Assembly (NCBI GenBank): GCA_009889635.1
Contig: WTZQ01000002.1
Location: 167,729-231,728 of the forward strand
Reading direction: 5' to 3'
Origin: Candidatus Hikarchaeum yamanae
GTDB lineage: Archaea > Halobacteriota > Halobacteria > Halobacteriales > Hikarchaeaceae
Length of the DNA: 64,000 nt
A program made the position numbers and the translations under genes. The notes under the pieces are model-generated. The model was given only the letters and a program-made list of their open reading frames with translations, had not been told where the DNA came from and did not search any database. This document shows, piece by piece, positions 1-64,000 of the stretch; the stretch's first letter is position 1; the number at the start of each line of letters is the position of its first letter.

Positions 1-707
1 TACTCTCCCTCCGAATCCAGTTTAAGCGACATAAATACCAGTGTAGCCAACTCTAGACCTCTGTATACTACTTCGAAAGCAGGCCCGGCATTTCCACCAC
101 CCACCCATGGATCTTCTATGTATACTACTTCCTGTAGATCTGCACCCATTTCCTTTAAAAATTCATCACAATATCTAACCGTCTCATCCTTCCAATAAAT
201 TTTCCCACTATATGCCAACTCATCTGGTCCTCCCTCCCGCACATTAAACGCATGATGAGCCAACATCTCAAAAGCTATCGTATGCCGGCCCGTCCGGCCA
301 ACATTGTCGATATCTTGCATCCTTATGCACGGCTGACTTATTGTCAATGGATTTGCAGGAGGTGGAACTTCTCCTGAAGTGACGAGAGGTTGGAAATCAT
401 ATATGGAAGCCTGAGTTAGCAATACATCATCTCTCCATCTGTTAGCTGCAACAGGATATGGATCAATTCTCGTATGATCATTCTCTTCAAAGAATGAGAG
501 GAATTTCTCCCGCATTTCATCTACTGTGTATTTCTTATTAAACCCCGGATTCCCGATAAAACTATACTCTTCACATGGGGATTCCCCACATTTATGCCTA
601 GATTCATTTCTTGTCCAAAAGAATACCCCACAACCTTTGCATTCTCTTCGAAAAAATCCCTCATTTTCAAAATAATCAAGGAAGTATTCTTTCTCCAAAT
701 CACTCAT
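1..707 (-). CDS. alaS: alanyl-tRNA synthetase, N-terminal ~235 codons (rest of gene lies beyond the window start)
   Basis: Absent from ORF track because it is edge-truncated. Manual reverse translation from ATG (complement of 705-707) gives [56 protein letters not shown]...[29 protein letters not shown]...[15 protein letters not shown]. This is the archaeal AlaRS N-terminal pattern. The frame is open to position 1. Confidence 0.85.
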
Positions 708-767
708 TGTGGCCGTATCGTGCCTATCCGAACAAAAGGATTTCGGGCTTGGCCACCTTTCTCTCTA

Positions 768-1736
768 CTAACTTTTCATCGATATAGCCGCAAGAAGTGC
801 CTCTAATTGTATTCTCTCACTTGCCCCTTCCGAAATCCTATATTCCGCTTCCCCAATTCTATCAATCATTAGCACTGCATTCTCATTATTCACTTGGAAT
901 TCCCACACCGATCGATATATCTGATCTATTATATCGCCTCCCGAAACTCCACCTTCTATCAGCAATATTTCCAATATTTTTCTGGCTTCTATGAAATCTC
1001 CGCTTAGTGCTTTTTCTACCATCGAATGTATGTCCTCCGGTCTTGCAGATGCGGCTGTCTTATACACTCCATCTTCTTCAACCTCTTCACCTGTTATTGA
1101 AGCAGCCTGAAGTGAATTTATCGCCTTTCTCATGTCCCCTTGGGATACGTATATAATTGCCCCCACTCCCCCCTCTGTAATCGTTATTCCTTCTTCCCCT
1201 GCGATTTCTCTCACCTTCTCTGATATGGCTTCATCCGATAATGGTGGAAATCGAAATACTGCACATCTAGATTGAATTGGATCAATGATTCTATTGGAAT
1301 AATTACATGATAGTATAAACCTAGTATTATGAGAAAATTGTTCCATTGTTCTTCTCAAAGCACTTTGAGCATCTTTGGTTAGTGAATCTGCTTCATCAAG
1401 GAATATGATCTTGTAGTCATATTTCCCAAAAGAAGACCGGGCAAAATTCTTTATTCTATTCCTAACAACGTCAATTCCTCTCTCATCAGATGCATTAAGT
1501 TCAAGAAAATTTTCCTTCCATTTCTCTCCATATATCTCTTGGGCAATAGCGACAGAGCTCGTCGTTTTACCCACCCCCGCGGGACCCGAAAAAAGTAGGT
1601 GCGGTAGGTCTTTTTTCTCAACATAACCTTTTAACCTCGAGGTTATCGCCTCTTGACCAACAATTTGCGATAGTGATCTAGGTCTGTATTTTTCAATCCA
1701 TATCCCCTCCTTCGCAGGTGAGGTAGTATCATCCAT
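768..1736 (-). CDS. rfcA: replication factor C small subunit
   Basis: 322 aa. Walker [10 protein letters not shown], Walker B/DEAD-like [12 protein letters not shown] motif QSRCAVFRF, typical clamp-loader length. Confidence 0.92.
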
Positions 1737-1777
1737 GCTCTCTCGACGTCTTTCCCAATCTTAAACCCCGTGGAAAG

Positions 1778-1813
1778 TCGATACTCTAAAATCAATCGAT
1801 ATTCTAAAAACTA
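1778..1813 (+). repeat. imperfect 18-nt tandem duplication (tcgatactctaaaatcaa / tcgatattctaaaaacta, 15/18 identical) directly upstream of the SAMP-like start
   Basis: Read directly from sequence. Each copy carries a TCTAAAA A/T-rich element. Copy 1 sits about 25-30 nt upstream of GTG 1815, where a TATA box for a leaderless transcript would lie. Confidence 0.5.
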
Positions 1814-1814
1814 T

Positions 1815-2012
1815 GTGAAAGCAACACTTTCAATTGTAGGTGGAGACACCCATGAGTTTGATGTTTCCAACCAGACATATGTCGACTTATTACGAGACAT
1901 AGGCATATCTCCAAATGAAGTTGTAATATTGGTAGATGGGATCCCTATACCTCATGATTCCCCTGTCACTGCTGCTCATTCTAAATTATTAACGGTCCTC
2001 AGTGGGGGTTAA
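1815..2012 (+). CDS. samp2: small archaeal ubiquitin-like modifier protein (SAMP2-like beta-grasp, C-terminal diglycine)
   Basis: The ORF ends ...LLTVLSGG-stop. The 65-aa version from GTG 1815 (KATLSIVGGDTHEFDVSNQTYVDLLRDIGISPNEVVILVDGIPIPHDSP...) matches the length and pattern of haloarchaeal SAMP2/MoaD-ThiS proteins. The ORF-track start at 1770 (80 aa) is the alternative. Adjacent to RFC, as in Haloferax. Confidence 0.75.
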   Translation: MKATLSIVGGDTHEFDVSNQTYVDLLRDIGISPNEVVILVDGIPIPHDSPVTAAHSKLLTVLSGG

Positions 2013-2024
2013 TTCAGTAAACCT

Positions 2025-2429
2025 TTGTCCTGCAACTTACATACTGCTCTTGTGGAATACAGTAGATTCAACATCCGAAGTGCCACCATCCCCGATCTAC
2101 CTTCTGTTATGAATATAATTGATGGATCTATGCTCCAACTAGACTTGAAAATCGTTCAAAGTAGAATCTCTTCTAAAGAAGTTCTAGTAGCAGAGTCCTC
2201 CGAAACGATTCTTGGCATTCTCGTATCTACTGGGAATACTATAGAAGTGATTGCCGTTAGATCCAAGCGCCGTGATCAAGGAATTGGATCCGCTCTCGTG
2301 AAAACTGCCGCTAAGAACTCAAACAAACCTCTCATCGCCGAATTCGATAAGGAATCTCTGCAATTCTACCAAAAATTAGGATTTTCAATTTCATCTAAAA
2401 CAGATGGAAGATACCTAGGATCCTATTAA
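2025..2429 (+). CDS. GNAT family N-acetyltransferase
   Basis: 134 aa. Acetyl-CoA motif A RRDQGIGSALV, C-terminal FYQKLGF. Start ambiguous (TTG 2025 or GTG 2052). 3' end overlaps the convergent pgm by 15 nt. Confidence 0.75.
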   Translation: MSCNLHTALVEYSRFNIRSATIPDLPSVMNIIDGSMLQLDLKIVQSRISSKEVLVAESSETILGILVSTGNTIEVIAVRSKRRDQGIGSALVKTAAKNSNKPLIAEFDKESLQFYQKLGFSISSKTDGRYLGSY

Positions 2430-3794
2430 TTCATTGATCAACTCTTCCCCCGCCCTCACCAATTCTTCAACCCTGTGCTTGCTATTTCCCTCTGTATATA
2501 TGCGCATTTTTGGCTCTGTACCACTAGGTCGTAGGAGAATCCATGATCCATCTACTAATAAAATTTTAACCCCATCGATAGCATTAATCTGTTTTATTTT
2601 AACCCCTGAAAATTCATCCCCCACGACCTGATGAATTTTATTCAGTACTTCTTTTTTCTTTGATTCTTGGCAAACTATATTTTGCGTTAGATTGTGAACT
2701 TCACCATGCCTTTCTAAAATTAAATCCACTCTTTCATCCAATGACCTTTCTACTTCTGCCGAGGCCGCTAACTGAGCAATTAAAATACCATCTTTTTCTC
2801 TAACATGTCCTTTCATAGAAAAACCACCCGAGTCTTCTCCCCCAAATAAGGCCGAGTGAGTTTTCATAGCTTGGGCAACCCATTTAAAACCCACTGGAAC
2901 TTCAACTACTGATTCATCATGGAATTCTGCTATTTTATCAATTAAGTACGTCGTCGAAACCGTTCGAATTGCGGGACCTGTATCTCTTTCAAGTAAATAT
3001 TCATAAAGCACTGCAAATAACAAATTTCCATCAAGACACCCTCTTCGCGGGGTCACAACCGCCACCCGGTCTGCATCCCCATCATTAGCAATTCCAATAT
3101 CTCCTTCTCCACTTTGAATAGACCCAACCAGCAACTCTAGATTTTCGGATTTTGGTTCTGGTGGAGTTCCACCGAATGTAGGATCCAAATAATCTCTTAT
3201 CGATTTAACATTTGCCCCCGATTCTCTAAGGATTTCATCTGTAATCCCCCTTCCACTACCATGCATAGCATCATATACAACCTCCAACCCTTTGAGGTCC
3301 GTTCCAACTAGCCCCTTGACATGTTTGACATATGGCCCCATAAAATCTACCACTTCCACCTTTCCTCCTCCTTTCAGCACGCTGTTTGGATTCATTAAAT
3401 ATTTCTCTAGCTCTGTAGTTACTTCTGGAAGGGCCGGAGCTCCGTCTGCCGGTATGAATTTTATCCCATTATATTCTGGTGGATTGTGGGAAGCAGTTAT
3501 CACAATGGCACCTGCAAGGTCTCTATCCACAACTGTCCACGCAGCCATTGGAGTTGGATAGTCCCTATCTCCGCATATTACATTTTGACCCAATTGAGTC
3601 ATTTTTTCATATAACCCCTTGACAAAAATTGGAGATGATTCCCTGGCGTCATGCACAATTATTATTGGTTTTTTTTCGAGACCGACAGACCTAACATAAG
3701 ACACAATCGCTTCCCCTACTAAATTAACTCTCTCTGCTGTAAAAATATCGAGAGTCGCCCTCCACCCATCTGTCCCAAATTTAATTTGTTCCAT
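2415..3794 (-). CDS. phosphoglucomutase/phosphomannomutase (alpha-D-phosphohexomutase)
   Basis: 459 aa. Active-site loop TASHNPPEYNGIK, metal loop ANDGDADRV, sugar loop GGEDSGG. Confidence 0.9.
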   Translation of the reverse strand: MEQIKFGTDGWRATLDIFTAERVNLVGEAIVSYVRSVGLEKKPIIIVHDARESSPIFVKGLYEKMTQLGQNVICGDRDYPTPMAAWTVVDRDLAGAIVITASHNPPEYNGIKFIPADGAPALPEVTTELEKYLMNPNSVLKGGGKVEVVDFMGPYVKHVKGLVGTDLKGLEVVYDAMHGSGRGITDEILRESGANVKSIRDYLDPTFGGTPPEPKSENLELLVGSIQSGEGDIGIANDGDADRVAVVTPRRGCLDGNLLFAVLYEYLLERDTGPAIRTVSTTYLIDKIAEFHDESVVEVPVGFKWVAQAMKTHSALFGGEDSGGFSMKGHVREKDGILIAQLAASAEVERSLDERVDLILERHGEVHNLTQNIVCQESKKKEVLNKIHQVVGDEFSGVKIKQINAIDGVKILLVDGSWILLRPSGTEPKMRIYTEGNSKHRVEELVRAGEELINELIGS

Positions 3795-4482
3795 GTCGTT
3801 TCACCTCCGACACCAATTCTATAAAATTATCAAACAGTCGCTTAGTTTCGCTTATTTTATGATATGTAACCTTTGTCGATTTTGCTAATATTTTTTCAAT
3901 TTTTGCACGAGGAATAAGTGGGCCTTCTTTTTTAGGTGTAGTATCTTCAATAGTCTTCAAATCATATTCTGGATGAAATTGAACAGTCCATATATTCCCT
4001 TTATTCCATCCTTGTATTCCATATTCATTTTCTGCAATCAGTAGAGATCCAGGTGGGATCTCAACAACCGCATCACCGTGGGTAGAAAACGAGACAAATG
4101 TCTCTGAAATTCCCTCCAAAAGCCTATTTTCCCCTACTCTTTGAATTTCATTATATCCAATTTCAAAGTCACCCATCGATTCTACTTTCCCCCCCAATAC
4201 CACTGCCATAATTTGGTGGCCAAAACAAACACCAAGATGGGGAATTTCTCTTCTAACCGATTCCTCAAGCCATTCCCTTAAATTTCCAATCCATTCATCT
4301 TCCCAATATACAGAAGCACGGGACCCTGTGACAACAATCGCATCAAAATCAAAATTCTGCGGCAAGTCCCCTCTTGTAACATCAAACTCAATAGTTTCTA
4401 CTCCCATTTCTCTCCTAAAGTTCCTACGGGCATGGCCATCGTTATAAGACGCATCCAAAACGGCTACTTGCAATCTTTCCAT
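3781..4482 (-). CDS. class I glutamine amidotransferase domain protein (GuaA-like GATase, stand-alone)
   Basis: 233 aa. Nucleophile elbow GVCFGHQ, catalytic His-Glu region VQFHPEY. Overlaps the pgm start by 14 nt, so probably co-transcribed. Confidence 0.8.
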   Translation of the reverse strand: MERLQVAVLDASYNDGHARRNFRREMGVETIEFDVTRGDLPQNFDFDAIVVTGSRASVYWEDEWIGNLREWLEESVRREIPHLGVCFGHQIMAVVLGGKVESMGDFEIGYNEIQRVGENRLLEGISETFVSFSTHGDAVVEIPPGSLLIAENEYGIQGWNKGNIWTVQFHPEYDLKTIEDTTPKKEGPLIPRAKIEKILAKSTKVTYHKISETKRLFDNFIELVSEVKRHGTN

Positions 4483-4611
4483 TGATCTCTACACCCCAGT
4501 AGCTTTCAATAAATTTATCCATTCCCTTTAAGCAATATTTCTAAAATTCAGATATTCTTTTTATGATCTGGGATCAAAACCGCCTTAAACTAGCCATCCA
4601 TAACCCGGAAT

Positions 4612-5190
4612 ATGGTTGATTTAATGGGTATGGCATTAGGCGTCTTTCTTACAGCTGCCTTTGTAGGTCTTCATTTTTCTAGAGGACAACAATGGCAATC
4701 CAAAGAAGACATAGCCCCATCTATTTTAGCGCAAAGGGCTTTGGCAATTTCTGAGACGACTTTCCCGGAACCAATGAGTAGGGCCGCAGGTGCCATAGTA
4801 ATTGGATCCTCTGTTGCCACCGATTCTTCCACTGAAGATATGGGATCGGAAATCGAAGAATCTTCTAAACATCGACCCCAAGACATCCCAGACAGCGACG
4901 CTAGAGTATTTAAAATTGAGTATGTAAAAGAAGGACTCACGGTCGAAGTCCGAGAAAACCAAACTTTACTTGAAGCTGGAGAGGAACAGGGGTGGGACAT
5001 GCCCTACGCCTGCAGAGAAGGTAGTTGCCTCTCTTGTGCAGGTAAAATCACCAACGGTTCTGCAGCGGAGTTGGCCTTCCACGATGATCAAGAAATGATA
5101 TCTCAAGACGAACTCAATTCTGGATATTGTCTCACTTGTGTCGCTTATCCAGTATCTAACTTGCGCCTCGAAACCGGCGAATCCCCTTAG
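4612..5190 (+). CDS. plant-type [2Fe-2S] ferredoxin with N-terminal hydrophobic segment and acidic/Ser-rich linker
   Basis: The C-terminal ~95 aa carry the CREGSCLSCAGK...CLTCV cluster-binding pattern (C-x4-C-x2-C...C). The N-terminus GMALGVFLTAAFVGLHF looks like one TM helix. An internal Met (4774) is an alternative start. Confidence 0.8.
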   Translation: MVDLMGMALGVFLTAAFVGLHFSRGQQWQSKEDIAPSILAQRALAISETTFPEPMSRAAGAIVIGSSVATDSSTEDMGSEIEESSKHRPQDIPDSDARVFKIEYVKEGLTVEVRENQTLLEAGEEQGWDMPYACREGSCLSCAGKITNGSAAELAFHDDQEMISQDELNSGYCLTCVAYPVSNLRLETGESP

Positions 5191-5249
5191 ATCTATCCTC
5201 ATAGAAACGAGTAATCATCCTTAAGTTCACTTGTCCACAAAGACGACAC

Positions 5250-6275
5250 ATGAAAATTGGAGTCATAGGACTCGGTAGAATGGGTGAGTATATGTCCCGT
5301 AGATTGCGCAACAATGACCATGAAGTTTGGGGATACCGACGAAATGTCGAAGCAGCCAAGAAGCTCTTCGAAGACGATGCTCTAGATGGTTATGCGAATG
5401 ATATTGAAACACTGGTAAGCTCGGTTCACGACACAACCGATTCAAAAAGTGTTTTCCTCATGGTTATTCCCGCAGGATCTGTCGACGATACCCTATCTGA
5501 ACTTCTCCTTCACGTACGTCCTGGGGATATCATCATCGATCATGGAAATAGTAATTTTAAACACAGTCGGGACCGGGGAATCCGCCTAGCGGATCAAAAT
5601 ATTGGCTATATCGATTGCGGCACTTCTGGCGGTGTTTGGGGATTAGATCGTGGGTATTGCCTTATGATAGGAGGGACTGACGAAGACATAAATTATTGTA
5701 GACCAATTTTCGATGCTCTTTCACCTGATATAAATTCCATCGATAGAACCCAACCCGATTCTACTATCACCCCTGCAGAGAATGGATGGTTACATTGTGG
5801 TCCCTGGGGCGCGGGACATTTTGTTAAAATGGTTCACAATGGTGTCGAATATGGCATTATGCAATCTTATGCCGAGGGATTCAATATACTCAAATCCGCA
5901 AATAAAGGAAAAGAATATGTTGGCATTGACGCCGAAACAGCACCCATGGAAGATCCTCAAAATTATCAATACGATCTAGACATCGCAGAAGTAGCAGAAT
6001 TATGGCGTCGTGGCAGTGTAGTTGGCTCTTGGCTGCTAGATCTCACCGCAGCCGCCCTCCGGGAATCTCCTGGATTGGATACTTATTCTGGAAGAGTTTC
6101 AGATAGTGGTGAAGGACGTTGGACTATCAATTCTGCAGTTGATTTAGGGGTCCCCGCCCCTGCCCTTTCAGCTGCTTTGTTTGCTAGATTCAATTCTCAG
6201 GGGTCGAGCCCATTCGCCGATAAAATTCTCTCCGCAATGAGATTCATGTTTGGGGGGCACCATGAAAAGAAATAG
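5250..6275 (+). CDS. gnd: 6-phosphogluconate dehydrogenase (decarboxylating), short GntZ/YqeC-like form
   Basis: 341 aa. N-terminal Rossmann MKIGVIGLGRMG, GAGHFVKMVHNGVEYG core typical of 6PGDH. Confidence 0.8.
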   Translation: MKIGVIGLGRMGEYMSRRLRNNDHEVWGYRRNVEAAKKLFEDDALDGYANDIETLVSSVHDTTDSKSVFLMVIPAGSVDDTLSELLLHVRPGDIIIDHGNSNFKHSRDRGIRLADQNIGYIDCGTSGGVWGLDRGYCLMIGGTDEDINYCRPIFDALSPDINSIDRTQPDSTITPAENGWLHCGPWGAGHFVKMVHNGVEYGIMQSYAEGFNILKSANKGKEYVGIDAETAPMEDPQNYQYDLDIAEVAELWRRGSVVGSWLLDLTAAALRESPGLDTYSGRVSDSGEGRWTINSAVDLGVPAPALSAALFARFNSQGSSPFADKILSAMRFMFGGHHEKK

Positions 6276-6324
6276 AAGAGATTTCCCAATTTACTATTCG
6301 ACGTATTTTTAACAGAAGTTAGAT

Positions 6325-8952
6325 ATGATTGATTTTCCAGAACTTTATAATCCAAAAGAAATCGAACCCAAATGGAGGGACTATTGGTTTGAATCTCAAC
6401 TATATAGCTACGAAGACACTGGGGCAGAAGACTACGTAATTGATACTCCTCCTCCTTATCCTACCGGAAATTTCCATATTGGAAACTCACTTGGTTGGTG
6501 TTATATGGATTTCGCAGCTCGCTACCGTCGGCTTCAGGGCTACGATGTTTTATTTCCTCAAGGCTGGGACTGCCACGGATTGCCCACAGAAGTTAAAGTG
6601 GAAGAGAAAAATAGTATTCACCGCACTGATATCCCCCGAGATGTCTTCCGAAAAATGTGTTCTGACTACACCGAAAAACAAATACAATCTATGAAACAGG
6701 TCATGTTGGATCTAGGATTTTCTCAAGATTGGAACTACGAATTTAGAACCATGGACCCCCACTTCTGGGGAACAACTCAATTATCTTTTCTTAAAATGCA
6801 TTCCCAAGGGCATATTTATCGAAGTGAACACCCTGTAAATTGGTGTCCTAGATGTGAAACAGCAATCGCGGACGCCGAAGTAGAAACCCTAGATCGAGAA
6901 GCGAGCCTTCACTATTTAAAATTCTCCGGAACTGAAGGAAATGATATTCAAATAGCTACCACTCGCCCCGAATTATTAGCAGCATGCGTTGCTATCGCTG
7001 TCAACCCCACTGATTCTCGTTATTCCTGGGCACTTGAAAAGTCATTCAAAGTGCCGCTATTTGAACACGAAGTTCATCTATTCGCAGATGACTCAGTCGA
7101 TCCCGAATTTGGCACCGGCGCTGTTATGATCTGTACTTTTGGAGATAAACAAGATGTCGCCTGGTGGGCTGAGTATAATCTGCCACTCCGAGACGTCTTC
7201 ACAGAGGATGGCCATCTCGGAGAACTAGCTGGGGATTATGCTGGATTGACAATCGATGAAGCAAAAAGTGCAATTGTAACTTCCTTATCTGAACAAAAAT
7301 ATTTAGCCAAAAGTGAAAACACAGACCAATCCGTTGGTGTCTGTTGGCGTTGTGACACGCCCATTGAAATTTTAAGCCGCGAGCAGTGGTTTGTAAAGGT
7401 AGACTCTAAAGATATACTCAAAAAAGCCGAGTCTGTAGATTGGATTCCTGCACACATGTTCCTTCGATTAAAAGAATGGACGGAAAGTATGGATTGGGAT
7501 TGGGTTATTAGCCGTCAGCGTGTATTTGCCACACCCATTCCTGCCTGGTTTTGTTCTTCCTGTGAGTACATAGCAATTGCACAAGAAGATGAATTGCCAA
7601 TAGATCCCACTGAAACCAATCCTTCTATTGGAACTTGTCCCAATTGTGGTTCTTCCACTTGGTCACCCGAAACAGACGTGATGGATACATGGATGGATTC
7701 TTCAATAACTCCCTTATATGTTCGTGGATGGCCCGAAAATACCTTTACTCCCACGTCTCTTCGAGAACAGGGACATGACATCATCCGAACCTGGGCATTT
7801 TATACTATATTGAGAACCGCAGCAATAGTGCAAAAAGAACCCTGGAAAGAAGCCCTAATCAATGGAATGGTTTTTGGAGATGATGGCTATAAAATGTCGA
7901 AATCGAGAAATAATTTTGTCCAACCAAGCGAGGTCATTGAAGAGTATTCCGCAGATGCATTTAGACAGGCAATAGCATTGGGTGGTCATCCTGGAAGTGA
8001 TATCCAATTCCAATGGAAAGAGGTCATTAGCGCATCCCGCTTCTTAACAAAACTATGGAACATCGTCCGTTTTTCATCAACTCACTTTTCCAATGATTTA
8101 CCCTCTTTGGAAAATCCATCATATCGAACTGCTGACTTGTGGTTATTCTCTAAACTAAATTCGTTAGTACTGGAAGTATCGCAAGACATGGATAAATATC
8201 GATTCGATTCCGCATTAAGAAAACTACGAGATTTCATTTGGCACGACCTCGCCGATAATTATATTGAATTAGTTAAAGGCCGTATATACGGCGATCAGAC
8301 TCCCGAAAAATCTGCAGCACTTCATACTCTATATCTCACATTACACGCACTTATTGTAATGCTATCCCCTTTCACCCCTTTCATTTGCGAAGAACTATAT
8401 TCTCGACTTCCTCAGACAACCGACAGTGTCCACACATCACCTTGGCCCACGAACCTCCCTGAATTATCCGATACTACTGATATCAGTTTTTCCGGAGGAC
8501 TCATAATCGACATAGCCCAAAGTATCCGCTCTTGGAAAGCGAATTCTGGAATGGCACTCAACGAAAAAATAAGCACTGTAGAGCTTTACATCCCCGGAAT
8601 AAACCAAATCGATACATTGGATCTGTCTGCTGCCATTAATGCCCCAATCTCTTTAAAATCTGGAAAGCCTGATCTTAATCTTGCACCCTCCGATATCCAA
8701 ATAGACTACAGTTTAATCGGCCCAATTTTCCGTGAAAAATCAGACACCATTGTCTCTGCAATAAAGGAAATGCCCATATCCGATGTAAAACTCCAACTTG
8801 AAACAAATGGAATTCTTAAACTCGAAATAGATGGATCTGAGGTCTCAATAAATCCAGACGCGATCAAAATTATGGAAGAATATCAAACAGACGAAGGAAA
8901 AGAAGTCAATGTACTCACGCTTCCCAATGCCACAATTTTACTTCATCTTTGA
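6325..8952 (+). CDS. valS: valyl-tRNA synthetase (class Ia)
   Basis: 875 aa. HIGH-type motif PTGNFHIGN, KMSKS motif YKMSKS, CP1 editing insertion with WCPRCETAIADAEVE. The length fits archaeal ValRS rather than LeuRS or IleRS. Confidence 0.8.
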   Translation: MIDFPELYNPKEIEPKWRDYWFESQLYSYEDTGAEDYVIDTPPPYPTGNFHIGNSLGWCYMDFAARYRRLQGYDVLFPQGWDCHGLPTEVKVEEKNSIHRTDIPRDVFRKMCSDYTEKQIQSMKQVMLDLGFSQDWNYEFRTMDPHFWGTTQLSFLKMHSQGHIYRSEHPVNWCPRCETAIADAEVETLDREASLHYLKFSGTEGNDIQIATTRPELLAACVAIAVNPTDSRYSWALEKSFKVPLFEHEVHLFADDSVDPEFGTGAVMICTFGDKQDVAWWAEYNLPLRDVFTEDGHLGELAGDYAGLTIDEAKSAIVTSLSEQKYLAKSENTDQSVGVCWRCDTPIEILSREQWFVKVDSKDILKKAESVDWIPAHMFLRLKEWTESMDWDWVISRQRVFATPIPAWFCSSCEYIAIAQEDELPIDPTETNPSIGTCPNCGSSTWSPETDVMDTWMDSSITPLYVRGWPENTFTPTSLREQGHDIIRTWAFYTILRTAAIVQKEPWKEALINGMVFGDDGYKMSKSRNNFVQPSEVIEEYSADAFRQAIALGGHPGSDIQFQWKEVISASRFLTKLWNIVRFSSTHFSNDLPSLENPSYRTADLWLFSKLNSLVLEVSQDMDKYRFDSALRKLRDFIWHDLADNYIELVKGRIYGDQTPEKSAALHTLYLTLHALIVMLSPFTPFICEELYSRLPQTTDSVHTSPWPTNLPELSDTTDISFSGGLIIDIAQSIRSWKANSGMALNEKISTVELYIPGINQIDTLDLSAAINAPISLKSGKPDLNLAPSDIQIDYSLIGPIFREKSDTIVSAIKEMPISDVKLQLETNGILKLEIDGSEVSINPDAIKIMEEYQTDEGKEVNVLTLPNATILLHL

Positions 8953-8975
8953 TTTAAATCAACACATTGGGTGAC

Positions 8976-8982
8976 TTTTTTT
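8976..8982 (+). terminator. oligo-T (T7) archaeal terminator candidate after valS
   Basis: Run of 7 T beginning 24 nt after the valS stop codon, read directly. Confidence 0.4.
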
Positions 8983-9062
8983 CAAACTCCCATAGGATCC
9001 TGTATCTCTCATTTAAGCCAAAACAAGTATATATCTGAAAATCAATAGTCCTTTTACGAAAA

Positions 9063-9884
9063 ATGGATTCTATTTTCAATCGCGATTTGGACTCCACGTT
9101 ACAAACACTTTTTTCTGAAAATATCGGACAAATTTTTTTAATCGGTCCCTCTAAGCGACTAATTACTTCTATAACTAATCTACTATTCACTTCAATTGAC
9201 CCTCCCTCCATTAGAATACTGTCCGATGGGGCCATCATTAAAGAAACGACAAATGATTTTATTACAGCTAGCTATCTATCTGAACTGTCTAGTACTGGAC
9301 TCTTGGAACTCCGAACTGCAGAAACTTTGCCCACGAACGAGCTATTGCTAACTAGCAATTCCCTCATCACTATAATAAACGCCGGAAATTCAACCTTGAC
9401 ACTCACTACCCCTGCCCAACCCATAACCGAAGATGTTTACACCTTCTACAATAATCTGTGGTCTCAATCTATACCTTTCCATATAGCAACTCCTCCCTTC
9501 TCTCTAGTCTTGGATTCGCTTCAGTCCCAATTTGGAACTACTCTCCAATCCGATTTTTCCACCGCTCTTTTCTCTCTCCAAAAACTTCCATCAACCTATG
9601 ACTTTATGGATGAAGTTGCATTGAGTTTACTAATCGCAGCACGCAACCAACTCCTTCTATATGATCTTTCACGCTGGGGCGAAGATATAGGCATTGCAAG
9701 CAGGGCAACTTTTTCACGAACTAAACAACTATTGGAACAACTAAATCTGATTACAACTGAAACGGTTCCGGTTAATGTAGGAAGACCTCGCCTCCGCCTC
9801 CGGCTAACCCACCCCCTGCTCGAGACCTGCCCTCCTGAGAACTTATTAACCACTGCAACCGAATTACTCCCCCGTAATGGATAA
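9063..9884 (+). CDS. conserved haloarchaeal-type winged-helix protein (possibly TbsP/DUF5821-like transcription regulator)
   Basis: 273 aa. The C-terminal segment IASRATFSRTKQLLEQLNLITTETVPVNVGRPRLRLRL looks like an HTH plus wing. The family assignment is from memory only. Lies 25 nt upstream of the YcaO gene on the same strand. Confidence 0.5.
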   Translation: MDSIFNRDLDSTLQTLFSENIGQIFLIGPSKRLITSITNLLFTSIDPPSIRILSDGAIIKETTNDFITASYLSELSSTGLLELRTAETLPTNELLLTSNSLITIINAGNSTLTLTTPAQPITEDVYTFYNNLWSQSIPFHIATPPFSLVLDSLQSQFGTTLQSDFSTALFSLQKLPSTYDFMDEVALSLLIAARNQLLLYDLSRWGEDIGIASRATFSRTKQLLEQLNLITTETVPVNVGRPRLRLRLTHPLLETCPPENLLTTATELLPRNG

Positions 9885-9909
9885 ACATCTGTGATGCACA
9901 AGTTATACC

Positions 9910-11658
9910 GTGAAAATAGGTCTTATCGGAGATGGAGCCACTTCAATTTCCATCGAATTTGCACTCCAACAATCTGAAATCTCCGTCACCCCCATTTCTA
10001 TAGAATCTGTTTCTAAATCTAAATTAAAAGCATTTTCTATGGTTCTGGTAGTTGACAACGTTGGATCTCCACTTTTCGAAAAAGTGAATGATGATATAAC
10101 TACAAGTTGGATCGCAATAGAACTTGGAGGCCTTGGTGGTTACTCCATACCACCTGTCCTCGGTTCAATTTCTCTATTTAACCCTGCCACTGCCTGCTAT
10201 TTATGCCTTCGAGATAGAGTAAAATCAAATTTATCTACTTCGGAAGAATTGAATCCCAAATCTATTATTCCCATTTCCCCATCCTTTGAATCTTTACTTG
10301 GATCCCTTTCCGCATACCTAGTGAACTCCATGCTGAATTTCGATATGACCCATAGCCATGTGTTCGAGATTTCAGATTTATCTATAGAACACATAAGCGG
10401 AGGGAATAGTGCCATCACACATAGACTTTTACTCCCCGTACCTACTTGTTCTTCAAATGACCATTCCTCCACGACCCATATCCCCGGAACCACCATGGAA
10501 CGTGCAGAATATGCAATCGATGAGCGTATCGGAATTATCAATACAATTTCTGAAGCAGAGTCTTTCCCTGCTCCTTATTATCTAGCAAATTTATGCGATA
10601 CAACTTCCTTCACCGCCCAATCAGTCCGAAAACAATCTGCTGGAGTTGCCATCGATTGGGACCAAGCTTTCATTAAGACAATCGGAGAAGCTCTAGAGCG
10701 ATATAGTTCCGGAGTTTACGATCCCGATTCATTCACATCTGGACCCGCTTCTAGTTTCAAAAATTCAATTTCTCCTTCTTCTTTCGTCCAACCCTCTCCT
10801 GATCTTTATAAAGATGAATCAATAGATTGGATTGGTGGAATCGATCTTCATTCCAATGAAACTGTTTTGCTACCTGCAGAATTCGCTGTCTTCCCGTACC
10901 CTTCCGAACAGTATAAACCCGCAATAACCACTGGACTCGCAATAGGGAACTCACTCATAGAAGCCCAACTCTCCGGCCTATACGAAGTTATAGAACGAGA
11001 CGCAACCATGTTGTCCTGGTATTCCAACCGTCCCCCTTCTGCATTTTCACCAGACGATCCTGAGTTCGATCTTTTATCTCAGATGGCCAATTCCAAAGGA
11101 CTCGATTCCACCGTTCTCTTAGTAACTCAAGATATAGATATTCCCGTAGTTACCGTAGCTGTTCATAGATCTTCAAAATGGCCGAAATTCGCTGTAGGTT
11201 CTTGTGCAAATATCAACCCAAATCGTGCAGCAATTGGTGCTCTCTCCGAAGCATTACAGAATTGGATGGAATTACGATCTATGGGTCCTGATACCGCAAA
11301 CAATCAATCATCCGCAATAGGAACTTATTCTAATTTTCCAAAAGAAGCACAATCTTTCATAGGACATAGTGACGCTATCCCCTCAAACGATCTTTCTATT
11401 CCTACTTTCTCCACACGAACTGAAGAGCTATCCTTCCTCCTAACTCACTTACATTCCTTAGATTTGTCTTCTTATTCTGTCCAACTCACTCCTCCTGATA
11501 TCGCCACCATAGGATTCGAAGCCGTTCGTATACTTATCCCCGAGGCACAGCCCCTCTTTTTCGAGAAGCCCTTTTTCGGATCTCGGGCACGCACTGTATC
11601 CGCTTCACTTGGCAACTTTAGATCTAGATTAGATCGACCCCATCATCCCTATCCTTAG
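9910..11658 (+). CDS. fused E1-like (ThiF-like cyclodehydratase domain) / YcaO-domain protein
   Basis: 582 aa, GTG start. The N-terminal ~190 aa has GLIGDGA (Rossmann-like) and a CYLC...R motif, as in TOMM-type ThiF-like domains. The C-terminal part has the YcaO signatures IGEALERYSSG and LYEVIERDA. The protein ends in a proline-rich tail, RPHHPYP-stop. Confidence 0.75.
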   Translation: MKIGLIGDGATSISIEFALQQSEISVTPISIESVSKSKLKAFSMVLVVDNVGSPLFEKVNDDITTSWIAIELGGLGGYSIPPVLGSISLFNPATACYLCLRDRVKSNLSTSEELNPKSIIPISPSFESLLGSLSAYLVNSMLNFDMTHSHVFEISDLSIEHISGGNSAITHRLLLPVPTCSSNDHSSTTHIPGTTMERAEYAIDERIGIINTISEAESFPAPYYLANLCDTTSFTAQSVRKQSAGVAIDWDQAFIKTIGEALERYSSGVYDPDSFTSGPASSFKNSISPSSFVQPSPDLYKDESIDWIGGIDLHSNETVLLPAEFAVFPYPSEQYKPAITTGLAIGNSLIEAQLSGLYEVIERDATMLSWYSNRPPSAFSPDDPEFDLLSQMANSKGLDSTVLLVTQDIDIPVVTVAVHRSSKWPKFAVGSCANINPNRAAIGALSEALQNWMELRSMGPDTANNQSSAIGTYSNFPKEAQSFIGHSDAIPSNDLSIPTFSTRTEELSFLLTHLHSLDLSSYSVQLTPPDIATIGFEAVRILIPEAQPLFFEKPFFGSRARTVSASLGNFRSRLDRPHHPYP

Positions 11659-12887
11659 ATTCCCAAAACCGCTCTTAGTAAATCCCGCATTCCTGGACCT
11701 AAACCCACTGCTATTATTACAATTAAAAGCAAAATAGTCCAGCTCGGGTTTTCTTCCATCGCCTCCTTATCAAAAATATAAATTACTAAAAGTGCAGCAC
11801 CTATCTTGATCACCAAGAACGGCCAAGCCGTTCCTATTATATTTGTTATCCAATCTGGAAACTGGGACCCTATTTCCACCAACCCTCTGTTTATGGGATG
11901 TTTTGGCACTAGATTTTGCTGCATTCCACTTGTTAATCTATACACCCAATCTATGCCCACTACATTTGCAACACCATCTAAAATTTGAGACCATAAAACA
12001 ACCAATCCAATCTCACCTACTCCCTCTGCCATCGTACTACCCCCCCGATTTATCACTCGCCATAAAAACATTGTAATAATGGTTGTCATCACTAATACAA
12101 CCAATGCTATTTCTAAATACAGGTAAACATGAGGCCATGAGAGAACAAGCCAGCCCAGATAACATAATATTGCCCCTGTGAGTCCTGAACCTATTGCAAA
12201 TAGGCTTCGGTTATATTTATCCACAAGTCCCATTCTCTCTAGTTTTACGGAAACTAGTATTGCTACCATTGTGACTAAAAACATAGTCCCATACACCACC
12301 GGGCTTATTAGAAGTATATTAAGTGGATACCCAATCGTAGCTTCTACACCTGCCGGGACGATGTCATTTGCGTCTTCTACAACCCTAAGAGCCCCTCCAA
12401 ATAGCATATATGGGATCAATGAAAAGACTAGTTGCGTATCCAGTTCGATTCCCATCTGTGAGAACATCCTGGCCACTGCAAAAAGCAACAAAACTAGTAT
12501 GAGTGCATATCCAACTTCAGACACGTAGGTATATCCTGGATATGCCACTATTCCTTCTAACTCTGAACACACATTTGCATACTGAACTACTTCAAAACCA
12601 CGGACTAGCTGTCCTCCATACCCTGAAGCAGTAGAAGTCCCCTTCACAGCACAAGCAGATCCGGTTGCATCCGCAAGTATTGGGCCCCAAAAGTAACGCC
12701 AAAAGACGTCATATATTGTTCCTCTAAATATTATACATGGTATTAATACAATGGAAATCAAAGCAATTTTGAACCTAATTGACCACGATCCTAGATTCCC
12801 CCATCTGTCCACAAGCAATTTTAATTTCCCATCTTCTGTAGGTTTCATAATAGTTCTACTTAGATACTTTTTATTTGATTTCAGCAA
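11655..12887 (-). CDS. polytopic membrane protein (DUF63-like archaeal family)
   Basis: 410 aa with about 8-9 hydrophobic segments and a Cys-containing extracytoplasmic loop after TM1. Family name from memory. The start could be the internal Met 14. Confidence 0.55.
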   Translation of the reverse strand: MLKSNKKYLSRTIMKPTEDGKLKLLVDRWGNLGSWSIRFKIALISIVLIPCIIFRGTIYDVFWRYFWGPILADATGSACAVKGTSTASGYGGQLVRGFEVVQYANVCSELEGIVAYPGYTYVSEVGYALILVLLLFAVARMFSQMGIELDTQLVFSLIPYMLFGGALRVVEDANDIVPAGVEATIGYPLNILLISPVVYGTMFLVTMVAILVSVKLERMGLVDKYNRSLFAIGSGLTGAILCYLGWLVLSWPHVYLYLEIALVVLVMTTIITMFLWRVINRGGSTMAEGVGEIGLVVLWSQILDGVANVVGIDWVYRLTSGMQQNLVPKHPINRGLVEIGSQFPDWITNIIGTAWPFLVIKIGAALLVIYIFDKEAMEENPSWTILLLIVIIAVGLGPGMRDLLRAVLGI

Positions 12888-12971
12888 ATATAAACCCGAA
12901 GTAACCCGAGATCGGAAGGGCGGAAACGAATCTCATTGTATGAACTGTATAAACTATCGTATTTCTATTAA

Positions 12972-13538
12972 TTAAACCAATGACGACGATTGGATGAATT
13001 TTGCACCCGAGCCTTTCATTTCTTTAATCGCGTTGGCACAATCCCCCTGATTTACTTCTACACCTCTAATCAAATCTTCAATCACTGAAGTAGAAAACCC
13101 ATTTTCTACAGCCCCGATCGTGGTCCCGTGAACACAATAATCCGTAGCCAGTCCGCCTATAATCACATTTGATATATTATTTTCTCTTAACTGCTCAGCA
13201 AAATCTGTCCCATCAAAACCAGAATATGCTTCTTCACCAGTTTCAGTACCTTTGTTGATTATACCTACTCTGTCATCAATCAATAATTCTGGATGAAGTC
13301 TAGCCCCCGGGGTCCCCTGAACACAATGAACAGGCCACAATCCCCCATTTGTCTGAAAACTACAGTGATCTAAAGGATGCCAATCCTTTGTAGCATAAAC
13401 GGGTTTTCCCTCTGTATGAAATTTATCTATCATTTCATTAAGTCCCCTGATCACTTCTTCTCCATTCTTAACCTCTAATGGACCACCTTTGCAAAAGTCA
13501 TTCTGTATGTCTACTATTATTAATGCTGTGTCATTCAT
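12972..13538 (-). CDS. pncA: nicotinamidase/pyrazinamidase (isochorismatase family)
   Basis: ALIIVDIQNDFC at the N-terminus, metal/His region DWHPLDHCSF, catalytic Cys in GLATDYCV. ATG at 13538 is preferred over the TTG at 13574 given in the track. Confidence 0.85.
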   Translation of the reverse strand: MNDTALIIVDIQNDFCKGGPLEVKNGEEVIRGLNEMIDKFHTEGKPVYATKDWHPLDHCSFQTNGGLWPVHCVQGTPGARLHPELLIDDRVGIINKGTETGEEAYSGFDGTDFAEQLRENNISNVIIGGLATDYCVHGTTIGAVENGFSTSVIEDLIRGVEVNQGDCANAIKEMKGSGAKFIQSSSLV

Positions 13539-13653
13539 AATTAACAAGACTTTCTTATAGTAGACACCACTCAAAATACCCTCCTATTTAACTCTGGAAA
13601 AATGCATCCAACTTATAGTAAAAATATGGGTGATTTCTACCCTTAACTCTCAG

Positions 13654-13738
13654 TGGGGGGGACAGGATTCGAACCCGTGAACACCTACGTGAGCAGATCT
13701 TGAGTCTGCCGCCTTTGGCCTGGCTTGGCTACCCCCCC
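13654..13738 (-). tRNA. tRNA-Leu (anticodon CAA)
   Basis: Hand-folded 85-nt cloverleaf. The acceptor stem is 7 G-C pairs (GGGGGGG/CCCCCCC) with discriminator A. The anticodon arm is GCAGA-CTCAAGA-TCTGC. The variable arm is 14 nt and the T arm is ACGGG-TTCGAAT-CCTGT. CCA is not encoded and no intron is present. Confidence 0.9.
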
Positions 13739-13900
13739 GAACTTTCGGACCAGAATACGACTTTCTGTCTATTCATCTAGTTCGCCTTATGATCTTATGA
13801 CCTCATTTATCTAACCTTTCCGAAAATATATCCAATTTTTACCGATAGAAGTACGTATCAGCACCGCCCTGTATTCAATATATTCCCCATTCTATATATC

Positions 13901-14941
13901 ATGGAAACAAAACACAAAATAATTTTTAATGATAGTCGTGATATGCGCTACATATCCAACGACAGCATTGATCTGATTGTAACTTCTCCCCCCTATCCAA
14001 TGATCGAAATGTGGGATGATCTATTTATCACCCAAAATCCAAAAATCAAAGAAGTATTATCTTCCCAAAACGGGATTTTGGCTTTCAATCTCATGCACGA
14101 AGAACTCAATAAAGTCTGGTCGGAATGTTATCGGGTATTGAAAAAAGGTGGATATGCATGCATAAATATCGGAGACGCCACCCGAACATTAGGCGGTGAA
14201 TTTCAACTATATCCCTCCCATGCCAAGATACTATCCTTTTGTTCTGACATAGGATTCCATTCTTTACCTGGAATCATTTGGAAAAAACAAACTAATTCTC
14301 CAGCTAAGTTTATGGGCTCTGGAATGTTGCCAACCGGGGCATATGTCACCCTCGAATATGAACACATTCTAGTGCTCAGGAAATCTGGAAAAAGGAAATT
14401 TAAAACAGAAGAAGAAAAGAAAAATAGACAAAAAAGTGCAATTTTTTGGGAGGAACGCAACCAGTGGTTCTCCGATTTATGGCAAGATTTAAAAGGAAAT
14501 CGCCAAAGTCTACATTCGGAAGATCTACGAGCCCGAAGTGCAGCATATCCCTTGGAGCTATCTACTCGACTGATTAATATGTTTTCAGTCCAAGGGGATC
14601 TAGTTCTAGATCCTTACCTTGGCACTGGAACTACTCTTTTAAGCGCAATAGCTTCTGGAAGAAATAGTGTTGGAATTGAGTTAAATGAATCCTTCGGCGG
14701 TCATATAACTCAACGTATAACTGACAATTCTGATGTTCTAAAAAATTATTCCCCTCTCCGATTACAAAGCCACTTCGACTTCGTCCAACAAAGAGAAAAT
14801 GATGGAAAAACACTCAAATATATCAACACAAATTATTCAACTCCTGTAGTAACTAAACAAGAAATAAATCTAACCTTGCCCACTGTTTTAAATATCCACA
14901 CCGAAAATGATTGTCTTCACACGGCAACGTATCTCGATTGA
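13901..14941 (+). CDS. beta-class DNA methyltransferase (N4-cytosine or N6-adenine; Zim/CTAG-methylase-like)
   Basis: 346 aa. Catalytic motif IV DLIVTSPPY near the N-terminus and AdoMet motif I DPYLGTGTT near residue 235 give the circularly permuted beta order. No nuclease-like neighbour. Confidence 0.8.
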   Translation: METKHKIIFNDSRDMRYISNDSIDLIVTSPPYPMIEMWDDLFITQNPKIKEVLSSQNGILAFNLMHEELNKVWSECYRVLKKGGYACINIGDATRTLGGEFQLYPSHAKILSFCSDIGFHSLPGIIWKKQTNSPAKFMGSGMLPTGAYVTLEYEHILVLRKSGKRKFKTEEEKKNRQKSAIFWEERNQWFSDLWQDLKGNRQSLHSEDLRARSAAYPLELSTRLINMFSVQGDLVLDPYLGTGTTLLSAIASGRNSVGIELNESFGGHITQRITDNSDVLKNYSPLRLQSHFDFVQQRENDGKTLKYINTNYSTPVVTKQEINLTLPTVLNIHTENDCLHTATYLD

Positions 14942-14982
14942 AAAAGATTTTTATCACTGGACTCACCACGATCAAGTGAGCT

Positions 14983-15942
14983 ATGGTTTCACACGGATAT
15001 GTCCTTCCCACCCGTGGTATCACCATGCAGAGTGATTCTTCGATGTCTCTTTCTTCCAATACTGCCGCTTTACTAACTTTAGCTTCCCATGCAGAATCTT
15101 TAGATTTTTCCTCATTGTGGGTTGGAGATAGCATCTTGACAAGATACCGACTGGAACCACTCACCACACTTGCTTCAATAGCAATTTTGACAAAAAAAGT
15201 CCAAATTGGAACTGCAATTTATTTATTACATTTGCGCCATCCCATTCATGTTGCCCATGCAACTGCAACACTTGATCAACTATCTGGTGGAAGATTTATT
15301 TTTGGCGTCGGTGTCGGAACTTCTCATGAATCTACTCTAAACGAAAGCATGAATTTAGGTGTCCCCTTCTCCGAACGTGGAAACATTCTCAATGATTCCC
15401 TCGATCTAATTAGAAATTTGTGGCGTGGGGAAACTGTTAGTTCCCCTGGGATTTACTCCTTTAACGATGCTTGTCTCAACGTTCCTCCCACCCGGGAACC
15501 ACCCATCTATGTGGCAGCCACTAAGTTCGATTCAAAATCTGGTTTTCCAAATTCAATCCAAAAAAGAATAGAACAACACGCAGACGGTTTGATGCCCCAA
15601 ACAGATCCTTCGAACTATTCTAGTATGATCTCTCATGCTCGGGATATCGTGGAAAAATCAGGGAGGGAATCTTCGATTGTTGCAACCAATTATACCGATG
15701 TAGTAATCGCCCCCAGTGAAAAAGAAGCATTTGCCCAAGCTAGGGACTATATAGGCGCTTACTATCCCTGGAATATCCCCGATGCCAATCTGAAAAAAGC
15801 GGGAGTATTTGGACCTCCTGAGATAGTCGCAGAAAAAATACATTCATTCATTGATGCTGGTGTTGAACATTTCATAGTCCGCTTCCCCACACTTGATCAA
15901 AAAAATCAACTAGATTTGTATTCTGACCTATTCAATCTATAG
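14983..15942 (+). CDS. luciferase-like monooxygenase (LLM) family flavin/F420-dependent oxidoreductase
   Basis: 319 aa. Pattern LWVGDS...RLEPLTTLA...LDQLSGGRFIFGVGVG is typical of the LLM TIM-barrel family. Confidence 0.7.
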   Translation: MVSHGYVLPTRGITMQSDSSMSLSSNTAALLTLASHAESLDFSSLWVGDSILTRYRLEPLTTLASIAILTKKVQIGTAIYLLHLRHPIHVAHATATLDQLSGGRFIFGVGVGTSHESTLNESMNLGVPFSERGNILNDSLDLIRNLWRGETVSSPGIYSFNDACLNVPPTREPPIYVAATKFDSKSGFPNSIQKRIEQHADGLMPQTDPSNYSSMISHARDIVEKSGRESSIVATNYTDVVIAPSEKEAFAQARDYIGAYYPWNIPDANLKKAGVFGPPEIVAEKIHSFIDAGVEHFIVRFPTLDQKNQLDLYSDLFNL

Positions 15943-16578
15943 GGCCCTTGCAACTACGCGAGTAGGCGTACCTTCAAATCCTTTTATCAACATGGGGAAA
16001 CACCCAATCCAAATACTCTCATATCCTACTATTTGTTCTATATTGCAAATATATTCGACCACCGGGATATCTGCTCCTAAAAGGGCTTTATGAACTGGTC
16101 GGTCTGGTTCCCCTGGGACCGCCTCAGTGAGAAAATCGTTCACTATCAGTTCTACCTCCCGTTCAATAAGCCACTCTGCCGCATCAAGAGTAATATCTGA
16201 AGCCTCTTTGAAAAAATCACCTGTAAAAAAATTAGCATCAACGTCTCCTGTAACCATTATGACTTTATCTTTTTTCTCAATCACACTCTCATGATCATCT
16301 AATATTTCTGCTGTAATCGACTTCCCCTTGAATTCCCTCAAATCTACTACTTTTGTAGGGCCCACTAACTCCTCAAATGTCAATTCATCTACAGTTCTTC
16401 CACCTGGGATAAAGTGATAAGGTGCATCTATATGTGTACCCTGGTGAGTATTTGCCGAGTAATAGTGCATCAACGCACCACCTCCTTCATTATGCCCCCC
16501 CCACTGTTCATATTCAAAACCTGGATACCCTGGAAAGGATGGGAGCTCCTTTCCCATAGGAACTGTAAGATCTATCAT
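15937..16578 (-). CDS. cyclase family protein (kynurenine formamidase-like metal hydrolase)
   Basis: 213 aa. Signature HQGTHIDAPYHF (HxGTHxDxPxH). Confidence 0.75.
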   Translation of the reverse strand: MIDLTVPMGKELPSFPGYPGFEYEQWGGHNEGGGALMHYYSANTHQGTHIDAPYHFIPGGRTVDELTFEELVGPTKVVDLREFKGKSITAEILDDHESVIEKKDKVIMVTGDVDANFFTGDFFKEASDITLDAAEWLIEREVELIVNDFLTEAVPGEPDRPVHKALLGADIPVVEYICNIEQIVGYESIWIGCFPMLIKGFEGTPTRVVARAL

Positions 16579-16620
16579 ATTGATTTAAAGACAATCTATC
16601 TGCAAAACATTTCTGTTTTT

Positions 16621-17526
16621 CTACGCTATGGTGGTTATAATTATTGCTGCACAAATCATTACTATAACCCCTAGCACCAATCTCCATGAAATACGCTCTA
16701 TATCTTGTATCCAAATATATGAAAAAATAACCACGAATAGTGGACTAGTTTGGAGGAACGGGACTACAAACACCACTGGGGCATTCTCTATTGCAGCATA
16801 GTAGAATACCATCATTGAGGTATTCGCCAATCCTGCCAAGATATGCCATTTGGCAATTTCTCTATCTGCTAAGAACTCTTTTACATCTGGTAATTCTTCC
16901 TTCCAAACGAAGTAGAGCAAAAATCCAGTTGCGGCAATTAATATCTTTATACTCACTCCAACTTGAGCCGGTGTCCCTTCTAATACTCCAATTCTAGCAA
17001 ATATGGGCTCAAAACCAAAACACACTGCAGCCAACACCGGATATATAATGTCCCTTCTCTTTCCTACCACACTTTCCCCACCTTTATTCAGCATAATCTC
17101 CGACGAAATGATCCACACTCCCATCACGACGGCCAATATTGCAAGTATATGGGTTGTAGTAGGATCTTCTCCTAATACCAATATGGCCGTAATCGTAGCA
17201 AATATCGGCATAGTCGCCTTGATGGCATCTGCCCGACTAGCCCCCACTCGGCTAATTCCTTCAAAATAAAATACTCTCCCAGTCAAAGTCCCCGTCAATC
17301 CTGCCCCCACGAATGCCAAAAACGATCTCAATGTTATGCCATATTCTGGATAGTATATCATTGCTACTGCTGGGATTATGATAATCAAATTCAAAACGAG
17401 ACTAACAATAACTGCTGTAAATGCATCCCCTCCCTTTTTTGTAGCCATTCTCACAAAAATAGCCATGGCAGCGATTGATATACCTGCCAACAAAGCAAAC
17501 AATATCCCTACGGTATTACTCATCAA
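16621..17526 (-). CDS. EamA/DMT superfamily transporter
   Basis: 301 aa, about 10 TM segments arranged as two 5-TM halves. Confidence 0.7.
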   Translation of the reverse strand: MMSNTVGILFALLAGISIAAMAIFVRMATKKGGDAFTAVIVSLVLNLIIIIPAVAMIYYPEYGITLRSFLAFVGAGLTGTLTGRVFYFEGISRVGASRADAIKATMPIFATITAILVLGEDPTTTHILAILAVVMGVWIISSEIMLNKGGESVVGKRRDIIYPVLAAVCFGFEPIFARIGVLEGTPAQVGVSIKILIAATGFLLYFVWKEELPDVKEFLADREIAKWHILAGLANTSMMVFYYAAIENAPVVFVVPFLQTSPLFVVIFSYIWIQDIERISWRLVLGVIVMICAAIIITTIA

Positions 17527-17589
17527 CCTAGTAGTCCTTTGGATAGGATGTCACTGTTCCGAAACAATTTCCGCCTCATTTCACCCTCG

Positions 17590-17916
17590 TTAGCTATTTT
17601 TTAGCCCCACTTGTAAAACTTCAACCTCGACGTGTATGCCTTTTGGAAACTCTATATCTGTAACTCTTCGAACAGAAGCGTCGTGTCCTGATATTTCTAT
17701 CCACCTCTCATACACATTATATTCCCACGGGGGGAATTTTCTTTCTATATCGTCCAATCTTTTATATTGTGGCGCCCGATAAGTTTGAGGTGGTGGAGTA
17801 TGTGGACCTCGCACTCTCACTCCTTTCTTCTCCGCAGAATGCTTGATATCTCCTACTATTTTATCTAGAGAGTTTCTATCCCCACTCCTCAGCGTAAGTC
17901 TAGTTACAAACGTCAT
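17590..17916 (-). CDS. uS10-like (ribosomal protein S10 family) paralogue
   Basis: 108 aa. The layout RLTLRSGDRNSLDKIVGDIKHSAEKKGVRVRGPHTPPPQ...ERWIEISGHD...VEVEV parallels uS10 (beta-alpha-beta, extended loop). It lies outside any ribosomal operon. Confidence 0.6.
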   Translation of the reverse strand: MTFVTRLTLRSGDRNSLDKIVGDIKHSAEKKGVRVRGPHTPPPQTYRAPQYKRLDDIERKFPPWEYNVYERWIEISGHDASVRRVTDIEFPKGIHVEVEVLQVGLKNS

Positions 17917-18004
17917 ACTCTTGCCATATAGAGAATCTCCTAGGCACTAAATTTATCCCATTCATCCCGATATTCTGAAATAACCTCGAATTCTAGTATA
18001 TGCT

Positions 18005-18427
18005 ATGATAGAAGCGGTTAGCGCTGGCGCTATAATCTACCGAGACAAACCAACCAAACGAGAATATCTTTTATTAAAAAGCAGAGCTGGCGACTGGGAA
18101 TTCCCAAAAGGTGGTGTAGAAGGAACAGAAGAACTCCAACAAACTGCAATTAGAGAAGTCCGCGAAGAGTCTGGACTCTCTAATTTTAAACTTTTAGATG
18201 GATTTCGAGAAGAGTATGACTATTTCTTTCAAGCAAGCGGCTCTACTATTCATAAAACCGTCCATTTATTCGTTGCAAAATCATTCGATTCCAAGGCGGA
18301 TATTTCTGATGAACATTCCGATCTCCAATGGCGCGATTATACTCAGGCAATCAATACAATTAATCATGATGGCCCCCGTGAAATTCTTGAACACGCGAAT
18401 CAATTTTTAATAGATTCTGGATACTGA
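18005..18427 (+). CDS. NUDIX hydrolase (Ap4A-hydrolase-like)
   Basis: 140 aa. Nudix box GGVEGTEELQQTAIREVREESGL. Confidence 0.8.
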   Translation: MIEAVSAGAIIYRDKPTKREYLLLKSRAGDWEFPKGGVEGTEELQQTAIREVREESGLSNFKLLDGFREEYDYFFQASGSTIHKTVHLFVAKSFDSKADISDEHSDLQWRDYTQAINTINHDGPREILEHANQFLIDSGY

Positions 18428-18448
18428 TTTTATTCCCTCTCCGCTCGA

Positions 18449-18455
18449 TTTTTTT
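18449..18455 (+). terminator. oligo-T (T7) terminator candidate after the NUDIX gene
   Basis: Seven consecutive T beginning 22 nt downstream of the stop codon. Confidence 0.4.
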
Positions 18456-18501
18456 AAGTACTTTGGTGAACTTATATCACCTCTAGTATAATTCTTTCAC
18501 C

Positions 18502-18765
18502 ATGTCAGAACAAGATAAATATGCCGCAATGTTCCAGAAACTCACCGGTCAAACTGGGACGACAGAAACACAAGAAGAAACTGACATAATTGATACCAGC
18601 AATGTCACCGAACGAGGTTTGCCTACTACCAACTCTAAATGTTCTAAGTGTGACAATGACACTGCATATTGGTATCTGCAACAAATACGTGGTGCAGACG
18701 AATCCGAAACACGATTTTTTGTTTGCACAAAATGTGAGTATCGCTGGCGCGAGAATGACAATTAG
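18502..18765 (+). CDS. transcription factor S-like protein (C-terminal zinc ribbon only)
   Basis: 87 aa. CSKCDNDTAYWYLQQIRGADESETRFFVCTKCEYRWRE is the TFS/TFIIS domain III ribbon, including the acidic DE hairpin. The N-terminal 45 aa has no Cys. Confidence 0.75.
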   Translation: MSEQDKYAAMFQKLTGQTGTTETQEETDIIDTSNVTERGLPTTNSKCSKCDNDTAYWYLQQIRGADESETRFFVCTKCEYRWRENDN

Positions 18766-19491
18766 CTATGCATACTTCCTAGCAAAAGTCAAATATCCCG
18801 AATGCCCCACACCTATAGTTTGGGGCCTCGTACCGCGTGCACCAAACTCTACTTCACGCTGAACTGTATCTATCGTTTTTATATCTAACAAACCCACCTC
18901 TTTAGCACATTCCACTACCTTTTTAGCACTTTCCATAAATGGAGAATATGCTACTAAGATTCCACCTGCTCTGAGAATTTTTCTAGCATGCTTTACCACT
19001 AACTCTGCGTCCTTCATGTCCAGCGTTATTACACTAAAATCATTCAATACATCTAATTCCTCAATCACATCTCCCTCTCGTACTTCTACCATATCTTCAA
19101 CTCCTGCTTTTTTTATATTGGATTGGGCAACCTCGAAAAATTTAGTATTCTTTTCATATGTTATTACACTTGCCCCCACCTTTCCCAGACAGATTGATAA
19201 AATTCCAGTCCCCGTCCCCACGTCCAATATTCGATCATCTGACCCAATCCCTGCCATCCCTATAATCAACCCCACGTCGCGAGGAAGTATCGGGGCCCCT
19301 GTCCTTTCTAAATGATGGAACAGATCTGTAACTCTCGGCTCTATAACTGTAAATTTTTTACCAAGATGCGTCTCTATTGTGTCCCCTATTTTCACATCTT
19401 CTGGAACTCTCATTATTCCCAAATCTGTTCCGATCTCATCTCCTGGATGGCAAAGATACTCTCTATTCTCTCCAACTACTAGCACTATCAC
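18766..19491 (-). CDS. trmI: tRNA (adenine-N1)-methyltransferase TrmI/Gcd14 family
   Basis: 241 aa. AdoMet motif ILDVGTGTGIL, an N-terminal beta domain, and family-typical length. Confidence 0.75.
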   Translation of the reverse strand: MIVLVVGENREYLCHPGDEIGTDLGIMRVPEDVKIGDTIETHLGKKFTVIEPRVTDLFHHLERTGAPILPRDVGLIIGMAGIGSDDRILDVGTGTGILSICLGKVGASVITYEKNTKFFEVAQSNIKKAGVEDMVEVREGDVIEELDVLNDFSVITLDMKDAELVVKHARKILRAGGILVAYSPFMESAKKVVECAKEVGLLDIKTIDTVQREVEFGARGTRPQTIGVGHSGYLTFARKYA

Positions 19492-19844
19492 TTTAATCTG
19501 TATATTGCAGCAGCAAGATCTCCTTCAGTAGCCTCAATCGATTCTCGAGCTGTTTCTTCATCCGCGCCCGATTTTTGCATTACCATCTCGATATCCTCTT
19601 TAGATATTTTCATTCCACTATCTGCTATCTGATCACTTCCCCCTATTTCTGGGTCTCCAACCACCTGATATGTCTTTTGACCTCTTGCTTCCATTTTCGT
19701 CACTTCAGCTTCTTTAAATATTAATTTTTCACCACCCACTAGCGTCATTACAACGTCCTCTACTTCTAACTCTTCTAGTTCAATCCCCATCTGTTCCATC
19801 ATCTTTTTCATTTTTCGAGGGTTCAAACCCCCACCGCTAAACAT
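19488..19844 (-). CDS. nac: nascent polypeptide-associated complex protein (archaeal NAC)
   Basis: 118 aa. N-terminus NPRKMKKMMEQMGI, a NAC beta-barrel segment, and a C-terminal UBA-like EETARESIEATEGDLAAAI. Confidence 0.85.
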   Translation of the reverse strand: MFSGGGLNPRKMKKMMEQMGIELEELEVEDVVMTLVGGEKLIFKEAEVTKMEARGQKTYQVVGDPEIGGSDQIADSGMKISKEDIEMVMQKSGADEETARESIEATEGDLAAAIYRLK

Positions 19845-19890
19845 ACTCGTCTACATGTCCCGTCAAAACAAAAATATGGCGCTCGGAATC

Positions 19891-20376
19891 TTATTCCAAT
19901 TGGCCCTCTCTAACCTTTACCGCAACACCTCTGTTAAAATCCAACATGGCATCTGCACTCATTTTTGCCCTCCCCACCGCCAATAAACAATCATTTTCTC
20001 CTACTACCATCACCTCATCCTTGGGTCTAATATTTGGATCAACATCTATGACAAATTTTGCAAATGCGTTTTTCCCCTCCCTGACATATATCTCTGATTC
20101 TTCTCCTACCCTGACTCTGTATGCTGGAAATTCAAGTGATTTCCTAAGTCTTTTTCCACCTTCTATCCCCAATGAAAGCCTTCCCCCTTTGGTATGTGTC
20201 GCTATATACTCATCTTCTGAATGAATTTGACGAGCCCTACCCGTTCTCGATCTCTCTATCCTTATATCCCCTGTAAATAGCCCCTCTCCCGCCCCCTTCC
20301 CAAACTGATAATCTGCAATATCTTGAAGATCAAGTATCCATTCTTCATCACTTTTTTCTTCCATGATATTTCTCAT
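19891..20376 (-). CDS. PUA-domain RNA-binding protein
   Basis: 161 aa. The C-terminal segment EVMVVGENDCLLAVGRAKMSADAM...GVAVKVRE matches the PUA fold pattern. The start may be Met 5. Confidence 0.6.
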   Translation of the reverse strand: MRNIMEEKSDEEWILDLQDIADYQFGKGAGEGLFTGDIRIERSRTGRARQIHSEDEYIATHTKGGRLSLGIEGGKRLRKSLEFPAYRVRVGEESEIYVREGKNAFAKFVIDVDPNIRPKDEVMVVGENDCLLAVGRAKMSADAMLDFNRGVAVKVREGQLE

Positions 20377-20470
20377 ATCGTTATCGCATACTCGTATTTC
20401 TTTGGAAAAGACTATTTCCTTATACGTCTTACAAGACTCAGCACAAATCTAATCTTTCCAAGCACTTACT

Positions 20471-21379
20471 ATGACTTCTTTAAACCTAACTGGTGTTTTC
20501 CCTGCAATGACCACCCCATTTTTCAACGATGGGTCCATCGATTTTAATCAACTCGAACACGATGCAAAACGATTAGAATCTGCTGGAGTTGATGGGTTGG
20601 TCCCTACTGGTTCCACTGGCGAAAGCGCGACTCTATCTCACGATGAACACGTCGAAGTAGTAGAATGTGTGGTCAATGCGGTGAAAAATATTCCTATTAT
20701 TGCTGGAACTGGGAGCAATTCCACTAGTGAAGCGATAACCCTTTCCAAACGCTCTGTAGATGCTGGTGCGGACGGGATACTTTTAATTTCTCCCTACTAT
20801 AACAAACCAGAACCTGCTGGTATGGAATCTCACTTCTTGGCTATTGCAGATGCAGTCGAAATACCTCAAGTTATTTACAACGTGCCTTCTAGAACTGGAA
20901 GAAATATAGAAATACAAACAACAATATCACTCGCTTCCCATGATAATATTGTTGGGTATAAGGCAGCTAGTGGTGATATAGGTTTTATATCTCAAGTAAT
21001 CGAAAGTACTAGAGCGGAAAATTTTAACATTTTATCTGGGGACGACGAAATGACTGTCCCAATACTATGTCTTGGCGGAACGGGTGTTATCAGTGTTGCA
21101 GCAAACATAGCACCTGAATTGACCTGCGATATGGTATGGTCCACTCTACCCGGAGAGCGACATAATTTCTCCCATGCATTGTCCCTAAATCGCAAGTTGT
21201 GTCCCATCTTCCGTGGATTATTCGTCGAATCGAATCCAATACCCATCAAAGAAGCAATGCATTTAAAATATGATTCATCACCCCACCTTAGATTACCTTT
21301 GTCAAGAATCTCTGATGACAACCGTCAACAACTTCTTGACCTCTTAGGTGATTTAGCAGAATTAGAGCATACAATATGA
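20471..21379 (+). CDS. dapA: 4-hydroxy-tetrahydrodipicolinate synthase
   Basis: 302 aa. PTGSTGESATLS and the Schiff-base Lys context VGYKAASGD. Confidence 0.9.
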   Translation: MTSLNLTGVFPAMTTPFFNDGSIDFNQLEHDAKRLESAGVDGLVPTGSTGESATLSHDEHVEVVECVVNAVKNIPIIAGTGSNSTSEAITLSKRSVDAGADGILLISPYYNKPEPAGMESHFLAIADAVEIPQVIYNVPSRTGRNIEIQTTISLASHDNIVGYKAASGDIGFISQVIESTRAENFNILSGDDEMTVPILCLGGTGVISVAANIAPELTCDMVWSTLPGERHNFSHALSLNRKLCPIFRGLFVESNPIPIKEAMHLKYDSSPHLRLPLSRISDDNRQQLLDLLGDLAELEHTI

Positions 21380-22161
21380 ATATAGCAGTAACTGGAGCAA
21401 CAGGACGCATGGGCAAATCTGTAATTGAAGAGATACTTCAGAGATCGGATTCAACCACTGTGTCCTTTGCCACTTCCCAAAAAACTCAGAAAGAACTTCC
21501 AAACCATTTATCATCCGTAGAATTTCCAATCTGCAATCCTCTTGATTTTTCCTCCCAACTCCAGGAATCCAACCCAGATGTGATTATTGATTTAACAGTC
21601 CCAGAAGCAAGTTTATTTTTTGCTGAGAACGCAGCAAAATTCTCAATTCCCCTTGTAACAGGAACAACAGGATTTACAGACGAACAATTAAATGTGCTAC
21701 ACGATCTCAGCAATGAGATTCCTATACTCTTCGAAGCCAATTTCTCTAGAGGAATTGCATCATTACATCTAGCAATAGATGCAATTTCAGATGTTTTATT
21801 CAATTACGACGTCGAGCTAACTGAAACTCATCATAACAAAAAAATAGACGCACCGAGTGGAACACTTTTATCCATTCTAGATACTATCAAGAAATTCCGT
21901 CCCAACCTGGAAGCTATATATGGCCGATCTGGAATTCACGAGCGCCAACCAAACGAAGTTGGAGTCCATTCTGTACGGGCCGGTAACATTCGTGGTTCAC
22001 ATGAGGTACTTTTTTCTGGAAATGATGAAATGATTACTCTAACCCATCAGGCAGAGAGCCGTGGAGTCTACTCTTCTGGTGCAATAGACTCCGCCATCTG
22101 GCTTTCAAACCAACCACCTGGGTGGTATGATTTCAAAGATGTATTAGGTGTTTCAACATGA
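21376..22161 (+). CDS. dapB: 4-hydroxy-tetrahydrodipicolinate reductase
   Basis: 261 aa. GATGRMG at the N-terminus and signature ETHHNKKIDAPSGT. ATGA overlap with dapA. Confidence 0.9.
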   Translation: MNIAVTGATGRMGKSVIEEILQRSDSTTVSFATSQKTQKELPNHLSSVEFPICNPLDFSSQLQESNPDVIIDLTVPEASLFFAENAAKFSIPLVTGTTGFTDEQLNVLHDLSNEIPILFEANFSRGIASLHLAIDAISDVLFNYDVELTETHHNKKIDAPSGTLLSILDTIKKFRPNLEAIYGRSGIHERQPNEVGVHSVRAGNIRGSHEVLFSGNDEMITLTHQAESRGVYSSGAIDSAIWLSNQPPGWYDFKDVLGVST

Positions 22162-23024
22162 ATCTCAAAAACGACGTTTCTACTTTGTGGGATCTCTATA
22201 CTTCTGGTGAAATCAATTCAGAAAATCGAACCGAAGAACACCTATCCCTACTCGATGAGTTTCTTGACTCTCTAGAGTCTGGAACAACCAAATCTGCGGA
22301 AAAAAAATCTGAAGGGTGGACTGCAAATACTTGGGTCAAACACGGAATTTTATTAAATTTTTCTCTTAGAAAAAAATACCCTATTGTCTACGGGCCACCT
22401 GCGCCCTTACCCGAAGACTTTCCTGTAGTTGTATATAATGATATTTTGCCCCTGGCAGATACTTCCGATTTCCTTCAACGCGGAATTCGGAACACTCCAT
22501 CTGCAACAGTCATCCGACGCGGCGTTCATATTGGTTCTAATGCAATTCTAATGAGCCCCTGTTTTGTCAATATAGGCGCATCAATTGGAGATGGGACTCT
22601 TGTTGATTCCAACGATGTGGTTGGTTCCTGTGCTCAAGTAGGCGCTAATGTGAAACTCGGGGCAAACACCGTTATAGGAGGGGTCCTGGAACCTGTAGAA
22701 GACACACCCGTTATAATAGAAGATAATGTTTCCTTGGGGGCCGGATGCCGTGTAACCAGCGGATTCGTAGTTGGAGAAGGATCCGTCGTGGCCGAAAACA
22801 CTCTTCTAACTCCTAGAATCCCTGTATATGATCTAGTTTCAGAAGAAATTATTCATGGCCATATTCCTCCAAATCGCCGTGCATTCACTCGATTTGTACA
22901 TTCTGATGTTGGAAATCATCCGTTGTTTGAAGGAGGTGGGGCATTGAAACCCGCAGTTGTGGCACTATCCATCGAAGAATCCACACAAATCGCAGCAGAA
23001 AAAGAGGACCTTTTGCGGAAGTGA
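22158..23024 (+). CDS. dapD: 2,3,4,5-tetrahydropyridine-2,6-dicarboxylate N-succinyltransferase (hexapeptide-repeat)
   Basis: 288 aa. Left-handed beta-helix hexapeptide repeats (IGSNAILM..., IGDGTLVD..., VGANVKLGANTVIGG...). Operon context. Confidence 0.8.
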   Translation: MNLKNDVSTLWDLYTSGEINSENRTEEHLSLLDEFLDSLESGTTKSAEKKSEGWTANTWVKHGILLNFSLRKKYPIVYGPPAPLPEDFPVVVYNDILPLADTSDFLQRGIRNTPSATVIRRGVHIGSNAILMSPCFVNIGASIGDGTLVDSNDVVGSCAQVGANVKLGANTVIGGVLEPVEDTPVIIEDNVSLGAGCRVTSGFVVGEGSVVAENTLLTPRIPVYDLVSEEIIHGHIPPNRRAFTRFVHSDVGNHPLFEGGGALKPAVVALSIEESTQIAAEKEDLLRK

Positions 23025-23031
23025 TTTCCTG

Positions 23032-24258
23032 ATGTCAGAGCACAGAACAATCTCCGATTGGTCACACGAAACACTACTATCTATTGTGGAAACTCATGGG
23101 ACTCCAACCTATGTAATTGATCTCGAAAGAATCCGCCAAAATTACCGCAGATTATCCTCTGCTTTTGAGGACGCAGATATATACTATGCAGCAAAAGCCA
23201 ATACCTCTGGGGCAATACTACAAACACTTGGAAATCTGGGAGCCGGGATTGAATGTGTCTCTGCTGGAGAAATTTACAGGTCTATACGTGCAGAAATACC
23301 TCCTTCAAGAATCCTGTATACTGCAGTAAACCCTCCTGATTCTGATCTAGATTTTGCAGTTAATCTTTCTGGATTAACAATAAATATTGGCTCTCACGAT
23401 ACACTCCGTAGATTATCTGAACGGGATTATCGTGGCCGTATATGCCTTCGAATCAATACTGGATCTGGGGCAGGCCACCACAAATATGTATCAACAGGAT
23501 CCGACGCAAAATTTGGATTTTCCCCCGATCAAGCCCTATATCTACTTTCCTCACATTCTTCTCATGATTTCGATATCGTTGGAATACATGCCCATGCTGG
23601 AAGTGGAATCTCCCCTCAAGACATGGACGTCCATCAAAGTCTTTGCAGGACCCTTGGAGATATATCCCGATCTTCGCCAATTGATCTAGAGTTCATCGAT
23701 GTAGGAGGGGGATTTGGTGTTCCATACCATCCCGAGGATCTGTCTCTGGATCTATCTAAAGTCTCGCTCGAAATACAGAAATCTTTAGGGGATTTTTCTG
23801 CAAAACTTGTCCTTGAACCAGGGAGATACATAGTAGCAGATGCTGGAATACTCCTCACGAAAATTAACACAATCAAAAATCTAGATTCTCACACTATAGT
23901 GGGGGTGGATGCTGGAATGCACACTTTACTTAGACCTGCTTTGTATGGTTCTTATCATGATATTCAAAATATTTCTTCAACCGAAACTAAACAGTCCTTG
24001 CCAAATACCACCGTAACCGGCCCAATCTGTGAAAGTGCCGATATCCTAGGAGTCGATATAGAACTTGAGGCTTCTGCTACTGGTGATATTTTAGCTATTG
24101 GAAATGCAGGTGCATACGGCGAAGCAATGGAAAGCCAATACAACTCTTTCCCTCGTTCTGCGACCGTGGCAATTGATGGAAATAATATAGGTCTCATCCG
24201 AAAAAGAGAGACGCTCGAGGATCTTTGCTCCCATGAACATGAGGTAGGTTGGTTTTGA
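23032..24258 (+). CDS. lysA: diaminopimelate decarboxylase
   Basis: PLP-Lys context YYAAKAN and DVGGGFGVPY. ATG 23032 is preferred over the track start 22957, which overlaps dapD by 68 nt. Confidence 0.9.
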   Translation: MSEHRTISDWSHETLLSIVETHGTPTYVIDLERIRQNYRRLSSAFEDADIYYAAKANTSGAILQTLGNLGAGIECVSAGEIYRSIRAEIPPSRILYTAVNPPDSDLDFAVNLSGLTINIGSHDTLRRLSERDYRGRICLRINTGSGAGHHKYVSTGSDAKFGFSPDQALYLLSSHSSHDFDIVGIHAHAGSGISPQDMDVHQSLCRTLGDISRSSPIDLEFIDVGGGFGVPYHPEDLSLDLSKVSLEIQKSLGDFSAKLVLEPGRYIVADAGILLTKINTIKNLDSHTIVGVDAGMHTLLRPALYGSYHDIQNISSTETKQSLPNTTVTGPICESADILGVDIELEASATGDILAIGNAGAYGEAMESQYNSFPRSATVAIDGNNIGLIRKRETLEDLCSHEHEVGWF

Positions 24259-25079
24259 TACCATTCGATAAATATCATGGTGCTGGAAATGATTTTATAC
24301 TCATCCACAAACGTCTGGATAAAATCTCTAACCGTTCCGAATTAGCCATAGCTCAGTGCAACAGAGAAGATGGAATCGGCGCAGATGGGGTTCTCTTTTT
24401 GACAATTGAGTCTACCTCCTCCCCTCCCCAAATTACCATGGACTTACGCCAACCAGATGGTTCAGTTGGCCCCATGTGTGGAAATGCCGCTAGATGTGCA
24501 GTAAAATGGGCTAGCGAACTTTTGAATAAAGAAGAAATTATTCTGCACACTGCTGCAGGAACCTTCCCATCCAAAATAGTCGATGGGGGTGATGTTCAAG
24601 TTGAAATGGAACCTTCCACTTTCGAACCCAAAAGCGTACCTATCATCTCAGATATTCCCTTCATAGATCAGGACTTGTTCGGTCTAAACACTACTGCGAT
24701 CAATTCAGGAGGGGTCACCCAAGCTGTAATATTTGTGGACGATATAACTGATCCAATTTTACTCAACAAAGCATTTGATATCCGCCATTCCAAGATGTTC
24801 CCCAAAGGAACCAATGTCACATTTGCCCAAAAGATCCAAAATGGGTTTAAACAAAAAACTTTCGAGCGCGGAGTGGAGGGCATAACTCTCGCTTGTGGAA
24901 CTGGTGCATGTGCAATAGCTTCGGTGTTGCACCACTCCAAACAAATTAAACCAAATCAATCAATACGCATAACTCAAGAAGGTGGAGAAGATCTCTTTGT
25001 GACTATTAACAAAACAGGTTCTATGATTTTAAGAGGTCCTGCAGCAAAACAGTTCTCTGGAGAGCTCCCACTAATATGA
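24249..25079 (+). CDS. dapF: diaminopimelate epimerase
   Basis: 276 aa. GAGNDFIL and the two catalytic Cys contexts MCGNAARC and LACGTGACA. TTG start overlapping the lysA stop. Confidence 0.9.
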   Translation: MVLIPFDKYHGAGNDFILIHKRLDKISNRSELAIAQCNREDGIGADGVLFLTIESTSSPPQITMDLRQPDGSVGPMCGNAARCAVKWASELLNKEEIILHTAAGTFPSKIVDGGDVQVEMEPSTFEPKSVPIISDIPFIDQDLFGLNTTAINSGGVTQAVIFVDDITDPILLNKAFDIRHSKMFPKGTNVTFAQKIQNGFKQKTFERGVEGITLACGTGACAIASVLHHSKQIKPNQSIRITQEGGEDLFVTINKTGSMILRGPAAKQFSGELPLI

Positions 25080-26149
25080 CGAATTTTGATATAGTATCTT
25101 TCCTCGAACAATCCGTACAAATACCCTCTCACGACGATGTCGATGAAATGAGAACTTTCCTTGTAGATACCCTCACATCTCATGGATTTGAACCTTCAGT
25201 TGATTCGGCAGGTAATACAATTACAACTAGAGGGACTGGATCCCCCCATATTGTCTTAAATACTCACATAGACACCGTTCCCCCTTATCTCCCCTTCCAC
25301 AGTGACAGCGACATGGTCTATGGGCGCGGAGCTTGCGATGCAAAAGGACCACTCGCAGCTTTTGTATACGCATTTATTCATAGCAACCCTTCTGGAAAAT
25401 TAACACTAGCCATAACGCCCGACGAGGAACTCACATCCCGCGGAGCGAACGCATTACACTTCGACGACGTCCCAGACGCGTTCATCGTAGGGGAGCCAAC
25501 CAATCTTGATATCTGCAATGCTTCCAAAGGTAGATTTGAAGCAAAGATATTGATCATAGGGGAAAATGCACATGCAGCTGAATCTCATCTAACCAACAAC
25601 GTCATCGATGTTTGCGTTTCTATCCTTGCAGCATTGAAAACATTCGATAAAGAACAACCAGTCAACACTGAAACATCCCTCGGATCTCCTCTTCTCACCC
25701 CCACTATAATTAAGAGCGGTGATTTCTCAAACCAAATACCATCTAAATGTGAAATCACCGTCGACCGAAGAAGTGTTCCTCCTGAATCTGCAGATGACTT
25801 CAAACTTTCTCTGGAGTCTCATCTTAAAAATCATATACCTAAATGGGCTACCATTTCTATATCCCTATCCGAACGAGAAACTCCATTTCTAGGGCCCTTT
25901 TTTACCCCCGAAGATACAAATTTGGTTAAATGCTTTCAACAAATAAGTGGAACAAAAACCCGCCCCTTCACCGCAGCTAGCGAAGCATCTTATTTTTCTT
26001 TAATTGCCCCCACCGTCATTTTTGGCCCTGGCGTTCTAACTGACTCCACTGGTGCAGTTGCACATTCCTCCCGTGAATACGTCCCCATTTCTGAAGTCAA
26101 AAAAGCCGCCCATATTTTGACAGATGTCATTTCAAAACTGGGATTATGA
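25076..26149 (+). CDS. dapE: M20 family succinyl-diaminopimelate desuccinylase (DapE/ArgE-like)
   Basis: 357 aa. NTHIDTVP and GRGACDAKG metal-binding motifs. ATGA overlap with dapF. Confidence 0.8.
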   Translation: MTNFDIVSFLEQSVQIPSHDDVDEMRTFLVDTLTSHGFEPSVDSAGNTITTRGTGSPHIVLNTHIDTVPPYLPFHSDSDMVYGRGACDAKGPLAAFVYAFIHSNPSGKLTLAITPDEELTSRGANALHFDDVPDAFIVGEPTNLDICNASKGRFEAKILIIGENAHAAESHLTNNVIDVCVSILAALKTFDKEQPVNTETSLGSPLLTPTIIKSGDFSNQIPSKCEITVDRRSVPPESADDFKLSLESHLKNHIPKWATISISLSERETPFLGPFFTPEDTNLVKCFQQISGTKTRPFTAASEASYFSLIAPTVIFGPGVLTDSTGAVAHSSREYVPISEVKKAAHILTDVISKLGL

Positions 26150-26181
26150 ATCTACCCTTCATTTTGTTCATAATCTCCTAT

Positions 26182-26204
26182 ATGGCAAAAAAGCCATGTT
26201 TTTT
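26182..26204 (+). terminator. hairpin plus T6 terminator candidate ending the dap/lys operon
   Basis: atggc-aaaaaa-gccat perfect 5-bp stem followed by g-tttttt, beginning 33 nt after the dapE stop. Confidence 0.45.
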
Positions 26205-26218
26205 ATCCACTGACCTCT

Positions 26219-26662
26219 GTGATCTTCGGTATGAGTTACAGAAACTCTCTGTTGACTAAATCTTCTTCTACGAAAATCAAATCTATTCTTCTTATCTCTA
26301 GTATCCTAACCACCATTTGTTTATTTGGATTTCTCTCTTTACTAATGGGACCACAAGATGGATTTCTTTCTAGAATGCCCCTCTATGTTTTCGGAACTTC
26401 TATTTCATTTGTGGTAGCCATAATTCTTTACGATGGACTCTTAAAAACAGGCCAATCTTCAATTCGTTCCGCATTTCTAATGGGATTTATAACTTTTATT
26501 TTTTTAGTTTCATTTGGAGAAGGAATTATATCTATCTTGGTGAATTCTAATCTCACATTAACCACGAAAAATCTATTCTATCTTCCTTCTTTAAGCTTAT
26601 TTTTAACAGGCATCGGATACTGGATGTCCCTGCATAAATCTGATCTTATCTCTAAAAAATAA
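26219..26662 (+). CDS. hypothetical membrane protein (about 4 TM)
   Basis: 147 aa with four clear hydrophobic segments. No recognisable motif. The start could be ATG 26231. Confidence 0.5.
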   Translation: MIFGMSYRNSLLTKSSSTKIKSILLISSILTTICLFGFLSLLMGPQDGFLSRMPLYVFGTSISFVVAIILYDGLLKTGQSSIRSAFLMGFITFIFLVSFGEGIISILVNSNLTLTTKNLFYLPSLSLFLTGIGYWMSLHKSDLISKK

Positions 26663-28036
26663 TCAACGAATTTCATCAACTAATTCACCCGCCAAACCAA
26701 AATATCTCTGTGGTACTAGATCTTTTAATTCTTCCCGTACAACATCTTCTATTTCCAACCTGTCTACCATTCTATGCAATTCTTCCATAGTGATATTTTT
26801 CCCCCGGGTTTCGGACTTCAGAATTTCATACGCATCTTGATATCCCTCCCTGCGTAATATGGTCTGATATGCCTCTCCTAATATCTCTACATTTTCTGAA
26901 AGACTTTCAATCATCTTCTTTTCATCTGGTTCTATCTTGGCCAATCCCTCTTTTGTTTTACAATAACCCAATAAACAATGAGCAAACGCAGAGCCTATAT
27001 TTCTCTTCACAGTCGAACTAATCAAATCCCGTTGTAATCTCGAAACTGTAATCGTTTCTGATAAAAATTTCAAGTCGCTATTTGCCTTTCCTAAATTTCC
27101 CTCTGCATTCTCAAATTCAATTGGGTTTACTTTATGTGGCATCGTAGATGACCCCGTTTCCGCTTCATTCTTGCGCAAAGTAATTTGTTTGTTTGAAATA
27201 TACATCCACATATCTCGATTTAAATCTATTATTATCTGATTGACAATTTGTATCATTGAAAACAGAATAGCTAGGTCATCCCCCGGATTAATTTGAGTCG
27301 TCAATGGTATTTGTTTGAATCCTAATTTTCCCACCACTTTCTTTGAAACTTCTGGCCAATCTACTCCTGGAATTGCAACTACCTGGGCCGCATAATTTCC
27401 ACTCGCTCCTGACATTTTCCCCACAAGTTCTCCCGTTGAATGTTCAATTTCCCTTTGCATTTGGTTCAATCGAGATGCATAAATAGCCATTTCCTTTCCG
27501 AAGGTAGTCGGAGTTGCTGGCTGCCCATGAGTTAGGGACAACATAGGCGTATCTCTCCATCCTATGGCAAGTTTTTCTATCTCATCTTTCACGGCATTTA
27601 TAGCTGGAATTAGAATCTCTTCCATCGATCCTTTTACAAGAATTCGATAAGCAATATTGGTCACATCCTCACTAGTCAATCCAAAGTGTATCCATGGATG
27701 TATCTTCCCAGGTGTCTTCTCTCGCAAAAAATATTCTATTGCCTTTACATCATGATTCGTCGCTTTGTACTCTTTGTACCCTTTCCTTTCAATTTCTTTC
27801 ACCATCCTTGCGTCGGATTCTCCAAAATCCACGTATACCTTGCGCAATGCTTTCATTTCTTCCTCTGATAATTCTAAAGAGATTTCTTCTTCTTCTGACA
27901 GAGAAATTAGATATTCGATTTCAACTTGCACACGCTCTCGCATAAGGGCTGCTTCCCCCATATATTCCCTTAGAGGAAATGTCTCAACTGCATAGCGCCC
28001 ATCAATCGCTGATATGGCAAAAAGTGGGTCGTCCAT
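26663..28036 (-). CDS. purB: adenylosuccinate lyase
   Basis: Signature GSSTMPHKVNPIEFEN and N-terminus ISAIDGRYA. Met 43 of the track ORF (28036) is taken as the start; the upstream 42 codons look spurious. Confidence 0.9.
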   Translation of the reverse strand: MDDPLFAISAIDGRYAVETFPLREYMGEAALMRERVQVEIEYLISLSEEEEISLELSEEEMKALRKVYVDFGESDARMVKEIERKGYKEYKATNHDVKAIEYFLREKTPGKIHPWIHFGLTSEDVTNIAYRILVKGSMEEILIPAINAVKDEIEKLAIGWRDTPMLSLTHGQPATPTTFGKEMAIYASRLNQMQREIEHSTGELVGKMSGASGNYAAQVVAIPGVDWPEVSKKVVGKLGFKQIPLTTQINPGDDLAILFSMIQIVNQIIIDLNRDMWMYISNKQITLRKNEAETGSSTMPHKVNPIEFENAEGNLGKANSDLKFLSETITVSRLQRDLISSTVKRNIGSAFAHCLLGYCKTKEGLAKIEPDEKKMIESLSENVEILGEAYQTILRREGYQDAYEILKSETRGKNITMEELHRMVDRLEIEDVVREELKDLVPQRYFGLAGELVDEIR

Positions 28037-28181
28037 AGTCTCCCCTTTGTTCTGCGCCCGTAAAAAAGACTCCAGTCTAATTTTCTCAATTGCTATGTTC
28101 ACCAAAAAAGAATTATTCTTCATAAAATCTACCTCTCCATAGTGTAAAAAGCAAAAACGCAACGAATTTGGTACATCAAGC

Positions 28182-29183
28182 TTGCATTCTAGTATGGATT
28201 CCTCCCAAGATGATTTTCCCGCCTCTCTGATGATAAAAAACGATCACTATTGTGAATTACGTTATGGGGAAAATCCCCACCAAACTGCAGCTTTATATGC
28301 CGATCCTACCGTACAGGAGGCAAATGTTGTATCAGCACTACAGCTAAACCCTACTGCAAAAGAACTTTCTTATAATAATTACAACGATTCTGACGGGGCC
28401 CTCAACCTTATCAAAGAATTCAAACAACCCGCGGCAGCAATAATTAAACACGCAAACCCTGCCGGGTGCGCTGTCGCAAAAACCATTTCTGAAGCATATG
28501 CAAAGGCACTTTCAACCGATCCTATGAGTGCTTTCGGGGGGGTAGTTGCACTCAATCAAGAATGCGATGTAAAAACAGCAGAACAAATAGTATCCTCTTT
28601 CAAGGAAGTCGTAGTTGCCCCTTCTTATACTGAAGATTCATTGAATATTTTACGCACAAAGAAAAACCTACGAATATTATCTGTTGGAGAATTGAATTCT
28701 CCTTCTGTAACTTTAGTTGAAAAACCTATAGTTGGAGGGAGATTAATTCAACAAAGAGACCTGAGTTCACTATCCTCTAAAGACCTCCAAGTAGTTACAA
28801 AAATAGAACCAACCCCTGCCCAAATAGAAACTATGCTTTTCGCTTGGAAAGTAGTAAAACACGTTAAATCCAACGCCATAGTTTTTGCCACCGGAACCGA
28901 AACCGTGGGACTGGGAATGGGTCAGGTATCTAGGGTCGACGCCGTTAGGTTGGCATCTATTAAAGCAGTTGAACATTCCGAAAATAAAACTCCAAAAGGG
29001 GCTGTCATGGCATCAGATGCATTCTTCCCCTTCCCCGACGCATTGGAAAATGCAGCAGAAGCGGGAATTTCTGCAGTAATCCAACCCGGTGGATCCATAA
29101 ACGACGATGCTGTCATCGATGCTGCAAATAATCTTGATATCTCCATGGTTTTTACAGGAACAAGATGTTTCAAACATGATTAA
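28182..29183 (+). CDS. purH: AICAR transformylase domain protein (PurH C-terminal domain only, no MGS-like IMP cyclohydrolase domain)
   Basis: 333 aa. LRYGENPHQ, HANPAG, and the C-terminal VIQPGGSINDD and TGTRCFKH motifs of the AICARFT domain. The start may be ATG 28194. Confidence 0.85.
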   Translation: MHSSMDSSQDDFPASLMIKNDHYCELRYGENPHQTAALYADPTVQEANVVSALQLNPTAKELSYNNYNDSDGALNLIKEFKQPAAAIIKHANPAGCAVAKTISEAYAKALSTDPMSAFGGVVALNQECDVKTAEQIVSSFKEVVVAPSYTEDSLNILRTKKNLRILSVGELNSPSVTLVEKPIVGGRLIQQRDLSSLSSKDLQVVTKIEPTPAQIETMLFAWKVVKHVKSNAIVFATGTETVGLGMGQVSRVDAVRLASIKAVEHSENKTPKGAVMASDAFFPFPDALENAAEAGISAVIQPGGSINDDAVIDAANNLDISMVFTGTRCFKHD

Positions 29184-29217
29184 TACATTCTTAATTTCAA
29201 CGTGGTGAATTCAAAAA

Positions 29218-31581
29218 ATGGAATATTTTGAAGCAATAAAGTTTTTATTTAATTTTCCACGTTCTAGAATAGGACCTGGGACTGATTCCACATCAAAGCT
29301 TCTGGATTACCTCGAAAACCCTCATATAGGAAATAAATATATCCACGTAACTGGATCAAATGGAAAAGGATCCACTTCTCGAATGATATCTTCAATTTTA
29401 ATGGAATCAAATCTCAAAGTAGGACTTTATACCTCTCCTCATCTTTCTGATTTCCGCGAACGAATCCTCGTAAATGATCAACCCATTCCTCATCAATCCA
29501 TTCGCGATTTTATTGATATTATCTCTCCCCACGCTACCTTTTGTGAATCCAACCCTCCACTTCCCACATTTTTCGAAGTTACAACTGCTCTGGCACTTTG
29601 GCATTTTAACAATGAAGATGTAGATGTTGCTGTAATAGAAGTTGGCATTGGTGGAAAACACGATGCAACTAGTGTTATCACTCCCATGTCTAGTGCCGTC
29701 ACTAATGTTTCCCTCGAACACACAGATATATTGGGAAACACCGTAGAAGAAATAGCACGAGATAAAGCGGCAATCGCATCTAAAAATTCTCCTCTAGTTA
29801 CTGCAGCAACAGGAGCCGCCCTCTCCGAAATCAAACGAGGCGTAAGTGACCTGTTACTTGTGGGTGAGTCTGGCGATTTTAAAGTCAAATATGAAGGTAG
29901 TTCTTCTTCAGAATCTTTTGTAGAAATAACCGCACCCAATTGGGCTATAAAAACAGAACTAGGACTCATTGGATCCCATCAAGCGATAAATGCAGGCATA
30001 GCCGCCGCAATATGCGATCAATCATTTGGCACAACCCCTCAAGATATTTCAACCGGCCTCAAAAATTCTTATTGGCCCGGTCGCTTTGAAATCTTTAGCC
30101 AAAACCCATTAATCATTCTAGACGGGGCCCACAATCCTGCTGGATGCATGGAACTTAGTAAAACACTATCTGAATTTGAATATCAAGACCTTTTCATAGT
30201 TTTCGGGGCTCTTGGGGACAAAGACCATGAAGGAATGATCTCTTCATTGCCCCTTCCTAAAAAAGTATTTGTAACAAAACCCAATATACCCCGTGCAGCA
30301 GAACTTCTCCCCCTTGTAGATCTATTCACAAAGAATGGATATCCTGCAATATCCTCTCCTTCTATTGATGTAGCCCTGAATCAGGCTATATCTTCTTCAA
30401 ATGAAGTGGATTGTATCCTTGTAACTGGATCTTTATACACAATACGTGAAGCCCGTCAAAAGTGGGAAAATCATGTAATCAAAAAAGCAACACAATCTTC
30501 TTCTTCATATTCCCTAAAAACAAAAACTTATCCTGTATATGCTAGACAAATCCAGAAAGAATTCCTAAAACTTGGAGGCTCCTCCGAAATATTCCTCTTC
30601 GATAAACTTGAGGAAGAATTAACTGATATAATCCTTTCTGGTTCTCCCTCTCAATTCAAATCTTTACTTAATATAATTGAAGATGGAAAATTTCATTTCC
30701 CCACCCTTGTTTCTCAACTTTCCTCTGTGATTGACTCTCAAAATGTACCTATCAAATCCAATGGATTCCCCTGGGAAAATAGTACTATTTTGATGGGAAT
30801 TTTAAACCTCACCCCTGATAGCTTCTATGATGGTGGAAACTATCGCACGAAAGATCAAGCAATAACTCACGCAATTTCCATGGTTGAATCTGGAGCAAAC
30901 ATCATCGATATAGGTGGTGAAAGCACTCGACCCGGTGCAGTTCCTATTTCTTCCAAAACAGAATTAAATAGAATCTTACCTGCCATTAAGAAACTATCCA
31001 AATCAAACGTGCTCCTCTCTGTTGATACAAGAAAAGCCAATGTAGCCGAGGCTGCAATAAACGCAGGCGCAAATATAATCAACGACGTTTCTGGCCTTTC
31101 GGATCCTCAAATGCGTTTCATCGCATCCGATTTTGATGTGCCTATTGTTTTAACACATAGCATCAATACACCAGTAGATCCCACTTGCATCATAAATTAC
31201 AACGATGTTGTCGAAGAAATCATATCTCATCTTTCCAATCTAATCATCCGAACTGAAAATGCGGGGCTAGACCGTTCAAAAATAATCATTGATCCCGGAA
31301 TTGGTTTTGGAAAAACACCCTTACAAAATTTTGAAATCCTTCGCCGTTTAGACGAATTCAAAACTCTAGGCTGCCCCATCCTCGTAGGTCACTCCCACAA
31401 GTCTCTATTTTCTTCTCTTAAACTCACTCAACATAATCGTTTATCTGCTACTATTGCAACTACTGCTATGGCAGTTTGCAACGGCGCCAACATAATTCGA
31501 GCCCACGACGTTTCGCAAAATCTTGATGCCATTCGAGTTGCAGAGGCGCTTAAAGAACTCCCATATCCGATTGATCTCTAA
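29218..31581 (+). CDS. folCP: bifunctional folylpolyglutamate/dihydrofolate synthase - dihydropteroate synthase fusion
   Basis: 787 aa. The N-terminal half has the Mur-ligase P-loop HVTGSNGKGST. The C-terminal ~270 aa has the pterin-binding motifs ILNLTPDSFYDGG, DIGGESTRPG and NDVSG. Confidence 0.9.
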   Translation: MEYFEAIKFLFNFPRSRIGPGTDSTSKLLDYLENPHIGNKYIHVTGSNGKGSTSRMISSILMESNLKVGLYTSPHLSDFRERILVNDQPIPHQSIRDFIDIISPHATFCESNPPLPTFFEVTTALALWHFNNEDVDVAVIEVGIGGKHDATSVITPMSSAVTNVSLEHTDILGNTVEEIARDKAAIASKNSPLVTAATGAALSEIKRGVSDLLLVGESGDFKVKYEGSSSSESFVEITAPNWAIKTELGLIGSHQAINAGIAAAICDQSFGTTPQDISTGLKNSYWPGRFEIFSQNPLIILDGAHNPAGCMELSKTLSEFEYQDLFIVFGALGDKDHEGMISSLPLPKKVFVTKPNIPRAAELLPLVDLFTKNGYPAISSPSIDVALNQAISSSNEVDCILVTGSLYTIREARQKWENHVIKKATQSSSSYSLKTKTYPVYARQIQKEFLKLGGSSEIFLFDKLEEELTDIILSGSPSQFKSLLNIIEDGKFHFPTLVSQLSSVIDSQNVPIKSNGFPWENSTILMGILNLTPDSFYDGGNYRTKDQAITHAISMVESGANIIDIGGESTRPGAVPISSKTELNRILPAIKKLSKSNVLLSVDTRKANVAEAAINAGANIINDVSGLSDPQMRFIASDFDVPIVLTHSINTPVDPTCIINYNDVVEEIISHLSNLIIRTENAGLDRSKIIIDPGIGFGKTPLQNFEILRRLDEFKTLGCPILVGHSHKSLFSSLKLTQHNRLSATIATTAMAVCNGANIIRAHDVSQNLDAIRVAEALKELPYPIDL

Positions 31582-32653
31582 CCAATCCACTCGATTTAAC
31601 TCTTTTTGCATTCTCAATGAGTCCTATATATTTCTCTATAAAATTTTTTTCACTATATCCAAAATACCCATCTTCAATTTCTTTTCTAGGTAATTTTGCA
31701 GCTTCTCTAATAGTCTGATGCAACACTTCCCCTTCTGTTATTCTAAACCCCCTTTCTCTAGGTCTTATTAATTCATGAGCACTAGAATTCTCGTGATATT
31801 CTGCAATCCCCACACACCCGCAAGCAAGAGCTAGTAAAAAATCCTTGGGAAATCCACTCTTCACCGCCGTGTGCACACAAACATGTGCCCCCTTGAAAAT
31901 TGCTATTTTCCTTTCTGTGGGAACTTCCCCCAAAAATTCTACCCTGCGTGAAATCCTTAAATCTTTTATTTGCCTCTCATAAAATTCCTTCATCTCACCC
32001 TCTCCAATTATTGCAGCTTTCCATTTCACATCACGAAGCTCTGCTAGGGCCAACAAAAAAGTCTCCAAGTTGCAATTTTTATCCAATACTTTGGAGTAAA
32101 TAATATCTGCGACCTTCTCTTTCTTTGTATCCTTTATGGGTTTGATCTTGATTGGGTTTGGTAGCTTTTCAATCAGTTTCTCCTCACACCCCGCCTCTAT
32201 CACACTCGTTTGAATCATTTCCGATGGGACTACTACTAGATCTGCTAAACCCATAATGAGTTCAGATTTTCTCTTACTTCCTTTTCCAATTTTAATTTGT
32301 TTGTAGAAATCCAATATAAGTGGTTTTCTCAAAAATAGACACGTAAATTTTGATCCCATTACCACTGCCCGTTCTGTCCCATCTGCAATTATCACATCTG
32401 GTTCATATTCTTTAATTTTTGAGGGTAGTTGTGCTGCAAATCTCCATTCAACATCTTCTATATTCTCTGATACTGCGTAATATCTCACCCCATTGTGTAT
32501 TTTCTCCCTATCTTCCTCTTCCCACCACTTAAGACAATAAAAACTAACTGCATGCCCTTTTATAGCAAGCAATTCTGCCACCGTGTGCAATCTTTTTGCA
32601 GAACTCCCCCCTTCTTTGTGGATAGTCCGCCGCTCTACAATTGCGACTCGCAT
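31550..32653 (-). CDS. GT-B fold glycosyltransferase (GT4-like)
   Basis: 367 aa with two Rossmann-like halves. The C-terminal half (IIGEGEMKEFYE...FLGEVP...FPKDFLLALACG) resembles GT4. The last ~10 codons overlap the folCP 3' end. Confidence 0.65.
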   Translation of the reverse strand: MRVAIVERRTIHKEGGSSAKRLHTVAELLAIKGHAVSFYCLKWWEEEDREKIHNGVRYYAVSENIEDVEWRFAAQLPSKIKEYEPDVIIADGTERAVVMGSKFTCLFLRKPLILDFYKQIKIGKGSKRKSELIMGLADLVVVPSEMIQTSVIEAGCEEKLIEKLPNPIKIKPIKDTKKEKVADIIYSKVLDKNCNLETFLLALAELRDVKWKAAIIGEGEMKEFYERQIKDLRISRRVEFLGEVPTERKIAIFKGAHVCVHTAVKSGFPKDFLLALACGCVGIAEYHENSSAHELIRPRERGFRITEGEVLHQTIREAAKLPRKEIEDGYFGYSEKNFIEKYIGLIENAKRVKSSGLVRDQSDMGVL

Positions 32654-32705
32654 GTATATTTATTGAAGATCGAACTCAAAAATAACCATCGATCTGTATT
32701 CTCCG

Positions 32706-33764
32706 TTAAATAACTCCTGTTTTTTCTGCTACTATCTCTGCGTCTTTTTCCCCAATACCCTTCCCTAATATTGTATGTCTATCTCGTATTTCGTGCGCGG
32801 TCGATAGGGCCTTAATGATATTTTCTCTTGTGACCCCTAGTTCCTCGGCAGTCGTTGGGCACTCTAATTTTTTCAGCGTATCTTTTATTTTTCCCCATTC
32901 TCCCGATTCTCCAGAGTGGAGATATTCAGTCAATATGGTCCCTACCCCCACTTGATGCCCATGAAGTCTCTCCCCCTCCGCTACTCGATTCAGTTGGTGA
33001 CTAAACAAATGTTCTCCCCCACTCGCCGGGTGGGAACTACCTGCAATACTCATTGCAACTCCTGATGACACAAGTGCTTTCATTACGATAAAAATTGACT
33101 TCTCCGATTTCTTCAGAATTAAATCCACATTCTGAATAAGCATCTCCGCTGTCATCTCGGATAATGCAGCTGCGTATTCTGAATATTCAGTTTCCCCCTG
33201 CAGTTTCGCCAACTTCCAGTCCTTCACTGCAGTGAAATTAGATATTATATCTGCGCATCCTGCACTGGTTAGTTTCCAGGGCGAACCCACTATAACTTTT
33301 GTATCTGCTATGATTGCAATTGGAGGTTTTGCAGTAATGCTATGTTGCACTTCCCCATCTGGTATTGAAGCCCTGCTACTTGCAATCCCATCATGACTAG
33401 CCACTGTAGGAACTGAAATAAATTCTTTGTGAAGCTCCCCACTGGCTATTTTTGCAATATCTATTGGCTTTCCACCTCCTACCCCTATCACAAAGCCAAA
33501 ATCATCTTTGTTTAGCTCTCGTATGACTCTCTCGACTTCTTTCATTCCTTCTGATTTTACCACAACCATCTTGGGACTATATCCCCTCTCCTCAAAATCT
33601 CCTACAATCTCTGAACCTGCAACCATTTTTGGAGTTTTAGTAGTGATTATCAAAGGATCTCCTGATAAACGAAGTTCTTTCACTATGGGGGCCATTTCTG
33701 ATAAAACCCCCTCTCCTAGTGAGACTATTCGAGGGAGCTGCTTCCAGGTAACTGTATTCGTCAT
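32706..33764 (-). CDS. egsA: NAD(P)-dependent sn-glycerol-1-phosphate dehydrogenase
   Basis: 352 aa. GVGGGKPIDIAK, DGIAS, and the His-rich metal site HLFSHQL...HGHQVG of the archaeal G1PDH family. Confidence 0.85.
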   Translation of the reverse strand: MTNTVTWKQLPRIVSLGEGVLSEMAPIVKELRLSGDPLIITTKTPKMVAGSEIVGDFEERGYSPKMVVVKSEGMKEVERVIRELNKDDFGFVIGVGGGKPIDIAKIASGELHKEFISVPTVASHDGIASSRASIPDGEVQHSITAKPPIAIIADTKVIVGSPWKLTSAGCADIISNFTAVKDWKLAKLQGETEYSEYAAALSEMTAEMLIQNVDLILKKSEKSIFIVMKALVSSGVAMSIAGSSHPASGGEHLFSHQLNRVAEGERLHGHQVGVGTILTEYLHSGESGEWGKIKDTLKKLECPTTAEELGVTRENIIKALSTAHEIRDRHTILGKGIGEKDAEIVAEKTGVI

Positions 33765-33824
33765 ATCCAGGTCCTATATTAACTTTACTTGTATCACTCA
33801 ACTATTTACGTATTGAGTATTTTA

Positions 33825-36800
33825 CTACGCAGCATCTGCCACGGCAACTGGGAGTGTTTTTCTAACATCTGCATCCGGCCATTTTCCAATAGCTTCCAAA
33901 TAAGCTTCGGGCATAACTTTGACAAAAGACCTGCGTTCATTTTCCCAGGCTTCTAGTATACTCTTTGCTAGCCTTGATTCTGTATATGCCACATGATTTT
34001 GCAACAGACGTTTTATCATTTTTTCATCCGATTCTTCTAACACCACTGCGATATCACAAATCTCTGAATTACAATACTTATTCAATCGTGCCTCTGGATC
34101 ATACACATACGCAATTCCTCCCGACATCCCCGCGGCAAAATTCTTTCCAGTTTCTCCTAGTACTACAACGACACCCCCTGTCATATACTCGCACCCGTGA
34201 TCCCCGACCCCCTCAACCACTGCTTTTGCCCCTGAATTCCTCACTGCAAATCTTTCCCCAGCAAGACCATTTACGTACAACTCACCCTCCGTAGCTCCGT
34301 ACAGTGCCACATTTCCTATGATGGTATTTTCTTCCGCAACGAACCCTGAATTTCCGGGAGTCCTAATTGCAATTTTCCCTCCTGATAATCCCTTCCCCAC
34401 ATAGTCATTTCCTATCCCTTCCATTAAGATTGTTATTCCCCGAGCTAGAAATGCACCGAAACTCTGCCCTGCTGTTCCTCTCGATTTAATTATTATGGTA
34501 TCCTCTGGTAGGCCCCCTTCTCCATGCATTTTCGAGATTCTATTCGACAGAATAGTTCCAAAAGCCCGATTCGAAGTTTTTAGATCCAAATCACCTATTT
34601 CTACCGATTCTTTTTTGGATATTGCCCCTTCGCATTTCTCTATGACCTCCCAATCAATTGAATTCTCTACCAAATGAGTTTGTTGACGTGTCTTGTATCT
34701 ATCCGTTCCAGTTATTCTAGCGATTAACGGAGACAAATCAAGAGTTTCAGCTTTAAAGCCCCTATCCACTTCCCGTTGCTGTAATAGATTCGCCCTCCCT
34801 ATCATCTCCTCCATTTTTCTAAACCCAAGAGATGCCATAATCTCCCGTAAATCCCGTGCAATAAATTCCATATAGTTCATCACGTGTTCTGGTTCTCCCT
34901 TGAAACGATCACGAAGTTTTGGATCTTGCGTTGCAATTCCAACTGGGCAAGTATTATTGTGACATTGACGCGCCATTACACATCCACCTGCGACCAGACC
35001 ACCGGTACCAAACACATATTCTTCTGCACCCAGCATGGCTGCTATGGCAACATCCCGCCCCGTTTTTATTCCTCCATCTACTGCAAGTTTTACTCTAGAT
35101 CTCAATCCCGTAGCACAGAGCATTTGATTGGCTTCAGACAACCCCAATTCCCACGGAGATCCTGCATGTTTTATCGATGTTTTAGGACTCGCACCCGTAC
35201 CTCCCGAATGCCCTGAAATATGTATCACATCCGCATTTGCCTTTGCCACTCCTGCAGCTATCTGACCTATCCCGGCCTCCGCAACCAATTTAACATTTAT
35301 GTCTGCTTTTGGGTTAGAACATTTCAGATCATATATGAGCTGCTTCAAATCTTCAATTGAGTATATGTCGTGTTGGGGTGGCGGTGATATCAGCCCAACT
35401 CCTGGAACAGACCGACGAACCCTCGCGATCATCTCATTCACTTTGTGACCCGGCAATTGTCCACCTTCTCCTGGCTTTGATCCTTGGGCCATTTTTATCT
35501 GCAACTCATTTGCGGAAGCCAAATAGTATGAAGTAACTCCAAATCTCCCTGATGCAACTTGTTTCACCGAACATCCTCTTTCCGTACCAAAACGTTCTGG
35601 GGGTTCTCCCCCCTCACCAGTATTTGATTTTCCCCCTATTCGATTCATTCCAATCGCCGTATTTTCATGTGCTTCTTCGGACAGACTACCAAGTGACATG
35701 GCAGCAGATGAAAATCTTTGCACAATGGATGCTACTGATTCCACTTCTTCAATCAAAACCGGTTCCTTATTTGGCTTGAATTCCAAAAGCCCTCTCAATG
35801 TTTGAAAGTTCCCGTTCTGTTCATTAATGAGTTCTGCAAATTCTTGATATTTTGCATATTCTCCCGTTCGGACAGCTTGTTGTAAGCTGGAAATAGTTTT
35901 TGGGTTCCATTGATGATGAATTCCAGTCGTTCGAAATTCAAATTCCCCTTGTCTTTCCAGATCCAATCCACTACTAAACCCTGCCTGGTGCCTTTCCCTT
36001 ATTTGTCCTTCAATTTCTTTTATCCCAATTCCTTCAATCCTATTCGCAGTACCTGTGAAATGTTCATCTATTAACTTAGAATTTAACCCAATTGATTCAA
36101 AAGTTTGAGCCCCCTTGTAACTCTCAATAGTTGAAATTCCTATCTTAGACATAACTTTGAGCAGTCCTTCTTCTAAAGCTTTTATGTACGCTTCAATTGA
36201 TTCGTCTACACTACATCCCTCTGACCCATCCACTATACTTTCTATTGTCTGATAAGCCAAATACGGATTAATTGCTCCTGCCCCATGACCTATCAGTGTG
36301 GCCATCTGGTGAACGGTTCTAGGATCTCCTGACTCCACCACAATCCCAACACGCGTGCGTAATCCCTCCCGAACCAAGTGATGATGTACACTACTTACAG
36401 CTAGTAAACTTGGTATGGGAAATTTATTTTTATCTACATTTCTATCTGTTAATACAAGAATTTCCACTCCCGTTTTTACTTTTTCTACACATTCTCCTCG
36501 AATGCTTTCAAGCGATTTCTCTAGGTCTTCTCCATCATATGTAATCTCGACAGTCCCCACTTTCAGGCTGTGCCCTCCGTGTAGAATGGTGTTTACATCC
36601 CCATCTGTCAATATGGGACTCTTCAAAACCAATTGCTTCGCATGATCTTCTGATTCCTCCAATATATTTCGTTTATGCCCAATTCTAGTTTCTAAACTAA
36701 AGACTAAACTCTCTCTTATATTGTCCACAGGGGGGTTTGTCACCTGGGCAAATAATTGCCTAAAGTAGCTAGATAAAGGCCGATTAAACTCTGATAAAAT

Positions 36801-38315
36801 CGCCAATGGTGTATCGTCCCCCATGGATCCAACAGGATCCTTCCCCGTTTCGAGCATGGGTTTGATCAGCCGGTCTAATTCATCGTATGTATACCCAAAC
36901 GCAGCTTGATACGATCTTAGTTCCTTAATTGATCCTCTCGGTTTTGTACTTCTTTCTACCAACTCTTCTAATCTAATCTGCTTAGATTCTACCCATTTTT
37001 TATATTTTGAATCTGAAAATTCTTTTAATATTTCCTCTTCAGAATATATGCCTTTACCCGGCTCTGCTAAAAATAGTTGCCCCGGTCCTAGTCGACCTCT
37101 TCTGATTATTTTTTCTGGAGGCATATCCAAAACACCCGCCTCACTTGCCATGACAAGTATATTATCTGAAGTCACATCATATCTACAAGGCCTCAACCCA
37201 TTTCTATCGAGAATCGCACCTACCCGTTCCCCATCTGTTGCAATAACTAGCGATGGACCGTCCCATGGTTCTACTAACGATGCATGAAACTTATACCAGT
37301 CTTTCCGTTCTTCATCTACTAAATTCGCATCCTCTTGCCAGGCGTCTGGAATTAACATTCTCAACGCATGAGGCAAACCCCTCCCTGTAGCTAATAATAA
37401 TTCTAGAACATTATCTAATGAAGCACTATCTGATTGATTTCTATCCGCAATTATTGGCTTTAATCCCTCTATACGTTCTCCAAATTCAGGATGTTCCAAA
37501 TCAGCTTCTCTGGCATTCATCCAATTTACATTTCCCTTAATGGTGTTGAATTCCCCATTGTGAATTAATCTACGATATGGGTGGGCCAAATTCCAAGAGC
37601 TACTAGTGTTAGTTGAAAACCGAATATGAATGAGGGCAAAACTAGTTTTTAAATTCTCATCTTTGAGGTCTTTGTAATACTCATCTATCTGATTCCCCCT
37701 AAGCAATCCTTTGTACACGATTATTCTTCGATCAAGGGAACAAATCCAAAAGCTCTCTTTTCCTTTTATGTTCGACATTTGGATTTCTTTTTCAATCATC
37801 CTACGTCCTATATATAATCTCCTGTCGAACTCTTCATCCGTGTGCCCTTTTCCTACAACAAATGGCTGGAATATTGCTGGTTCAGAATCCCTTACTGTTT
37901 GTGGGAGAATTCGATTGTCCGTTGGGACACCTCTCCAATATCTCACTTCTAGTCCCTGCTCTGATAGTTTCTCCTCAATTATGTTTTTCAAATTTATTAT
38001 TTCCTTCCCCTCCTGTGGAAAAAAGACCAATCCAGTTCCATACTGACTTGGAATTTCGATAGGAATCACTTGTTTAAAGAACTCATGCGGGACCTGCAAC
38101 ATTATCCCTGCACCATCCCCTGCATCTTTTTCTATCCCAATAGCGCCCCTATGTATCATATTGGATAGCACTTCCATTCCCATTTCGACCACAGAGTGCC
38201 GCCTCCTCCCTCCTAGATCCATAACAGCCCCCACTCCGCAACTCGATCTTTCTTCTTTTGGATTTATCAGCAGAGCGGGCTCACAGCTCCTCGCTAAATT
38301 GGCCACCATATACAA
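33825..38315 (-). CDS. gltB: glutamate synthase large subunit
   Basis: 1496 aa. Ntn-amidotransferase start ...SSCGVGAV, a central FMN/Fe-S domain, and a C-terminal GXGXG beta-helix (GTAGQSFGAF...GDHGCEYMTGG). The start may be Met 3. Confidence 0.95.
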   Translation of the reverse strand: MYMVANLARSCEPALLINPKEERSSCGVGAVMDLGGRRRHSVVEMGMEVLSNMIHRGAIGIEKDAGDGAGIMLQVPHEFFKQVIPIEIPSQYGTGLVFFPQEGKEIINLKNIIEEKLSEQGLEVRYWRGVPTDNRILPQTVRDSEPAIFQPFVVGKGHTDEEFDRRLYIGRRMIEKEIQMSNIKGKESFWICSLDRRIIVYKGLLRGNQIDEYYKDLKDENLKTSFALIHIRFSTNTSSSWNLAHPYRRLIHNGEFNTIKGNVNWMNAREADLEHPEFGERIEGLKPIIADRNQSDSASLDNVLELLLATGRGLPHALRMLIPDAWQEDANLVDEERKDWYKFHASLVEPWDGPSLVIATDGERVGAILDRNGLRPCRYDVTSDNILVMASEAGVLDMPPEKIIRRGRLGPGQLFLAEPGKGIYSEEEILKEFSDSKYKKWVESKQIRLEELVERSTKPRGSIKELRSYQAAFGYTYDELDRLIKPMLETGKDPVGSMGDDTPLAILSEFNRPLSSYFRQLFAQVTNPPVDNIRESLVFSLETRIGHKRNILEESEDHAKQLVLKSPILTDGDVNTILHGGHSLKVGTVEITYDGEDLEKSLESIRGECVEKVKTGVEILVLTDRNVDKNKFPIPSLLAVSSVHHHLVREGLRTRVGIVVESGDPRTVHQMATLIGHGAGAINPYLAYQTIESIVDGSEGCSVDESIEAYIKALEEGLLKVMSKIGISTIESYKGAQTFESIGLNSKLIDEHFTGTANRIEGIGIKEIEGQIRERHQAGFSSGLDLERQGEFEFRTTGIHHQWNPKTISSLQQAVRTGEYAKYQEFAELINEQNGNFQTLRGLLEFKPNKEPVLIEEVESVASIVQRFSSAAMSLGSLSEEAHENTAIGMNRIGGKSNTGEGGEPPERFGTERGCSVKQVASGRFGVTSYYLASANELQIKMAQGSKPGEGGQLPGHKVNEMIARVRRSVPGVGLISPPPQHDIYSIEDLKQLIYDLKCSNPKADINVKLVAEAGIGQIAAGVAKANADVIHISGHSGGTGASPKTSIKHAGSPWELGLSEANQMLCATGLRSRVKLAVDGGIKTGRDVAIAAMLGAEEYVFGTGGLVAGGCVMARQCHNNTCPVGIATQDPKLRDRFKGEPEHVMNYMEFIARDLREIMASLGFRKMEEMIGRANLLQQREVDRGFKAETLDLSPLIARITGTDRYKTRQQTHLVENSIDWEVIEKCEGAISKKESVEIGDLDLKTSNRAFGTILSNRISKMHGEGGLPEDTIIIKSRGTAGQSFGAFLARGITILMEGIGNDYVGKGLSGGKIAIRTPGNSGFVAEENTIIGNVALYGATEGELYVNGLAGERFAVRNSGAKAVVEGVGDHGCEYMTGGVVVVLGETGKNFAAGMSGGIAYVYDPEARLNKYCNSEICDIAVVLEESDEKMIKRLLQNHVAYTESRLAKSILEAWENERRSFVKVMPEAYLEAIGKWPDADVRKTLPVAVADAA

Positions 38316-38414
38316 ATAATACCTGCCTTTCTATATAATTCTATTCCTATGATTATATATGTATATGTGTATCACATTAACATAATTAATGACATTATAT
38401 CTTTTATCAGAATA

Positions 38415-39866
38415 TTAATATTTTTTAGCAAAATAAACAATTTCTTTCGCATCACTTCCACACACCGAACATAAATCTCCTTTTTGCACCTTCCCCTCCA
38501 TTTCCGACGGTATCATAACAATACTCGCTGCAATTTTTTCCTTAACTGTTTCTTCACACCCCTCTTCCCCACACCACGGCGTTTTTGCATATCCCCCTTG
38601 ACTAGTCAATTTATCTACAAGCTCTACTTCGTTTGACACTTCGTGAATGTTCTCTTGGAGGCTATCAAAAGCACGTTGGTATAATTTCTCATAGATTTTC
38701 TCAAGGTGGGATCTCATCGCATCTTCGACACCTTCTATCTCAATCAAATGGCGTTCTCCATCCGGTCTATGTACCAATGTTATTGTTCTATTTTCTACCT
38801 CTTTCGGACCAATTTCAATTCTTATTGGTACCCCTTTTAATTCCCATTCATTAAATTTGAAACCCGGATTTTTCTCATCTCTGTCATCCAATTGGACCCT
38901 GAATTCTGACAATGCTTTTTGAATTTCTCTAGCATATTCCATAACTTCTTCCCGTTTATCGCCTTTCCAAATGGGGACAATAACTATTTGCTCCGGGGCA
39001 ATGGCAGGTGGAAGTACCAAACCCTGGTCGTCCGAATGTGTCATTATGAGTGCTCCTATCGCTCTCCAGGAAAGCCCCCACGACGTTGTATGAACAAGCT
39101 GATTCTCTTCATTTTCATCCACATATCCGATTTCAAAAGCCTTTGAAAAAGTTGTCCCTAGGTAGTGACTTGTTCCCCCTTGAACTGATTTCCCATCTGG
39201 CATTAAAGCCTCCACTGTACTGGTCGTTTCTGCCCCTGGGAATTTGTCATGTTCTGGTTTTCTCCCCTTCAGTACGGGAATGGCCAATATTTCTCGATAT
39301 AGTCTTTCATATTGATCCAATCGCTGAATGGTTTCTGCCCATGCATCATCTCGATTTTTGTGCGCAGTATGCCCTTCTTGCCAAAGAAATTCTTTCGTTC
39401 TAAAGAATGGTTTGGTTTCTGTGGCCTCCCATCTCACCACCGAACACCACTGATTCAATCTGAGTGGAAGATCTCTATGACTTCTTACCCAGCGCGCCAT
39501 AAATGGGGCAATAATAGATTCAGAAGTAGGGCGAACAGCAAGTCTTTCTCCTAATTCTTCTTCCCCCCCATGTGTGACCCACGCCACTTCCGGATCAAAA
39601 CCCGCGATAATTTCTTTTTCACGCTCAAGATATTTCTCGGGAATCAAAACCGGGAAATAGGCATTTTCAACTCCGGTTTCTCGAAACCATGAATCTAAAT
39701 GAAAACGGATCGATTCCCATAGGGAGATTCCCCTTGGACGTACAATAATAAATCCTCCTACTGGGGAGTAATCAGCAATCTCGGCTTTCTTGACAACTTC
39801 TGCATACCATTCTCCTGGACTTTCATTTTTAGAATTGGAAATACCAAGCTCCTGTTCGCCTCTCAT
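38415..39866 (-). CDS. proS: prolyl-tRNA synthetase (archaeal/eukaryal type, class II)
   Basis: Class II motifs (FRTKEFLWQEGHT), an anticodon-binding domain, and a C-terminal Zn domain ending in ...KKY. Met 27 of the track ORF is preferred as the start. Confidence 0.9.
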   Translation of the reverse strand: MRGEQELGISNSKNESPGEWYAEVVKKAEIADYSPVGGFIIVRPRGISLWESIRFHLDSWFRETGVENAYFPVLIPEKYLEREKEIIAGFDPEVAWVTHGGEEELGERLAVRPTSESIIAPFMARWVRSHRDLPLRLNQWCSVVRWEATETKPFFRTKEFLWQEGHTAHKNRDDAWAETIQRLDQYERLYREILAIPVLKGRKPEHDKFPGAETTSTVEALMPDGKSVQGGTSHYLGTTFSKAFEIGYVDENEENQLVHTTSWGLSWRAIGALIMTHSDDQGLVLPPAIAPEQIVIVPIWKGDKREEVMEYAREIQKALSEFRVQLDDRDEKNPGFKFNEWELKGVPIRIEIGPKEVENRTITLVHRPDGERHLIEIEGVEDAMRSHLEKIYEKLYQRAFDSLQENIHEVSNEVELVDKLTSQGGYAKTPWCGEEGCEETVKEKIAASIVMIPSEMEGKVQKGDLCSVCGSDAKEIVYFAKKY

Positions 39867-40030
39867 AGACACTCTTTCTACCTCATAAGAGTAACCCTTT
39901 CCGATTTTTCTGTTCTCCTCTGTTGAAAAAGTTTTTATAATCACCCGGTGTAAACATACCAGCGGATTTTACCCGTCTCCTATGTTGGGTAATATTCTAT
40001 CTTTGGTTTTCTAGAGGGCTACTTACCACA

Positions 40031-41992
40031 GTGCTCAAGATGTCCAAGATTCCCCTGAAAGATTTCATAGCAATGAATGAAGTAGATAAAAAACTAGAAT
40101 CCATCCACGAAAAAATTCTTGATATATTACCCGAAAACCTTTCCATTTCCTCGGTCAATTATGAAGGACCTGAGCTAGTCGTATATACCTCAGATCCCAA
40201 AAAATTCGCCGAAAGTGGTGATATTGTTCGAACCCTTGCCAGTAGTCTCCAAAAAAGAATCACAATCCGTCCTGATTTGGACTCCCTTCTTCCCCCTAAA
40301 CAAACAGAAGAAATTATTCATAAAATCATACCCAAAGAAGCCAACGTGACTAGCCTTGATTTCCATGAAGATACTGGAGAAGTTTTAATTGAAGCAACTA
40401 GGCCTGGAATGGTCATTGGAAGACATGGGTCTACTATGCGCGAAATAACACAACAAATCGGATGGACGCCAGATGTTGTGCGAGCCCCTCCTATCGATTC
40501 CACTGTAGTTTCTAACGTTAGAAATTTCCTAAAACAACAGAGAAAAGAACGAAGATCCATTCTTGAAAGAGTAGGGCGCCATATTCACAGACCTAAAAAA
40601 TCCTCTGATAAATGGGTCAGATTGACCACTCTGGGATGCTGCCAAGAAGTTGGACGAGCTAGTTTTTTACTTTCCACACCCGAGACACGAATTTTAATCG
40701 ATTGTGGTGACAAACCAGGATCTGAAGATGAGTTTCCATATCTCCACGTATCAGAAGCTCTTGGAGCTGGAGCGAACTCTATAGATGCAGTAGTCCTCAC
40801 TCACGCACATCTCGATCATTCTGCTTTCATACCTCTTCTTTTCCGTTATGGATACGATGGTCCAATTTACGCCACAGAACCCACTCGAGACCTCATGGGT
40901 CTCCTCACTCTTGATTATCTAGATGTTGCTGCCCAAGAAGGCAGGACGCCTCCTTACACGTCCGAAATGATCCGGGAAGCGATAAAACACACAATCACCA
41001 TCCCCTATGGAAGTGTCACTGATATCGCACCTGATATAAAAGTAACTTTGCACAATGCCGGACATATTCTGGGATCTTCGATAGCCCATTTCCATATTGG
41101 GGATGGCCTATATAACATATGTTTTTCAGGGGACATACACTACCGTGGAACCCGTTTATTCAATGGAGCCGTAACCGATTTCCCACGGGTCGAAACTCTG
41201 ATACTTGAATCTACTTACGGTGGGAGGAATGATTATCAAACTGATCAAAAACAAGCCGAACAAAATCTTATTGAAATAGTCAAAACAACCACGGAAAACG
41301 GAGGAAAAGTCATCATTCCCGCCTTTGCGGTGGGACGATCTCAAGAGATTATGCTAGTATTGGAGGAGGCAATGCGAACAGGAGAACTCTCTGAGCTCCC
41401 TGTTTATCTTGATGGAATGATTTGGGAAGCAACAGCCATACATGCCGCCTATCCTGAATATCTTCGAGACGATCTAAGAAAGCGAATTTTCTACGACGAT
41501 GAGAATCCATTCCTTGCACCTCAATTTCATCACATAGAACGTGGAGATGAACAACGTCAGGAAATCAAAGATGAAGGTCCCTGCGTTATCATATCTACAA
41601 GTGGGATGATAACCGGAGGTCCGATTATGTCTTGGTTAGAGCATTTAGGCAACGATCCTGACAATACGCTTATCTTTGTTGGATATCAGGCACACGGAAC
41701 GCTCGGACGTAGAATTCAATCTGGCTGGGAAGAAATCCCAGTTTCTGGTTCTGGAGGACGAACGAGAACACTCAAATTAAAGTTCAATGTTGAGACTGTT
41801 GATGGATTTTCTGGACACGCCGACCGCCAAGGACTTTTAGATTTTGTCAAGTCAATGCACCCTCGCCCCGAAAAAGTTCTATGTGTGCATGGAGACGAAA
41901 GATCCACTCGGGATCTCTCATCTGCCCTTTACCGCCAGTTTAATATAAGAACATTCGCTCCCAAAAATCTTGAAACATTCCGATTCGTTTAG
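40031..41992 (+). CDS. beta-CASP ribonuclease aCPSF1 (KH-KH-MBL-beta-CASP)
   Basis: 653 aa. N-terminal KH region (VIGRHGSTMREI), MBL motif LTHAHLDHSA, beta-CASP and C-terminal GFSGHAD motifs. Confidence 0.9.
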   Translation: MLKMSKIPLKDFIAMNEVDKKLESIHEKILDILPENLSISSVNYEGPELVVYTSDPKKFAESGDIVRTLASSLQKRITIRPDLDSLLPPKQTEEIIHKIIPKEANVTSLDFHEDTGEVLIEATRPGMVIGRHGSTMREITQQIGWTPDVVRAPPIDSTVVSNVRNFLKQQRKERRSILERVGRHIHRPKKSSDKWVRLTTLGCCQEVGRASFLLSTPETRILIDCGDKPGSEDEFPYLHVSEALGAGANSIDAVVLTHAHLDHSAFIPLLFRYGYDGPIYATEPTRDLMGLLTLDYLDVAAQEGRTPPYTSEMIREAIKHTITIPYGSVTDIAPDIKVTLHNAGHILGSSIAHFHIGDGLYNICFSGDIHYRGTRLFNGAVTDFPRVETLILESTYGGRNDYQTDQKQAEQNLIEIVKTTTENGGKVIIPAFAVGRSQEIMLVLEEAMRTGELSELPVYLDGMIWEATAIHAAYPEYLRDDLRKRIFYDDENPFLAPQFHHIERGDEQRQEIKDEGPCVIISTSGMITGGPIMSWLEHLGNDPDNTLIFVGYQAHGTLGRRIQSGWEEIPVSGSGGRTRTLKLKFNVETVDGFSGHADRQGLLDFVKSMHPRPEKVLCVHGDERSTRDLSSALYRQFNIRTFAPKNLETFRFV

Positions 41993-42019
41993 TATCTCCC
42001 CTCTATTCTCTACACAAAT

Positions 42020-42520
42020 CTATACGCTTCCCCATTTTCCCCTAAAATAGGTCAGCACTTCCGCCTCCGATCGTAGAAGTTTCGCATCTTTTACTTTACC
42101 CATATATACTGTGTGATCTCCCTCTTCGACATTATCATATAGTGAACAATCTACATATGCAATCGAATTTTCAAAATACAACGATCCTGTTGGCAATACT
42201 TTCGTGATACTCTCCTCAAATGGATTTTCTTCAGCTTCTCCCATGTTCGCAAAATACTCCCCAATCCATTTTTGATCCGCTGCAAGTATATTGATACAAA
42301 AAGTGTCATTCATACCTTCTTTTAATCTTTTATAAGCCTCTGAATTATGGTCAAGACAAATTGATATCAAGGTTGGCTCTAGAGATACACTAGTAAACGA
42401 ATTAACAGTAATCCCATGCGGAGGATCTCCTGGCAGTGTCACTACCGTTACACCCGCAATGAAATTCCCCATTACACCGCGAAAATCTTTTATATCCATG
42501 TTATTTATGTTGTTTTCCAT
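42020..42520 (-). CDS. flavin reductase family protein (FMN-binding split barrel)
   Basis: 166 aa. FRGVMGNFIAGVTVVT...NSFTSVSLEP pattern. Confidence 0.8.
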   Translation of the reverse strand: MENNINNMDIKDFRGVMGNFIAGVTVVTLPGDPPHGITVNSFTSVSLEPTLISICLDHNSEAYKRLKEGMNDTFCINILAADQKWIGEYFANMGEAEENPFEESITKVLPTGSLYFENSIAYVDCSLYDNVEEGDHTVYMGKVKDAKLLRSEAEVLTYFRGKWGSV

Positions 42521-42595
42521 AGACTATATGTCCTCTCATATCCCTCAAATCCCCATCTAGTAAACATCAAGTCAAATCCCCTCCAAAATTCAGTC

Positions 42596-43813
42596 GTGTC
42601 TATAGATTCTACTAATGTCCCTGAGGAATCTCTTCTTCGAGGTTATACTGGTAAAATCTCTCTTCTATTAGCATTCGGATGGCTCATGATAATGTCTGGG
42701 AGATCCCTCCTCCCCGCTCTACTTCCTCTAATCTCTATTGAACTATCATTGACTCCTGACAAAGCAGGGTTTGCCCTAACAGTCGTTTGGTTATTCTATT
42801 CTATAGCACAGTATCCCGGGGGACGATTTTCAGATCAATTATCCAGAAAAACAGTTCTAGTATTTAGCCTATGTGCATTGGTTCTTGGACTTGCCCTCTT
42901 AACCCAAACACAATCATATCTCCAATTCCTTGCCGCAGGCGCTCTTCTCGGCGTGGGGGCTGGTGGATATTTCTGCCCCACACGTGCCCTTCTTTCTGAT
43001 TTTTATTCGAAAAAACGTGGTCAGGCATTTGGAATTCAAGTTGCTTCTGGAAGGACCGGAAGCGCCGTTGCAGCGTTATTTGGTGGAGTAGCTCTCGGTG
43101 GGGTAGCAATACTTGGAGGGCCATTTTGGAGAGAAGCATTTTTCCCTGTAATACTACTGCTAATATGTGTAATTTTCTTATTACATAAATGGAGTAAAGA
43201 ACCCTATAAATTCAGTCGAGTAAGCTTGGACCTCGGAAGCACTGGCTCTCGTGTATTCCGTAATAAAAAAATTAGACTAATTCTAATTGCTTATATTTTC
43301 TTTGCCATAACTAGCCAAGCATTTTCCTCTTTTCTTCCCACTTTCTTATTAATCGAACGTGGATTCTCAACTACCCTTACAAGTATCGGATTTGCAACAT
43401 TATTCCTCGTCGGTGTTCCTTCCACCCTACTTGGTGGATTCATCGGGGATAGATTTTCAAGAATGTATGTCACAATAGCTGCACTCTTCATCGGTGCCAT
43501 CGGCCTAATCATACTCCTCCTTTTCGAGTCACCCGCTTTGGTAATTTTTGGAATCATTGTATATGCACTTGGAACCTGGGCATTTCCCCCTGTAATGCAA
43601 TCCTATCTATTCGAACTTTTCCCCGAGGACACGGTGGGAGGCGATTTCGGCGCTCTTAAAACAATCTACACCGGAGTTGGTAGTTTTGGATCTACCTATG
43701 TTGGCATAGTAGCCGCATATTATGGTAGTTATGGGTTAGCGTTTGTAGGGCTCATAGTTGCATTGCTGTTAGGATCTTCTATTTTATTTTCCATCAGCCG
43801 TTCGAAGCTCTAA
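42596..43813 (+). CDS. MFS transporter
   Basis: About 12 TM segments and the MFS motif-A-like GGRFSDQLSRK. In-frame GTG 42596 is preferred; the track start 42416 would overlap the divergent flavin reductase gene by 105 nt. Confidence 0.7.
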   Translation: MSIDSTNVPEESLLRGYTGKISLLLAFGWLMIMSGRSLLPALLPLISIELSLTPDKAGFALTVVWLFYSIAQYPGGRFSDQLSRKTVLVFSLCALVLGLALLTQTQSYLQFLAAGALLGVGAGGYFCPTRALLSDFYSKKRGQAFGIQVASGRTGSAVAALFGGVALGGVAILGGPFWREAFFPVILLLICVIFLLHKWSKEPYKFSRVSLDLGSTGSRVFRNKKIRLILIAYIFFAITSQAFSSFLPTFLLIERGFSTTLTSIGFATLFLVGVPSTLLGGFIGDRFSRMYVTIAALFIGAIGLIILLLFESPALVIFGIIVYALGTWAFPPVMQSYLFELFPEDTVGGDFGALKTIYTGVGSFGSTYVGIVAAYYGSYGLAFVGLIVALLLGSSILFSISRSKL

Positions 43814-44361
43814 TATTTCCATTCCGTTGTAATTTCTAGTAGCTGAACCAAAATACGTGCTGTAGCTCCCCATATGGTGTCTTCTTCTATGTAGAAATAA
43901 GGCAGCAATATAGTTTCTTTACCATTTGTGTGTTCCTTCCATTCAAAACAATCTCCGGCAATTAAAGCTTCAATTGGATATCTCACGATCTCTGCAACTT
44001 CTTCCTCATTCCTATCATATTCTCTATCTGGTATCCTTGCAACAAATGGGGTTATAGTGTATTTTGTAATCGTTTCGCATTCATTGAGCTGGCCAATAAA
44101 CTCGATTTCATGTGCCTGTATACCTATCTCTTCTCCCGCTTCCCGGATTGCTGTTCTTTTTAATATTTTATCTTTCTGCTCATACCTTCCCCCTGGAAAA
44201 CTCATTTGCCCCGGATGTTCATCAAGCCAATCGGTTCTCTTTGTAAATAGTATCTCTTCTTTTTTCTCTCCTAAAATTAATGGAACAACTACTGCAGCCC
44301 TTGAATTTCCTTTTACTCCCAGCCCCTTCGGCACCGCGCGACTTATTTTTTCAGTATCCAT
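43810..44361 (-). CDS. NUDIX hydrolase, CoA-pyrophosphatase type
   Basis: 183 aa. Nudix box GGRYEQKDKILKRTAIREAGEEIGI preceded by ILFTKRTDWLDEHPGQMSFPGG, which matches the CoA-binding NuCoA signature (LLTxRxxxLxxHxGxxxFPGG). Confidence 0.75.
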   Translation of the reverse strand: MDTEKISRAVPKGLGVKGNSRAAVVVPLILGEKKEEILFTKRTDWLDEHPGQMSFPGGRYEQKDKILKRTAIREAGEEIGIQAHEIEFIGQLNECETITKYTITPFVARIPDREYDRNEEEVAEIVRYPIEALIAGDCFEWKEHTNGKETILLPYFYIEEDTIWGATARILVQLLEITTEWKY

Positions 44362-44370
44362 TTCCCCGAA

Positions 44371-44850
44371 TCATTCCTCAATATTTCCCCTATTGTCTAT
44401 TATTCTTTCCAGTTTCTTTCGAATACCATCAACGTCTACCCCTGCCCAAATCTCTAAATCGTAACACACATTTAGCAAACTTTCTATCTGATTTCTATCT
44501 TTTTCAAAAATCGCTATTTCAACTTCTTTGCCTATCCTTTCCACAACACTTTTTTCCACTTCTTCTCTATTTATCTCCCGTTCTCCCACTAAAATAAGGT
44601 GAGGTAAATCTTCCCCACCTTCTGGAAGCTCGGGCAAAGCAGATGGGCCCGCCACCAGTAGCCCCTGATCCACCAATTCTACTAGATAATATTTTTCAAT
44701 AGCCTCGTCAATACGAAAGTTCAACCCCTTGATATCTACACCATCACCCATCCGGGCGCCAATATCTTGGAACCCTCCTATCAATTCTTCCCGCGACAAA
44801 CCTCCGAACAAATCCACCGCACCTACAAGCTCATCTAGTGTTGGGTCCAT
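44371..44850 (-). CDS. hypothetical acidic protein (conserved-looking, unknown function)
   Basis: 159 aa. Gaps of 12 nt and 9 nt to the flanking same-strand genes suggest it is an operon member. No motif recognised. Confidence 0.55.
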   Translation of the reverse strand: MDPTLDELVGAVDLFGGLSREELIGGFQDIGARMGDGVDIKGLNFRIDEAIEKYYLVELVDQGLLVAGPSALPELPEGGEDLPHLILVGEREINREEVEKSVVERIGKEVEIAIFEKDRNQIESLLNVCYDLEIWAGVDVDGIRKKLERIIDNRGNIEE

Positions 44851-44862
44851 TTTTCAATCCTT

Positions 44863-45960
44863 TTACTCCCCACTCAAATCCACATCTTCTAAGGATGCTC
44901 TTTTTATATCTTTCATTTGTATTCCAAGCTCTTCCCAAGATGCTATTCGAGTATCCCCCCTTGGGGCCTTAATCGACTCTTTGTATTCTTCAACCTGGGC
45001 ACATTCCTCTTGCGCATCATACTCCAACCCATTGAATTTCGCATCCAATTCATATTGGCGAATAAATTCACTTGCCATAGATTCATACGCCTTACGAGCC
45101 ACGTCATATTTCACTTTCACCCCCTCTCTTCGAAGTATGCCGAACAATGCGTCACTCACTTCTAGACTCATTTCAGCTAACCCATTTGGACCACTTTTTT
45201 CTCTGTGAAAATGTTCGTATATGCCCAAATCTACCTGGGCTGTGGACTCAAAACCCGCAAAATTAAAGGCTTCTCCTAGAAGTCCCACTTCCAGACCAAA
45301 ACCCCGTTCCATTTTGATTCTCTTTATCTCTTGAGATCTGATGCCAAACTCCCCTGATAATCCGTATCTAAATACATCTAGATATCTTAAAATTGGAGTA
45401 TCATATAGGTCTCTAAGAGACCTTACCAGAGGTGCATAAAACAATCTACAAAGACGACCATATAATCTGTCATTTTCTATTCTAGCATAATATCCTTTCA
45501 CAAATTTATTTCCTTCAGTTAAGGGGAAAAGTAGCCTAGAAATATCCTCTCCCACATATGTTTTCCTGTCAACATCATGGCATACTATGAATTCTCCATA
45601 TTCACTAGCCAATCCAAGAGCGAGCCAAATATCATGGCCCTTTCCATTTCTCCCCTCTAATCCTTTCTTCCTCAACGTTTCTGTCATTCGATTTCCATTA
45701 CACCAAAGCATCTTCACATCTAGATTAAATTCATTCAACCACTCCTCTATGTCTCTCACACTTTGCTCCTCGCATCGCAATGCCACAATTACCTTTTCAG
45801 GTCCAATACGTTCTATTTCCGAGAAGGTCCATTCGGTCGCATCCAAGCGAAAATCCCTTTCCAACATCGGGACCACCACCACCACGTCCTCCATTGAACA
45901 TTCTGGATTTTTTTCAGTTAGTTTATGAAGTGTAGTTACCTCACCCGGAACATAGTCCAT
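44863..45960 (-). CDS. GT-A fold glycosyltransferase (GpgS/MpgS-like candidate)
   Basis: 365 aa, soluble. N-terminal VVVVPMLERD and a DxD-like CHDVDRK. The overall layout resembles glycosyl-3-phosphoglycerate synthases. Specificity not established. Confidence 0.5.
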   Translation of the reverse strand: MDYVPGEVTTLHKLTEKNPECSMEDVVVVVPMLERDFRLDATEWTFSEIERIGPEKVIVALRCEEQSVRDIEEWLNEFNLDVKMLWCNGNRMTETLRKKGLEGRNGKGHDIWLALGLASEYGEFIVCHDVDRKTYVGEDISRLLFPLTEGNKFVKGYYARIENDRLYGRLCRLFYAPLVRSLRDLYDTPILRYLDVFRYGLSGEFGIRSQEIKRIKMERGFGLEVGLLGEAFNFAGFESTAQVDLGIYEHFHREKSGPNGLAEMSLEVSDALFGILRREGVKVKYDVARKAYESMASEFIRQYELDAKFNGLEYDAQEECAQVEEYKESIKAPRGDTRIASWEELGIQMKDIKRASLEDVDLSGE

Positions 45961-46006
45961 TAATTGTTCTCACTTTAGTCTGGTACCACAAAACTTACTC
46001 GACTTA

Positions 46007-47182
46007 TTATTGCATTTCGCCGGTCATCGCAGTGAACAAACGTTCTGGAAGCTCCTTGCAATATTCACGATTCTGCTTTTTCGTCTTTGCCGTTATTTGA
46101 CCGGCACCCGCTTTGGGTTTTCCCCCTGCATCTGCCTCTGGTATATCAACAAGGGCAGCCTGTAATGTATCTCCCATGTGAACTCGGTCGTCTCTAGATC
46201 TACCTTTAATATGTGTTGTAGTACCCTTGTATCCATACACCACCACGGCTGTGGTTCCCTCTAGCCCTAGCAATTCATCTGCCGCTTGGGATAACGCATC
46301 CACGTTAGACACCTCTCCTACATTACTAATCACAAATGGACCTCTTGACTCTCGTTTTAGAATAGAAGATGCAATAATATCAAGCACTTCTGCATCTATT
46401 TCTGGATTTGCTATCCTATCCAAACTATCCTCATCAATCCCCTCGTAAAGATAAGCACTTGCAGCAAACTCCGCTTCTGATGCACCTTTCGTAAAATTCT
46501 TCGTATCTGTTAATATTCCAAATAATAACCCCGTGGCAACTCTCCTTGGAAGGTCAATTCTACCTATTTTGGGTTGGATAATTCTCCCTGCTACTGCTCC
46601 TAAGTCTGAAAAATATTCTGTAACGATGGAAGAGCATGATCCATACTCCGGACGGATATCTGTAAATCCCACGCCCTTCCCCTCTCCGGGGTGGTGGTCT
46701 ATCACGGCGTATGGTATCAGCTTTTCTGCCCCCGGAAATCCTCTTGCAACATTGTGATCCACTAGAAAAATAGCCCCTCCTGCTATATCTTCGTCAGATT
46801 CTATTTTCTCCATTGAAGTCCCCAACACCGTTTTAAATGCCCTATTTTCTTGGTGCCTTATTTCTCCTGGATATTGTATCGTCGTCGCAACCCCCATGGA
46901 TTCTGCTATATGCGCAATTCCTATCGCAGAAGCCATCGCATCAGGATCTGGATTGGAATGAGTTAGTATTACAATTCTTTCTAGTGTACTGAGTTTCTTT
47001 TTCAAAACCCGACCATTGGGACGTTTTCCTATATACTTAACTAATAAGATTATCAATAGGGCCACAACAGCCATTATAGCAACTATGATCTCTATCCCTG
47101 CTGTTTCATATACTAATTCAGCTACAGTGGTGAAATTTTGCAGGACGGACGACGTTAAATTTATAAAAACTTCTCTAATCAT
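46007..47182 (-). CDS. membrane-anchored DHH/DHHA1 family phosphoesterase
   Basis: 391 aa. One N-terminal TM (IEIIVAIMAVVALLIILLV), DHH motifs LTHSNPDPDAMAS, FLVDHN and VIDHHPG, and a DHHA1 Gly-rich region DAGGKPKAGAG. Confidence 0.75.
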   Translation of the reverse strand: MIREVFINLTSSVLQNFTTVAELVYETAGIEIIVAIMAVVALLIILLVKYIGKRPNGRVLKKKLSTLERIVILTHSNPDPDAMASAIGIAHIAESMGVATTIQYPGEIRHQENRAFKTVLGTSMEKIESDEDIAGGAIFLVDHNVARGFPGAEKLIPYAVIDHHPGEGKGVGFTDIRPEYGSCSSIVTEYFSDLGAVAGRIIQPKIGRIDLPRRVATGLLFGILTDTKNFTKGASEAEFAASAYLYEGIDEDSLDRIANPEIDAEVLDIIASSILKRESRGPFVISNVGEVSNVDALSQAADELLGLEGTTAVVVYGYKGTTTHIKGRSRDDRVHMGDTLQAALVDIPEADAGGKPKAGAGQITAKTKKQNREYCKELPERLFTAMTGEMQ

Positions 47183-47241
47183 GTGGTATTTTCTCTAATA
47201 CAAAGAGTTTCTTGCGTACTTATCCTTCCATTCTCACCCTA

Positions 47242-48585
47242 CTAGATTAAACTTTCTCCATCAAACACGGCTGGATCATGCTCTATTCCCATTAATCCCA
47301 AGATTGTTGGGGCTATGTTATATAAATTTGACCCCTCTATTACCATTCCGGGTCTATCTATGATCAATAACGCATTTTCAAACGTATGCATGCCATTTCT
47401 AGGCCCTTTTCCAAACACATCTTCCCTTTCTCCAAAACCCGCTTTCAGATCAAAACCATCATTCGGCAGTGCCACCAAATCCGGAGCAATTCCCACATGG
47501 TCTCCTGTAAAAACCTCTTCACTTTTTTCAACACTTTTTATGACCTTTCCCCCTTCTGGTCCTTCTACCTCTAGTAACATTTCTTTCAGTTCTTCACGTA
47601 CATTTTCATAATCTTCTAGCTTAATCTCGCCATTTGGCTCTCTGCCTTTCAAATTTATATAAAATCTACCCGGTATCAGTGAGTATGCTTTGGACCCCAA
47701 AGAAACATCCTCCAAGTTATTTTTCCTATTTTCTCTATATTTTACCCAACCTAATCTCTGAAGCCACTCATTCGCATGGAATTCATATATCAATTCCGTA
47801 AAACCATGATCAGAAGCTATCATCATTGTTACATCTTCTGCTAACATTTCTTTCAGTTTGCCTATGTATTCATCCAATATTCTATAAAATCCAAGAAATT
47901 CTTCAAAATATTCTCCCCCTTGCTTATAATCTCCATATAAAAAGTGGTTCACCCGATCTGTCGTCATGAACACTCCAAAAAATAGATCCCAATCATCCTT
48001 TTCAATAAAATACTCGAACGCTTCAAAACGCTTCTCCAGCGTAAACAAAGCATCCTGTAAAAATGCTGTTTTATCTTCTTCATGACCCAATCTCGAATCA
48101 ACATCAATTCTATATCCCATCGACATTAAATATTCTTTTACCTCTTGTGGTTTTGCTGCACTCTCCACTGAAGTAGACAAAAAACCAGAAACCATCCGTT
48201 GCACTCCACCCCTTGGGGGATATGTTACAGGAACATTCATCACGGTTGCCTTTTTTCCCATTTCTGCAATCAATTCCCACACACGCTTGGACTTCACATC
48301 CTCCCCCATTGGAATATATGTCTCGTGACTTCCAATCTTCCTTTCCTGGAACCCATAGACCCCTGTCGATCCTGGATTCTTTCCGGTCGTGATGCTAGGC
48401 CAGCAGGCACTAGACTCTGGAGGGACTATACTTCTAATCGAACCTGAAGACCCTTGCCTCGAGATGGCTGTTAGATTCTGAAACACGTCCGGATTCTCCA
48501 CTACAAGAGAATGCGGGACGCCATCAATCCCAATAAATGCTACCCTTGGGCCATCTTCTCTGCGCAAACGGTCAAATAATCCCAT
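47242..48585 (-). CDS. alkaline-phosphatase superfamily protein (type I phosphodiesterase/nucleotide pyrophosphatase-like)
   Basis: 447 aa. FIGIDGVP at the N-terminus, WPSITTGKNPGSTGV, and SDHGF near residue 260, typical of the NPP/AP fold. Confidence 0.7.
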   Translation of the reverse strand: MGLFDRLRREDGPRVAFIGIDGVPHSLVVENPDVFQNLTAISRQGSSGSIRSIVPPESSACWPSITTGKNPGSTGVYGFQERKIGSHETYIPMGEDVKSKRVWELIAEMGKKATVMNVPVTYPPRGGVQRMVSGFLSTSVESAAKPQEVKEYLMSMGYRIDVDSRLGHEEDKTAFLQDALFTLEKRFEAFEYFIEKDDWDLFFGVFMTTDRVNHFLYGDYKQGGEYFEEFLGFYRILDEYIGKLKEMLAEDVTMMIASDHGFTELIYEFHANEWLQRLGWVKYRENRKNNLEDVSLGSKAYSLIPGRFYINLKGREPNGEIKLEDYENVREELKEMLLEVEGPEGGKVIKSVEKSEEVFTGDHVGIAPDLVALPNDGFDLKAGFGEREDVFGKGPRNGMHTFENALLIIDRPGMVIEGSNLYNIAPTILGLMGIEHDPAVFDGESLI

Positions 48586-48642
48586 AAACCTAATGTTCTC
48601 GTCTACTTAGGTATATCTCGACTTTGAAAAACCCTGTCTTTT

Positions 48643-49182
48643 TCAACTAAATTTCTCCAAATATAGTCCAATTCCTTTATTAATGGCTTCAATAGCCGAC
48701 GATTTACCTTCCCATCCTAATACCTTGACAGTCTTCCCCGGCTCAAGATTTTTATACGTTTTAAAGAATTCATCTATCTCATCTTGTATCTGCTTTGGGA
48801 TGTCTCCGATGTCTTCTATATGGTCAAAACGGGGATCATCTACTGGAACTGCTATCACCTTGTCATCTATTTCCCCACTGTCATCCATTTTCATCAATGC
48901 AACCGGTCGTGCACTAACGACACACCCTGGGAATGTATGATCTTCTACTAACACCAGTATGTCTAGTGGATCTTCATCTTCATACCAAGTTTTTGGAATA
49001 AATCCATAATCCCCTGGGTAGTGTACATTTGAGTGTAATACCCGATCAAGAAAAATGGCCGAAGAGTCCTTCTCGTATTCATATTTATTCCGCTCACCTT
49101 TGACACACTCTACCACTGCGTATACCTCTTCAGGTGGATTTTTCCCTATATCTAAGTCTTTCCATAGATTTCCCATGGTCAT
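48643..49182 (-). CDS. ppa: inorganic pyrophosphatase (family I)
   Basis: 179 aa. NKYEYE, YPGDYGFIP, EDEDPLDILVL and DDKVIAV motifs. Confidence 0.92.
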   Translation of the reverse strand: MTMGNLWKDLDIGKNPPEEVYAVVECVKGERNKYEYEKDSSAIFLDRVLHSNVHYPGDYGFIPKTWYEDEDPLDILVLVEDHTFPGCVVSARPVALMKMDDSGEIDDKVIAVPVDDPRFDHIEDIGDIPKQIQDEIDEFFKTYKNLEPGKTVKVLGWEGKSSAIEAINKGIGLYLEKFS

Positions 49183-49282
49183 TAGATATAGAAGCAGGCA
49201 AAAAGATGTTACTATACAATTTTTTGTTTAAACCACTACTTACTACCCGAATGTTAAAGTTATCTTAATTCCTACTCTAAAT

Positions 49283-50548
49283 GTGTCCCTCGATAAACAT
49301 CTCGAGGGTTTCGAACCCCCTTTGGAAGACAAACGTAAGAAACTCGCACAGGAAAAATCCTACGCCATCTTAAACCACATAAAAGATACACGGAAACTAT
49401 TCGATTCCTTTACACCGAAAAAGAACTTATTTGGGAGCACCTCACCATCTGTTTTCGTAGGGCGATCAAATTACCCCGATGTTTCGACAGGAATTCTTGC
49501 CCCATTGGATCCCGATTCCGATGCCTCTGATTTCGCCACCAGTAGTGACTGGTATCATAAAAATCTTCAAATTGAAGATATTCTTCAATACAGGATAGGA
49601 CTGCTTAACTCGAATCGATCAACTCCTGTCAATGTTTATGATGTTTGGAATGGGTTTGTAGGGGTACAACGGGAAGTAGCTATTTCTGCACGGCCTGTCG
49701 ATATAGAACTTTCACTAGTGAATAAACCAAAACTAGATTTTTCACCTAATAATATAACTGCAGCAATAGGATTCCAAGCAGATGTAGAATCTGCACGAAT
49801 CGTAGACAATCCTAAAGTTCCAAAACCTGTCGAAACAACCCTCTCCGACGACGACCTGGATGCCAGAGGTGCTATCTCCTTTCTCTATAAAAAGGGCATA
49901 GACGTCTATGATATCCATAGAATTTTTTCTGTCGGGGCCATTGGCCTACGCGACCAACGGCGTTTAGTTCCCACAAGATGGTCCATCACCGCAGTAGATG
50001 ATATGGTCGGTAAACTTTTGCATAAACAAGTACTCGCCCACCCCAACATCGATGGAGTCACCGTTTGGAGAAATAACTATATTGGGAATGCATATTGGAT
50101 TTTCTTGATCCCTGGAACTTGGGAATTTGAGTTAATAGAAATAAAGTCACCCGGTAGTATTTGGAATCCTAGTCAATCAAACCAAATTTGGATTTCTAGT
50201 GAATACGAAGGGTATGGAGGGCGGACTTCTTATGCAAAAGAAACTGCAGGTGCCTATTACGCCGCACGATTAGGAGTTCTAGAACACCTACTCTCAATAA
50301 AAAAACAATGTAAATGTCTCGTCATCAGGGAGGTTTCTGATGCCTATTGGGCTCCAGTTGGCGTTTGGCAAATCCGAGAGAGTATTAGAAATGCTTTCAA
50401 AGAAGAACCCTATCATTTCGATAATTTTCACACTGCACTAATTCAAATCTCGAATTCCCTCTCCCTCCCCATACATGATTTGAAATCTAAATCTACGATA
50501 CTAACTGGAATCCAGTCAAAACTAGCTGATTTCTCACCCACCTCTTAA
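49283..50548 (+). CDS. nreA: Nre family DNA repair protein (NreA-like)
   Basis: 421 aa, GTG start. LFGSTSPSVFVGRSNYPDV and RRLVPTRWSITAVDD are patterns I associate with archaeal NreA (DUF650/DUF651). Confidence 0.7.
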   Translation: MSLDKHLEGFEPPLEDKRKKLAQEKSYAILNHIKDTRKLFDSFTPKKNLFGSTSPSVFVGRSNYPDVSTGILAPLDPDSDASDFATSSDWYHKNLQIEDILQYRIGLLNSNRSTPVNVYDVWNGFVGVQREVAISARPVDIELSLVNKPKLDFSPNNITAAIGFQADVESARIVDNPKVPKPVETTLSDDDLDARGAISFLYKKGIDVYDIHRIFSVGAIGLRDQRRLVPTRWSITAVDDMVGKLLHKQVLAHPNIDGVTVWRNNYIGNAYWIFLIPGTWEFELIEIKSPGSIWNPSQSNQIWISSEYEGYGGRTSYAKETAGAYYAARLGVLEHLLSIKKQCKCLVIREVSDAYWAPVGVWQIRESIRNAFKEEPYHFDNFHTALIQISNSLSLPIHDLKSKSTILTGIQSKLADFSPTS

Positions 50549-50579
50549 CTCAGTTCAATTCAATTATTTATTTTCCATT

Positions 50580-50930
50580 TCATTCCGAAACTGAAATAGT
50601 CCCTTTCCCTATTTGCTTTTCGAGAATTTCCACAAACATCTGCCGCTTAGAGAAGTACGTTGTATCTACTTGCTCTAGTAAATCTTCCAATTTTCTTGCA
50701 CCATTAGGCGTCCTAATAAGTTCTTCCCCCTCCTTTCGCACAATTTCACTTTTCTCTTGTGGCCACGTCAATCTAGATGCGATTCTTTCGATAGGAGCCC
50801 CCTCTACTGTACCATCCACATCAAGTTTCATATCAACAAAACTAGATTCTTCTTCTATTTCCTCTTTGGTTTTCTTCTTAGTCATACTACTACAATTCTT
50901 GGCAAAACCATTAAATTCTTCGAGACTCAC
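50580..50930 (-). CDS. small hypothetical protein (possibly DUF5789/DUF2795-like)
   Basis: 116 aa. The probable true start is the internal Met (MTKKKTKEE...). The pattern LTWPQEKSEIV...IRTPNGARKLEDLLEQV resembles small haloarchaeal proteins. Weak call. Confidence 0.45.
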   Translation of the reverse strand: MSLEEFNGFAKNCSSMTKKKTKEEIEEESSFVDMKLDVDGTVEGAPIERIASRLTWPQEKSEIVRKEGEELIRTPNGARKLEDLLEQVDTTYFSKRQMFVEILEKQIGKGTISVSE

Positions 50931-51034
50931 TCGAGATACTTTTCTTCACAAAACCACATTCAAATTTTTAATTTCATTTCAGCCTTTCATTTCTACAGCA
51001 TCCTTTTGTTATCTGAACCCGAATAAAACACATT

Positions 51035-51682
51035 ATGACTAGTTTGGCAGAAGCCTATGATCGTACAGGTAAAAAAAGTCGAAAAAATCTTTACACCGGA
51101 ACTGCACTTTTCGCGACAGGTGGCATTCTAGTTATAGCCGGCATATTGTTTAGTACTACCAATATCCTGGTAGACCTAGATTTTGGCTATTTCGTCATAC
51201 GTAGAATCTCTGGTTTATTGGCAGGGTTGGGATTCCCTATATTTCTACTAGGTGTCTTTGCAGTTCTCCCTGCAACAGAATATCAGCGCGCTTCTGCCAT
51301 AGTTGGAGCTAGCATATCTGTTTTTGGAGTTCTACTTTTCTGGTATGCATATCCTTACAAATGGATAGGGGCAACTTCAAATCACATCACACTCTTCGTT
51401 GTCATAATCTACTTCTTGGGTTCCATCGTGATCCTCTGGTCTCTCTTCACGGCTGTAGTAAATTTCAAAACCAGAAACGATCCTGGTGGGACTGTAATTT
51501 TACAAAGAATAGTGAATGGAAAAACCCAACTTATAGAGGTCCCCGAATCTGCTATCAAGGTAGTCAAAAGTGGAACGCCAGAGGAAAAACAAGTTGGTAC
51601 TGTTGGAGTTTTTGGAAAACTATCTCCTACAACTCTAAACCCTGATACTCCCAACGAGGATGTGGACATAGATCGATTATAA
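51035..51682 (+). CDS. hypothetical membrane protein (4 TM plus soluble C-terminal tail)
   Basis: 215 aa with four hydrophobic segments, then an acidic tail of about 70 aa. No motif recognised. Confidence 0.55.
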   Translation: MTSLAEAYDRTGKKSRKNLYTGTALFATGGILVIAGILFSTTNILVDLDFGYFVIRRISGLLAGLGFPIFLLGVFAVLPATEYQRASAIVGASISVFGVLLFWYAYPYKWIGATSNHITLFVVIIYFLGSIVILWSLFTAVVNFKTRNDPGGTVILQRIVNGKTQLIEVPESAIKVVKSGTPEEKQVGTVGVFGKLSPTTLNPDTPNEDVDIDRL

Positions 51683-51756
51683 TTTTCTCACATAATCTTA
51701 ATTTATTCACCCTCTCCAAACCAAACTCATTTTACACCCAAACCCCAAACCCGGTC

Positions 51757-52635
51757 ATGGCAATCTGTCAAGTTTGTGGTCAAAACGAAGCCATTCCCTT
51801 CTCATGCCGAAATTGCGGCGGTGTTTTTTGTGGCCTCCATCGTCTCCCAGAAGCTCATAATTGTGATGGTCTTAAAAACTGGAATGATCCCCTTATGCCC
51901 TCTGAAAATAGCTATTCCTCTTCCTCTGATGTGCGAGGAATCTCTAAATTTTTGAATTTGATTTCTAACCGTTTCTTGACGTTCACACTCCCTTTCTTTC
52001 GTGGAAATTTAACCTATCTATTCCTAGCCTTAATGTGGATTACTTTAATACTACAATGGTCCGTAATCATAATTTTTGGAATCAATGCACATAATTCTAT
52101 TTTCACTGTTTCTACATACCATCCCGAATATGTTTGGACCTGGATTTTCTCTATTTTTGCCCATTCCCCTTCTTCATTTTCACACATCCTTTTCAACAGT
52201 ATAACCTTGTATTTCTTCGGTCCTAGTGTCGAACGATATATAGGTACTAAGAAATTTTTCTACCTTTTCATGCTTGGTGGTATACTCGCCGCACTGTCCC
52301 AGATGGGAGCTGGAATTTTGACAGCAACTCCTGGATTTGTACTTGGAGCTAGTGGGGCAATACTGGCTATTATGGGGTTCCTCACAGTGCTCAATCCCAA
52401 TCTCAAAGTACATCTTTATTTTTTGTTACCCCTCCCACTTTGGGTATTGACAATAGGCTTCGCAATTATCTCTGTGTCTCTTATTTCTGTAGGTGGAATT
52501 GGAGCTGGAGGAGTGGCCCAACTAGCCCACCTCGTTGGATTGCTAATTGGAATCGTATATGGCGAACGCTTCAAACGGAACAATCCTTCGAATTTCATTA
52601 GCCAAAGATCATTCAAACCAAAAATTGGTTTCTAG
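51757..52635 (+). CDS. rhomboid intramembrane serine protease with N-terminal AN1-type zinc finger
   Basis: 292 aa. CQVCGQNEAIPFSCRNCGGVFCGLHRLPEAHNC (AN1 ZnF), catalytic Ser in LGASGAILAIMG, catalytic His in AHLVGLLIG. Confidence 0.85.
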   Translation: MAICQVCGQNEAIPFSCRNCGGVFCGLHRLPEAHNCDGLKNWNDPLMPSENSYSSSSDVRGISKFLNLISNRFLTFTLPFFRGNLTYLFLALMWITLILQWSVIIIFGINAHNSIFTVSTYHPEYVWTWIFSIFAHSPSSFSHILFNSITLYFFGPSVERYIGTKKFFYLFMLGGILAALSQMGAGILTATPGFVLGASGAILAIMGFLTVLNPNLKVHLYFLLPLPLWVLTIGFAIISVSLISVGGIGAGGVAQLAHLVGLLIGIVYGERFKRNNPSNFISQRSFKPKIGF

Positions 52636-52961
52636 CTATCTTTCAAAAGCCCATCTATTTCCTCTTCCCATTCACTCATCAATGATTCATAAGCTGTGTC
52701 TATATCTATCTCCAACTCTGCCAACTTTTTTATGTGTTCCCGATACCGAATATCATTTGAATTAGCTCCATATGCAAGCATATATTTCACTCTACGATGC
52801 ACGCCTATGACATGTTGGATCGCAAAAATACCGTCGGGAATTTCCTCTCCACACACTTTACAGGAAACATGAGGGTGTTCCTTAATTTGATGACGAAGTA
52901 ATCCTTCTATCGTTCCAAAATGGATTTCGCATTCTGCGATTCCACAAATCCATTCTGCCAT
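52632..52961 (-). CDS. small C2H2-type zinc-finger protein
   Basis: 109 aa. CGIAECEIHF...LLRHQIKEH followed by CKVCGEEI...HVIGVH gives two C-x2-4-C...H-x3-5-H units. Confidence 0.6.
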   Translation of the reverse strand: MAEWICGIAECEIHFGTIEGLLRHQIKEHPHVSCKVCGEEIPDGIFAIQHVIGVHRRVKYMLAYGANSNDIRYREHIKKLAELEIDIDTAYESLMSEWEEEIDGLLKDS

Positions 52962-52980
52962 CGCCTCTCTCTCCCCTCTC

Positions 52981-53493
52981 TTAACGATCTCCCGAATCTA
53001 AGACCCTTATTTGATCTCCCCTGACTGTAACCGGAATTGGAACAGTTGCTTCATAAAGTTCCACAGTCACCTGATCTTTAGCCTCATCTATCCTTTGAAC
53101 TTGTGCCCTTTCACCTTTAAATGGCCCTGCGACCAACTCAATTATATCTCCTTCTGCAATCCCTTCTACATCCGATTTAGGTGTGAGGAAATGTCCAATT
53201 TCTTCAATTGAACTCTCCCCCTTTATTATTGTTCTCGCATGTGGAATTTCTTCAATTATCAATCCAATCGCATCGGGTTCATCTGACTCTACCATTACAT
53301 AACTTGTTAGTGAATCCGGGGAAAGAATAGAATGTATTGCAGGGTGCTCCTTTCTGGCTATCATATCTGACACCGCTTGTTCTTGACTAGCTGTAGTTTT
53401 AATGGCATATATTTTTGATATACTCTGCTCACTATCCATTATGCTTTCTCCTCCAACTTGCTCCTTCCTTGGTTCATTTTCATCTATAGACAT
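52981..53493 (-). CDS. spt5: transcription elongation factor Spt5 (NusG)
   Basis: NGN domain IYAIKTTASQEQAVSDMI and KOW motif GPFKGERAQVQRID. Candidate starts are ATG 53493 (5 nt after the secE stop), ATG 53439 (152 aa) or GTG 53502. Confidence 0.9.
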   Translation of the reverse strand: MSIDENEPRKEQVGGESIMDSEQSISKIYAIKTTASQEQAVSDMIARKEHPAIHSILSPDSLTSYVMVESDEPDAIGLIIEEIPHARTIIKGESSIEEIGHFLTPKSDVEGIAEGDIIELVAGPFKGERAQVQRIDEAKDQVTVELYEATVPIPVTVRGDQIRVLDSGDR

Positions 53494-53498
53494 TTTTA

Positions 53499-53666
53499 TC
53501 ACTTCGGGATCAATTTCATTATTCCAAATATTATGAACCCTATGCCCCCTACCACTAGAATCCCTATCCCTGCAATCTTAGAAATTTGTATAAATTCCTC
53601 TTTAGTAGGGACGCTAGATAGTTTTATTAGGCGCAAATACGAGGCCAGATCACGTGGGACATCCAT
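53499..53666 (-). CDS. secE: preprotein translocase subunit SecE / Sec61-gamma
   Basis: 55 aa, so below the ORF-track cutoff. Translated by hand codon by codon: MDVPRDLASYLRLIKLSSVPTKEEFIQISKIAGIGILVVGGIGFIIFGIMKLIPK. It has a single C-terminal TM and the conserved ftsZ-secE-spt5 position. Confidence 0.85.
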   Translation of the reverse strand: MDVPRDLASYLRLIKLSSVPTKEEFIQISKIAGIGILVVGGIGFIIFGIMKLIPK

Positions 53667-53708
53667 AATTTAATCTATATTCTCCTTTATTTCTACTTTT
53701 CCTATTCT

Positions 53709-54824
53709 TCACTCAACGTAATCTATTTTACCAATTCTGCTTTCTTCTCTTTGTCTAGCCGCATCCATCCTTCCATATATCTGTGGTGATTGAACTCCCG
53801 TAACCACTATCATGGTTCGTATTCTTCCTTCAAGCTCATCATCAACAGAGGTCCCCCATATGATTCTTGCATCTGGATCAATCCGTTCGTAAATTTCTTC
53901 TACCACACCTTCTGCTTCTTCGATCGACATATCTGGCCCACCTGTAACGTTTATCAACGCTGCATTTGCTGTTGAAATATCTACATCTAACATGGGGGAT
54001 TTCAAAGCTTCTTTCACCGAATCTTGAGCCTTATTTTCTGAATCCGACTCTCCCAATCCGATCATTGCAACCCCTCCTCTTTCCATAACCGTTCTGACAT
54101 CTGCAAAGTCTAGATTAACAAGCCCGGGTTTTGTAATCAATTCTGTTATCCCTTTCACCGACCGCATAAGTGCCCTATCTGCAGCTTTAAATGCCTCTTT
54201 TACAGGTAGCTTCCCCACAACTTCAAGTAATCGATCGTTCGGAACAACAATTACTGTGTCTGCTACATCTCGTAATCTCTCGAGCCCTGCATTTGCATTT
54301 ACCCTTCTGACTTCTCCCTCAGCTGTAAATGGTGTTGTCACAATTGCAATTGTCAAAGCACCTATGTCTCGAGCGGCTTTCGCAACCACCGGCGCGGACC
54401 CCGTGCCAGTTCCCCCTCCCAATCCTGCTGTGACAAATACCATGTCGGACCCTTTCATAACTTCAAGTATCTCATCTTTACTTTCAAGAGCAGCTTCTTC
54501 TCCAATTTGTGGTAAAGACCCCGCACCCCTGCCCTTTGTTCTATTCCTCCCTATCAATATCTTAGTGTCCGCATTCACCTTGACCAAATGCTGAACATCT
54601 GTATTGGCAGCTATTAGATTTGCCCCATGAATTCCCTCTTCAGACATCCTATTGACTGTGTTGTTTCCTCCCCCTCCACATCCAAAAACTGTGATGTTCG
54701 TTTGTAAATCTTCCAAAATTTCAAGGAGCTGTTCATCCGTCATTAGCCCATCTCTTGATGGCACCTCTTCAAGAGCTACATTTTCTTCTGCTTCTTCGAT
54801 CACATCTTCAGCGGTAAATTCCAT
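53709..54824 (-). CDS. ftsZ: cell division GTPase FtsZ (FtsZ1-type by position upstream of secE-spt5)
   Basis: 371 aa. [10 protein letters not shown], tubulin signature [21 protein letters not shown]. Confidence 0.95.
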
Positions 54825-54934
54825 TTACGTGTATATTATGTACTCAAGCTCATTAGTGTTACTTTTATACACCCTGTTAAAATAGTCACTTTTCCCCCAT
54901 CTTGTTAATTCATCTCATCCGGTATACTGTACTA

Positions 54935-56302
54935 TTAACTTAACTTGTATCTCTTATTTTTTACTTCTTGTACTTCTTCTGGATCCAACATCTTACCCTT
55001 CACCTCCACAGATTTTCCCGATGCCAACTCTCCAAATTTTGGCCCCTCTTCCACTCCTAAAATCCGTGCTTTCTCTGGACTAAATACCAACTCTTCAACA
55101 AAAATCTCGCTCCCCTTTCGAGAAACATGATTATATCTTTGCTCTAATATGTGACAAAATTCTTCTATTATGTCTTCATATGCTTGCCGAGCCCGTACTG
55201 CTACTTTTCCCTTAACCAGACTTCCATTTTCAACGGTCTCGAATGCAATTGTATTCCTCAATATCACTTCTCTCACCCTTTTTGAACTTATAACTTGAAC
55301 ATCCTTCAGCAGCGATTGATCCAATTCTCTAATTTCCACTCGATCCGACCTAACTCTCCCAAAACGTAATCCTTCTTCAATAGTTGACATGGAGATTTCC
55401 ATGCGCGAAACAACCTCTAGTCCCACTCCCGTTGTTTCTCTCACCCATTTTTCACTAACTATTTCATATCCTTCTTGTTTTATTATTTTTTCCAATTCTA
55501 AATTTTTATCTACTATGATGCATCTATTTGACCCACTTTTATCGAATATGTTCCTTATCATCTCCGAATTAATTTCTCCCATATCTTCCAAACACCAGTC
55601 GGCAGCAACATGCCCAATCGCCCAATCTGTATCTCTCATAATCCTCTCGAATCGTGGCATATAATGTCCCCCTCCAAAACCCACAATAGTCTTTTCACAA
55701 TTAGATTTCTCCCCTTTGATACTCATAATTGATTTCGCGACCGACTCCGCAGCTTCTACATCCACCCATTCTTTTTCTGAACTCCCTATCTCTACAAACA
55801 TTGAAGGAACATTGACATCCGACGGGCCATGATGTGTACATTCGATACCCACTTCATAATTTTCGGGGGCATATTTTCTAAGTGCATCAACAACGGCTTT
55901 ATGCAAATTTGGGCATGCCATTGATAACTCTCTAGGTTTACCTCCAAATTTTGCTTCCCCAAAATTCCCCGTATAGTGAGCTGTCAGTAAAGCCCCGGTT
56001 TCTCCCACATGTCTAGAAACAAATATGATGCATTCCACGGTACCAAAGGCCAATCCAACCTCTTCAAGTTGAATATGCAGTCCTTCAAATTCTCTGAGTT
56101 CAAACCCATCTGTACAGTAATATTCTCCTCCTCCTTCTGTATCAATTCGACTCGAATCTATTTTTTGTACCCATTTTCCTATCTTCAATATTTCCTCCCC
56201 AATTAGAACTGAGACAGAATCCGACCGGCTCACAACAATGCCTATCACAGTAACCCATGGGTCCTCGTTCGAATAAAACCAATCGGTGATAATTCCCACC
56301 AA
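54935..56302 (-). CDS. dtdA: D-aminoacyl-tRNA deacylase, archaeal DTD2 type with C-terminal extension
   Basis: 455 aa. IGIVVSRSDSVS at the N-terminus, THHGPS and GFGGGHYMPRF motifs recalled from the archaeal DtdA family. A likely alternative start is GTG 56248. Confidence 0.6.
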   Translation of the reverse strand: MVGIITDWFYSNEDPWVTVIGIVVSRSDSVSVLIGEEILKIGKWVQKIDSSRIDTEGGGEYYCTDGFELREFEGLHIQLEEVGLAFGTVECIIFVSRHVGETGALLTAHYTGNFGEAKFGGKPRELSMACPNLHKAVVDALRKYAPENYEVGIECTHHGPSDVNVPSMFVEIGSSEKEWVDVEAAESVAKSIMSIKGEKSNCEKTIVGFGGGHYMPRFERIMRDTDWAIGHVAADWCLEDMGEINSEMIRNIFDKSGSNRCIIVDKNLELEKIIKQEGYEIVSEKWVRETTGVGLEVVSRMEISMSTIEEGLRFGRVRSDRVEIRELDQSLLKDVQVISSKRVREVILRNTIAFETVENGSLVKGKVAVRARQAYEDIIEEFCHILEQRYNHVSRKGSEIFVEELVFSPEKARILGVEEGPKFGELASGKSVEVKGKMLDPEEVQEVKNKRYKLS

Positions 56303-56358
56303 TTCTTCTCTCTGTTGAATACAGTAACCCTTTAGTAATCCTTCTAATAATTTTATAT

Positions 56359-57510
56359 ATGAGTGAACTTTTTTCTATTTCTTCCACTTTACTGAATATA
56401 TCCACACTAGTCGTTTCGTTCATCGCACTTCTCCTAGGCGCTGCAATATTCACCAATGGAATTGAATGGGTAGGCCATAAAACCAACATCTCTGAAAGTG
56501 CAACTGGAAGTATTCTGGCAGCAGTTGGAACTGCGCTCCCTGAAACCATGATACCTGTTATTGCTATCTACACTGTATGGAGAACTGGTGGGGCAAGTTC
56601 TGCAGATGAGATTGGGGTGGGTGCCATTTTGGGTGCTCCTTTCATGTTGGCTACCATCGCCATGTTTCTCATAGGTTGCAGTTTGATATATTTCAAACCC
56701 AGGAGATCTTCTGGACTAAAATTAAAAATCTACTCCTCCTCAACGAAGAGGGACCTATCCTTTTTTATCATCGCATATTCTCTAGCAATAATCGCCGCAC
56801 TTGTCCCTTGGAGAACTTTGTCCTTACTCATAGCTTTCAGTTTAGTGGCGCTTTATTTATTTTATCTCCAACGCACCCTTTCTAGTGGCATTGCAATTGA
56901 AGCAGAATCTCTCGAGAATCTACAAGTTGGTGTTGTACTTGACAAACTAGCACAGATAGTACCCATCCTCGCCGCGAAAAAAACCCGAGCTTCTGATCCC
57001 ACCACTCCGTTGGTCATTTTCCAGGCACTATTCGCACTCGGAATCATCATTGCAGGTGCCCACCTTTTCATTCATGCGGTAGAGTGGCTTTCTTACGATG
57101 TGCTAAATCTTCCTCTCGCAGTAATTGCTCTTCTTCTTGCTCCTTTGGCAACTGAACTCCCTGAGAAATTTAACAGCATAATATGGATATCTCGTGACAA
57201 GGACGTTTTGGCTCTAGGAAATATCACTGGGGCATTGGTATTTCAATCAACTCTTCCCGTAACACTTGGGATCATTTTCACATCATGGGATCTTTCTTTT
57301 GCCTGGGGCACTGTTGGATTCTTAAATGCAATTTCTGCTGTATTCGCAATTTTGGGTGCTTCTATCCTTTACATCCGTGCTAGATATTCCACAGACGAGA
57401 CCCTGGGTAATCTCCCATTTTTGATTGGTGGGGTATTATATCTCCTATTCATCATCTTGTTGGTTTATCATGTAGGAAACTTCGATTTGACTGTAACTAG
57501 CCATGGTTAG
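56359..57510 (+). CDS. Ca2+/cation antiporter (CaCA) family membrane protein
   Basis: 383 aa. Two alpha-repeat signatures, GTALPETM and ATELPEKF, and about 10 TM. Confidence 0.75.
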   Translation: MSELFSISSTLLNISTLVVSFIALLLGAAIFTNGIEWVGHKTNISESATGSILAAVGTALPETMIPVIAIYTVWRTGGASSADEIGVGAILGAPFMLATIAMFLIGCSLIYFKPRRSSGLKLKIYSSSTKRDLSFFIIAYSLAIIAALVPWRTLSLLIAFSLVALYLFYLQRTLSSGIAIEAESLENLQVGVVLDKLAQIVPILAAKKTRASDPTTPLVIFQALFALGIIIAGAHLFIHAVEWLSYDVLNLPLAVIALLLAPLATELPEKFNSIIWISRDKDVLALGNITGALVFQSTLPVTLGIIFTSWDLSFAWGTVGFLNAISAVFAILGASILYIRARYSTDETLGNLPFLIGGVLYLLFIILLVYHVGNFDLTVTSHG

Positions 57511-57555
57511 TCCTAAAGAGAATTTATGTATCCTGAGATCTGTAATTAATCTATA

Positions 57556-58356
57556 ATGCAGATCTTTGGTCTATTGGGAAATCCTATAGGCCACTCTCTA
57601 TCTCCTGTAATGCATCAAGCAGCATATTCCCATCTGCTCATGGATGCTAAATATATCGCAATGGAACCCGAAGTTTCTGATCTCGAGGAAATTATAACTG
57701 AAGCTCCTCAAAATGGGATCTCTGGGTTAAATGTCACTATACCTTTTAAACAAGATGTCTTACCCCACGTCCAACCCAACAAACTAGCAAAAAGAATTGG
57801 AGCTGTCAACACAATTGACTTCTCTGGAAAAAAGCCAATTGGATACAATACCGATGTTGCCGGTGCCCGTAGATCATTTGAACACCACGATGTTAGTTTA
57901 TCTGGAAAAAATTCTGTTGTTCTTGGAGCGGGGGGAGCTGGCCGCGCATTGGCCTTCATGCTATCTGACGAAGGATCTGATGTTTCCATTGTTAACCGAA
58001 CTGAAAGCAAAGCACGTTCTCTATCCGAATCTGTACCCAATTCAACTGGATATGGATTATCTAGTTTACCTGAGTTGCTCCCCGAAGCCGATATAATTGT
58101 CAACACAACTAGCGTTGGCATGAAAACTGATATCTCTCTCATACCTGAAACTTTCCTCCACTCCGATCTTGTCGTAATGGATGCTGTTTATCGCCCTCTC
58201 CAAACCAGATTACTCCGAGAAGCAAAAGATTCTGGTGCACTTACTATCGACGGCGCCTGGATGCTTTTGTACCAAGGAGTAGAGGCCTTTGAAATTTGGA
58301 CTGGTAAAAAAGCCCCTGTGAGTGTAATGAATAAAGCAGTACGCTCTCAACTGTAG
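57556..58356 (+). CDS. aroE: shikimate dehydrogenase
   Basis: 266 aa. GNPIGHSLSPVMHQAAY, NVTIPFK, GAGGAGRA. Confidence 0.9.
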   Translation: MQIFGLLGNPIGHSLSPVMHQAAYSHLLMDAKYIAMEPEVSDLEEIITEAPQNGISGLNVTIPFKQDVLPHVQPNKLAKRIGAVNTIDFSGKKPIGYNTDVAGARRSFEHHDVSLSGKNSVVLGAGGAGRALAFMLSDEGSDVSIVNRTESKARSLSESVPNSTGYGLSSLPELLPEADIIVNTTSVGMKTDISLIPETFLHSDLVVMDAVYRPLQTRLLREAKDSGALTIDGAWMLLYQGVEAFEIWTGKKAPVSVMNKAVRSQL

Positions 58357-58412
58357 TATCTCACCTTGAATTTCCTTTCATTCGAGTAATACCTTTTGCC
58401 ATCGGTAATCTA

Positions 58413-59894
58413 TTGGCCACCGTGGACTCTATCAATCCTCAGATCGAGGTATACACTGACAAACACGATTATCTATCCGTCGCAGCAACTTCGCCATCCA
58501 GATCTAGAATCCCTGTAGAAGTTCGAGTTGTTGTAGACGATCCGTTTAAAGCATATCTCAACTCTCGGGAAGGTTCCCAAAGTTTTTATCTAGAGACTAC
58601 TGGGGGGACACCTGGCTGGGGATATTTTGGCATCCGACCCAGTGCTTTCCTCGAGATCAATTCTAATTCCTCAACATCTTCATCTGCCCTATCTCAATTA
58701 TATGATTTTTTTTCCAAAGAACACCTAGTACGAAATGGGTGTGAAACCCCGTACCCTTGCGGAGTAGTTGGATGGCTATCTTATGAATTATCAAAAGAAA
58801 TAGAAAACATTCCGCCCCGCACTGATACTTTAAACCCCTTTCCTTTGCTTCAAGCTGGATTTTACGACTGCATAGTATCTTGGAAAGAACCCCGTGATGA
58901 AAAAACAACACTTAGAATTACTTCATGCCCTCTCGTAGAAATCCCCGAAGAAACTTTTGACACCACGTTAACAACAATACTAGATTTAGCTAGGTCTCTC
59001 CTAATTCCATCTCCCCCTTCAGACGATCTATCTGATGCCTCTCCGATCACTGATTTTAAGAGTGATTGCGGGCGTGAAATTTTTTGCGAACGTGTACGAG
59101 AAATCAAACACCATATACGGGAAGGTGACACTTTTCAAGTCAATACAGCACATAATCTAACTTTGGATTCTGATATGCCCCCTAGTCTCTTATTCAGTGC
59201 CCTTCGGCAGATAAATCCTGCTCCCTATTCTTCAATATTCGAATTCCCAAAAATCGATCTAATTGGAGTAAGTCCCGAGTTACTTTTTCGACTAGAGGAC
59301 GATTTAATCATAGCAGAACCAATCGCAGGAACTAGACCCAGGGGTGCCAATTCTTCCGACGATCTCGCACTCGAAAACGAGCTTACCAATAGTCCAAAAG
59401 AACGAGCAGAACATGCAATGCTCGTTGATTTGTGTCGGAATGATATTGGAAAAGTAGCCGAATATGGAACTGTCCATATCGACGAATATTGTAGGGTGGA
59501 TCGATACTCTGCAGTAATGCATCTAGTTTCCACAGTAACGGGAACTCTGCACCCTACTAAAAATATACTTGATATAATCAAAGCAATGTTCCCTGGCGGT
59601 ACTATCACTGGTGCCCCAAAACCCCGTACCATGGGGATAATAAATGAACTAGAAACTTCTTACAGAGGTCCTTATACCGGTAGTGCTGGGATCTTTGGTT
59701 TTGATAATCGGGCCACTTTAAATATAATCATTCGAACTTTCATCCATCAAAATGGAACTTATCTTCTTCCTGTTGGTTCTGGCATCGTACATGATTCTTC
59801 TCCCGAACTTGAATATGAGGAAACTCTTTCTAAGGCTAGAGCCCTAGTCCAAGCAATGAACCTAGCACTTTCAGATCCCTCTTCTCTGGAATGA
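58413..59894 (+). CDS. pabB: chorismate-utilising enzyme, aminodeoxychorismate synthase component I (PabB; TrpE not excluded)
   Basis: 493 aa. FPGGTITGAPK, GIYTG-like YRGPYTGSAG. No trp genes nearby, and its position relative to ftsZ1 is as in the Haloferax pab cluster. Confidence 0.7.
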   Translation: MATVDSINPQIEVYTDKHDYLSVAATSPSRSRIPVEVRVVVDDPFKAYLNSREGSQSFYLETTGGTPGWGYFGIRPSAFLEINSNSSTSSSALSQLYDFFSKEHLVRNGCETPYPCGVVGWLSYELSKEIENIPPRTDTLNPFPLLQAGFYDCIVSWKEPRDEKTTLRITSCPLVEIPEETFDTTLTTILDLARSLLIPSPPSDDLSDASPITDFKSDCGREIFCERVREIKHHIREGDTFQVNTAHNLTLDSDMPPSLLFSALRQINPAPYSSIFEFPKIDLIGVSPELLFRLEDDLIIAEPIAGTRPRGANSSDDLALENELTNSPKERAEHAMLVDLCRNDIGKVAEYGTVHIDEYCRVDRYSAVMHLVSTVTGTLHPTKNILDIIKAMFPGGTITGAPKPRTMGIINELETSYRGPYTGSAGIFGFDNRATLNIIIRTFIHQNGTYLLPVGSGIVHDSSPELEYEETLSKARALVQAMNLALSDPSSLE

Positions 59895-59921
59895 CTTAGA
59901 AATTACCAACCACCTATTACC

Positions 59922-60503
59922 ATGGATTCCCCTCACATTTTAATCATTGACAATTATGATTCATTTTCGTACAATCTAGTTCAGGGAATTGGAACTCTGG
60001 CAAATGTAGATATATACCGAAACGATGCTATAACTATCGATGAAATACAGAAGTTAGATCCCGATGGAATCATCATATCACCTGGCCCCGGATTCCCCCA
60101 CAATGCCGGTGTTTCTATGTCTATTTTTTCGGAGTTAAATTACCCCACTCTTGGAGTTTGTTTAGGCCATCAGGCCCTGTGCGCCGCAAATGGAGTATCC
60201 ATTATTCACGCACCATCCGTTGTACATGGAAAAATTTCACATGTAACTCATGATGGATCTGGTGTTTTATCAGACCTTCCCAATCCCTTTGTCGCCGGAC
60301 GTTATCATTCGTTAATAGCTGAAGAAAACAGCATGCCCGATTTCCTCATCCCAACCGCCCGGACCCTCGGTGAATTCCCCCTCCTTATGGGGGTTCGTCA
60401 CACGAAAAAGCCCCATGAGGGTGTTCAATTCCACCCCGAAAGCTTTCTGACACCATTGGGGGCTAAAATATTAGAGAATTTTTGCACCCAATGCATTAAA
60501 TAA
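59922..60503 (+). CDS. pabA: glutamine amidotransferase component II (PabA/TrpG)
   Basis: 193 aa. GVCLGHQ, GVQFHPES. Confidence 0.8.
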   Translation: MDSPHILIIDNYDSFSYNLVQGIGTLANVDIYRNDAITIDEIQKLDPDGIIISPGPGFPHNAGVSMSIFSELNYPTLGVCLGHQALCAANGVSIIHAPSVVHGKISHVTHDGSGVLSDLPNPFVAGRYHSLIAEENSMPDFLIPTARTLGEFPLLMGVRHTKKPHEGVQFHPESFLTPLGAKILENFCTQCIK

Positions 60504-60552
60504 GGCGTTCATTTAATCACCATTTAAGCTTTAGCAGCTTCATTTCTTTAGT

Positions 60553-61761
60553 ATGAGTGCAAATGACATAATAAAACGTGTCCAAAAAGGAGAAATTAAA
60601 CTCCACGAGCTTGAGGAACACGTAGATTCCGATATGGCAGCTAATGTCCGTCGGCAGATAATAGAGTCCGAATTAAATGTCAAACTCTCTTCTATTGGAA
60701 ATTACACTTTCGACGCAAAATTAGCCTCTACTAATATCGAGAACATGATCGGATCTGTACAAATACCTATGGGGATAGCCGGCCCAATCACTGTATTTGG
60801 ATCTGCAACAGAAGGATCCTTTTACCTCCCTTTAGCAACCACTGAAGGGGCCTTAGTCGCTAGCGTAAACCGTGGGTGCTCTGCCATTCGACACGCGGGC
60901 GGGGCCATATCCCGAGTATTCAACAATGCAATGACACGAGCCCCTGTGTTTAAAGTTGCTAATGTCTCTGAATCTCTAGATTTCATAAATTGGATTTCTA
61001 CTAATTATTCAGAAATAGAAGAAATAGCCAATTCTACCACCAACCATGGGGAATTGACAGGGATCAAACCCTATGTAGTTGGGAATTCTATTTTCCTACG
61101 ATTTTCATACGATACAAAAGACGCAATGGGGATGAACATGGTCACAATTTCCACCAAAAAAGTATCTGAATTCCTAGAACAACAAACTCCCGCGAAACTC
61201 ATTTCCCTTTCTGGAAATCTCTGTTCTGATAAAAAACCAGCCGCAATTAACGCAATTGAGGGTCGTGGCAGAACCGTTTCAGCTGATGTTCTAATCCCCC
61301 GGAAAATAGTAGAAGAAAAACTCCACACAACTCCCGAAGCCATTGTGGAAATCAATACGCAAAAAAATCACATTGGTAGCGCTAGGGCGGTTAGCCTGGG
61401 CCACAATGCCCAAGCGGCAAATATTATTGCAGCAATTTTCTTAGCAACGGGCCAAGATGCAGCACAAGTCGTAGAAGGAGCAAACGTCATCACAACCGCT
61501 GACGTCCGAGACGGGGGCCTATACCTGAGTGTCACACTCCTGAGCCTTGAAATAGGAACTATTGGAGGGGGGACTCATCTACCCTCTCAGTCCGAGGCCC
61601 TTGATATCTTAGGCGTCCGTGGCGGGGGGACTCCTCCCGGATCCAATGCAGATGCATTTGCAGAAATAATATCATCCGGCGTCCTTGCAGGGGAACTGTC
61701 ATTACTTTCTGCACTGGGTTCTCGAGATCTCTCAAGTGCCCACGAACGACTCGGAAGATAA
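60553..61761 (+). CDS. hmgA: hydroxymethylglutaryl-CoA reductase, class I
   Basis: 402 aa. EGALVAS, TKDAMGMNMV, GGGT and the C-terminal SAHERLGR region. Confidence 0.9.
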   Translation: MSANDIIKRVQKGEIKLHELEEHVDSDMAANVRRQIIESELNVKLSSIGNYTFDAKLASTNIENMIGSVQIPMGIAGPITVFGSATEGSFYLPLATTEGALVASVNRGCSAIRHAGGAISRVFNNAMTRAPVFKVANVSESLDFINWISTNYSEIEEIANSTTNHGELTGIKPYVVGNSIFLRFSYDTKDAMGMNMVTISTKKVSEFLEQQTPAKLISLSGNLCSDKKPAAINAIEGRGRTVSADVLIPRKIVEEKLHTTPEAIVEINTQKNHIGSARAVSLGHNAQAANIIAAIFLATGQDAAQVVEGANVITTADVRDGGLYLSVTLLSLEIGTIGGGTHLPSQSEALDILGVRGGGTPPGSNADAFAEIISSGVLAGELSLLSALGSRDLSSAHERLGR

Positions 61762-61775
61762 CTATTCTCCTTGCT

Positions 61776-61985
61776 TTAAGTTTCTTTATTTTCGCTCGTT
61801 CCTATTCTCTCTGACAACAACTGAGTCCGTACTACACGAGCAACCTCTATGTCTTCTTCTTCTGCGAATTTCCTAAGTTCCCTAAAATTATGTCTTTTGC
61901 TACACCTGGGGCATTTAACAGTCTTCGGCCGCATCCCAACTATCCATATTGTCTGACATCTGTCACACCCAACCACGGAATACAT
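61776..61985 (-). CDS. small zinc-ribbon protein (CxxC...CPxC)
   Basis: 69 aa. GCDRCQTIW...KCPRCSKRH followed by an acidic tail. Divergent from cdc48 with a 65-nt spacer. Confidence 0.6.
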   Translation of the reverse strand: MYSVVGCDRCQTIWIVGMRPKTVKCPRCSKRHNFRELRKFAEEEDIEVARVVRTQLLSERIGTSENKET

Positions 61986-62045
61986 ACTGGTTTTCTTACT
62001 TTTTTCAATAGATAAAGCATATGTTCTATGACCTCTATGTGCTAA

Positions 62046-64000
<1,955 letters not shown>

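Follow-up and report, generated by a model that had tools for sequence, protein, structure and literature searches.

The ycaO gene of the window (the 64-kb stretch of DNA that was analysed) probably encodes an active, cyclodehydratase-type amide-activating enzyme whose conserved cellular substrate is encoded elsewhere, the Marine Group IV (MG-IV) ortholog of the HVO_2860-type YcaO. What the analysis establishes is its family, its predicted fold, its conserved residues, its gene order and the purifying selection on it. An earlier note on this DNA had treated the gene as an unrecognised orphan. Judged by its sequence, it is already known in kind: its orthologs are the short fused cyclodehydratases called "haloazolisin". 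This family was named in 2015 by Cox, Doroghazi & Mitchell, who found the C domain barely recognisable and ~200 N-terminal residues absent, suspected that another, separate protein binds the substrate, and listed 31 Ser-rich candidate precursors near some haloarchaeal copies (PMC4603692). Costa et al. (2023) found ycaO in all haloarchaeal genomes; a ΔycaO strain of Haloferax mediterranei was viable, retained its anti-haloarchaeal activity and had no bacteriocin phenotype, and the proposed precursors were not conserved even among Haloferax, some of them overlapping folD or holding stop codons (PMC9953058). The earlier note had also foreseen that a precursor and dehydrogenase set would make this a known haloazolisin-type locus; the family is known, and no such set was found. 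To this prior work we add the MG-IV host, the tbsP→ycaO←DUF63 synteny, the predicted fold, the invariant residues and the dN/dS.

Table 1. Features of the tbsP-ycaO locus, in positions of the window.
Feature	Position	Strand	Remarks
Promoter/leader block 5' of tbsP	9023..9062	+	Conserved in MG-IV; putative promoter
tbsP-like gene	9063..9884	+	273 aa, ATG start, TbsP_N and C-terminal winged helix-turn-helix
tbsP-ycaO spacer	9885..9909	+	25 nt
ycaO	9910..11658	+	582 aa, GTG start, E1-like N-domain fused to YcaO domain
YcaO protein aa 1-244	9910..10641	+	Degenerate E1-like (C-protein-like) domain and linker, no RRE ahead
C96-x-x-C99-L-R-x-R103	10195..10218	+	Presumed structural zinc site, first half
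P176-x-P178-x-C180	10435-10455	+	Presumed zinc site, second half
YcaO (D-protein) domain aa 245-582	10642..11655	+	PF02624, TIGR03604
K256-T-I-G-E260-A-L-E263-R264-Y265	10675..10704	+	First acidic ATP/Mg2+ motif
Y358-E359-V-I-E362-R363-D364-A365	10981..11004	+	Second acidic ATP/Mg2+ motif
Tail H579-P580-Y581-P582	11644..11655	+	Conserved C-terminus, free carboxylate at end
DUF63 family membrane protein	11655..12887	-	410 aa, convergent with ycaO; homolog of HVO_2859

The GTG of ycaO is the first in-frame start after a stop at 9892-9894, and the resulting N-terminus, MKIGLIGDG, lines up with those of the homologs. The neighbours named before were confirmed as valS (NF009687, 996.6 bits), a DUF63 gene (PF01889, E=1.6e-39; PMC9426492 gives HVO_2859 as a DUF63 protein) and an isochorismatase/nicotinamidase-like gene, pncA (PF00857; NF008623 at 165 bits, just below the cutoff of 174). 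The 4-nt overlap of the convergent ycaO and DUF63 ORFs also stands, at 11655-11658 as read from the sequence, with the two stop codons overlapping. Since the intergenic gaps of the block valS-tbsP-ycaO-DUF63-pncA measure 110, 25, 0 and 84 nt, there is no room in it for a precursor gene; a tRNA-Leu(CAA) sits in the 326-nt gap after pncA. The window holds housekeeping genes only. Among its 56 long ORFs, about half covered by profile search and the others read by eye, there was no sign of a SagB/nitroreductase-type dehydrogenase, a TfuA, an ABC exporter or another E1-like protein, nor was a precursor gene seen in the 64 kb, in line with the absence of RiPP-cluster genes reported before for the immediate vicinity.

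The host is a non-halophilic MG-IV (Hikarchaeia) archaeon and not, as assumed earlier, a halobacterium proper; Hikarchaeia are the sister group of Haloarchaea (PMC7599335). Homologs that match along the whole protein are found throughout Halobacteria, 40-45% identical and with E values of about 1e-130 to 1e-140. GTDB species genomes contain 513 confirmed loci, the closest of which belong to MG-IV/Hikarchaeia MAGs (66-92% identity). The ycaO ORF is intact in 7/7 MG-IV loci. The gene order tbsP→ycaO←DUF63 is kept in most relatives. In ~68 of 80 loci (67-69), from MG-IV to Halobacteria, tbsP is the next gene upstream of ycaO and shares its strand, so the adjacency to a winged-helix gene is strongly conserved; DUF63 is convergent, ~0-600 nt from the ycaO stop, in ~47 of 80. 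The tbsP-ycaO gap is 25 nt in the window versus ~50-100 nt in Halobacteria. Conserved neighbours of ycaO in other genomes are tbsP, DUF63, glyA, folD and inositol monophosphatase. The place of tbsP directly upstream of ycaO is taken in Natrialbaceae by genes for a TetR regulator and a MATE efflux pump, an arrangement that somewhat resembles a biosynthetic cluster; adjacency is lost there, with both genes still present (also PMC9953058). The tbsP and ycaO families are essentially confined to the same lineages, and plasmids are essentially devoid of the YcaO gene. The haloazolisin-type YcaO of Halobacteria (by gene order HVO_2860 in Hfx. volcanii) shares with the window protein its length (about 570 aa), homology from end to end, the short E1-like plus YcaO architecture, the invariant motifs, the tail, the tbsP and DUF63 flanks and the status of a chromosomal core gene. 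The window copy differs in its non-halophilic host of 41% GC, a Ser/Thr-rich instead of acidic composition, an insertion of ~14 aa (aa ~155-170) and a Ser for the fourth zinc-site Cys.

Profile searches upheld the YcaO assignment, with a Pfam match to PF02624 (E=1.4e-49, aa 245-546) and a match to TIGR03604, the SagD family, that reaches the last residue (226.6 bits versus a cutoff of 219.25). The margin over this cutoff is 7 bits. TIGR03266 (94.5 versus 365) and TIGR00702 (68.3 versus 75.65) stay below theirs. Against PDB profiles the domain matches MJ1094 (3e-27), TruD (2e-23) and LynD (2e-23). The AF2 model of the whole protein (pLDDT 92.8, pTM 0.92) has LynD as its best structural match in the PDB (E=2e-34, TM 0.71 over ~680 columns), together with MusD and TruD, and YcaO-only structures rank after these; the predicted fold is that of LynD/TruD/MusD minus their peptide-recognition (RRE) domain. 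By tblastn, residues 39-582 align with a C gene and the D gene next to it in a canonical TOMM cluster from Clostridium. Across 94 sequences K256, E260, E263, R264 and Y265 (in KTIGEALERY, 256-265), T340/T341/G342, and E359, E362, R363, D364 and A365 (in YEVIERDA, 358-365, which aligns with 'MELVERDS' of TruD) are invariant. The proline tail to which the earlier note had drawn attention (RLDRPHHPYP, 573-582) is conserved as H-P-[Y/F]-P in 94/94 homologs, with H579, P580 and P582 invariant and Y or F at 581. The terminal Pro of McbD, LynD and BalhD is inserted into the active site, and normal heterocyclisation depends on it; Ec-YcaO has no such residue (PMC6395948). The dN/dS of ycaO in the MG-IV comparison is ~0.15 (0.15-0.17), the highest among the neighbour genes, and the gene has a rate of evolution 2-3 times that of the genes beside it, which could reflect relaxed constraint in MG-IV.

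The N-terminal half is harder to recognise: a Pfam and NCBIfam scan of the whole protein gave no match to it at E<=1. The architecture proposed before, a short ThiF/E1-like domain joined to a YcaO domain, was right. The best Foldseek matches of the modelled N-domain are E1 folds (Cap2, SAE1, Uba1), and in the full-length model it superposes on domain 2 of LynD/TruD/MusD and on McbB. Its β1 begins at residue 2, and GDG occupies residues 7-9. TOMM C-protein profiles match members of the family weakly, TIGR03882 in 17 of 30 N-domains (best E=1.2e-5) and TIGR03603 in 9 of 30; the window copy, tested against these profiles, matches TIGR03603 only (E=0.14). C96, C99 and R103 (in CYLCLRDR, 96-103), P178 and C180 are invariant in the 94 sequences; C182, conserved in at least 90%, is Ser in the window copy and its MG-IV relatives. 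The Cys pattern matches the zinc site of McbB (C192/C195/C290/C292; PMC6395948), and the CxxC aligns with that in TruD 201-230.

Among characterised enzymes, the cyanobactin-type heterocyclases LynD/TruD/PatD and MusD (PDB 4V1T, 4BS9, 7U58), which fuse RRE, E1-like and YcaO domains, are the top structural matches across both domains (TM 0.63-0.71), and share the CxxC at the equivalent E1-like position, the ATP/Mg Glu motifs and the C-terminal proline tail. The window protein is ~200 residues shorter than these enzymes, is 16-18% identical to them, lacks the N-terminal RRE and is not clustered with a precursor, protease or oxidase gene. Fold search pairs its N-domain with McbB, whose Cys metal-site spacing (CxxC...CxC) is alike, and its C-domain with McbD, in which the terminal Pro is a catalytic element (PMC6395948); the two are separate subunits in microcin B17 synthetase and fused here, and neither a McbC dehydrogenase nor a McbA-like precursor is found in the window. 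The McrA-glycine thioamidase MJ1094 (methan_mark_1), which gives the best sequence match of any solved structure, and E. coli YcaO are likewise housekeeping, vertically inherited and free of an RRE, and their targets are folded proteins encoded elsewhere. Both differ in lacking the E1-like domain and terminal proline tail, and Ec-YcaO carries a C-terminal TPR dimerisation domain missing here.

The YcaO protein most likely has catalytic activity. With its two invariant Glu-x-x-Glu-Arg motifs as the ATP/Mg2+ site, it would phosphorylate a backbone amide oxygen of the substrate; the inserted C-terminal proline carboxylate, as in McbD/LynD, would then help a nearby Cys/Ser/Thr side chain to attack, so that an azoline forms (-18 Da). 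Held together by its Cys-based metal site, the E1-like domain would partner the YcaO domain in activation and docking. A conserved protein or peptide of the cell, encoded elsewhere, is a likelier substrate than a secreted antimicrobial, because the gene is core, syntenic, vertically inherited and without precursor, dehydrogenase or exporter. The earlier suggestion that a core-genome YcaO may modify a protein agrees with this, with the doubts of Costa et al. (PMC9953058) and with the thioamidation of ribosomal protein uL16 (Met82) by E. coli YcaO, reported in 2026 (PMC13063428); McrA is another protein substrate of a YcaO, through glycine thioamidation (PMC5589413). The 7-bit TIGR03604 margin, the loss of the fourth zinc-site Cys and the fast evolution speak against an active enzyme with a cellular substrate, as do the Ser-rich candidate precursors near some copies (PMC4603692) and the TetR/MATE neighbours in Natrialbaceae.

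The latter two observations would fit a classical TOMM system, in which the enzyme heterocyclises a small Ser/Cys-rich precursor encoded at a distance to give a secreted or signalling RiPP. Such a role would also suit the SagD-family match over cutoff, the azoline-type tail and the RiPP heterocyclases as best fold matches. We nevertheless think it unlikely: the locus lacks RRE, dehydrogenase, protease and exporter as well as intergenic room for a precursor, the gene, in contrast to RiPP clusters, is found universally, on the chromosome and in a conserved gene order, the precursors fail to persist within Haloferax, and antagonistic activity survives in ΔycaO (PMC9953058). The best solved-structure sequence match is the thioamide-forming MJ1094, so a chemistry other than azoline formation may apply. 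A backbone thioamide or amidine on a protein, with the E1-like domain perhaps docking a SAMP/ThiS-type thiocarboxylate carrier in place of TfuA, is a shade less probable still. Both known protein-modifying YcaOs form thioamides (PMC5589413, PMC13063428), ubiquitin-like proteins are the usual partners of E1 folds, and faint MoeB or UbaA matches (E=0.06-0.09) turn up in single family members. These matches concern 1 of 30 members only and the docking idea is speculative, TIGR03266 falls far below its cutoff, no TfuA lies nearby, and the invariant terminal proline, missing in Ec-YcaO, is the hallmark of azoline formers (PMC6395948). Least probable, and in our view very much so, is a non-catalytic or decaying MG-IV gene, a scaffold protein or a relic heading to loss. 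The elevated dN/dS, a Ser/Thr-rich composition drifting with the mutational bias of the strand, the missing Cys and the viable Hfx. mediterranei knockout (PMC9953058) would suit decay; yet the ORF is intact throughout MG-IV, its dN/dS is far under 1, all catalytic motifs and the tail are kept and the AF2 model is confident.

The upstream gene is, by its domains and synteny, TbsP, the ortholog of Haloferax volcanii HVO_2861, as the earlier note had guessed. The 273-aa protein (275 aa in HVO_2861) matches PF19138 (TbsP_N, 6.7e-27) and PF23336 (HTH_TbsP_C, 1.2e-39) over the full length and occupies the same place upstream of ycaO; it differs in being ~37% identical and in scoring 257 bits with the NCBIfam equivalog NF047393, under the cutoff of 300. 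TbsP might also be a partner or substrate of YcaO, its winged helix being a detached recognition element that comes before the E1-like domain, the order seen in LynD, or TbsP itself being modified. The same-strand adjacency, with gaps of 25 to ~100 nt, the gene order wHTH → E1-like → YcaO that parallels the domain order of LynD, the winged-helix fold of RREs (PMC6395948), the shared lineages and the separate recognition protein suspected by Cox et al. (PMC4603692) are consistent with this. We hold it to be quite improbable, since ChIP-seq places TbsP on specific promoters in vivo and it has a regulon (PMC11023807), 68 sequences show no variation in the recognition helix (S213-K221) and the Arg-rich wing (V239-L246, VGRPRLRL), as DNA binding predicts, and Natrialbaceae keep both genes without adjacency. 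Moreover, the PqqD/RRE profile gave no match to the TbsP-like protein at E<=1, the 150 best cluster representatives include no TbsP-YcaO fusion, and 51 of 68 TbsPs have no Cys. The idea that the winged-helix protein supplies peptide recognition in place of an RRE is therefore unsupported. Most simply, judging by gene order, the tbsP→ycaO tandem would mean shared expression or regulation, possibly by co-transcription. The leader block carries a TATA-like AAGTATATAT at ~9026-9036, then ctgaaaaYcaatagtccYtttacgaaaa, and is near-invariant in 7/7 MG-IV loci including L003, with synonymous differences (pS) of 0.5-0.69 in the flanking genes; we infer that it is the tbsP promoter. The spacer shows 0-1 differences against L001, L002 and L004-L007 and 5/25 against L003, with synonymous sites of the genes flanking it differing by 22-69%; either an internal promoter or an element for translation coupling may lie in it.

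The two open reading frames described in the earlier note, a winged-helix gene (tbsP) and, 25 nt downstream on the same strand, a ycaO gene for a fused E1-like/YcaO protein, are both present, and all the motifs quoted there occur in the YcaO protein. The ycaO frame carries a TGA at 9892-9894, after which the GTG is the earliest start codon; the N-terminus that it gives, MKIGLIGDG, matches the N-termini of all homologs in our alignment. At the other end, the stop codons of ycaO and of the convergent DUF63 gene overlap.

Features of the ycaO locus, of the rest of the window and of related haloarchaeal loci.
Feature	Sequence	Coordinates	Strand	Remarks
Block upstream of tbsP	window	9023-9062		~40 nt
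tbsP-like gene	window	9063..9884	+	273 aa, ATG start; ORF listing
tbsP-ycaO spacer	window	9885-9909		25 nt
ycaO	window	9910..11658	+	582 aa, GTG start; ORF listing
DUF63 membrane protein gene	window	ends at 11655	-	410 aa; downstream of ycaO
valS	window			neighbour of the pair; NF009687, 996.6 bits
Isochorismatase/nicotinamidase-like gene (pncA-like)	window	12972-13574		neighbour
tRNA-Leu(CAA)	window	13653-13738		neighbour
LLM-class F420/FMN oxidoreductase gene	window	14983-15942	+	best match TIGR03619, under its cutoff
N6/N4 DNA methyltransferase gene	window			further neighbour of tbsP-ycaO
Housekeeping genes	window			RFC, phosphoglucomutase, dap/lys genes, purB, folC/P, egsA, gltB, proS, β-CASP RNase, ftsZ, aroE, anthranilate synthase, HMG-CoA reductase-like genes
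Three ORFs	window	62159-63952	-	122-190 aa
TetR/MATE genes upstream of ycaO	L066, L080, L058, L082	L066 3815-5916; L080 3028-5934		Natrinema, Haloterrigena, Haloarchaeobius
ORF of ~690-709 aa	L039	1793-3922	+	also in 26 other haloarchaeal loci

The C-terminal two thirds of the YcaO protein are a YcaO domain (Pfam PF02624, E=1.4e-49, aa 245-546). The SagD-family profile TIGR03604 scores 226.6 bits, a small margin over its cutoff of 219.25, and its positions 1-377 align to aa 245-582, reaching the last residue. The profiles for the McrA thioamidase (TIGR03266, methan_mark_1; 94.5 bits vs a cutoff of 365) and for E. coli-type YcaO (TIGR00702; 68.3 bits vs 75.65) both stay below threshold. Where the E. 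coli-type enzyme has a C-terminal TPR dimerisation domain, the window protein has none, and a proline tail follows directly after the YcaO domain. This tail (...RPHHPYP), to which the earlier note had rightly drawn attention, is conserved: in an alignment of 94 homologs the end H-P-[Y/F]-P is invariant, with H579, P580 and P582 identical in 94/94 sequences. The terminal proline of McbD, LynD and BalhD enters the active site, where it is the proposed general base, and E. coli YcaO lacks it (PMC6395948). Equally invariant in the 94 homologs are the ATP/Mg motif residues K256, E260, E263, R264, E359, E362, R363 and D364, as well as T340/T341/G342. Judged by the SagD-type profile and by its proline tail, the protein would probably form azolines; given that its best PDB sequence match is MJ1094, it may instead make thioamides. 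The gene is clearly under purifying selection, with a dN/dS of 0.15-0.17 against four relatives from Marine Group IV (MG-IV, or Hikarchaeia, the host lineage), 2-3 times more relaxed than valS, gnd and tbsP (0.04-0.09).

The N-terminal 244 residues gave no profile match when the whole YcaO protein was scanned. In an AF2 model of residues 1-240, whose pLDDT stays above 87 as far as about residue 180, the top PDB fold matches are the Cap2 E1 domain, SAE1 and Uba1 (probability 1.0, TM 0.40-0.46). The full-length model (pLDDT 92.8, pTM 0.92) has as its top matches LynD (E=2e-34, TM 0.71 over ~680 columns), MusD and TruD, whose alignments span both domains; YcaO-only structures rank below, and McbB matches the N-domain. 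Scanned one by one, 17 of 30 N-domains of the family match TIGR03882 (TOMM precursor leader peptide-binding protein; best E=1.2e-5) and 9 of the 30 match TIGR03603, for which the window N-domain itself gives E=0.14 and 11.8 bits, far below the cutoff of 187.65. Moreover, tblastn aligns residues 39-582 with C and D genes that lie side by side in a canonical TOMM cluster, carried by a Clostridium plasmid; the cluster additionally encodes SagB, a radical SAM enzyme and an ABC transporter, all absent from the window locus. In the model, β1 of the Rossmann-like domain already begins at residue 2, and the YcaO protein has no PqqD/RRE profile match at E<=1 (RRE, RiPP recognition element). On the E1 and LynD fold matches, the profile matches of the family and the tblastn alignment, the protein is predicted to be built like LynD, as a fusion of an E1-like and a YcaO domain, but to lack domain 1, the RRE.

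Residues G7, W67, E71, G73/G74, C96-x-x-C99, R103, P178 and C180 of the N-domain are invariant in the 94 homologs. McbB has the same CxxC...CxC pattern at its structural zinc site (C192/C195/C290/C292; PMC6395948), and TruD has a CxxC with which the first half of the pattern aligns; the fourth cysteine is a serine in the window copy and its MG-IV relatives. The MG-IV copies additionally carry an insertion of ~14 residues (DLSIEHISGGNSAI) in the E1-like domain at aa 155-170, and lack a stretch of ~8 residues after the CxC motif that is present in Halobacteria (aa 180-190; nt ~10372-10480).

The architecture and the tail thus bear out part of the interpretation in the earlier note, while its picture of an orphan gives way to a family already described. 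The name "haloazolisins" goes back to Cox, Doroghazi and Mitchell (2015), who applied it to nearly 100 such loci of halophilic archaea and suspected another, uncharacterised protein as the substrate binder (PMC4603692). The window protein is an ortholog of these short, very divergent fused cyclodehydratases and shares their tbsP/DUF63 synteny; their hosts are halophilic archaea, whereas ours belongs to the Hikarchaeia, a marine non-halophilic sister group of Haloarchaea (PMC7599335). Costa et al. (2023) found ycaO in all haloarchaeal genomes and reported that the proposed haloazolisin precursors lack conservation and that the neighbours of ycaO are of unassigned function, the recurrent ones being the ORF directly before ycaO and an upstream serine hydroxymethyltransferase gene (PMC9953058). 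Their ΔycaO mutant of Hfx. mediterranei was viable and retained antagonistic activity, and its FTIR spectra showed a shift in lipid-associated bands (PMC9953058). No member of the haloarchaeal family has an established product (PMC4603692, PMC9953058). As the result of a genome scan, then, the locus is a described family rediscovered and no new system, to which the window copy adds a new lineage. What we contribute is the occurrence in Hikarchaeia, model-based structural confirmation of the RRE-less LynD-like architecture, a quantified tbsP/DUF63 synteny and an explicit link to TbsP.

Scanning one genome per GTDB species, we confirmed 513 ycaO loci. The closest, at 66-92% identity, lie in MG-IV/Hikarchaeia MAGs, HikBin4 and HikBin5 among them; full-length matches at 40-45% identity are YcaO-like proteins of Halorussus, Halohasta, Haloferax, Natrinema and others, and the ortholog is essentially absent from plasmids. 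The window has a GC content of 41%, and its proteins are only moderately acidic. Among the best 80 of the 513 loci, a TbsP homolog stands immediately upstream on the same strand in 67-69, at a median gap of 49 nt (vs 25 nt in the window), and a DUF63 gene lies convergent just past the ycaO stop in ~47. Other recurring neighbours in these 80 loci are glyA, folD, inositol monophosphatase and an Lrp/AsnC regulator; only MG-IV has the valS/gnd/pncA/methyltransferase context. Since MG-IV and Haloarchaea share the tbsP-ycaO-DUF63 synteny, the triad is older than the Hikarchaeia-Haloarchaea split. Loci without an adjacent tbsP belong mainly to Natrialbaceae, where genes for a TetR regulator, a MATE efflux transporter and sometimes a cation/proton antiporter are found directly upstream of ycaO on the same strand. 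A conserved candidate ORF of ~690-709 aa, with no Pfam match, sits between glyA and tbsP, ~1 kb upstream of ycaO, in some haloarchaeal loci; it may be a real gene, or else a shadow ORF that is long because the DNA is GC-rich.

The earlier note had seen no dehydrogenase, precursor or exporter near the pair, and this picture stands. In the 64-kb window, whose ORFs were read and in part profile-searched, we saw no second E1-like protein, ABC exporter or TfuA, and no SagB/ThcOx-type FMN dehydrogenase, an enzyme required for azoles and optional for azolines; the remaining genes are housekeeping genes. The intergenic gaps flanking the pair (110, 25, 0 and 84 nt) leave no space for a free-standing precursor gene. 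Across the best 80 of the 513 loci, no conserved family of small ORFs that could encode a Cys/Ser/Thr-rich precursor adjoins ycaO, the small ORFs there being shadow ORFs that overlap known genes. The recurrent neighbours in these loci include no RiPP-cluster gene, and no TfuA-like gene was found among the neighbours in the window or in the 80 loci. An RRE and a nearby precursor, both among the features expected of azoline-forming TOMM cyclodehydratases, were not found for the window YcaO. The sole flavin/F420-type enzyme near ycaO is the LLM-class oxidoreductase, whose fold family differs from SagB/ThcOx. We rejected it as a stand-in dehydrogenase: it is F420/FMN luciferase-like and not of SagB type, lies 3.3 kb from ycaO past three unrelated genes, and is syntenic in MG-IV only. 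In a lineage where methanogenesis has been lost, enzymes of the F420 type may deserve attention for their own sake.

The upstream protein is covered over its whole length by PF19138 (TbsP_N; 6.7e-27, aa 4-144) and PF23336 (HTH_TbsP_C; 1.2e-39, aa 145-265), and scores below the cutoff of the equivalog NF047393 (257.4 bits vs 300); its orthology to TbsP is supported, with backing from the conserved position beside ycaO. A study of 2024 described TbsP (HVO_2861) of Hfx. volcanii as a DNA-binding regulator that suppresses ΔtrmB and co-regulates gapII, with ChIP-seq peaks and an AT-rich motif; its sequence-specific binding and regulon have been demonstrated in that species only (PMC11023807). We saw no enrichment of the published motif, WGAAATWAASTC, in the window, where 49 matches stand against 55 expected. 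A one-mismatch WGAAATWAASTC site at 8973-8984 was discarded as an operator: it is not kept in sister loci and looks like a T-run after valS. HVO_2859 is recorded as a DUF63 protein (PMC9426492), which together with the gene order in Haloferax loci implies that the triad there is HVO_2859 (DUF63), HVO_2860 (YcaO) and HVO_2861 (TbsP). The TbsP paper (PMC11023807) does not mention YcaO, Costa et al. (PMC9953058) do not name TbsP, and our literature search found no mention of HVO_2860 or HVO_2862. A ChIP-seq peak of OxsR, a thiol-based oxidative-stress regulator, at HVO_2859 of Hfx. volcanii (PMC9426492) is a possible lead tying the ycaO locus to redox stress.

Could TbsP be a partner or substrate of YcaO, and not a mere neighbour? 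The deep conservation of the tbsP-ycaO adjacency would fit such a role, as would the gene order wHTH → E1-like → YcaO, which parallels the domain order of LynD. We nevertheless regard it as very unlikely. TbsP binds DNA in vivo, the basic recognition helix ASRATFSRTK and the wing VGRPRLRL are invariant in TbsPs (n=68), 51 of these 68 proteins contain no Cys, and the adjacency is lost in one family. Searching 1.84 billion representatives with TbsP, we found no TbsP-YcaO fusion among the best 150 of 438 cluster representatives; the one long match, P0223 (598 aa), carries an N-terminal extension without a Pfam domain. TbsP also has no PqqD/RRE profile match at E<=1, and the part of recognition element that had been suggested for the winged-helix protein is not supported.

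Shared expression of the two genes is a different matter. Across the MG-IV loci (L001-L007), both the block upstream of tbsP, with a TATA-like AAGTATATAT ~30 nt before the start codon, and the tbsP-ycaO spacer are near-invariant, while synonymous sites of flanking genes differ at 22-69%, close to saturation. This points to constrained regulatory sequence, compatible with either an operon or an internal promoter, and co-expression of tbsP and ycaO is plausible. The spacer contains a short inverted repeat, CATC-TGT-GATG.

The best-supported interpretation is that YcaO would be active as a cyclodehydratase-type enzyme, using ATP to activate backbone amides, and would work without an RRE on a conserved substrate probably encoded elsewhere. 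A protein substrate is favoured because ycaO is core, vertical and syntenic, and because two protein-modifying YcaOs are known: McrA is modified by a YcaO (PMC5589413), and E. coli YcaO acts on uL16, which it recognises as a folded protein (PMC13063428). The recent finding that the latter thioamidates this ribosomal protein makes a search for protein substrates of housekeeping YcaOs timely. Going further, tbsP-ycaO(-DUF63) might form an ancient module in which a co-opted RiPP-type cyclodehydratase modifies the backbone of a cellular protein with an azoline or a thioamide, a reading we consider unlikely; within it, TbsP itself might be the modified protein, or else some component of the TrmB/TbsP gluconeogenic switch. 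If such a module existed, some phenotypes of tbsP lesions in Haloferax may depend on ycaO, via polarity or modification, and the enzyme would be the third known protein-modifying YcaO and the first to use an E1-like domain. Both ycaO and its arrangement with tbsP and DUF63 were already present before Haloarchaea and the marine, non-halophilic Hikarchaeia parted; the role of ycaO is therefore neither an adaptation of halophiles nor a strain-specific antibiotic. The link to TbsP, a regulator so recently characterised, offers a concrete hypothesis in a tractable model, Hfx. volcanii (HVO_2859-2861).

Several features of the window deserve mention in their own right. At third codon positions the strands differ very strongly: all + strand genes have a GC3 skew between -0.25 and -0.6 and all - strand genes one between +0.24 and +0.65, so that the + strand is C-rich throughout, irrespective of gene orientation. 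Cumulative GC skew declines monotonically over window 1-64000, which suggests that the window is part of one long replichore with a strong mutational bias. Among + strand genes, the coding-strand GC skew is most negative in tbsP (-0.32) and ycaO (-0.24), and their Ser/Thr content is unusually high (23% and 20%; Ser makes up 83 of the 582 residues of YcaO). In composition the two genes seem to follow the strand bias more closely than their neighbours do, which fits the higher dN/dS of ycaO.

The three minus-strand ORFs near the end of the window are of odd composition, with a GC of 0.46, 24-30% Ser+Thr and near-zero GC skew, and there is no Rfam match at window 62159-63952; a + strand gene running past the window end probably accounts for them as shadow ORFs. 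Finally, the pncA-like gene is nearly identical to its copies in the MG-IV loci L004 and L001 (dS 0.016-0.024 vs 0.12-1.1 for the genes on both sides of it) and is missing at the corresponding position of L002, which looks like a recent transfer or recombination event beside the tRNA gene.
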